A stretch of 34,357 bases of DNA, taken from IMG/VR virus record IMGVR_UViG_3300015370_001122, positions 1 to 34,357 of that record; one strand, 5' to 3'. Of the stretch, positions 1 to 34,357 are shown piece by piece (position 1 is the stretch's first letter; each line of letters begins with the position of its first letter). A model generated the notes under the pieces. It searched no databases and had not been told where the DNA came from. It worked only from the letters and a program-made list of their open reading frames with translations. A program made the position numbers and the translations under genes. The DNA is from a virus. Lineage: Duplodnaviria; Caudoviricetes.

Positions 1-492
1 TCACCCTCCCTGAAGCCTCTTTTTCTCGCGGCGGATTGCCACTGCCAGTCCACCCCGAACCTCATCGTCGGTCTCCATGTCCCACACTTCCTCGTAGAGC
101 AGCGAAGCGAGTTCGCTTCGCTCTGAGGGAGGTGCCCCGCCGCCGAGCTCTTCAAACATCGCTTCGACGGCCGTAATGACGAGGGCAAGCCTCCGAGGGT
201 CTATCGCTGCCTTGCTCGGGTTCACATGGATCGGCGGAAACCCCGAGAGCATTTCGCCTTTTCCGTCGGCCAGCCAGTCGAGCGACACCCCCATTACAGC
301 CGCCGCGTGAGCCAGGAGCGTGAAGCCGGGGTCCGCCGCTCCCGACCGCCACTTTTTTACACCGGACTCCGACGTGCCGATTTCCTCGGCAAGCGTCTTG
401 GCCGATTTGCCGGATGATTTCATCGCCACTTTCAGGCGCTCGGCAAAGCCCTTTCTGTCCAGAACGGGCACTTTAGGGTCGTCTTCCTCCAT
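1..492 (-). CDS. Phage repressor, XRE/Cro-CI HTH; no S24 peptidase domain
   Basis: N-terminal HTH (FAERLKVAM...AKTLAEEIGTSESGVKKWRSGAADPG...GVSLDWLADGKGEM); divergent from ner. Confidence 0.85.
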   Translation of the reverse strand: MEEDDPKVPVLDRKGFAERLKVAMKSSGKSAKTLAEEIGTSESGVKKWRSGAADPGFTLLAHAAAVMGVSLDWLADGKGEMLSGFPPIHVNPSKAAIDPRRLALVITAVEAMFEELGGGAPPSERSELASLLYEEVWDMETDDEVRGGLAVAIRREKKRLQGG

Positions 493-582
493 ATCTCGTT
501 CCCGTCCTAGCGCCTCAACAGATTGAAAAGATAAGGGAATTTTCGGCCCTTCGATTTCTTGCCCCGATTTTTGGACCTGATA

Positions 583-623
583 GTGACTTTTCGTCTTGAG
601 AAAAGGTCACTTTTAGGTACTAT
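583..623 (+). promoter_or_regulatory. Candidate early promoter with overlapping operator dyads
   Basis: TTGAGA (596-601), 16 nt, TACTAT (618-623); GTGACTTTTC (583-592) is inverted to GAAAAGGTCAC (600-610); near-palindrome AAAAGGTCACTTTT (601-614); AT-rich gap between divergent genes. Confidence 0.5.
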
Positions 624-650
624 CTTCATCGTTAACCAATCGAGGCCCAT

Positions 651-968
651 ATGCGTATACGAACTGAAGACATCCCGAAAGAACCCGCCGTGAGGCGGGC
701 ATGGGTCATCTATCAGCTCAAGATTCGCGGTGTCACGCTGGCAGCGATCGGCCGCGATGAAGGTGTTTCGGCGAACGCCGTCGCCAATGCTCTCCTCAAT
801 CCATCCAGCTACCTGGAAGAAGCGATTGCCCGCCGCCTCGACCTGACCGCCCGGCAGCTCTTCGCCGAGCGGTTCAACAAGGCCGGCGAGCGGATCAACC
901 AGACGAAGCCGCGCAATCGTACCAGCCCGGCCCCCGCGCACAATGTCCATTTCGCAGGGGCTCGCTGA
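651..968 (+). CDS. ner: Ner/Nlp-family DNA-binding protein
   Basis: WVIYQLKIRGVTLAAIGRDEGVSANAVANAL...EEAIARRLDLTARQLFAERF is the Ner HTH pattern; first early gene; GAGG RBS. Confidence 0.85.
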   Translation: MRIRTEDIPKEPAVRRAWVIYQLKIRGVTLAAIGRDEGVSANAVANALLNPSSYLEEAIARRLDLTARQLFAERFNKAGERINQTKPRNRTSPAPAHNVHFAGAR

Positions 969-969
969 C

Positions 970-1464
970 ATGGCGCGCCGCCCATCGCCGCACGCTCCCT
1001 CCCCCAATCAGCCGGGCTTCTTCGACCGGCCGGAAACGATCCTCGAAGGCGCGGCGCTTTCTACCGCGATTCGCGAGGCCGTCTCCGATGCGCTGGCCTT
1101 CGCCAAAGCGCAAGGCCGCGACCGCTTCGCCGTCGCCTCCGACATGTCGCGCCTGACCGGCCGCGACATGACCAAGAACATGCTGGACCGCTATGCCGCG
1201 CCTTCGGCCGACGACTGGCGGTTTCCGCTCGAAGCGCTTCCGGCACTCGTGAAGGCCACCGGCGACACACGGCTCGTGACGCTGATAGCGGACGCCTGCG
1301 GCTTCAAGGCGCTGCCAGGCGAGGCCACCGCCGTTGCCGAACTCGTCACGCTCGAACTTCAGCAACGGGCGATCAGTGCGCGCATCGCCGCCGCGAAGAA
1401 GAACCTTCCACAACAGGCGCTCGACTGGGCCGAGCGTGAAGCCGAAGCGCGGGGTCAGCAATGA
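970..1464 (+). CDS. Phage regulatory protein, possibly CII-like
   Basis: ATG 970 directly after the ner stop; R..VA.DMS.L.G...TK.ML..YA.P pattern typical of genes between ner and A in Mu-like prophages. Confidence 0.55.
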   Translation: MARRPSPHAPSPNQPGFFDRPETILEGAALSTAIREAVSDALAFAKAQGRDRFAVASDMSRLTGRDMTKNMLDRYAAPSADDWRFPLEALPALVKATGDTRLVTLIADACGFKALPGEATAVAELVTLELQQRAISARIAAAKKNLPQQALDWAEREAEARGQQ

Positions 1465-1850
1465 AACTCGCGAATGGTATGCCGGTCGATACAGAACAGC
1501 GCCGCGTCCACATCATTTGCGAAGTATTTTTCGCAGGCATCGCCCAGCCGAAAGATGTCGCCAATGCCAAGCTTGCCGCACAGGTGGTCGCCGCGAGCGA
1601 CGATGCGGCGGGCTTCAATCTGGTTGAGCGCCGAGAGAAGCCATCCGCCCGGGTGCTCGATGGCGATAATCGGTTCGAACTCAGGACGCTCTTCCGCCGC
1701 GCAGATGCCCTCGGGCGGCATTTTTTCGGAAAGGGCTACAAGGAACTCGATGACGAGCGAAGCGGCTATGTGTACGCGCTCGCGGAGAGCATCGGTGTGT
1801 ACGACGAAGTTGCTGGTTTCCTGCTTGTCGAAAAACGGGGGCAGCAATGA
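1461..1850 (+). CDS. Hypothetical protein (129 aa)
   Basis: ATGA-coupled at both ends; no recognised family. Confidence 0.6.
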   Translation: MKLANGMPVDTEQRRVHIICEVFFAGIAQPKDVANAKLAAQVVAASDDAAGFNLVERREKPSARVLDGDNRFELRTLFRRADALGRHFFGKGYKELDDERSGYVYALAESIGVYDEVAGFLLVEKRGQQ

Positions 1851-3943
1851 GGGCTTGGCTCACCGCATCGCAGCTCGCTGATCTCCGTCTACCGGGGCTT
1901 CCATCGACCGAGCGCGGCGTTCGCAAGGCTGCCGCGCGGGAGCGGTGGCAAAACCGGATGCGCACGGATCGCGGCGGCGGCAGCGAGTATTGCGTCCAAT
2001 CGCTTTTGAAATCGCTGCCCGAAGGCGCGCGGCGCTCGCTGCTGAAGGCGGTGACAGACACGCCGGACGATCTTCCCGCACCGACGAAGCCTTCCCGCGC
2101 TATCGCCCTCGCCGAACCTGCCGCGCCGCTCGCAGACTGGCAGCTCCGCTGCGCGGATGCGCGCGCCGCGATCCTCCTCGAAGTCGAGCGTCTGACCTGT
2201 TTCGTGGGCGTCGAGGCCGCGATTGAGGAAGTCGTGCAGCTCGCCGCCGAAGGTCAGTTGCGCCCCGACCTGCAAGAGCTGGTTGCCGCCGCGAATGCGC
2301 GTCCAGGCAAAGAGGGCAAGCGGACGCTCTCGATACGGACAATCAAGCGCTGGCGCAGCCTTCACGGCACGGGCGGCATCGACGCCCTGACACCTTCCGC
2401 ACCGCCGCCCGCCGCGCCGCCGGCATGGGGCGCAGCCCTCCTCAAGCTCTACAACACGCCGACGAAGCGCAGCCTCGCCGCCGTCATGGAAGACCTTCCC
2501 GCCGCTCTGCCGGAAGACGTTCCCTGCCCCGATTATCACGCCGCGCGCCGTTTCCTTTCCCGCGTCTCCGTCGTCGATCGCGAGCGCGGCCGTCACGGCC
2601 CGAACGGCCTCCTGAAATTCAAGGGCTTCAAGCGCCGCTCGACGGAAGGGCTGCAACCGCTCGATGTCGTGACGGCGGACGGCCACAGCTTCAAGGCCGA
2701 TGTCGCGCATCCGGTTCACGGCAAGCCGTTCCGGCCGGAAGTCTGCGCACTTCAGGATGTGACGACGCGGTACGTCTTCGGCTGGAGCACGGGCCTCGCG
2801 GAAAGCTCGCATGTCGTCATGGACTCGATCCGGCATGGTGTTTCATCCCTCGGCCTTTTCGCGCTCTTCTATACCGACAACGGCTCCGGCTTCGTCGCCA
2901 AGGCGATGACGGCCGATGTGACGGGCTTTCTCTCGCGGCTTGGCGCTACGCCGGACAACTCGCTCCCGGGCCGCGCGCAGTCGCGCGGCAAGATTGAGCG
3001 CCTGCAATCCACGCTGTGGAAGCGCGCGGCGCGGAAACTACCGAGCTATTCCGGGCGGGACATGGACGGCGAGGCCCGCCGCAAAGTCGTGAAGCTCATC
3101 ACGAAAGACCTCAAGGCATGCGGCGCGAGCCGCTTCCTGATCGGCTGGCAAGATTTCCTCGATTTCTGCACGGCGGAAGTCGAAGCCTACAACAACCGCC
3201 CGCATCGCAGCCTCAAGCGCATTCACGACGAAGTGACGGGGAAGCTCCGTCATCAATCGCCCGCCGAAGCGCTGGAAGAGCATCGCCTGAATGGATGGGT
3301 GCCGGACACACTGACACCGGAAGCGATGACCGATCTCTGGCGGCCCTACGAAATCCGCACGACGGCGCGCGGCGAAGTTCGCCTGCCCTGGGGAACCTAT
3401 TACGCGCAAGAGCTTGTGCCCTTTGGCGGCGAGAAGGTGCGCGTCGGCTACGACATTCACGACGGCTCGAAGGCATGGGTCCGCACGCTCGAAGAGGGCC
3501 GCCTGATCGCGATTGCCATTCGCGATGCGAACGTCGTTCCCGAGCAGCCCGCCTCGAAAATCGAGTATGCGCGCCAGCGCCGCGCGGCAGGCCGCGAGAA
3601 ATTGCTGACCAAGCATATCGAGGAAGTACGCGCCGAACTCGGCCCGGCCCTCATCGAGCTTTCCGCCGAACAGGAATTCTCTCCGGCGATCGAAGCGCGG
3701 CAACGCGAGATCGAGGCGGAACTCCTTCACCCGATGCCGGCCGAGCCGGACCCCGTTGTCCGCCAGCTCGAAACCCGCCGCACACGCTTCCTTCGCGCGC
3801 TCGACATCGAAGAGCGGCTGAAGGCAGGCGGGCCGGTGAGTGTGGAGGATGAGCGCTGGCACAGCGTCTACAGCACCCAGCCCGAATACCGGGCGACACG
3901 GCACATCTATGAGGATTTCGGCGCGGACGCGCTGGAAGCGTGA
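1847..3943 (+). CDS. Mu-type DDE transposase (MuA)
   Basis: N-terminal Mu DNA-binding domain (WLTASQLADLRLPGLPSTERGV); catalytic motifs ADGH, YTDNGSGF, GKIER; YNNRPH; C-terminal VRVGYDIHD. Confidence 0.95.
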   Translation: MRAWLTASQLADLRLPGLPSTERGVRKAAARERWQNRMRTDRGGGSEYCVQSLLKSLPEGARRSLLKAVTDTPDDLPAPTKPSRAIALAEPAAPLADWQLRCADARAAILLEVERLTCFVGVEAAIEEVVQLAAEGQLRPDLQELVAAANARPGKEGKRTLSIRTIKRWRSLHGTGGIDALTPSAPPPAAPPAWGAALLKLYNTPTKRSLAAVMEDLPAALPEDVPCPDYHAARRFLSRVSVVDRERGRHGPNGLLKFKGFKRRSTEGLQPLDVVTADGHSFKADVAHPVHGKPFRPEVCALQDVTTRYVFGWSTGLAESSHVVMDSIRHGVSSLGLFALFYTDNGSGFVAKAMTADVTGFLSRLGATPDNSLPGRAQSRGKIERLQSTLWKRAARKLPSYSGRDMDGEARRKVVKLITKDLKACGASRFLIGWQDFLDFCTAEVEAYNNRPHRSLKRIHDEVTGKLRHQSPAEALEEHRLNGWVPDTLTPEAMTDLWRPYEIRTTARGEVRLPWGTYYAQELVPFGGEKVRVGYDIHDGSKAWVRTLEEGRLIAIAIRDANVVPEQPASKIEYARQRRAAGREKLLTKHIEEVRAELGPALIELSAEQEFSPAIEARQREIEAELLHPMPAEPDPVVRQLETRRTRFLRALDIEERLKAGGPVSVEDERWHSVYSTQPEYRATRHIYEDFGADALEA

Positions 3944-3945
3944 GG

Positions 3946-3983
3946 AAGAAGAAAGGCGCTGCCCGCCGGAAACGGACAACGCC
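3946..3983 (-). terminator. Candidate intrinsic terminator on the minus strand between A and B
   Basis: Minus strand reads GGCGTTGTCCG-TTTCCGG-CGGGCAGCGCC then TTTCTTCTT; 11-bp stem with two G-U pairs. Confidence 0.45.
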
Positions 3984-4012
3984 CTAAGCCATCAACAAGT
4001 GAGGCCAGAAGA

Positions 4013-4759
4013 ATGACAAAATCGACTACCGCCGTCAACACCGCACCGACCATCGCGCCGCTTCGCAACGTCACGTTGCTTGCCGAACTCGTGGAGCGGG
4101 TGCAGAACCGCGCGCCCAACCTGCCCGGCATGGCGACCTTCAGCGGACCCTCCGGCTACGGAAAAAGCAATGCGGCGATGTATGCCGCCAATCGCTTCCG
4201 CGCCTATCACGTCGAGGTGCGGAGCGTATGGACGCGCAAGAACCTCTGCCTTTCGATCCTGCAAGAAATGGGTGTCACTCAACCCGCGACCACGGTTGCC
4301 GGCATGGTCGATCAGATCGGCGATCAGCTCGCGCGTTCGCAGCGTCCGCTTCTCGTCGATGAGGCAGACTACCTTGTGAAGAAAAGCCTGATCGAGGTCA
4401 TCCGCGATATCTACGAGGCTTCCCAGGCGACGGTCATCCTCATCGGCGAAGAGAACCTGCCGAACGCGCTGAAGCGCTGGGAGCGCGTCCACGGCCGCAT
4501 GCTCGACTGGATACAGGCGCAACCGGCCTCCCTTCACGACACCCGCCACCTCGCGAAGGTCTACTGCCCAGGCATCGAGCTTGCCGACGACCTCATGAGC
4601 GAGGCCCACGTGAAGGCGCGCGGAAGCGTGCGCCGCGTCTGCGTCAATCTCGACCGCATCCGCGAGAAGGCATCGACGCTCGGCAAGCCGCGAATGACGC
4701 TCGCCGACTTTCCCTCCGACGCCTTCTTCACCGGCGAACCCCCGGCCGGGAGGCAGTAA
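4013..4759 (+). CDS. MuB-like AAA+ ATPase (transposition protein B)
   Basis: Walker A GPSGYGKS, Walker B LLVDEAD, ILIGEE; follows the transposase. Confidence 0.93.
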   Translation: MTKSTTAVNTAPTIAPLRNVTLLAELVERVQNRAPNLPGMATFSGPSGYGKSNAAMYAANRFRAYHVEVRSVWTRKNLCLSILQEMGVTQPATTVAGMVDQIGDQLARSQRPLLVDEADYLVKKSLIEVIRDIYEASQATVILIGEENLPNALKRWERVHGRMLDWIQAQPASLHDTRHLAKVYCPGIELADDLMSEAHVKARGSVRRVCVNLDRIREKASTLGKPRMTLADFPSDAFFTGEPPAGRQ

Positions 4760-5391
4760 TGGCACGCAAGCCCGTTCACCTCACCATGAAGCGCGGCAAG
4801 GCGACCGGCCGGCAGGCGGTATGGGAGGCCATCCGCCGTCGCCGTGAGTTCTCGCTCAACGATCTCTGGCATGACACGAAACAGGAGCGCGACACGATCC
4901 GCTCCTATCTCACCGCACTCAGGCGGGGCGGCTATGTCGAGGAGACGGGCGTCAGGCCCGCTTCCAACGGCATCGTCGGCAGCAAGCACAAGAACGCCAT
5001 CCCGATGAAATTGTTCCGCCTCGCACGGGACATCGGCGTGGAAGCGCCGCGCCTCAAGCGGGACGGCACCCCCTGTGCGCAGGGCCTCGCCCAGGAGGCG
5101 ATGTGGCGGACGATGAAGCGGCTTCCCGACTTCACCCTCCGCGACCTCGCCGTCATGTCGCGCACCGAAGAGGTGCCGGTAACGGAAGCGGCTGCGAAGG
5201 ACTATCTGAAGCATCTTTCGGCGGCGGGCTATCTCGTCGTCGTACAGGAAGGCAACGCACATCGCCTCGCCTCCTATCGCTTCGTGAAGTCGCGCAATAC
5301 CGGTCCGCGCGCGCCGATGATCCAGCGTCTGAAAACCGTCTTCGATGCGAACCTCTGCGAGATCGTCTGGCAGGAGGAGGTTGCGGAATGA
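4759..5391 (+). CDS. Conserved Mu-like protein with two winged-helix-like repeats
   Basis: Repeated W..(I/M)R....F...DL...Y(L)..L...GY motif; TGPRAPMIQR..VFDAN tail; typical gene after MuB. Confidence 0.7.
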   Translation: MARKPVHLTMKRGKATGRQAVWEAIRRRREFSLNDLWHDTKQERDTIRSYLTALRRGGYVEETGVRPASNGIVGSKHKNAIPMKLFRLARDIGVEAPRLKRDGTPCAQGLAQEAMWRTMKRLPDFTLRDLAVMSRTEEVPVTEAAAKDYLKHLSAAGYLVVVQEGNAHRLASYRFVKSRNTGPRAPMIQRLKTVFDANLCEIVWQEEVAE

Positions 5392-5777
5392 CTTCCTCCA
5401 TCGACAAGGCGCGCGAGGCGTGGGGCGGCGAGCTGCCGGAATGGGTGGAAGCGCTCGCCCGCGAATGCGATGCCCATGGTCAGCGCGCGACCGCCGCCCG
5501 CGTCGGCTATTCGCAGACCGTCGTCAATCACGTCCTCTCCGCCAAATACGGGCAGACCGGCGAGACGACGGCGCGCGGCAAGCTCTCGGCCGTCGAAATG
5601 GCGGTGCGCGGCACGCTCCTCCAGCAATCCGTCACCTGCCCGTTGCTCGGCGAAATCCCGGCCGATCGCTGCAACGAAAACCAGAAAGCGCCCTGGGCTT
5701 CACACAATCCCACCCGCGTTCTTCTTTACCGCACCTGCCGGAACGGCTGCGTCAACTCAAGGATCAAACCGAAATGA
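5388..5777 (+). CDS. HTH transcriptional regulator with Cys-rich C-terminus
   Basis: GGAGG RBS, ATGA overlap; QRATAARVGYSQTVVNHVL HTH; CPLLGEI...C...CRNGC. Confidence 0.7.
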   Translation: MTSSIDKAREAWGGELPEWVEALARECDAHGQRATAARVGYSQTVVNHVLSAKYGQTGETTARGKLSAVEMAVRGTLLQQSVTCPLLGEIPADRCNENQKAPWASHNPTRVLLYRTCRNGCVNSRIKPK

Positions 5778-6001
5778 CAATCGCATCGGAAATCAGGAGT
5801 GCGACCGGCGCCATGGCGTCTCGCATCCGCGCGGGCACCGTGTCGGACAAATACATCGAAGCGTGGACCGAGGTCATGTCGGCGCTCGCCGATCAGGTCT
5901 CGCAGCTTGAAGGCATGCCGGTGCCGCATGCCGCCCGCGTCAACCACACGGACCTGCCACCCGGCATCGTCTCGCTTCTCAGGGGAAGGAAAAGAGCATG
6001 A
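5774..6001 (+). CDS. Hypothetical protein (75 aa)
   Basis: ATGA-coupled at both ends (MTIASEIR...RKRA). Confidence 0.6.
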   Translation: MTIASEIRSATGAMASRIRAGTVSDKYIEAWTEVMSALADQVSQLEGMPVPHAARVNHTDLPPGIVSLLRGRKRA

Positions 6002-6171
6002 GCGCGAACGCAAAAAGAGCAGAAGACCTTGTGCGCGAAGCCAATCGTCTTCTTCGCAACATCCGGAGCTTCGAGGCGAACCAAGGCAACCGCCCGCCGT
6101 TCTCCGCCGAAGTGGACAGTTTCATCGCCGCTTCCGCCGCATTCCTGACAGAGACGGGAGACGGCGCATGA
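5998..6171 (+). CDS. Small hypothetical protein (57 aa), not in the ORF track
   Basis: MSANAKRAEDLVREANRLLRNIRSFEANQGNRPPFSAEVDSFIAASAAFLTETGDGA*; AAGGA RBS; fills the gap exactly with ATGA overlaps. Confidence 0.65.
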   Translation: MSANAKRAEDLVREANRLLRNIRSFEANQGNRPPFSAEVDSFIAASAAFLTETGDGA

Positions 6172-6455
6172 GCGATCTCGTCGATGTCGTCTGCGTATCG
6201 GAGCGCATCCTGGCCGAAGGCACGCGCGGCGAAACCAGCGTCTCCAATACCGAGCTGCGGGCAATGGCGCGGGCCATTCTCGACTTGCGCACGCGGCTCG
6301 GCTATGGCGCGCGCGCCCTTCACTACATCGACCGCCTCGCGGAAGAGCGATCGCCGGAGCGTCAACGCGATGCGACGGAAGCGCTTCTCACCTTCGAGAG
6401 CGTCCTTATCGAGGCGGGATGCCTGGAGGCCGCACATGCCGGCAATGCTCTCTAG
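6168..6455 (+). CDS. Hypothetical protein (95 aa)
   Basis: GGGAG RBS, ATGA overlap (MSDLVDVV...). Confidence 0.6.
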   Translation: MSDLVDVVCVSERILAEGTRGETSVSNTELRAMARAILDLRTRLGYGARALHYIDRLAEERSPERQRDATEALLTFESVLIEAGCLEAAHAGNAL

Positions 6456-6666
6456 GGCGCTCGAAGCGCTCGACCATTACGCGGCGGTGGCGTTCGTCAC
6501 GCTTCGCGGTCTCTGCCGCCACATCCGCGCCGCGCGCGCGGAACGCATCGAGGCGCAACGGCGAGCCGCCGCGCTTCGCCGCCGCCGCAACGAATACGAA
6601 CGCATCCACTACACGGCGCTCGGCGTCCATCTTCAAAACACCTCTCGCACAAGGAACATCCAATGA
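6436..6666 (+). CDS. Small basic hypothetical protein
   Basis: GGAGG 6 nt before ATG 6436; stop overlaps the next start. Confidence 0.5.
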   Translation: MPAMLSRALEALDHYAAVAFVTLRGLCRHIRAARAERIEAQRRAAALRRRRNEYERIHYTALGVHLQNTSRTRNIQ

Positions 6667-7373
6667 AGCCCGATTTTACACCGCCCGTCGTCACAGTCGG
6701 CGGCAACGATTGCATGGTGGACGGCAGGGGACGCTACACCCCTATCGAACTCGTGAAGCCGGAACACCGGCTCGAAGACGATCTCGTCCGCCTTCTCTTC
6801 GCCCGCGCGCTCGGCGTCTACGAGACGCTGAGCGCCTTCAAGACGCTGGCCTTCGAGAATATCGACGCGCTTCAGGACTTGCTTGCCGAACAATACGGGC
6901 TGAAGCGGCGCGGCGGTCCGAAAGGCAACGTGACCTTTTCGAGCTATGACGGCCGCCTGCAAGTCATGATCCGCGTGTCGGATATTCTGAGCTTCGGCCC
7001 AGAACTCCAGACCGCCAAAGAAATCTGCGACGAATGCCTCATCGAGTGGGGCGCGAGCGCGCCGCCCGTCATCCGCGATCTTATCCAGGACGCCTTCAAG
7101 ACCGGCAAGGCCGGTCAGGTCGCTCGCGATCAGATTTTCCGGTTGCTCCGAACCGAGCATGACGATCCGCGCTGGAAGCGGATGCAGGATGCGCTCCGCG
7201 CCGCGATCCGCGTAGACAGCAGCAAGTCCTATATCCAGTTCCGCTTCCGGCCGAATGCGAATGCGGGATGGATCACGCTGACGCTCGACATCGCCGCCGT
7301 GCCGGTCGCTGGAGACGAGCGCACCGATTGGAAGGCGATTGCCGATGCTCTCGATCTCGGGAGGGCGGCATGA
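6663..7373 (+). CDS. DUF3164 family protein (Mu-like early region, in the usual gam position)
   Basis: LLAEQYG.KRRGG.KGNVTFSSYDG...FGPELQTAK.ICDECL.EW...D.RW...M.A...SK.YI.F pattern. Confidence 0.85.
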   Translation: MKPDFTPPVVTVGGNDCMVDGRGRYTPIELVKPEHRLEDDLVRLLFARALGVYETLSAFKTLAFENIDALQDLLAEQYGLKRRGGPKGNVTFSSYDGRLQVMIRVSDILSFGPELQTAKEICDECLIEWGASAPPVIRDLIQDAFKTGKAGQVARDQIFRLLRTEHDDPRWKRMQDALRAAIRVDSSKSYIQFRFRPNANAGWITLTLDIAAVPVAGDERTDWKAIADALDLGRAA

Positions 7374-7756
7374 CCGGGAAAGCCTCGTCTTTCGACACCT
7401 TCACGCCAGCGCGCGACGTGGCACCTCTATTCGCCGACGCACACCACGCCCGTATTATCTGCCTGCCTTCCGGACGGCAGCTCTACATGGCTTGCTCCGG
7501 CATGGACGCGGACGGCGAACTCGAAGATATCGTTTCGGTGCTTGCGGCACTCGATCTCGACGAGAAAATCCTTCAGCCGTTCCGCGAAGCGGCAGAGGTG
7601 GGCGAGCGCGTGCGCAACTCCGTCCGCGCCATCCGCGACCTGTTGCCGGACACGCTCCAGCCAGGCGATCTCGACGACACGCTTGTCGAGCTGGGCCTCC
7701 ACGCCGCAAGCCGCCGCCTCAACTGGGCGGCCTTCGCCGCGCTTCTCGAAGACTAG
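7370..7756 (+). CDS. Hypothetical protein (128 aa)
   Basis: GGAGG RBS, ATGA overlap (MTGKASS...). Confidence 0.6.
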   Translation: MTGKASSFDTFTPARDVAPLFADAHHARIICLPSGRQLYMACSGMDADGELEDIVSVLAALDLDEKILQPFREAAEVGERVRNSVRAIRDLLPDTLQPGDLDDTLVELGLHAASRRLNWAAFAALLED

Positions 7757-7767
7757 GAACACCGGAA

Positions 7768-8265
7768 ATGTCGGAACGGCAGATAAGCGCATTGCTGGAA
7801 GCCGAGAACGCCGCAACGAAGGAGACGGCGAAGTTCGCCTCCATCGACGAGGCGACGCGGGAAATCCGCGAGGCGTTCATCGCGACATGCCGCGATCTCG
7901 CCGCCTCCAAGCGGGAAGCGAAACTTCTCCAGGAGAAAGGGCCGGACGAGCTGGAGCCCTATGCCGCCTTCATCCTTCGCGAGCATACCAACCGTCTCTT
8001 CTCCGCCGTGGGCGCGCTCCTCGTGGACATGCGCCTCCACGAAGCGCAAGCCGTGCTCTCCTGCATCGACATGATCGTGGAGCTGTCGCGCGACGAAGGC
8101 TTCCGCGACGAGCTGGCAGCACGCCTCAATCTCTATGAGAGCACTCTTTCCGACATGCGCGGTCAGACATCGCCCTTGTCGGCTGAGGATGTACGCATGG
8201 CGCGCTCCGTCGTCCGCACGCTCCGGCAGCGCGAGGAACGTCTTCAGCAGGGAGCGCGCAAATGA
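7768..8265 (+). CDS. Hypothetical helical protein (165 aa)
   Basis: AGGA RBS (MSERQIS...); stop overlaps the next start. Confidence 0.6.
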   Translation: MSERQISALLEAENAATKETAKFASIDEATREIREAFIATCRDLAASKREAKLLQEKGPDELEPYAAFILREHTNRLFSAVGALLVDMRLHEAQAVLSCIDMIVELSRDEGFRDELAARLNLYESTLSDMRGQTSPLSAEDVRMARSVVRTLRQREERLQQGARK

Positions 8266-8513
8266 GCCGCCGTCAGCGCCGCAAGGGCCGGTATCTCGAA
8301 GCGCTCACCGCGCATGACATGGCCCGCATCGCCACCGCCAACGCCGATCTCGCGGCGCTTCACAACCTCTTGCTGCATGACGGCTACAGCCTCGTCCCGT
8401 CGTCGCGGCCCTATCTCCGCGCGGATCGCACCGTCTCCCTTCGTTTCGTATGGCGGAAGCGCGAACCCGGCCTGTCGCTCACCGTCTCCCGCTCCATCGT
8501 CGTGAGGATCTGA
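8262..8513 (+). CDS. Hypothetical protein (83 aa)
   Basis: GGGAG RBS; coupled on both sides. Confidence 0.55.
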   Translation: MSRRQRRKGRYLEALTAHDMARIATANADLAALHNLLLHDGYSLVPSSRPYLRADRTVSLRFVWRKREPGLSLTVSRSIVVRI

Positions 8514-9154
8514 TGCAAGCCGCCCCCGATCTCCGCAGGAAGCTCTATGCGAAGCTCCACATCGCCAAGAAGCAGCTCGGCCTTGACGACGATGCCTGGC
8601 GCGATCTTGTCGAGCGCGCGACCGGCGAGCGCTCGCTTAAAGCGCTGACGGACGATCGGCTCACCCGCCTTGTGGAGGAGTGCCGCCGCCTCGGCTTCAA
8701 GCCGGCTAAGCAATCGAAGCCGCTCGCTGGCGGCCGGGAAATCCGCAAGGCCCGCGCGCTCTGGCTTTCGCTCTGGCATCTTGGGGTCATCCCGGACCCA
8801 TCGGAAGAAGCGCTCGCCGGGTTCGCGCGCCGCGTAACGGGCGGAAAGGAACTCGGCCTCGCTGCGCTTCAGTGGGTGCGCGGGGAAGATGCCTTCGCGC
8901 TCATCGAGGCTCTGAAGGAACGCGCCGCGCGGGATGCCGGTGTCAATTGGTCTCCCTATCGCCAGGGCAATCGCGTCGTTAGCCATAACCCGCGTGCGCG
9001 GGTCATTGAGGCGCAACGCCGCATCCTCAAACAAGCAGGTGATTCGTGCGCTTGGATTGACCTACACAAGCTCTCCGCCGTCGCGGCCGATGCCATGATC
9101 GCGGAACTTGGGGAGAGAGTACGAACCATCCGGGGGGCTGGGGCCGATGTCTGA
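8513..9154 (+). CDS. gemA: GemA (Mu gp16, DUF1018) regulatory protein
   Basis: AKLHIAKKQLGLDDDAWRDL...TG.RS...L; KARALWLSL...G...SEEALAGF; LIEALK. Confidence 0.88.
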   Translation: MQAAPDLRRKLYAKLHIAKKQLGLDDDAWRDLVERATGERSLKALTDDRLTRLVEECRRLGFKPAKQSKPLAGGREIRKARALWLSLWHLGVIPDPSEEALAGFARRVTGGKELGLAALQWVRGEDAFALIEALKERAARDAGVNWSPYRQGNRVVSHNPRARVIEAQRRILKQAGDSCAWIDLHKLSAVAADAMIAELGERVRTIRGAGADV

Positions 9155-9569
9155 GACCGAAGAAACGCAGGGCTGGCCTGCATCGCTTGTCCAGGTGAAG
9201 GGAAGCATCGGGCTTGCGGCGACGCTTCGTCTCGTCGAAGCTTTCGGCGGCACCGCCTGCTACATCCCTGCAACCCCCGACCCGTCTAACAGGCTGACGC
9301 AGGTTATCGGCATCGAAGCGACCGAGAAGCTCATCCGCGATCTCGGCGCCGGTTCCTTCGACGTGCCGAACCTCGCATCGGTCAGGCACAAGCGCCGCCT
9401 CATCATGCGCGCCAAGGGCACGGCGCGGGAAGTCGCCCGCAAGTTCTCGGTGACGGAGCGCTGGGTGCGCATGGTCCGCGCCAATCAGCGCGGCGGCATT
9501 GACGAACGGCAGATTGATATGTTCGGCTCGCCGCGCAACACGGATCACACCGGAAGCGCTTCCGACTAG
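9147..9569 (+). CDS. mor: Mor/C-family late transcription activator
   Basis: IGLAATLRLVEAFGGTACYIP dimerisation motif plus C-terminal HTH (AREVARKFSVTERWVR); between gemA and lysis genes. Confidence 0.8.
   Translation: MSETEETQGWPASLVQVKGSIGLAATLRLVEAFGGTACYIPATPDPSNRLTQVIGIEATEKLIRDLGAGSFDVPNLASVRHKRRLIMRAKGTAREVARKFSVTERWVRMVRANQRGGIDERQIDMFGSPRNTDHTGSASD
9549..9569 (+). promoter_or_regulatory. Late-promoter activator dyad, copy 1 (lysis operon)
   Basis: ACCGGAAGCGCTTCCGACTAG; 19/21 identical to 16559-16579. Confidence 0.7.
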
Positions 9570-9601
9570 GTAGCGGTGCGTTCGGCGGCTTTCATGCCGT
9601 C

Positions 9602-10084
9602 ATGAACATTCGGCATCTTCGCGATCACGTCATTCAGCCGACGTTGCTCTATCTGGGCGACGAGCTTCCCGGCTTTGCGCGCGATGGCGCGGTGGAATTG
9701 CTTCTCGGCACCATCGCCCAGGAGAGCAACTTCCGCCACCTCGTTCAGCTCAAAGGCCCCGCGCGCGGGCTTTACCAGGTGGAGCCCGCCACCTATCGCG
9801 ACATTCGGGAAAACTTCCTCCGCTACAAGCCTTCGGCTGAACTCGCGGTCTTCTCGCTCGTGGCCCGCTGGCCCGATCCCGAACGCCAGCTCGTGACGAA
9901 CCTCGCTTTCGCCACCGCGATTGCGCGGCTCGTCTACTACCGCTCTCCCGCCGCCATTCCCGCGCCCGGCGATATCGCCGGGCAGGCCCGCGTCTGGAAG
10001 CGCGTTTACAACACGCCGCTCGGCAAGGGCACCGAAGCGGAGTTCATCGCCAACTTCAATCGTTTCGTCTCGCCCAACCTCTAG
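9602..10084 (+). CDS. Endolysin, probable lysozyme-like fold
   Basis: LLLGTIAQES...GPARGLYQVEPAT...ARLVY...WKRVYNT..GKG; first late gene. Confidence 0.75.
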   Translation: MNIRHLRDHVIQPTLLYLGDELPGFARDGAVELLLGTIAQESNFRHLVQLKGPARGLYQVEPATYRDIRENFLRYKPSAELAVFSLVARWPDPERQLVTNLAFATAIARLVYYRSPAAIPAPGDIAGQARVWKRVYNTPLGKGTEAEFIANFNRFVSPNL

Positions 10085-10092
10085 GAGGCTTC

Positions 10093-10569
10093 ATGCCGCG
10101 TTTCAAATCTTTTGCGTCCGTTCTGTTCCTCGCCGTCTCGCTCGTCTTCGCGAGCGCGGTCGCCTTCGCTCTCCCGGCCCTTGCGGCCGACGAGGCTTCC
10201 TACACCATCGACCTCGCACCGGTCGCGCTTCTCGTCGTCGCTGCTATCGCGGCGGCAATCGGCCTCGCGACACGCACCGGCATTCATGCGCTCATCGACT
10301 ATCTGGCCGAACGCGCGGGCCTCGAACTGGACGAGAAGACGAGAACCTATCTCGATGCGGCGCTCGACAATGCGCTTGCCTGGGGAACCCGGAACCTGAC
10401 CGACTACGCGGCGGGCAAGATTCCGGATATCGAGACGAAGAACAAGGTTCTCGCCGACGCGGCGAACTATCTCGCCGAACGCGTTCCCGATGCGCTCGAT
10501 CATTTCGACCTGATGCCCGACGACATCGAAAAGATGCTCGAAGCGCGGCTCCTGAAGAAATCCGCCTGA
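10093..10569 (+). CDS. Membrane protein, holin candidate
   Basis: GGAGG RBS; two hydrophobic segments then a soluble tail; between endolysin and spanins. Confidence 0.55.
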   Translation: MPRFKSFASVLFLAVSLVFASAVAFALPALAADEASYTIDLAPVALLVVAAIAAAIGLATRTGIHALIDYLAERAGLELDEKTRTYLDAALDNALAWGTRNLTDYAAGKIPDIETKNKVLADAANYLAERVPDALDHFDLMPDDIEKMLEARLLKKSA

Positions 10570-10778
10570 TGTGGGCGAAGCTCGCTTCCTCGCTCATCGC
10601 CTTCTTGGCCCGGCTTCTCGCCGGGCCAATTGCCGCGCGTGCGGCGGGCAAGAGCGAAGAGGCAGCACGCCAGTCGGCCGAGCAACGGAAAACTCTCGAT
10701 GAACAAGCGGATATTGCTGCTCGGCCTCACGCTTCTCGCGATGAGCTTCTTGAGCGCATGCGTAACGGCGGTCTCTGA
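10569..10778 (+). CDS. Putative i-spanin (Rz-like)
   Basis: N-terminal hydrophobic helix (MWAKLASSLIAFLARLLAGP) then a charged helical tail. Confidence 0.6.
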   Translation: MWAKLASSLIAFLARLLAGPIAARAAGKSEEAARQSAEQRKTLDEQADIAARPHASRDELLERMRNGGL

Positions 10779-10935
10779 CGCGCCGGCGGCGGCGCAAGCC
10801 TGTCCCGCCTGGCCGAAGGCGGGGCCGCAGGTTGCGGGCGAGCTGGAGCGCCTTGGCGAAGACGATTTCCCGGCCTTCTGGGAATGGATGGCCCGTCTCG
10901 ACAAGCTCCGCGATCAACTGGAGACAACGCGGTGA
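10699..10935 (+). CDS. Putative o-spanin lipoprotein (Rz1-like)
   Basis: MNKRILLLGLTLLAMSFLSA-C lipobox; Pro-rich CPAWP; overlaps the i-spanin in the +1 frame. Confidence 0.7.
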   Translation: MNKRILLLGLTLLAMSFLSACVTAVSDAPAAAQACPAWPKAGPQVAGELERLGEDDFPAFWEWMARLDKLRDQLETTR

Positions 10936-11168
10936 GCGACGATTTCGACCGGGCATCCGCGCGCGAGACCGAAGAGCGCGATGCAATCATCGCCTCGCGG
11001 AAGCGCTTCCCGCTGCCGGCGATGGCCGCCCCTTGCGAAACTGTCCACTGCACCGATTGCGGCGATGAGATTCCTGCCGCCCGTCTTGTCGCCGTGCCCG
11101 CCGCCAGGCGCTGCACGTTTTGCGAGGAAGCGGCGGAGAGGCAAGGAAAGATGCGGGGTAAGGGGTGA
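10932..11168 (+). CDS. TraR/DksA C4 zinc-finger protein
   Basis: GTG start with GGAG RBS; SDDFDRAS..E N-terminus; CTDCGDEIPAARLVAVPAARRCTFC. Confidence 0.9.
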   Translation: MSDDFDRASARETEERDAIIASRKRFPLPAMAAPCETVHCTDCGDEIPAARLVAVPAARRCTFCEEAAERQGKMRGKG

Positions 11169-11494
11169 GCGCGCTTCTCGAATATTGGCCGGTCGTCGGC
11201 TTTGTCATCAACCTCCTAATCGCGTGGTTCTTTTGGTCCATGAGAAAGCAATTCGCATCGAAGGATGAGTTGGCGGAAATCGAACGCCGTCTCGACAAGA
11301 CGGAAAGCACGCTCAACCAGCTACCGACACGCCGCGACCTGACAGAGCTTCACGTCGCGATGGCGGGCATCGCAGGCGGGGTAAAGGAAACCAATGCCGA
11401 ACTTCGCGGTCTCGGCAGGCTCGTCGAGCGAGTGGAAAATGCGGTGACGCGGCACGAGGAAATCTTCGCCAACGCCGCGAGAGGGCAGAAATGA
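11165..11494 (+). CDS. DUF2730-like membrane-anchored coiled-coil protein (Mu gp25-like)
   Basis: N-terminal TM helix; RL...E..L..LPT..DL.EL motif; synteny. Confidence 0.75.
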   Translation: MSALLEYWPVVGFVINLLIAWFFWSMRKQFASKDELAEIERRLDKTESTLNQLPTRRDLTELHVAMAGIAGGVKETNAELRGLGRLVERVENAVTRHEEIFANAARGQK

Positions 11495-11832
11495 TGGAAG
11501 ACGCCGCCCAGGCATGGACACAGCACCTCCGCATCGCGGTCTTGCGCTCGCTTCTCGACCTGCCGGAACAGACCGGCCATGAGAGCCTTCTTGTCGATCT
11601 CGTGAACGGTGTCGCGATCATGGCCGATCGCGACCAGGTGCGCGGGGCGATCTCCTGGCTGCACGAGCAAAACCTCGTCGTCGCGGAAGTGAAGCGAGGC
11701 GCACTCTGCGCAATGCTGACCGAGCGCGGCGTGCTCGTCGCCGAAGGCAAGCGGAGCTATCCCGGCGTCAAGAAGCCATCCCGCGCCCTCTCGGCAGCCG
11801 CCGCCCTCGCCCTCGATCAACTGAAGGGCTGA
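11491..11832 (+). CDS. Mu gp26-like winged-helix protein
   Basis: LRIAVLRSL...RDQVRGAISWLHEQNLV...LTERG..VAEG....PGV.KP. Confidence 0.75.
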   Translation: MMEDAAQAWTQHLRIAVLRSLLDLPEQTGHESLLVDLVNGVAIMADRDQVRGAISWLHEQNLVVAEVKRGALCAMLTERGVLVAEGKRSYPGVKKPSRALSAAAALALDQLKG

Positions 11833-11835
11833 GGC

Positions 11836-12336
11836 ATGGCGCATCCGCCCGAACTCCGCGCGAAAGTCAGAGCTTCCTATGTGCATGACCGGCTGCCGCT
11901 CGAAACGGCAGCCGAAAAGCATGGCATCGGCTATGCGACCGCGCGGCGATGGAAGTCGGAAGCGGAGAATGACGGTGACGATTGGGAACGCGCCCGCTCG
12001 GCCGCGCGCCTCTCGGGCGACGGCATCCGCAATGTCGCGCAGCTCATGCTCGAAGACTATCTGACGCTTCACCAGGCGACGGTGGACGCGGTGAAGAGCG
12101 CCGACAATATCGGCCCGCTCGCCAAGGCGGAAGTTCTCTCGCGGCTCGCGGATGCATTCACGAAGACGATGTCGGCCGTCGGCAAGGCATCGCCGGAGCT
12201 TTCGCGCCTCGCCGTTGCAACCGACGTGCTCCAGCGTTTCGCGGGATATGTCGGCGACGAACGGCCCGATCTTGTCGGCTCTCTTCTCGAAGTCATCGAG
12301 CCCTTCGCGGCCGAGCTGGCGAAGGAATACGGCTGA
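11836..12336 (+). CDS. DUF1804 family protein, probable terminase small subunit
   Basis: MAHPPELR.KVR..YV....LE.AA...GI...TARRWK......GDDWERAR; directly upstream of TerL. Confidence 0.8.
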   Translation: MAHPPELRAKVRASYVHDRLPLETAAEKHGIGYATARRWKSEAENDGDDWERARSAARLSGDGIRNVAQLMLEDYLTLHQATVDAVKSADNIGPLAKAEVLSRLADAFTKTMSAVGKASPELSRLAVATDVLQRFAGYVGDERPDLVGSLLEVIEPFAAELAKEYG

Positions 12337-14021
12337 TGGCACAGCGCGGGCTTCGCTGGCAAAGCCAGAAGGTCACAAGGAAGGAATTCCGCGATCTCAT
12401 CGCCGGTGTCGCGACCGAGCTGCGCCAGAAGATCGAGGCGGAAGTAACCGGGCTCGACGACAGCCCCGCCGCCATCGCCGAACGCCGGGCGAAAGCGCTG
12501 GCGGCGGACGGCTATGAGTTCTTCGCCCGGACCTACTTCCCGCACTACATCAAATCGGAAAGCTCATCCTCGCTTCACAAATATCTCTTCAAGCGGCTTC
12601 CAGAAATCGTCGCGGACCCGCGCGGGCAGAACGACGCGATTGCCGCACCGCGCGGCGAGGCGAAGTCGACGCATTGCTCCCAGCTCTTTCCGATATGGTG
12701 CATCGCACGCAACCTGAAATTCTATATCCTGCTTCTCATGGACGCCTTCGACCAAGCGGCGTCGATGCTGGAAGCGATCAAGGTGGAACTGGAGGCGAAC
12801 CCGCGACTGAAGCTCGACTTCCCCGAAATCTGCGGACAGGGCCGCGTCTGGAAGGAAGGCGTCGCGATCACGCATTCCGGCGTCAAGCTCCAGGCGTTCG
12901 GCAACGGCAAGCGGCTTCGCGGCATGCGCCACGGCCCGCACCGACCTGACCTCGTTGTCCTGGACGATATCGAGAACGACGAGAATGTGCGCCGGCCGGA
13001 ACAGCGCGACAAGACGGAAGATTGGGTGGACAAGGCGGTCGCCAACGTCGGCGCCGCCGATGGCTCGCTCGATCAGCTCTATATCGGCACCATCCTGCAC
13101 TATGACAGCGTGCTCGCGCGCAAGCTCCGCAATCCGATGTGGAAGTCGATCAAGCTCTCCAGCGTTCGCCGCTGGCCGGATCGCATGGACCTCTGGGAGC
13201 GCTGGGAGGAAATTCTCCGCAATGACGGCCGCGACGTGGCGGAGGCGTTCTACCAGGCACGCCGCGAAGAGATGGAGGAAGGCGCGGAAGTGAGCTGGCC
13301 GGAAGTCCGGCCGCTCCACTCGCTCATGGAGCTGCGCGTTCGCATCGGCGTTGCCGCCTTCGATGCCGAGCAACAGAACGATCCAATTTCGAGCGAGGAT
13401 GCGCTTTTCGGCAACGTCACTTTCTGGGTCGAGCGGCTGTCCAATTGGATATTCTTCGGCGCCTGCGATCCGTCGCTCGGCAAGCAGAACAAGGGCCGCG
13501 ATCCGTCCGCCGTCCTGATTGGCGGCATGAACCGCGAAACCGGCGTCCTCGATGTCGTGGAGGCGAGCATCCGGCGGCGACTGCCGTCGCGCATCATCTC
13601 CGACATCATCGCCTTTCAGGAAGAGTACCGCTGTCTGAAGTGGGCGATCGAGGCCGTGCAGTTTCAGGAGTTCTTCCGCACCCAGCTCGTCGCGGAGTCC
13701 GCGAAGCTCCGCGTGCCCGTTCCGGCCGTGCCCGTCATCCCGCAGACCGACAAGGCGTTGCGCATCGAGTGCATTCAGCCGCATGTCGGCAACGCGCTCA
13801 TCCGCCTGCATCCGCGCCAGCAAGTCTTGATCGATCAGATGCGTCATTACCCGATGGTCGATCATGACGACGGGCTCGATGCACTCGAAATGCTTTGGGC
13901 GATAGCGATTGGCGGCAAGCCCTCGGCCGGCACGACGGTTGAAGACAAGAATACCCGATCCAGTGAACGGCGCGGCATGTTCGGCCGCAACGGCGGACGC
14001 CGCATGTTTGAGAGGCGATGA
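12336..14021 (+). CDS. terL: Terminase large subunit
   Basis: APRGEAKST Walker A, LRG.RHGP.RPDLVVLDDIEND, IGTILH; nuclease motifs DPSLG and HDDGLDALEM. Confidence 0.93.
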   Translation: MAQRGLRWQSQKVTRKEFRDLIAGVATELRQKIEAEVTGLDDSPAAIAERRAKALAADGYEFFARTYFPHYIKSESSSSLHKYLFKRLPEIVADPRGQNDAIAAPRGEAKSTHCSQLFPIWCIARNLKFYILLLMDAFDQAASMLEAIKVELEANPRLKLDFPEICGQGRVWKEGVAITHSGVKLQAFGNGKRLRGMRHGPHRPDLVVLDDIENDENVRRPEQRDKTEDWVDKAVANVGAADGSLDQLYIGTILHYDSVLARKLRNPMWKSIKLSSVRRWPDRMDLWERWEEILRNDGRDVAEAFYQARREEMEEGAEVSWPEVRPLHSLMELRVRIGVAAFDAEQQNDPISSEDALFGNVTFWVERLSNWIFFGACDPSLGKQNKGRDPSAVLIGGMNRETGVLDVVEASIRRRLPSRIISDIIAFQEEYRCLKWAIEAVQFQEFFRTQLVAESAKLRVPVPAVPVIPQTDKALRIECIQPHVGNALIRLHPRQQVLIDQMRHYPMVDHDDGLDALEMLWAIAIGGKPSAGTTVEDKNTRSSERRGMFGRNGGRRMFERR

Positions 14022-15466
14022 TGGCAATAGGCGATTTCTTCAAGGGGCTCTTCGCCAAAACACGAGTGAAGGAAGCGGCCGGCGTTTCGGCCGAGGAAGA
14101 CGGTTGGCGGCGCGTCGGCGCGGACAAGGGCCGCGACCTCTCACCAATGACGCAGGCGCGAATGCAGAAGCTCGCCGCCCATCTCTGGGAAAGCAACGGC
14201 ATCGCCAACCGGCTCATCGAGTTGAAGACGGCGTTTCTTGTGGGCGAAGGCGTCACACTTCAGGTCGACGATCCGGAAGCGCAAGCATGGCTCGACAAGT
14301 TCTGGATGGACCCCATCAACCGGATGGACCTGAACCTTGAGAAGCATGTGCGCGAACTGGGGCTTTTCGGCGAACAGCTCTGGCCCGTCTTCGTGAATGA
14401 GCTTACCGGGCATGTTCGCCTGGGCAAGATCGACCCGTCGCAAATCGAAAGCGTAATCTGCGATCCGGACAATGCCGCCGTCCCTATCGGCGTCCGCGTC
14501 ACGCGGCCGGGTGGGAAGAAGAAGCTCTTCCGGGTGATCTACAATGGCGACGACTACGATCTCTTCGGCATCGGCGCGTGCAAGATGCGCGAGGCGATGA
14601 CCGATGGCGAGTGCTTCTTCTGGCGCGTCAACGATCTCTCGAACGGACGGCGCGGCCGGAGCGACATTCTTTCGGCGCTCGACATGGCGGATGCCTATGA
14701 GGAGCTTGTCTTCGGCGAGATCGACGGCGCGGTGCAGAAGCGAAGCGTCGTCTGGGATGTGACGCTCAAGAACGCCACACCCGAAGAGGTAGAGGAACGT
14801 GCGAAGACGATCGAGCCGCCCGGTCCGAACTCTGTGCGCGTCCACAACGATGCGGAAGAGTGGGAGGTGCTGACGCCGGACCTCAAGGCGGCGGACGCCG
14901 ACGGCATCGCCCGCATCGCGCGCAACCACATCCTTTCCGGATCGACCGTTCCGGAGCACTGGTTCGGCGGCGGCGGCGATGTGAACCTCGCTACGGCGTC
15001 GAGCATGGGCGAACCGACCTACAAGGTCTTCTCGCAGCGCCAGCGCTTCCTGAAGGCTATTCTGGAAGAGGTCGCCAAATACGTCATTCGCCAGCGGCTT
15101 GCGGCGCTCGGTCTTATCGGTATGGAGAATGACGACGCCTTGCAGCCGGCCGCCGTCTTCCCCGAACTCACCGCAAAGGACATCGCCAGATATGCGACGG
15201 CGCTCCAGCAGGTTGTCGTGTCGGTGACGCAGGCGATCGCGGGCGGCGTCATGTCGGAAGACACGGGCGTCCGGCTCATCGCACTCACGGCTTCGCTTCT
15301 CGGCCTTGAAATCGACCCGGTGGAAGAGCTGAAGGCCGCCCAGGCGGAAGCCGCGAAGCGCCGAGAGCGCGACGCCTTCTCGCTCCCTTCCCTCCCGCCG
15401 ATGGAACCGCTTCCCGTCCAGCCTCAGCCCAGCCAGGACGAGCCGCGGGTAAAGGGCGATGAATGA
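14018..15466 (+). CDS. Portal protein
   Basis: 482 aa between TerL and gpF; RGRSD, PEHWFG...N.ATA..M..PT motifs. Confidence 0.8.
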   Translation: MMAIGDFFKGLFAKTRVKEAAGVSAEEDGWRRVGADKGRDLSPMTQARMQKLAAHLWESNGIANRLIELKTAFLVGEGVTLQVDDPEAQAWLDKFWMDPINRMDLNLEKHVRELGLFGEQLWPVFVNELTGHVRLGKIDPSQIESVICDPDNAAVPIGVRVTRPGGKKKLFRVIYNGDDYDLFGIGACKMREAMTDGECFFWRVNDLSNGRRGRSDILSALDMADAYEELVFGEIDGAVQKRSVVWDVTLKNATPEEVEERAKTIEPPGPNSVRVHNDAEEWEVLTPDLKAADADGIARIARNHILSGSTVPEHWFGGGGDVNLATASSMGEPTYKVFSQRQRFLKAILEEVAKYVIRQRLAALGLIGMENDDALQPAAVFPELTAKDIARYATALQQVVVSVTQAIAGGVMSEDTGVRLIALTASLLGLEIDPVEELKAAQAEAAKRRERDAFSLPSLPPMEPLPVQPQPSQDEPRVKGDE

Positions 15467-16352
15467 CCGCGAACGCGCGAAGCGCTTTGCGGCGGAGCGC
15501 GAGCGGCGGTTGCGCGAAGGCATCCGTCTCACGGCCGATACCGGCAAGGAAGTCCGGGCGCAGCTCGTCAAGGCGCAAAAGGACATTGCCGAAATCCTCT
15601 CCGGCGCGCCCACAGACTACCGGCGCTGGCAGCTCGTCCAGCTTCAGCAATCGGTAGCCCGCGCGCTCGCGGAGCTGGAGGCAGGGGCCAACGCCGCACT
15701 GCAATCGGGCCTCTCATCGACCTGGACGGCGGGCGTTGCGGTTATCGATGGGCCGCTCGCCTCGGCCGCTGTCGACATATCGGCCGATCTCTTCGCGATC
15801 GACAACCGACGCCTACTCGCCATGCGCCGCTTCACGACGGATCGCATCAAGGACGTGACGGTGAAGCTCGCGAACAGCATCAACAGCGAGCTGGCGCAAG
15901 CGGCAATCGGAACGCAGACGCCTTTCGAGGCCGCACAGAAGATCGCCGGAAAGCTTCAGACGGGCGGGCTCGACCGGGCAGCGACGATCACGCGCCATCA
16001 GCTCGGCACCGCGTTCTCCACCGCCGCCCAGGAGCGGCAGGAACAGGCGGCAGCGATCCTGCCGGGTCTCAGGAAGCAATGGCGGCGCTCCGGCAAGACC
16101 CATAGCCGCATCGAGCACGACCTGATCGACGGCCAGGTGAGAGAGGTCGACAAGCCCTTCGATCTCCCCGACGGAACGAAGCTCATGCACCCGCGCGATC
16201 CGGCCGGTCCGGCGAAGCACACCATCAACTGCGGATGCAGCTCGATACCCTTCATGGAGAGCTGGGATGTCATGCGGCCGGGCCGCCAGGACTTCACGCC
16301 GGAGGAGATCGCCGCCAACCGGCAAAAGCGGATGATCGCGAACGCCCTCTGA
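15459..16352 (+). CDS. Minor head protein (Mu gpF / SPP1 gp7 family)
   Basis: KQW...R..H...DGQ......PF...L.HP.DP......INCGC. Confidence 0.88.
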   Translation: MNDRERAKRFAAERERRLREGIRLTADTGKEVRAQLVKAQKDIAEILSGAPTDYRRWQLVQLQQSVARALAELEAGANAALQSGLSSTWTAGVAVIDGPLASAAVDISADLFAIDNRRLLAMRRFTTDRIKDVTVKLANSINSELAQAAIGTQTPFEAAQKIAGKLQTGGLDRAATITRHQLGTAFSTAAQERQEQAAAILPGLRKQWRRSGKTHSRIEHDLIDGQVREVDKPFDLPDGTKLMHPRDPAGPAKHTINCGCSSIPFMESWDVMRPGRQDFTPEEIAANRQKRMIANAL

Positions 16353-16558
16353 TTTGCCTCAGGATCGCCGGAACGCCCTTACCCCTCCCCGACTACCCAA
16401 AAACCGCAAACGCCTCTCCAGCGCGATTAACACCCCGATTAACAACCGCGCTGTTTGCGTTCGCTCGGGTGCGCCGCCCGCAGGCGGGGTCCGAAGAGGG
16501 GTTTGGGGGGGAATTTTCCGCTTTCGCGGCCAGCCTGGCGGACGGCGCAAGCCGTCTG

Positions 16559-16579
16559 ACCGGAAGGGCTTCCGGCTAG
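16559..16579 (+). promoter_or_regulatory. Late-promoter activator dyad, copy 2 (head/tail operon)
   Basis: ACCGGAAGGGCTTCCGGCTAG in the position equivalent to Mu PI. Confidence 0.7.
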
Positions 16580-16633
16580 AGGCGGCGCGCTCACGTCGCG
16601 ATGGTGCAGCACCAATCACGACGGAGCAAGAGC

Positions 16634-16984
16634 GTGTCTCAGAAAACTGCGAACGGCGGTGACGCCGCCCAAGATACCGCCGCCCTCACGGCCCGCATCG
16701 CGGAGCTGGAAGCGGAGAACAAGGCCGCCGCCGAAAAGCTCGCGGCGTCCGAAGAGCAGGTTGCCGCTCTCGGCAAGCAACTCGGCGCGGTGCAGGCCGC
16801 GTCCCAGGAGAAGGCCCTTGCCGACCTTCCCGAGCGCAAGCCTTCCCGCGAGTTCACGAAGGATGAGCTTGCCCTGGCGAAGAAGCTCGCCGTTCTGGCC
16901 GGCTACATCCATGCGGTGAACCTCAAGACCGGCACCATCGCAACGGTGGACGGCCGCAAGCTTCGCGCAGGCGGTGCCGAATGA
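16634..16984 (+). CDS. Coiled-coil hypothetical protein preceding the capsid gene
   Basis: GGAG RBS before GTG 16634 (ORF open from 16601); heptad-rich; ATGA overlap with the next gene. Confidence 0.7.
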   Translation: MSQKTANGGDAAQDTAALTARIAELEAENKAAAEKLAASEEQVAALGKQLGAVQAASQEKALADLPERKPSREFTKDELALAKKLAVLAGYIHAVNLKTGTIATVDGRKLRAGGAE

Positions 16985-19269
16985 AGCGCGAGCAACTGAA
17001 AAAGCTGCTCGGCAAACGGGGCGTCTCCGGCGTCCGCCTTCGCGAGGCCACCGAGCCCGACATGCTGACCGTCCGCGATCTTCTCCAGGGCAAGATTCGC
17101 GAGGTTCTGAAACTTTCGGGCGACGACGATCCGTGGCCCTACGTCGTCGCGCTTTACGCCGACAATGTCGTCGTCGAGATCGACGGCAAGCTCATGTCCT
17201 ATGGCTACACTATTTCCGGTCAGGACGTGGCGCTCGGCAATCCCGTCGAGGTGACGCGCGAATTCCGCCCGCTCGGCGAGACGCCGCCGCCCGCCGTCCC
17301 AGATACGGCCGCCACACTTGCGGCGACCGTCGTCGAAGCGGTCGACGGCAGCGAGGGCACCTATCTCGTCCGCGTCATTCGCGCGGGCATGAGCGGCAAC
17401 CGGAATTTCTATTCCGACGCGGTTCTCCGCGAAGCCGTATCGCTTTTCGAGGGCGTCCGCGTCTTCGTGAAGTCCGACCTCGAACATCTCCGCGAAGGCG
17501 GGAAGGATGTCCGAAATCTTCTTGGCGCGCTTTCGGAGCCCGTCTTCGTGGAAGGCAAGCTTCCCGACAGCGGCGAAATCCGCGCGCGGCTCACCTTGAT
17601 CGTCGGCGAAGACGATCCGACGGCGATCCGGCTTCGCGAGGCGACCAAGAAGCGTCTCTCGAAACTCTTCGGCCTTTCCATCGACGCGAACGGCTCGGCC
17701 CGCAAGGGAGCGAACGGCGTCCGCGTCCTGGAAGCCTTCACCAAAATCAATTCCGTTGACCTCATCGTAGAGCCCGGCGCGGGCGGCGAGGTCATCTCGT
17801 TCCTTGAAGCGCTGGGAGAAGAAGGAACCAAGGTAATGGATCGCGACGAAATCATCGCGCTTATCCAGGCGAACGCCCCGCACCTGCTGGAAGGCAAGGA
17901 TGTCGCGGCCCTGACCGACGACGAACTGAAAGCACTTCTCGCCACGGCGATGAAGAAGGAAGAGGAAGCGGCCCCCGTTGCCGACAGCACCGCGCTGGTG
18001 GAGGCGGTCGAACGCCGCACGCGCATGCGCGAGGCTGTCAATGCCTCGAAACTGCCCGCCCCGGCGAAGCAGCGCCTCATCGAACGTTTCACCGAAGCGA
18101 AGAGCTTCAGCGATGCGCAGGTGACGCAGGCGATCAAGGACGAAGCCGACTATCTCTCGTCCAGCGGCCTTCGCGGCGGCCATGTGCTCGATCTCGGGGA
18201 CGGCGGACGCTTTGTCGAAAGCGAGTCGCGCCCGGACAAGATCGCGGACATGATCGACGCCTTCTTCGATCCGGCGCACAAGCATCATCGCGATGCCCGC
18301 TCGTTCAAGGAGTGCTACATCGAGATCACGGGCGACCGTCATGTGACGGGCCGCGCCCGCGACGCCGTGCGCCTTGCTGAAGCTCTCGACAGCACCTCCT
18401 TCTCCGAAGTGCTGGGCGACGGCATCCACCGCCGCATGGTGGCCGAGTACCGCAGCGCCGTCGAGTACGACTTCTGGAAGCTCCTTACCGGCACGCCCGT
18501 GCCCGTGAACGACTTCCGCAAGCAGGAGCGCACCCGCATCGGCGGCTATGGCGACATGCCGGCCGTGGCCCAGGGTGCGGACTATGTTGCTCTCAACTCG
18601 CCGACGGACGAGAAGGCGGAGTACGCCGTCACGAAGCGCGGCGGCCTTGAGACGATCACGCTGGAGATGATCAAGAACGACGATGTCGGCGCGGTCCAGC
18701 GTATCCCCGGCAAGCTCGCCCGCGCGGCGAAGCGGACGCTCGCCAAATTCGTCCTGGACTTCATCCGAACGAACCCGGCGATCTACGACACCAAGACTCT
18801 CTTCCATGCCGATCACGCCAACCTTGGGGCTGCGGCACTCGCCGCACAGTCCTATGCGGCAGCCCGGCTTGCGATGGTGTCGCAGGTGGAATATGGCGCG
18901 GCCGATCCGATCGGTGTCGGCCCGAAGTATCTGTGGCTTCCGTCCGGCCTCGAAGAGACGGCCTACAATCTCTTCCAGCGCTCGACGAACAACGACAAGA
19001 CCTTCGTGCAGTCCCTCGTCCCGGAGATCATTCCGGTCTGGTACTGGACGGACCCGAGCGATTGGGCGGTGACGGCGGATGTAGCCGATATCCCGTTCAT
19101 CGAACTCGGCTTCCTGGACGGGAACGAAGAGCCCGAACTCTTTGTCCAGGACAGCCCGACCGTCGGCTCGCTCTTCTCCGCCGACAAGGTGACCTACAAG
19201 CTCCGCCACATCTACGGCGGCAACGTTCTCGACTATCGCGGCGCCTACAAGTCCGTCGTCGTCGACTGA
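16981..19269 (+). CDS. Prohead protease-scaffold-major capsid fusion (gpT-like capsid domain)
   Basis: Protease motifs VIRAG.S.N.NFY, GLSIDA.G, SVDLIVEPGAGG; helical middle region; capsid domain (VNDFR...KRGG...ITLEMIKNDDVGA...LFHADHAN...YKLRHIYGG...DYRG). Confidence 0.88.
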   Translation: MKREQLKKLLGKRGVSGVRLREATEPDMLTVRDLLQGKIREVLKLSGDDDPWPYVVALYADNVVVEIDGKLMSYGYTISGQDVALGNPVEVTREFRPLGETPPPAVPDTAATLAATVVEAVDGSEGTYLVRVIRAGMSGNRNFYSDAVLREAVSLFEGVRVFVKSDLEHLREGGKDVRNLLGALSEPVFVEGKLPDSGEIRARLTLIVGEDDPTAIRLREATKKRLSKLFGLSIDANGSARKGANGVRVLEAFTKINSVDLIVEPGAGGEVISFLEALGEEGTKVMDRDEIIALIQANAPHLLEGKDVAALTDDELKALLATAMKKEEEAAPVADSTALVEAVERRTRMREAVNASKLPAPAKQRLIERFTEAKSFSDAQVTQAIKDEADYLSSSGLRGGHVLDLGDGGRFVESESRPDKIADMIDAFFDPAHKHHRDARSFKECYIEITGDRHVTGRARDAVRLAEALDSTSFSEVLGDGIHRRMVAEYRSAVEYDFWKLLTGTPVPVNDFRKQERTRIGGYGDMPAVAQGADYVALNSPTDEKAEYAVTKRGGLETITLEMIKNDDVGAVQRIPGKLARAAKRTLAKFVLDFIRTNPAIYDTKTLFHADHANLGAAALAAQSYAAARLAMVSQVEYGAADPIGVGPKYLWLPSGLEETAYNLFQRSTNNDKTFVQSLVPEIIPVWYWTDPSDWAVTADVADIPFIELGFLDGNEEPELFVQDSPTVGSLFSADKVTYKLRHIYGGNVLDYRGAYKSVVVD

Positions 19270-19294
19270 CGATCCGCGACTTGCACACGAACAG

Positions 19295-19323
19295 CACCGG
19301 GCGGCCCTCCGCCCGGTGTTTCT
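19295..19323 (+). terminator. Hairpin after the capsid gene (weak terminator or mRNA stabiliser)
   Basis: CACCGGGCGG-CCCT-CCGCCCGGTG perfect 10-bp stem followed by TTTCT. Confidence 0.65.
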
Positions 19324-19345
19324 CCCTCAAAACGGTTCCGGCGCG

Positions 19346-20005
19346 ATGAGAGACGACTTCCTGACGATTACGACCGACCTCCTGCGCGACGAACGCGACC
19401 GCGTGAGCGATGCGCAGCTCGGCCGCGCGCTCGATCTCGCTCTCTCCCAATATGGCAAGGACCGTCCGCGCAAGATCGTGCGCGACGAAACGCTTGTCGC
19501 CGCCTCACGGCTCGCCTGGCCGGCCGACGGCAACGTCTCGGCGATCGAGTATCCGATCGGCAGCATTCCCCCCTCCCTTCTGCCCCGCCAGAGCTGGCAG
19601 CGCTATGACGCGCCGGGCGGCGCGGAACTGATCTTCCCAGGCGGCCTTCCCGCCGGCACGACAATCCGCCTCACCATTCTCGCGGCGCACCTCCTCACCG
19701 TCGAAACCGACACGGTGCCGGAAGCCGATCGCGAGGCGGTGGCGAGCTATGCTGCCGCGCTCCTTTTCGATCAAATGGCGGCCGACACATCGGGCGACGG
19801 CAACCCGCTGATAGCAGCCGATGCAGTGCAGCACGGAACGAAGCCCGACAACTACGCGCGCCGCGCCGAACGGCTGCGCGCGCGGTATTTCGACATTCTC
19901 GGCCTCGATCCGAAGCGCACGCGCCCTGCCAGCGTCACAGTCCCGCAACCGACGGCCGCATCGGACGGCGGGCGGCGCGTGACGCAGCGGAGGCCTCGCC
20001 TGTGA
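19346..20005 (+). CDS. Probable head-tail adaptor
   Basis: Position directly after capsid; 219 aa; IEYPIG..P motif. Confidence 0.55.
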   Translation: MRDDFLTITTDLLRDERDRVSDAQLGRALDLALSQYGKDRPRKIVRDETLVAASRLAWPADGNVSAIEYPIGSIPPSLLPRQSWQRYDAPGGAELIFPGGLPAGTTIRLTILAAHLLTVETDTVPEADREAVASYAAALLFDQMAADTSGDGNPLIAADAVQHGTKPDNYARRAERLRARYFDILGLDPKRTRPASVTVPQPTAASDGGRRVTQRRPRL

Positions 20006-20508
20006 CGGAAGACCTTCGCATATCACCACGCGGCGCGACGATCGAGGCCGCGCTTGAAAAATGCCCGGCGTTCTTTCTTGAGGAAGCCGTCGCGGCGACC
20101 GTCGAGAGCACCATGCTCATCGAGCGCGAGGTGAAGGAGCGGACGCCCACGAGCGGCGCGGCCACCTTGCGCGAAAGCATCGGCGCCATGCCTGTCGTCG
20201 TCACGGCCCATGCCGTGCGCGGCCAGGTGGCGACAAGCCTCGCCTATGCAGCGCCGGTCGAGCTTGGCTCCAAGCCGCATTGGGCGCCCATCGAGCCCCT
20301 GATCGACTGGGTGACGAGGAAGCTCGGCAAGCGCGGCGAGGAAGCCGAAGATGTCGCCCGCGCCATCCGTTTCAAGATCGCCGCGCACGGCACCGAAGGC
20401 GCGCATATGTTCCGCGACGGCGTGAAGGCGGCGGAAGGTCAGGTTGTCGGCTTCTACGAGGCGGCGGCGGCGCGGGCGATCGCACGGCTTGAAGAGGCCG
20501 CCCGATGA
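20002..20508 (+). CDS. HK97 gp10-like neck/tail-completion protein
   Basis: EVKERTP.....LRESI...YAAPVELGSKPHW.P...L..W...GT.G..MF. Confidence 0.8.
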   Translation: MTEDLRISPRGATIEAALEKCPAFFLEEAVAATVESTMLIEREVKERTPTSGAATLRESIGAMPVVVTAHAVRGQVATSLAYAAPVELGSKPHWAPIEPLIDWVTRKLGKRGEEAEDVARAIRFKIAAHGTEGAHMFRDGVKAAEGQVVGFYEAAAARAIARLEEAAR

Positions 20509-21131
20509 CCGGCTCTGCGCAAATCAGGGAAGCAATCGCGGCGCGTCTCGAAACCGTGCCTGCGATCGGGCGCGTTCAACGCTTCGAGCGCTATGCGGCG
20601 AAGGAAGGACCGTTCCGCACCTTCTATGCCTGGGATGATGGCGGCACGACGCATATTCGCGGCTGGCATGTCCGCCGCATCGGGTTCCGCCGCCGCCCGC
20701 ATCTCAACTCGACCGTGCTCGTCACGACGGAATGGCGCATCGCCGGGTTTCTCGCTGTCGTGGACGAGGCGGCGAGCGAAATCGTCATGGATGCACTCGT
20801 GGACGCGGCGACGGCCGCCTTCGCATTGGATCTCACTTTGGGCGGCCTGTTGAACCCTGAGCCTGCCCAGGCGGGCGCGGAGCGCGGGCTCCAGCTTCTC
20901 GAAAGCCGCCCCTACATGTTGGCGGGCGTGCTGTGCCACGGCGTGCAGCTCGGCCTGACGACCGAGCATGTCGAGCGGGAATATGACGAAACCGCGCTCG
21001 CCGATCTCGTCACCATCAATGCCAACTGGGAATTGCCGCCGCGCGATCTCACCGGCCCGGCACTGCCGGACGATGAAGACGCCGCCGCTACCGATCATCT
21101 CACCAACCTCAACCAGGAAGAGGAAAGCTGA
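20505..21131 (+). CDS. Probable tail terminator (Mu gp37-like position)
   Basis: IREAIAARL...IGRV..FERYA; AGVLCH...L; synteny before gp38 and sheath. Confidence 0.6.
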   Translation: MTGSAQIREAIAARLETVPAIGRVQRFERYAAKEGPFRTFYAWDDGGTTHIRGWHVRRIGFRRRPHLNSTVLVTTEWRIAGFLAVVDEAASEIVMDALVDAATAAFALDLTLGGLLNPEPAQAGAERGLQLLESRPYMLAGVLCHGVQLGLTTEHVEREYDETALADLVTINANWELPPRDLTGPALPDDEDAAATDHLTNLNQEEES

Positions 21132-21331
21132 TGAGCGAGACCGCCAAGGTCTGGGTGAAGCCGATGCCCGGCCGTGTCGTCAACATGCCGGGCACGAAGG
21201 AAGAGCTTCCGCCTACCGGGAAGCCCGTGATTTTCACATCGTACTGGCAACGCCGCAAGCGCGACGGTGACATCGAGATCATCGCCGCGCCGAAAGCGCA
21301 AGCCCGTCCGCGCAAGGAAGGAACCGAGTAA
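21131..21331 (+). CDS. DUF2635 (Mu gp38-like) protein
   Basis: VKP.PGR.V..P....LP..G..V....YWQRR..DGDI. Confidence 0.85.
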   Translation: MSETAKVWVKPMPGRVVNMPGTKEELPPTGKPVIFTSYWQRRKRDGDIEIIAAPKAQARPRKEGTE

Positions 21332-22801
21332 ATGGGCGATATCCTCTTCGAGAACATTCCGGTCGATATCCTGACGCCGGGCACTTTTGTCGATTTCGAC
21401 AATTCGCAGGCCAATCAGGGCCTTGCGCTCATGCCGCACCGGATTCTCGTCACCGGCCAGAAGCTCGCCGCCGGCACGGCTGAAACCGACCGGCCCATTC
21501 TCGTCTTCGATCATCGTCAGGCCGCCGCGCTCGGCGGACAGGGCAGCATGGCGCACCGGATGATCCGCTCGTTGAAGCGCGTGAACACCACGACGGAAGT
21601 GTGGGCTGTCTTTTTGGACGACGCGGCGGCAAGCGCGGCGGCGGCCGGATCGCTCAAGTTCTCCGGCCCGGCAACCGCCGCAGGCGTCATCTCGCTCTAT
21701 GTGGCGGGCGAACGTATCCAGGTGGGCGTGGCGGCGACCGATACGGCCGCCGCGATCGCGACGGCCGCAGCGGCAGCGATCAACGCGAATGCCGATCTCC
21801 CGGTGACGGCCGCCGTCGATGGCGTGGATGACACGCTTGTCGTCGTCACGGCGCGGAACAAGGGCGAGGCGGGGAACGATATCGACCTGCGCGCCAACTA
21901 CTACGCGGACGAGAAGCTGCCGGCAGGCGTCGGGATCGTCTTCACCGCGATGGCGGCCGGGGCGGGCAACCCGGACGTGACGGATGTTTTCGCCGCGATT
22001 GGCGACGAATGGTACACGACCTATGTCATGCCCTGGACCGACGCCGCGAACCTCGCGGCGCTCGAAACCGAGCTGCGTCTGCGCTCTGGGCCGATGAAGA
22101 TGATCGACAGCATCGCCTATGCCTGCAAACGAGGATCGCAGGGCACGCTCGCCGCACATGGTCTCACGCGGAACTCGCCCTGGGTGACGACGATCGGCGC
22201 GAACAAGGCGCTCGACACGCCCTGCGAATGGGCGGCGGCCTATGCGGGTGCGGCGGCATTTGCGGCGGGCATCGACCCGGCACAGCCGGTCAGCGACATC
22301 ATCCTGACCGGCCTCAAGCCGCCCGCGAAGCCTGACATCTTCACGCGCGAGGAGCGCGACATCCTGCTTCACAACGGCATCGCCACCTTCACCGTCGATG
22401 CTTCCGGCAATGTCGTCATCGAGCGCGCGATCACCGGCTATCGCCTCGACGGGAACGGTCTCTCCGATCGCTCCTATCTCGACACCGAAACGCTGCGGAC
22501 GCTTTCCTATCTGCGCTACACGCTGCGGGCGCGCTGGAGTGCGCGGTTCCGCCGCAAGAAGCTCGGGCAGGACGGGTCTCGCGGTCCCAACGTCGTGACG
22601 CCGAAGACGCTTCGCGGCGAGCTGATCGCGCTTGCAGGCGACTGGCTCGACATGGGGCTCATCGAAGACATCGAGCAGTTCAAGCGCGACGCCCGCGTCG
22701 AAATCTCCTCGACCGATCCGAACCGCGTGAACGTGCTGGTTCCGGCGAACCTCATCAACCAGCTCCGCGTCACGGCGGCGGGCATCCAGTTCATCCTTTA
22801 A
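21332..22801 (+). CDS. Tail sheath protein (Mu gpL-like)
   Basis: F.NIP.....PG..V.FDNS.A; G.GSM..RM; ER..LL.NGIATF; ER.IT.Y; SYLD.ET..TL. Confidence 0.95.
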   Translation: MGDILFENIPVDILTPGTFVDFDNSQANQGLALMPHRILVTGQKLAAGTAETDRPILVFDHRQAAALGGQGSMAHRMIRSLKRVNTTTEVWAVFLDDAAASAAAAGSLKFSGPATAAGVISLYVAGERIQVGVAATDTAAAIATAAAAAINANADLPVTAAVDGVDDTLVVVTARNKGEAGNDIDLRANYYADEKLPAGVGIVFTAMAAGAGNPDVTDVFAAIGDEWYTTYVMPWTDAANLAALETELRLRSGPMKMIDSIAYACKRGSQGTLAAHGLTRNSPWVTTIGANKALDTPCEWAAAYAGAAAFAAGIDPAQPVSDIILTGLKPPAKPDIFTREERDILLHNGIATFTVDASGNVVIERAITGYRLDGNGLSDRSYLDTETLRTLSYLRYTLRARWSARFRRKKLGQDGSRGPNVVTPKTLRGELIALAGDWLDMGLIEDIEQFKRDARVEISSTDPNRVNVLVPANLINQLRVTAAGIQFIL

Positions 22802-22810
22802 GGAGGCACC

Positions 22811-23170
22811 ATGACGCAGTTTCTCGGCCGGGCGAAAGTCTCGGCCAACGGAAAGACCATCGAGACGGCACCGGGCGCATCGCTCGATCTCGGCGGGACC
22901 AAGAACAACACTGTCGTCGTCGGATCGAAGGTTGGCCGTTCGGAGGAACTCGTTCCCTCCGTCGTCAACTGCACGACCTCGCTTGAGGCGGGCATGTCGC
23001 TCGAAGATTTGCGCAACCTCAAGGACGCGACGGTCATCTTCGAATGCGACACCGGCCAGTCCTATGTCATCCGCAACGCCTTCCGCACCGATACGACGAC
23101 GCTGAAGGACGGTGCGGGCGGCGAAGTCACCCTCGTCATCAATGGCGATCCGGCGGAGGAGCTTCTCTGA
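22811..23170 (+). CDS. Tail tube protein (Mu gpM-like)
   Basis: AAGGAGG RBS; 119 aa after sheath; ATVIFECDTGQSYVI.NA. Confidence 0.88.
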   Translation: MTQFLGRAKVSANGKTIETAPGASLDLGGTKNNTVVVGSKVGRSEELVPSVVNCTTSLEAGMSLEDLRNLKDATVIFECDTGQSYVIRNAFRTDTTTLKDGAGGEVTLVINGDPAEELL

Positions 23171-23529
23171 TGGACAACACGCTCACGCTCGCAAAGCCGC
23201 TGACGCGGAAGACGAAGGACACCGGCGAGGTTGTCGAGAGCATCGACACGCTCACCTTCCGCCCGCTCGTCGCGGGCGATCTCTTCGCCGCCCTGGACGC
23301 AGGCGGCGCTGGCGGCGAGGGCTCGCTCGTTCGCGCGCTTCTCGCCCGCTCGGTCAACATGGCCCACAAGGACATCGACCGCCTCGATCTCGAAGACCTC
23401 GTTGCCGCGATGGAGAGGCTCGAAAGTTTTTTGCCCGCTTCCCTCCGGACTGGAGGGAAGCCATCGGGCTTGTTGCTGGGACTTTCGGGTTCCCGGCCGG
23501 ATGGGAACGATGGGGCCCAGCCGAGCTGA
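23170..23529 (+). CDS. Tail assembly chaperone (gp41/gpE-like), zero-frame product
   Basis: TL.L.KPL...TLTFRP..AGDL...IDRLDLEDL; between tube and tape measure. Confidence 0.85.
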   Translation: MDNTLTLAKPLTRKTKDTGEVVESIDTLTFRPLVAGDLFAALDAGGAGGEGSLVRALLARSVNMAHKDIDRLDLEDLVAAMERLESFLPASLRTGGKPSGLLLGLSGSRPDGNDGAQPS

Positions 23530-23585
23530 GGTTCTGGGTTAGCCAGGCGCGTGCCTGGCAAAAGCGGATCGGAGCCGGAAATTGA
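23427..23585 (+). other. Programmed -1 frameshift site T-TTT-TTG and extension (gpE'-like)
   Basis: GAA AGT TTT TTG at 23422-23433; -1 frame continues ARFPPDWREAIGLVAGTFGFP...WGPAELRFWVSQARAW to TGA 23585. Confidence 0.85.
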
Positions 23586-25264
23586 TCAATCTTGGCGTCA
23601 TTCTGGAGCTTGTCGACCGCGTATCCGCCCCGGCAAGGCGGATCGCGGCCTCCGCGCGCCGGTTGAACGCCGATCTCGGTTTCTCGCGCATCGCCTCTTC
23701 GGCCAGCAAAGTCGGCAAATCCTTTCAGGCCGTCGGCCGCGACGTGTCGACAATGGCAAAGAGGATCGTCGCCGGCGTCGGCATTGTCGGCGGCGCTTTG
23801 TTTGCGCTGACGAAGCGGGCGGCGAGTGCCGGGGATGCGGCGGCGAAGTCGGCCCAGATCGTCGGCATGAGCGCGCGCGAGTGGCAGCGCACGGCCTTCG
23901 CGGCGGAAGCCTATGGCGTTGAAGCGGAGCAACTCAAACAGGGGCTCTTCGATCTCAACAAGCGCACGGTCGAAGCGATCCGGGGCAGTGAAGACGCGCA
24001 AGGCGCGTTCAAGCGCCTCGGCATCGAGCTTCTCGACAACAACGGCAAGGTAAAATCGACTTCGGTTCTCCTCGCCGAAATCTCCGACCGCTTCGCCGCG
24101 ATGCCCGACGATGCGCGGAAAGCCGAAGCCGCCGATCGTCTCTTTGCCGGCGCGGCCTTGCAGCTCATCCCGATCCTCAACAAGGGCTCGGCAGGGCTTC
24201 GCGAGCTGGGCGATGAGGCCGAGCGTCTCGGCTTCGTCATGGGCGATGAAGCCCTCGCGGAGAGCGAAGCCTTCGGCAAGGGCATCGCTCGCCTTCTCGC
24301 CCTGGTAAAGGGGCTCGGCAACATCCTCGCAACGAATCTCCTGCCGATCCTCAATCCGCTCATCGCAAGCATGGGCGACTGGATCGCCGCCAACCGCGAG
24401 ATCATCGACACGAACATCGCGGAATTCGTGCGGCGATTGCCGGACTATTTCAAGACGCTGCTTGAGGTGGTGAAAGGCATCCGCGCCGCCTTCGCGCCCG
24501 GCCTCGCGGCGCTACGCTGGCTTGTCGACCTCATGGGTCCGGCAAATGCCGCGCTCCTCATCATGAGTGTGCTGATCGGCGGCAAGCTGATCTTCTCCGC
24601 CGCCAAACTCATCCTCACTTTCGGCGGGCTTGCAAAGGCGATCGCGCTCACGAGTTTTGCGCTCGGCCGCCTTGCGATTGGCGGACTGATTTCGATGCTC
24701 GGCCACCTCTTCCTCGCCATCAAGGCCGGCGCGGGCATCATGGGTGTGTTCAACGCCGTTCTCGTCGCCAATCCCATCGGCCTCGTCATCGTCGCGGTCG
24801 CGGCGCTCGCGGGCGCCGCCTATCTCATCTACCGGAACTGGGGCGATATCGTTCCCTTCTTCGCCGACGCATTTTCCGCGCTCGCGAAGATGTTCACCGG
24901 CTTCGTGGAGATTGTGGCCGGTCTCTTCACGCTCGATTTCACGCGCGCCTTCGAGGGACTGAAGTCCTTCCTTTCCGGCTGGGTCGACTGGTTCTCCGTT
25001 CTCTTCCGCCCAGTCCTCGCAATCGTGGAGAGCGTCAGCGGCTTCGCCTCCAGGGCGGGAAAGTTCATCGGATTCGGCGGCAATGACGATGTGCCGCCCG
25101 GCGCCCCCACGGGCGCGGCGGCGGTCCCGGTCGCGTCTCGAAGCGAAGTCGGCGGCGAGATGACCGTGACCGTTGAAGACGAGCGGACCCGCGTGAAGCA
25201 GGTGAAATCCAGAAACCCGCGCGTGCCGATCGTCGCCGACACTGGAAAGGCGATGGCATCATGA
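23582..25264 (+). CDS. Tape measure protein
   Basis: TTG start with GGAG RBS; LELVDRVSAP N-terminus; Ala-rich helices; ANPIGLVIVAVAALAGAAYLIYRNW. Confidence 0.92.
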   Translation: MINLGVILELVDRVSAPARRIAASARRLNADLGFSRIASSASKVGKSFQAVGRDVSTMAKRIVAGVGIVGGALFALTKRAASAGDAAAKSAQIVGMSAREWQRTAFAAEAYGVEAEQLKQGLFDLNKRTVEAIRGSEDAQGAFKRLGIELLDNNGKVKSTSVLLAEISDRFAAMPDDARKAEAADRLFAGAALQLIPILNKGSAGLRELGDEAERLGFVMGDEALAESEAFGKGIARLLALVKGLGNILATNLLPILNPLIASMGDWIAANREIIDTNIAEFVRRLPDYFKTLLEVVKGIRAAFAPGLAALRWLVDLMGPANAALLIMSVLIGGKLIFSAAKLILTFGGLAKAIALTSFALGRLAIGGLISMLGHLFLAIKAGAGIMGVFNAVLVANPIGLVIVAVAALAGAAYLIYRNWGDIVPFFADAFSALAKMFTGFVEIVAGLFTLDFTRAFEGLKSFLSGWVDWFSVLFRPVLAIVESVSGFASRAGKFIGFGGNDDVPPGAPTGAAAVPVASRSEVGGEMTVTVEDERTRVKQVKSRNPRVPIVADTGKAMAS

Positions 25265-26463
25265 GCTTTCTCGACAGCCTTCGACCGGCGAGCTTTCGCG
25301 GTGTCGCCTTCTTCGTGGACCTCGCCTCCAAGGAATTCGGCCCGCGCACGGTCTCGCATGGCATGACGCTGCGGACGGAGCCGGTTCACGAGTTTCTAGG
25401 CGCGCTGCCCGAAAGCTTCACCGTCGAAGCCTTGCTCTATGGCGACGATCTCGACGCGCAGTCCCGCGTCTTCGACGCCGCGCTCACCGAACAGGCGATC
25501 GGCCGCCTTGTCCATCCGCTCTATGGCGAGCTGGATGCCGTTGTCATCGGTCCCGTCCGCTCCAGCCTCTCGACGCGCGAAGGCCGCGTGCTGCGCTATT
25601 CGATCCCGTTTCAGCGCGCGGGCGGCGAAGCCTCGCCGACGACGCGGGTCGATACCGTAGCGCGTGTCAATTCGGCGGCGATGCTCGCGAAGACGGCCGT
25701 CATCGACGAATTCGCCAATGCCTTCGCCGCCGCCGGTCAGCATGCGCTAGTCCTCGAAGCGGCGCGGGTCTCGATCACCTCGATCGCTTCCTCGATCCTT
25801 GCGCGGTTCCGGGGCTGGGCCGCTACGTCGATCGTGGCGAACGCCTCCGCTGCGGCCTCACGCCTGGCGAACGCATCCGATGCGCTTCTCGCCACGCCTG
25901 CGGACCTCTCAAGCGAGCTTTACGGCCTCGTCCGGACCGGCGCGCCCGCCGAGCGCGGCCCGGACCTGTTGCTCTCGATCGCGGCGGATGGCGCACTCAC
26001 CTTGCCGGTGGCGCCCGTCACCACACCGGCCCGCGTTCGTGCGGCCGGGAATGATGCCGCGCTCGTCCAGCTCGTGCGCGCGGCGGCGGCGATCGAAGCG
26101 GTCACGGCCGGGACGGTGGCGGGCTGGGAAAGCCGCGATGAGGCCGAGGCGTGGCGGAACGAGGCGGGCGATTTGCTTGCGGCGATCTCGGAAAGCGCGG
26201 CCACGGAAACGACCTGGAAGCGCATGGCCGATCTTCGCGCGGCCGTGACGCGAGATGTCGCGTTGCGGGCGCTGCCGCTGCCACGGTTGCGCACGACCGT
26301 GCCCCGGCAAACGGAAAGCTCCCTCCTCATCGCCTACCGCCTGGACGGCGACGACCTCACGACGCTCTTCGATCGTGCCGCCGAGATCGTAACGCGAAAC
26401 CGCATCCGGCATCCGGGCTTCGTGCCGGGTGGACGTGCGCTGGAGGTGCTTGTCGATGAGTGA
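25261..26463 (+). CDS. DNA circularisation/tail protein (Mu gpN-like)
   Basis: LRPASFRGVAF N-terminus; GRLVHPLYG; RNRIRHPGFVP C-terminus. Confidence 0.92.
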   Translation: MSFLDSLRPASFRGVAFFVDLASKEFGPRTVSHGMTLRTEPVHEFLGALPESFTVEALLYGDDLDAQSRVFDAALTEQAIGRLVHPLYGELDAVVIGPVRSSLSTREGRVLRYSIPFQRAGGEASPTTRVDTVARVNSAAMLAKTAVIDEFANAFAAAGQHALVLEAARVSITSIASSILARFRGWAATSIVANASAAASRLANASDALLATPADLSSELYGLVRTGAPAERGPDLLLSIAADGALTLPVAPVTTPARVRAAGNDAALVQLVRAAAAIEAVTAGTVAGWESRDEAEAWRNEAGDLLAAISESAATETTWKRMADLRAAVTRDVALRALPLPRLRTTVPRQTESSLLIAYRLDGDDLTTLFDRAAEIVTRNRIRHPGFVPGGRALEVLVDE

Positions 26464-27553
26464 CGCGGTGGAACTGGCGGTCGACGGCACGATCTATGGC
26501 GGTTGGCAGGAATTTGCGTTCACGCGGCGGATCGACGATTGCGCGGCGCTGATGTCGCTGAAGGTCACCGAGAAATGGGCGGGCATCGAGGCCCGCCGTC
26601 CGGTCCGGCCCGGCGCGGCTTACGCCCTTTCCCTCGGCGGCGTGGAAAAGGCGGTGGGCCATGTCGACGGGCTCGCCGTCGATTACGACCCGGACAATCA
26701 CAGCGTCAATATCGACACGCGCTGCGCGATGGCGGACATCGTCGATTGCGCGGCGGCCGTGGACGGGCCGCACGAGTTCCGCAATCTCACCCTCACCGCC
26801 CTGGCACAAAAGCTCTGCGCGCCCTACGGCCTGACCGTGCGTGCCGAATGCGACACGGGGTCTCCATTCCCGCGCTTTGCCATCCAGCCCGGTGAAACCG
26901 CCTGGGCGGCCATCGAGCGCGCGGCACGGCAACGCGCGGTGCTCGCCTTCGGCGACGGCCGCCGCGAGCTTGTGATCACGCGGGCCGGGCTCTCCGGCGC
27001 GGCGTCCGGTTCAATCCGCCTGGGCGAAAACGCCAAGTCGGCCTCCGGCCGCTTCAGCCATGCCGAACGCTTCAGCCTTGTCGTCGTGCGCAGCCAGCAG
27101 GAGAGCGCCGACGAACTCGACAGCGAGAGCGAGCTGCACCCGGAGGGCCGCGCGAGCGACGAGGCGATGTCGCGATACCGGCCGACGGTGATTGTAGGCG
27201 AGGAACCCGGTCCCGGTCAGACGCTTGCCGACAGGGCTGCATGGCACAGAGCCGTCGCGCGCGGCCGTGGCGCGAGCGTCACTTACGTCATGCAGGGCTG
27301 GCGCGACGAGGGCGGCGCATTCTGGATGCCCAATACGACCGTTCATGTGCGCGACGACTACATGAACATCGACCGCGAACTTCTGATCGTGGCCGTCACA
27401 CACCGGCTCACGGAAAGCACCGGACGGGAAACCGAGCTGGAGGTTGCACCTCGCGAAGCCTACGACCTCTTGCCGGAAGCCCCAGAGAAGAGCGGCGGCG
27501 ATAGTGGCGACAGCGGCGGCGACGCCTACGACGAAAACACGGTCTGGAATTGA
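26456..27553 (+). CDS. Baseplate hub (Mu gpP/gp44-like)
   Basis: VELAVDG..YGGW; DIVDC.A; IQPGETAW.AIER.AR; ERFS; YRP.VI; GWR....FW.PN. Confidence 0.92.
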   Translation: MSDAVELAVDGTIYGGWQEFAFTRRIDDCAALMSLKVTEKWAGIEARRPVRPGAAYALSLGGVEKAVGHVDGLAVDYDPDNHSVNIDTRCAMADIVDCAAAVDGPHEFRNLTLTALAQKLCAPYGLTVRAECDTGSPFPRFAIQPGETAWAAIERAARQRAVLAFGDGRRELVITRAGLSGAASGSIRLGENAKSASGRFSHAERFSLVVVRSQQESADELDSESELHPEGRASDEAMSRYRPTVIVGEEPGPGQTLADRAAWHRAVARGRGASVTYVMQGWRDEGGAFWMPNTTVHVRDDYMNIDRELLIVAVTHRLTESTGRETELEVAPREAYDLLPEAPEKSGGDSGDSGGDAYDENTVWN

Positions 27554-27555
27554 AC

Positions 27556-28107
27556 ATGACAGACCGCACTCTCCGCGATCGCGTAATGCTGATGCTCGCC
27601 AAGGCGCGGGCGCGCCTCTTCGACGATACAGGCGGCTTTCAGCGCGTGCAGATCGAAGTCCTGAAGGGCGAGGTCCGCGACGATGCGGTGCGTTTGCAGG
27701 AGTATGGCTTCAGCTCGCATCCCTTCCCCGGCGCGACGGCTCTTGTTGCCTTCCTCTCCGGTAATCGCTCGCATCCGGTCATCGTTGCGCTTGACGATGC
27801 AGCCCGCCGAAAGCGTGGGCTCCAGCAAGGCGAGGTAATCATCTATGACGATCTCGGTCAGGAGGTGCATCTGACGCGCGACGGCATCTTTATTCGCGGC
27901 GCGGGCAAGCCGGTGACGATCACCAATGCCGAGAAGGTGCGGATGGAAACGCCGCTTCTGGAAGTGACCGGCGAAATCCGCGATCTCTGCGACACCGGTT
28001 CCGGCCAGACCATGAGCGGAATGCGTTCCGTCTACAACGGCCACACGCACCCGGAGAACAATATCGGCAGCACCGACGACCCGAACCAGAAGATGCCTGG
28101 CACATGA
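27556..28107 (+). CDS. Baseplate spike (Mu gp45 / gpV-like)
   Basis: QEYGFSSHP..GA; GEVIIYDD.G; terminal YNGHTH metal-binding motif; alternative TTG start at 27550. Confidence 0.92.
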   Translation: MTDRTLRDRVMLMLAKARARLFDDTGGFQRVQIEVLKGEVRDDAVRLQEYGFSSHPFPGATALVAFLSGNRSHPVIVALDDAARRKRGLQQGEVIIYDDLGQEVHLTRDGIFIRGAGKPVTITNAEKVRMETPLLEVTGEIRDLCDTGSGQTMSGMRSVYNGHTHPENNIGSTDDPNQKMPGT

Positions 28108-28544
28108 TCGCGCTCGAATGGAACGACAAATTTCAGGCGGCAGACCTCGTGAGCACGGGGAACGGGCTCGCGCGCGACGACACGCTCGCAACCGCCATCA
28201 TCGTTTCGCTCTTCACCGATGCGCGAGCCCGTGCCGATGACGCTCTCCCATCCGGTGAGAGCGATCGGCGCGGCTGGGTTGGCGACACTCTCGCGGAGGA
28301 TGGAGACCGCATCGGCTCGCGCCTCTGGCTTCTTCGCCGCGCCAAGCAGACCGAAGAGACCCGCCGCCGCGCGATCGATTATGCGCGCGAAGCCCTCGCA
28401 TGGATCGTCAAGCGCGGAATGGCCCGAACGATCGAGGTCTCCGCGCAATGGATTGCGCCCGGCCGCCTCGCTCTTGCGATTGCCGTCGTCATGCCCGGCG
28501 AGAAAACAGAAACCTATTCTCTCGCCGTTTCGGCAGGTGCCTGA
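28104..28544 (+). CDS. Mu gp46-like baseplate protein
   Basis: LATAIIVSLFTDARA...RRGWVGD...IGSRLWLL.R.K...YAREALAW. Confidence 0.93.
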   Translation: MIALEWNDKFQAADLVSTGNGLARDDTLATAIIVSLFTDARARADDALPSGESDRRGWVGDTLAEDGDRIGSRLWLLRRAKQTEETRRRAIDYAREALAWIVKRGMARTIEVSAQWIAPGRLALAIAVVMPGEKTETYSLAVSAGA

Positions 28545-29605
28545 TGCCTTTGCCGCGCTCCACACCGCCGGAAATTCGCGACCGCATGGCCACCGAGATG
28601 GAGGCCGTTATCAGCGCGAGCGACCCGCGCTCCACGCGAAGTGTCGAAGGCGCTCTCATCCGCGCCTTCGCCCTGGTATCGCATGAGCTGCAAGGCCGGA
28701 TCGAATATGTCTTCCGCCAACGCTTTCCGGATACGGCTGAGGCCGAGTATCTGGAGCGGCACGGCGCGCTCGCCCGGCCGATCGTCACGCGGCGCGCTGC
28801 CATTGCCGCATCAGGTTCAGTCTCCCTGACGGGCGCGCCCGCCACGACTGTTCCCGCTGGGACCGAGCTTCGACGCAGCGACGATGCCCGCTATGTGACG
28901 CTCGCCGATGCGACGATGGACGGCGCGGGCGCCGCGACAGCCGCGCTCACGGCCGTCATCGCGGGCGCGGCGGGTAATACGGCGGCCGCCACCAAACTCA
29001 CCTTCATCTCGCCGGTCGCCGGCATCCAGTCGCAAGCCGTTGTAGCCGCGCCCGGCGTCGCCGGTGGCGCGGATGTCGAAGGGGATGAATCTCTCCGCGC
29101 ACGCATCATCGAGCGATTGCAGGAAGAGGCGGACGGCGGCAACGATGCCGATTGGCGCGGCTGGGTGCAGGAAGTCGTCGGTGCCACGCGCGTGTGGGTC
29201 TATCGGCTTCACATGGGCCCTGGCACCGTCGGTGTGGCTTTCATCATGCCGGACGGTTCCATACCCGACGCACCGACGCTCGAAGCGGTCGAAGCCAATC
29301 TGCTTGTGAAGCGGCCGGTGACGGCGACGCTCTATCTTTTCGCACCCGTTCCCGCCGCCATCGACCTCACAATCGAGGTGTCGCCGGACACGGCCGCCGT
29401 GCGCGCGGCCGTCGAAGCAGAAGCGGCCGACTTCTTCATCCGCGAGGCGGAACCGGGCGGCACGCTTCCGCGCTCGCGGCTTTCCGATGCCATCTCTTCG
29501 GCGACCGGCCAGTATTCGCACAAGTTCGTCGGTGTGCCGGAGGAAATCACGACGGCGGCTGGCTACATCGCGCGGCTCGGCGCAATCACCTGGGCAGCGC
29601 CATGA
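28544..29605 (+). CDS. Baseplate J / Mu gp47-like protein
   Basis: PDTAE.EYLERH; G.AGN; GGAD.E.DE.LRAR; G.GTV.V; RPVTA. Confidence 0.93.
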   Translation: MPLPRSTPPEIRDRMATEMEAVISASDPRSTRSVEGALIRAFALVSHELQGRIEYVFRQRFPDTAEAEYLERHGALARPIVTRRAAIAASGSVSLTGAPATTVPAGTELRRSDDARYVTLADATMDGAGAATAALTAVIAGAAGNTAAATKLTFISPVAGIQSQAVVAAPGVAGGADVEGDESLRARIIERLQEEADGGNDADWRGWVQEVVGATRVWVYRLHMGPGTVGVAFIMPDGSIPDAPTLEAVEANLLVKRPVTATLYLFAPVPAAIDLTIEVSPDTAAVRAAVEAEAADFFIREAEPGGTLPRSRLSDAISSATGQYSHKFVGVPEEITTAAGYIARLGAITWAAP

Positions 29606-30186
29606 ACGCGGCCGACTACAAGGAACTCCTTCTCTCCCTGCTTCCGACGGGCGCCGCCTGGCCGCGCGAGGAAGGAAGCATGCTGCGGGCGCTTCTCGAA
29701 GCGCCGTCGCAGGAGTTTGCGCGCGTGGACGCGCTTCTCGCCCTGCTGGAAGACGAGCTGGACCCGAACACGACCGACATAGCTCTTCCCGATTGGGAAG
29801 AGACCTACGGCCTTCCCGACGCTTGCGCCGGCGATGACCAATCGTTCGAGGCGAGACGAGAGCGCGTCATCCAGAAGGTCACGACGCGCGGCGGACAATC
29901 CATCCCGTTCTTTGTCGGTCTCGCGGCTGCGCTCGGTTATGACGTGACGATTACGGAATTCCTTCCGTTTAGCTGTGAGAGCGACTGCGAGGATACGCTC
30001 TACACAGAGGATTGGGCATATGCCTTCCGCGTGAACGCCCCCGAAGTCACCATCAGAGAAGCAACGGTCGATATGTCCTGCGAAGACCCGCTCCGGTCAT
30101 GGGGCAATGAAGTTCTCGAATGCGCGCTCCGTCGTCGGACGCATTCTCATTCCATCATTCAGTTTGGCTACGGAGAAGAGGCATGA
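29602..30186 (+). CDS. Mu gp48-like (DUF2313/YmfQ) baseplate protein
   Basis: LLP.GAAW; LPDWE..YGLPD; GGQS..FF..LA..LGY; WGN..LEC. Confidence 0.92.
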   Translation: MNAADYKELLLSLLPTGAAWPREEGSMLRALLEAPSQEFARVDALLALLEDELDPNTTDIALPDWEETYGLPDACAGDDQSFEARRERVIQKVTTRGGQSIPFFVGLAAALGYDVTITEFLPFSCESDCEDTLYTEDWAYAFRVNAPEVTIREATVDMSCEDPLRSWGNEVLECALRRRTHSHSIIQFGYGEEA

Positions 30187-31217
30187 GGCGGATAGACACG
30201 GCGACGAAAGCCGTCGACCTTTTCGGGCCGGGCAAGCACGGCTTCAAGGCCGGCAACGTCCTCGCAGGCGAAGCACCGACAAAGCTCGCGGCGGACTGGT
30301 TCAATCACGTCCAGGAGGAAATCGCCCGCCTCATCGAGGAGTTCTTCGGTGTCGAACTGGACGGGGCATCTGTCAATCAGCTCGCGACGCTCTTTGCAGC
30401 CAAGCTTGCGTTGTATGCCACGCTCGAATCTCCGGCCTTCTCCGGCGATCCCACCGCGCCGACGCAGGTGCCGGGGAACAACACAACGCGGATCGCCACC
30501 ACCGAATTCGTCGCTACGGCAATCGCCAATCTCATCGCCTCGTCGCCCGCCGCACTCGACACCTTGAACGAGCTGGCCGCCGCCCTTGGGAACGACCCGA
30601 ACTTCGCAACGACGGTGACGAATGCTCTCGCCGCAAAAGCTCCGCTCGATGGTCCTTCATTCACTGGGGTGGCAACCGTAATTACGCCACCCGTGGGAAA
30701 TAACAGTACACGCATAGCGACGACAGCTTTTGTCGCAGCGGAGCTGGCGTTGATCTCAGCGGCAACGACGGCCGCCGCAGGACTTATCGAGCTGGCCGAC
30801 CAAGGCGAAGCCGAAGCAGGGACGGCGGCCGACAAGGCGATCACGCCGGCGGCGCTTCGGCAGGCGTTTCGCGCCACGGGCACTGCGCCAGTCTATGCGT
30901 GCCGGATGTGGGTGAATGCCAACGGAACAGGGGTGCTCAACATCCGGGCGAGCGGAAATGTATCCTCAATCGATGATAACGGTACCGGCGACTACATAAT
31001 AAATTTCGCCACAGCACTGCCGGATGCAGATTATTGCGTAAGTGGCTTAACGACTGGCGGATCACTTTCGAACCTTTCGAACCATCTCGTCATAGCCGGA
31101 ACGCCTGCTGGTGGTGCAGCCCTCAAAACCGCCACGCAACTCAGGGTTCAGACTGGCGGTACGGCCGTGGCGTCTTTGATCGACAACGCCGAAATCAACG
31201 TCGCAATCTTCCGCTGA
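30183..31217 (+). CDS. Tail fibre protein
   Basis: MRRID...T...ADWFN.VQEEI N-terminus; P2 gpH-type SP.ALDTLNELAAALGNDPNFATT; two GNN.TRIATT.FV repeats; WVN.NGTG...IRASGNVSSI.DNGTGDY C-terminal domain. Confidence 0.9.
   Translation: MRRIDTATKAVDLFGPGKHGFKAGNVLAGEAPTKLAADWFNHVQEEIARLIEEFFGVELDGASVNQLATLFAAKLALYATLESPAFSGDPTAPTQVPGNNTTRIATTEFVATAIANLIASSPAALDTLNELAAALGNDPNFATTVTNALAAKAPLDGPSFTGVATVITPPVGNNSTRIATTAFVAAELALISAATTAAAGLIELADQGEAEAGTAADKAITPAALRQAFRATGTAPVYACRMWVNANGTGVLNIRASGNVSSIDDNGTGDYIINFATALPDADYCVSGLTTGGSLSNLSNHLVIAGTPAGGAALKTATQLRVQTGGTAVASLIDNAEINVAIFR
30450..30734 (+). repeat. Two diverged fibre repeats
   Basis: PTAPTQVPGNNTTRIATTEFV (about 30450-30512) and ATVITPPVGNNSTRIATTAFV (about 30672-30734). 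Confidence 0.75.
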
Positions 31218-31226
31218 GGTAGCACC

Positions 31227-31493
31227 ATGCAAGTTCTCATCTACAGAGACGACGAAGGCCGCATCTGCGTTGTCACGCCCGCGCCGGAATACGCGGATCA
31301 GATTATCGCAGTTGGCGAGAAGGACATCCCGCTCGGCAAGCCGTTCAAACTCATGGACGCATCGCAACTCCCGGTCGATTCGCCGCGCGAGGAATGGGTG
31401 TTCGATGACGCGACGTTCACGGACGGGATCGGCACGAACGTCGTTGACCATGATCCGGCGCCGGGGCAATTCGAGATCATCCTTGAGGAGTAG
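31227..31493 (+). CDS. Probable tail fibre assembly/chaperone protein
   Basis: GAGG RBS; IY....G...V..PA...KDIP.G.PF...D...LP....R..W; directly after the fibre. Confidence 0.65.
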   Translation: MQVLIYRDDEGRICVVTPAPEYADQIIAVGEKDIPLGKPFKLMDASQLPVDSPREEWVFDDATFTDGIGTNVVDHDPAPGQFEIILEE

Positions 31494-31496
31494 CCG

Positions 31497-31889
31497 ATGA
31501 CGATCTCCTCCGCCGTGACGTCTCGCCCAGGAATGTCATCGTTCATCTGCTACGGCCGGGCGGCAATGATCAGTCGAGAAGAGATCATAACGATGCGGGC
31601 CGCTCTCGCGGATGTTCTCGGTGTCGCTCAAGACGAGCTGTTTGCACCTTCGCGGCGCAAGGCACCTACCGCCTTCGCTCGGCATGTCGGCATGTACCTC
31701 ATGCACGAAGCTCTCGGGTTCAGTTACTCGGCCGTTGGCCGGTGCTTCGGACGCGACAGAACAACGTGCAGAGCAAGCGCCGCGATTGTCGAAAACCTGC
31801 GCGATGACGTTTCTTTCGATATCGAGATCGAGAGACTTGAGAATGCTCTGAAGGCGCGCATTCCAGAACTGGAAGGACACGATGACTGA
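31497..31889 (+). CDS. Stand-alone DnaA domain IV (Bac_DnaA_C) HTH protein, GafY-like
   Basis: GAGGAG RBS; ELFAPSRRKAPTAFARHVGMYLMHEALGFSYSAVGRCFGRDRTT...VENLRDD..FD; alternative start 31566. Confidence 0.8.
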   Translation: MTISSAVTSRPGMSSFICYGRAAMISREEIITMRAALADVLGVAQDELFAPSRRKAPTAFARHVGMYLMHEALGFSYSAVGRCFGRDRTTCRASAAIVENLRDDVSFDIEIERLENALKARIPELEGHDD

Positions 31890-32277
31890 CACTCTACCGG
31901 ACGGAAAATCCGTTGCGATCGATGCACCGATCGAGAGGGAAAAAATGAACCTCGTTCATGCGCGCAATTTTGACAACCAGTGGACTTCGCCGGTGCCGAT
32001 GGCGAACAGGCATCAGGCTGTCACATTCGCGGCCGAGGCGCCGGAAGCAATCGCCATTGCTGCCCTGAAGCCCGAAGGAGCGACGCGGCTCGATGTTCAG
32101 TGTCTCTCCGACATGTTCTTTCGCTGGGATGGCGACGTTGTGAAGGTGATGGCGGGCGATGGTTTCACTCTGCCAGCCAAATATATCTGTCAGTTCATGA
32201 ACGAGTCCCTTGACACGCTCGTCTTCGGACCACCTTCCGGCGCGGGCGCGCTGATCGTCCAACTCTATTTTTATTGA
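31882..32277 (+). CDS. Hypothetical beta-rich protein (131 aa)
   Basis: AAGGA RBS; overlaps the previous stop; PEGATRLDVQ...FRWDG; ends in YFY. Confidence 0.65.
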   Translation: MTDTLPDGKSVAIDAPIEREKMNLVHARNFDNQWTSPVPMANRHQAVTFAAEAPEAIAIAALKPEGATRLDVQCLSDMFFRWDGDVVKVMAGDGFTLPAKYICQFMNESLDTLVFGPPSGAGALIVQLYFY

Positions 32278-32338
32278 GCGTCCCCTTGCCGCACTATCCA
32301 CCCTGCAAGCCGGGACTACGGCAGATGTGTACGAACTA

Positions 32339-32461
32339 CCCTTCCGCGCGTATTGCGGGGGGATGGGCGCGCCAACGCCCAGAGCCGCGAGCGCGAACTC
32401 GCATGACCGAACCCGGCCGGTCCTTCGGCCATCCCCGCACCCGCGACACGGGCAGCGGGAG
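32339..32461 (+). promoter_or_regulatory. Multi-hairpin leader upstream of com
   Basis: Five consecutive stem-loops; two have CGC(C/G)AA loops; the last pairs the GGGA before the com ATG. Confidence 0.5.
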
Positions 32462-32463
32462 TC

Positions 32464-32679
32464 ATGCACAGGTACGACGTGGAGTCCATAAAATGCGGCG
32501 GGTGCGCCGCCCTGTTGTTTCGCGCCGCGCACGGCGCTATATCCGGCATTGTCGAGATCAAGTGCCGCCGTTGCGGCACGATCAATTCTTTGAGGCCCGC
32601 GAGGCCCGCACAAGAGCGCCCGGAGCGTCCCAACGAAATGGACGCCTCATGGCCCGCAAAACCTCCAAGTCCAGTCTGA
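32464..32679 (+). CDS. com: Com-family zinc-finger translational regulator
   Basis: IKCGGCAALL...EIKCRRCGTIN...ERPER; overlaps the methylase start; start may be GTG 32479. Confidence 0.88.
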   Translation: MHRYDVESIKCGGCAALLFRAAHGAISGIVEIKCRRCGTINSLRPARPAQERPERPNEMDASWPAKPPSPV

Positions 32680-33461
32680 CGCCTGTAGACCCGCTTCCCG
32701 GCCTCGCGCCGTGGATCGGCGGGAAGACGCTTCTCGCCCGCGAACTCGGCGAGCGAATCGATGCTATCCCACACACTTGCTATGCTGAGCCTTTTGTCGG
32801 AATGGGCGCGGCGTTTTTCGGGCGGAACAAGCGGCCGAAGGTTGAGGTCATCAACGATCTCAACGACGACGTGGTGACCGCCTTCCGCGCCATCCGCGAT
32901 GACGCGCGCGGCGTGCTGAGGGAATTGCGGTTCCGGCCTTTTTCCCGGAGCGAATTCACGCGGCAAGTGGCCATCGATCCTCGTACACTTAACGACGCCC
33001 AAAGGGCAGCACGGTTCATCTACATTCAGCGCACCCGCTTCGGCGGCAACATGCGCGGCTCCACCTTCGCCACGACCGCGACTTCGCGAAAAGCCATCGA
33101 CACTTTCGCTCTGCGTCGTCGGCTCATGGCCGCCAGCCGCCGCCTGTCTTTCGTCAACATCGAACAGTTGCCCTACGCGGAATTCATCCGCAGATACGAC
33201 CGGCCGGGGACGCTGTTCTATCTGGACCCTCCCTATTGGGGGTGCGAGACCTACTACGGCGTCGACATTTTCTCACGCGACGACTTCGCAGAGCTGGCGC
33301 ACATCTGCAAACACCTCAAGGGCCGCTTCGTTATGTCCATCAACGATGTGCCCGAAATCCGGAAGCTCTTCCGGTTCGCCAAAATCGAACGGGTGGCACA
33401 CCAATACTCGTGCTCGCAAAAGGGCCGCTTGCCCGTGCACGAGCTGATCATCTCCGGGTGA
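32649..33461 (+). CDS. D12-class N6-adenine DNA methyltransferase (Dam-like)
   Basis: PWIGGK, YAEPFVGMG, EVINDLN, FYLDPPY, SIND, ELII motifs. Confidence 0.93.
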   Translation: MARKTSKSSLTPVDPLPGLAPWIGGKTLLARELGERIDAIPHTCYAEPFVGMGAAFFGRNKRPKVEVINDLNDDVVTAFRAIRDDARGVLRELRFRPFSRSEFTRQVAIDPRTLNDAQRAARFIYIQRTRFGGNMRGSTFATTATSRKAIDTFALRRRLMAASRRLSFVNIEQLPYAEFIRRYDRPGTLFYLDPPYWGCETYYGVDIFSRDDFAELAHICKHLKGRFVMSINDVPEIRKLFRFAKIERVAHQYSCSQKGRLPVHELIISG

Positions 33462-33474
33462 CCGGCTTCGCTCT

Positions 33475-33510
33475 TTGACATCGTGAATGGGTTAACGCAA
33501 CGGCGCTAGT
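33475..33510 (+). promoter_or_regulatory. Possible promoter for the last two genes
   Basis: Exact TTGACA at 33475-33480 in a 100-bp gap; no clear -10 at canonical spacing. Confidence 0.3.
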
Positions 33511-33560
33511 GCGCGCTGTCGTTTCTTGCCATCATGCCGTCCGGTTTTTTCAAGGGGGCA

Positions 33561-34115
33561 ATGATGCGCGTACTCGTTCTATTGGCGGCAATGACGATCC
33601 TCGCCGGGTGCAGCGAAGCCGAGCCCGGCCGCGATGCGATCATCCAGATGCCGGAAAAGCAGGTGGCTCTCCTACAAGCCGTGGTTGACGGACAGGCCGC
33701 CTACGAAACCTGCCCCAACGAGCTGAAGTGTACTGCCGTCAGAAAAGCCCGGGACAAGGCGGTTGCGGAAGCCATGGGAGACGGCGAGATAGACAGTTGG
33801 ATCGGCCTGCTCAAGAGCATGTCGACCACGGGCGGCGGGACCGCCTATATCTCGGTGGCGATTCCCGGCTACGACGTGACCTTGAGCACCTGGAACAACG
33901 GCCTATCCGACCTTGCGGGCAACACAATGATCCCGTTCGGTTCGCCGCTCTATGAGGTCGTTGCGGAGCTGGAGGAAGGCGATGTGGTGATCGTTTCCGG
34001 GCACATGTTGGCGGAAAGCTCTCTGACCGAGGCAGGCTCGATGGAAGAGCCGGAGTTCACTACCCGTTTCAGCGCGATCCGGCGCGTCACGATGGCGGAT
34101 GCGGTGAAGGAATGA
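33561..34115 (+). CDS. Lipoprotein with possible OB-fold C-terminus
   Basis: AAGGGGG RBS; MMRVLVLLAAMTILAG-C lipobox; LEEGDVVIVSG OB-fold-like motif. Confidence 0.75.
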   Translation: MMRVLVLLAAMTILAGCSEAEPGRDAIIQMPEKQVALLQAVVDGQAAYETCPNELKCTAVRKARDKAVAEAMGDGEIDSWIGLLKSMSTTGGGTAYISVAIPGYDVTLSTWNNGLSDLAGNTMIPFGSPLYEVVAELEEGDVVIVSGHMLAESSLTEAGSMEEPEFTTRFSAIRRVTMADAVKE

Positions 34116-34357
34116 GCCTGGGCGAGATGGACGACGAAACGCTCCTGCACATGCTCTCTTTCGCGGTGGGGAGGCGCAAGCGCGATCTCGTGGAGCTATC
34201 GAAGAAGCATCCGATGGACGACAAGGCCGGAGAGAGGGTCGCAAAGGCGATCCTGGACCACATCCGGCTTTGCGGCTGCGATATCGTCAAGGTCAAGCCG
34301 CCACGGCAGAACTTGCCGCCTTCCGTGAAGCCAAAGGCCGATAGTTCCGGCGATTAG
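34112..34357 (+). CDS. Hypothetical protein (81 aa)
   Basis: AAGGA RBS; ATGA overlap with the lipoprotein gene. Confidence 0.6.
   Translation: MSLGEMDDETLLHMLSFAVGRRKRDLVELSKKHPMDDKAGERVAKAILDHIRLCGCDIVKVKPPRQNLPPSVKPKADSSGD

What the first reader, a model, noticed from the sequence alone, without database searches (positions are those of the whole stretch)
31497..32277. GafY-like (gene transfer agent activator) gene carried by a Mu-like phage without GafZ
Seen: a 130-aa stand-alone DnaA-domain-IV protein after the fibre genes, coupled to an unknown 131-aa ORF; both look less GC-rich than the phage core (by eye). Known: the pattern R..A..AFAR(Q/H)..MYL.H...G.S...VGR.FGRDRTT...VE..RDD..FD is, from my recall, that of the small DnaA-like HTH genes that sit next to DUF6456 genes in Hyphomicrobiales and Caulobacterales. 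These are the GafY half of the GTA activator (Caulobacter GafYZ, fused as GafA in Rhodobacter capsulatus). No GafZ/DUF6456-like gene is recognisable here, and the phage has its own Mor-type activator. Inference: the phage captured a host GTA regulator and may switch on, titrate or poison host GTA production, or compete at DnaA-like boxes. This would be a phage-GTA cross-talk module and is my best candidate for an undescribed system.
Basis: partly seen in the sequence, partly recalled or inferred. Interest (0 to 1): 0.85.

Follow-up and report, generated by a model that had tools for sequence, protein, structure and literature searches.

The report
Phage-borne GTA activator cousin without GafZ
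A Mu-like prophage, whose flanking DNA points to a Parvibaculum host, carries a diverged relative of GafY (the switch bacteria use to turn on their gene-transfer particles) but not its partner GafZ, and it likely uses this protein late in infection to act on the host's gene-transfer genes, which is untested.

Summary
Observation confirmed. 31497-31889 is a stand-alone DnaA domain IV protein of the GafY/HdaB branch: it has the RDRTT helix motif and scores 99 bits on a GafY profile versus 37 on DnaA. Grouping with generic phage DnaA_C is rejected (AU p=0.028). The phage has no gafZ. With ORF131 (a predicted small jelly-roll) it forms a cassette seen in 6 lineages; the three closest sister prophages lack it, and two carry spike-like genes there instead. 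The flank points to Parvibaculum, whose family has gafYZ and a GTA cluster. A box, WTATCCCCR, precedes host gafY (31/33), GTA (10/11) and spike-fibre-like genes (8/20), with none in the phage. Not shown: capture from the host, binding, expression or any GTA effect. The tree is unresolved inside the family, other phage groups also carry RDRTT genes, and six GafY-conserved residues are changed. Best guess (0.30): a late activator of GafZ-independent host GTA accessory promoters. Phage control of GTAs has a precedent (phiCbK TgrL); I found no paper on a phage GafY in 7 searches. The scan noted related items on other DNA (a GafY site; another phage DnaA-IV gene).

The parts
31497..31889 (+). GafY/HdaB-family stand-alone DnaA domain IV protein, 130 aa
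   Evidence: Pfam PF08299; best NCBIfam match is PRK06030, the GafY family, but below cut-off; trees; fold
31722..31802 (+). Helix-turn-helix, residues 76-102, with the RDRTT motif; H93/A94/C95 of GafY replaced by A/S/A
   Evidence: 26 of 27 residues identical in P0012 and in P0003, while other blocks are 54-76% identical; column analysis
31485..31490 (+). Ribosome-binding site GAGGAG supporting the start at 31497
   Evidence: sequence; homologue P0012 has a similar N-terminus
31882..32277 (+). ORF131, predicted small jelly-roll / double-stranded beta-helix protein, overlapping the gafY-like stop; possibly a virion or spike adaptor
   Evidence: no Pfam, PHROG or NCBIfam hit; model pLDDT 77.5, best VIA Z 7.9 to PM2 spike P1, not decisive; Atlas neighbours are viral hypotheticals; co-occurs with the gafY-like gene in 6 of 7 lineages
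31227..31493 (+). 88-aa ORF after the fibre gene, probably tail-fibre assembly (inferred from position only); 3 bp before the gafY-like gene, so no intergenic promoter space
30183..31217 (+). Tail fibre, the left border of the variable slot
   Evidence: PHROG tail fibre hits, E 4.6e-35
32464..32679 (+). Com-like zinc ribbon, right of the cassette
   Evidence: PF10122, E 8.8e-9
32649..33461 (+). Dam-like adenine methyltransferase; also present in relatives that lack the cassette
   Evidence: PF02086, E 9e-28; L006, L017, L308
9147..9569 (+). The phage's own Mor/C-type transcription activator
   Evidence: phrog_836, E 7e-25

Best explanation
The gene encodes a diverged GafY/HdaB-family DnaA-domain-IV protein carried with ORF131 as a two-gene cassette behind the tail-fibre genes, and it is likely made late in infection and predicted to bind host GafY-type promoter boxes and switch on the GTA accessory genes that would not need GafZ. 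Shown here: family, fold, cassette, patchy presence among sister phages, host-lineage gafYZ and GTA genes, and a conserved box at host gafY, GTA and spike-fibre-like promoters with no copy in the phage. Inferred: late co-transcription (no promoter space, overlapping frames); that the box is the GafY site; that the phage protein still reads it through R53 and R86-T90; and that it recruits sigma70 as Caulobacter GafY does. Without GafZ the main GTA cluster would stop at its terminator, so the output would be mainly accessory products (spikes, lysis functions), unless host gafYZ is also turned on.
For: Family: R88 is found in all 98 DUF6456-adjacent GafY regions and His in 8 of 8 aligned DnaA. 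The five cassette proteins score 87-104 bits on the GafY profile versus 37-51 on DnaA and 58-66 on the polI-linked phage group. They fall in the GafY-containing clade at 99/99 and 96/87, and a clade with generic phage DnaA_C is rejected, p 0.028. G001 carries both a generic early RDHTS gene and the cassette copy. Maintained under selection: HTH 26/27 identical in two relatives; pair kept at about 40% identity in the same slot in G001. Host: flanking TesB 97% identical to a Parvibaculum MAG; high-scoring GafY-like gene in 69 of 73 and GTA megatron in 57 of 73 family genomes. Box: 31 of 33 gafY upstream regions (0 of 33 control), 10 of 11 GTA terminase upstream regions (shuffled 0.065), 8 of 20 spike-fibre-like loci (shuffled 0.38); 0 in the window or G001. 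Slot swap: L004 and G051 carry a jelly-roll gene plus a spike-fibre-like gene here instead. Literature: GafY with IHF activates about 18 accessory promoters via RpoD, and GafZ is needed to pass the terminator (PMC11150451, passages).
Against: No binding, expression or phenotype data. The window protein has changed six positions that are 87-100% conserved in GafY (Q63H, A65G, H93A, A94S, C95A, D100N), three of them in the recognition helix, so specificity or activation may be altered. Only 0.5 boxes are expected in a phage-sized sequence, so their absence is weak evidence. The box was derived after seeing the data, from related genomes; it occurs in only 4 of 63 gafY regions of other lineages, resembles a DnaA box (recalled), and differs from the published Caulobacter element containing ACTATG. 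The homology of ORF131 to spike-base proteins is inconclusive (hhalign probability 1.7%; 4.0 bits). RDRTT genes also sit in replication or early modules of other phages (13 of 15 hits), where a GTA role is less obvious. The hosts of the other five carriers are unknown.
Confidence: 0.3

Rival explanations
1. Dominant-negative GafY decoy: it occupies GafY boxes or titrates RpoD or GafZ without activating, and so blocks GTA production and premature lysis.
For: It keeps the RDRTT base-reading stretch but has lost several GafY-invariant residues. GTA induction kills the host. phiCbK TgrL represses gafYZ and abolishes GTA DNA in a rogA mutant (PMC10688885, passages).
Against: TgrL is an early gene, whereas this gene lies behind the tail-fibre genes with no intergenic space. 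Only one 9/12 sigma70-like site lies upstream, with 2 found against 0.8 expected in the region. It does not explain the coupling to ORF131.
Confidence: 0.22
2. Re-specified phage regulator: an old phage lineage of the RDRTT family that controls phage genes (for example com-dam or the cassette itself), possibly with ORF131 as a cupin-like partner, and has no link to the GTA.
For: The altered helix is itself strongly conserved. An all-phage RDR clade is not rejected (p 0.66) and fits no worse. RDRTT genes occur before polI in lytic phages and in early regions of other Mu-like phages. ORF131 fold matches include cupins of XRE regulators.
Against: The only non-coding element shared by the carriers (before dam) also occurs in a non-carrier, L308. 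com/dam and late genes exist without the cassette. Cassette proteins score closer to chromosomal GafY than to the other phage groups.
Confidence: 0.23
3. HdaB-like action on replication: it titrates HdaA, blocks RIDA and raises chromosome initiation, giving more template for replicative transposition and packaging.
For: HdaB proteins from three Alphaproteobacteria inhibit RIDA and HdaB binds HdaA (PMC7049699, abstract and section 14).
Against: PMC9632790 (passage) attributes those phenotypes to GTA induction. A late-operon position fits replication control poorly.
Confidence: 0.1
4. Passenger cargo: a captured fragment with no current function.
For: Absent from the three closest sister prophages; low GC3; rare, with only 2 clusters above a large score gap among 1.84 billion representatives.
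Against: Intact frame and RBS; HTH more conserved than its flanks; kept with ORF131 in 6 lineages down to about 40% identity.
Confidence: 0.1

Closest known systems
Caulobacter crescentus GafY / HdaB (CCNA_01111) and Hyphomicrobiales gafY-like genes (NCBIfam PRK06030)
   Same: Stand-alone DnaA domain IV fold; RDRTT motif; GafY-specific H70, G74, E99, R102, D103, E115; same clade
   Different: Phage-borne; no gafZ downstream; coupled to a jelly-roll ORF; six conserved positions changed; far below PRK06030 cut-offs (54 vs 148 bits); the Caulobacter protein itself was not available to align
Rhodobacter capsulatus GafA N-terminal DnaA-like domain
   Same: DnaA-like HTH in the GTA activator (PMC9638019, passages and section 13)
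   Different: No central or C-terminal DUF6456 part; not compared directly
phiCbK TgrL (XRE)
   Same: A phage homologue of host regulators that acts on the GTA circuit (PMC10688885)
   Different: Unrelated fold; an early repressor of gafYZ in a lytic phage, whereas this is a homologue of the activator itself in a late slot of a temperate phage
DnaA domain IV and generic phage Bac_DnaA_C proteins (RDH[TS] type)
   Same: Same Pfam family and fold
   Different: His instead of Arg at position 88; separate clade; grouping with the phage copies rejected (p 0.028)
RDRTT genes of Pam3 / RHph_I65-like lytic phages and of early regions of other Mu-like phages
   Same: Phage-borne, stand-alone, no gafZ, inside the RDR clade
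   Different: Different context (before DNA polymerase I, or near the repressor and transposase); lower GafY-profile scores (48-80 bits); relationship to the cassette unresolved

Membership tests
GafY/HdaB | Stand-alone DnaA domain IV without AAA+ | tested here: met
GafY/HdaB | RDR[TS]T recognition-helix motif and grouping with DUF6456-adjacent proteins | tested here: met
   99/99; 96/87
GafY/HdaB | Operon with gafZ (DUF6456) directly downstream | tested here: not met
   0 PF20057 matches in the record; ORF131 follows instead. So it is filed as a family homologue, not as a gafYZ system
GafY/HdaB | Full set of GafY-invariant residues / curated equivalog cut-off | tested here: not met
   6 of 29 positions conserved in at least 80% of GafY are notably changed; 53.8 bits vs cut-off 148. 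True Parvibaculum GafY also falls below the cut-offs
GafY/HdaB | Descent from chromosomal or host gafY | tested here: inconclusive
   AU: with Parvibaculum GafY p 0.32; with all GafY 0.51; with the polI group 0.57; all-phage 0.66; basal 0.55
GafY/HdaB | Binds GTA promoters and activates via RpoD; associates with GafZ | not testable with these tools
   needs EMSA, ChIP, co-IP and reporters
DnaA initiator | AAA+ domain and RDH[TS]T signature | tested here: not met
   130 aa; Arg88
Generic phage DnaA_C (RDH type) | Clade with RDH-type phage proteins | tested here: not met
   AU p 0.028
Head-spike base / vertex jelly-roll (for ORF131) | Small jelly-roll fold and homology to spike-base proteins | tested here: inconclusive
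   fold class fits; sequence similarity not significant
Head-spike base / vertex jelly-roll (for ORF131) | Spike-fibre gene directly downstream | tested here: not met
   com/dam follows in the window and dam in G001

The most novel reading that the evidence does not exclude
The phage has replaced its own spike genes with a two-gene borrowing kit: a GafY without GafZ switches on only the host's GTA accessory loci late in infection, and ORF131 is the capsid adaptor that mounts the host-encoded GTA spike fibre on the phage particle. This would be a phage parasitising a domesticated virus for virion parts.
Probability: 0.12. Interest if true: 0.9.

Novelty: new variant of a known kind. Interest (0 to 1): 0.6.

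Why it matters
GTA induction kills the cell, so resident prophages should be under selection to control it, yet the only phage-encoded handle I found in print is TgrL. A phage homologue of the activator itself, lacking the anti-terminator, gives a direct test of whether phages hijack or silence GTAs. Near-identical sister prophages without the cassette (83-89% DNA identity) are natural controls. The candidate box WTATCCCCR is useful on its own, because a GafY consensus could not be derived in Caulobacter (PMC11150451). Several phage lineages in the family also bear on whether GafY came from a phage.

Tried and rejected
No RNA holder was listed among sequencing runs. One other DNA run holds identical sequence, which adds nothing on function. 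Scans for relatives found nothing in viral contigs with the single protein or with alignment A2, nothing for ORF131 in GTDB, and only G001 with A4; these depend on short exact patterns. A PWM of the host GTA promoter found nothing above shuffled maxima in four phages. The sigma70 scan was uninformative. Foldseek gave no ORF131 match at E <= 0.001 and no VIA match reached Z 8. Rfam gave no match around the cassette. GenBank hit H1 (MW462191) looks like a host gafYZ-sufE locus inside a record labelled phage, so it was counted as chromosomal-type GafY. dN/dS was not computed, because carrier DNA was available only for the window and G001 (about 40% identity). The first 96-row careful tree did not finish, and only its quick tree was seen.

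Full report
Observation. The window is an IMG/VR provirus record with Mu-like organisation: transposase (phrog_310) and a Mor/C-type activator. After the tail fibre (30183-31217) and an 88-aa ORF come the 130-aa ORF (31497-31889) and ORF131 (31882-32277), then com and dam. The 130-aa protein matches Bac_DnaA_C (E 6.1e-12) and models as DnaA domain IV. There is no DUF6456 in the record. Both genes are below the core in GC and GC3, though the fibre gene is low too and the G001 copies are not.

Family. I collected relatives and labelled them GafY only where a DUF6456 gene followed. Of 79 metagenome loci (the parent contig L024 left out), 69 had it, and the other 10 end within about 400 bp of a contig edge. 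GafY regions have RDR[TS]T, while DnaA and generic phage copies have RDH[TS]. The cassette proteins score 87-104 bits on the 98-sequence GafY profile, 37-51 on DnaA and 58-66 on a polI-linked phage group; part of the seed set was found with these proteins as queries, which favours the GafY score somewhat. Their best NCBIfam match is PRK06030, which a DUF6456-adjacent protein passes at 320 bits. In a 47-row tree the five cassette proteins were one clade (97/90) inside the GafY clade (99/99). With more phage rows the RDR clade held (96/87) but its interior, including the cassette clade, collapsed. AU tests on 37 rows reject a clade with generic phage DnaA_C (p 0.028), but not a link to Parvibaculum GafY (0.32), all GafY (0.51), the polI group (0.57), an all-phage clade (0.66) or a basal position (0.55). 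So family membership is well supported, and capture from the host is not shown.

Divergence. The window protein keeps R53, R62, Y67, H70, R86-T90, E99, R102, D103 and E115, but changes Q63, A65, H93, A94, C95 and D100. The altered helix-turn-helix is 26 of 27 identical in two relatives whose other blocks are 54-76% identical, which points to selection on a modified surface rather than decay. H93 is kept in P0004, P0025 and the G001 copy.

Distribution. The pair is seen directly in the window and in Mu-like phage G001, in the same slot at 41% and 40% identity. It is inferred from matching longest-contig lengths for four more lineages (43,647; 73,050; 37,319; 34,664 bp); one ORF131 homologue (90,513 bp contig) has no listed partner, giving 6 of 7. 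It is patchy: 1 of 20 viral loci found with the baseplate gene had it, many being truncated, and 0 of 4 fetched prophage ends did, out of 6 places in 5 of 73 family genomes. The closest sisters L004, G051 and G042 carry a different small jelly-roll-type gene there. In L004 and G051 it is followed by a gene with a sub-threshold GTA_spike_fiber match (24 and 35 bits, cut-off 36). G001 also has a generic RDHTS gene in its early region. A codon-restricted scan of viral contigs gave 15 RDR-type genes: 10 before DNA polymerase I in Pam3/RHph_I65-like phages, 3 early in other Mu-like phages, 1 unassigned and the G001 copy. Phage-borne RDRTT genes are therefore not unique to this cassette.

ORF131. 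It has no family match. The model is a small jelly-roll or double-stranded beta-helix; the best match, PM2 spike P1 at Z 7.9, is within background. Atlas neighbours are viral hypotheticals. Similarity to the sister phages' jelly-roll is not significant. A virion adaptor and a cupin-like partner both remain open.

Host. The parent contig L024 continues into tRNA-Ser and tesB; TesB is 97% identical to a Parvibaculum MAG. Among five near-host genomes, 4 have gafY next to DUF6456 and 5 have DUF6456. In the family, 69 of 73 genomes have a high-scoring GafY-like gene and 57 of 73 the GTA megatron, and the three fetched regions printed in full show the GTA gene order. The lysogen's own genome was not available.

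Candidate target. Aligning GTA promoter regions gave a motif, reduced to WTATCCCCR. It lies upstream of gafY in 31 of 33 family loci (0 of 33 downstream controls; 4 of 63 in other lineages), upstream of the terminase in 10 of 11 located clusters (12 fetched; shuffled 0.065; 0 in 159 kb of cluster bodies), and upstream of 8 of 20 fetched spike-fibre-like loci (of 32 places; shuffled 0.38). It resembles the DnaA box TTATCCACA (recalled), so DnaA could be the binder; that it is the GafY site is inference. The window, G001, G051, G042 and L004 have no copy (0.3-0.6 expected). If the phage protein keeps GafY specificity, its targets are on the host chromosome.

Mechanism. In Caulobacter, GafY with IHF binds RpoD and activates gafYZ, the main cluster and about 18 accessory promoters, while GafZ is needed to pass the terminator (PMC11150451, passages). 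A lone GafY made from the late transcript would by default raise accessory genes. This fits the late position and the swap with spike-like genes, and I give it 0.30. A decoy (0.22), a re-specified phage regulator (0.23), RIDA inhibition (0.10) and passenger cargo (0.10) are the rivals; together the two GTA-directed readings are about even odds against the rest.

Literature seen: PMC9632790 (passages); PMC11150451 (passages); PMC7049699 (abstract and section 14); PMC9638019 (passages and section 13); PMC10688885 (passages including the abstract). No supplements were read; the ChIP peak lists there bear on the box. Seven searches (listings only, open-access library) showed no report of a phage-encoded GafY/HdaB. 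TgrL is the precedent for a phage regulating the GTA circuit.

Verdict. A real, intact, phage-adapted GafY-family gene without gafZ, in a conserved but optional cassette, in a host lineage that has the matching circuit. New variant of a known kind; function untested; interest 0.6.

Noticed in passing
L024:12886-12932; G051:C57 (L306); G042:C147 (L307): Three related Mu-like prophages (83-89% DNA identity) in different Parvibaculum genomes end, after two GTGCCAAA repeats, 82, 69 and 94 bp from the 3' end of tRNA-Ser(GCT) behind tesB. Host flanks are only 78-82% identical, and other Parvibaculum tesB loci show no phage genes there, which suggests target preference by a transposable phage. Target-site duplications were not resolved.
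   Followed up: partly
window 32355-32453: GC-rich multi-hairpin non-coding element before com/dam, 85% identical in G001 and partly in L308 (which lacks the cassette); no Rfam match. Possible translational control element.
   Followed up: partly
upstream of gafY (L189-L192, L202-L231), GTA terminase (L314-L325) and spike-fibre-like genes (L326-L345): Conserved box WTATCCCCR, a candidate GafY-binding site for Parvibaculaceae; in GTA promoters it sits just upstream of a -35/-10-like pair with a GCG..CGC spacer.
   Followed up: partly
L289-L294, L296-L299, L237, L238: RDRTT stand-alone genes directly before DNA polymerase I in Pam3/RHph_I65-like lytic phages with a nucleotide-modification cluster.
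   Followed up: partly
L286, L288, L295: A separate RDRTT clade (100/100) in the early region of other Mu-like phages, upstream of the transposase.
   Followed up: no
window 33561-34115 and 34112-34357: A predicted lipoprotein of no known family and an 81-aa ORF at the right end; the lipoprotein is shared with L004, G001 and G042.
   Followed up: no
MW462191.1 (L236): A record labelled as a phage holds what looks like a host gafYZ-sufE locus; probably bacterial sequence.
   Followed up: no
window 32040-34307: In run X2 this right-end stretch lies on a contig about ten times deeper than the tail region (43 vs 3-5); unexplained, may be technical.
   Followed up: no
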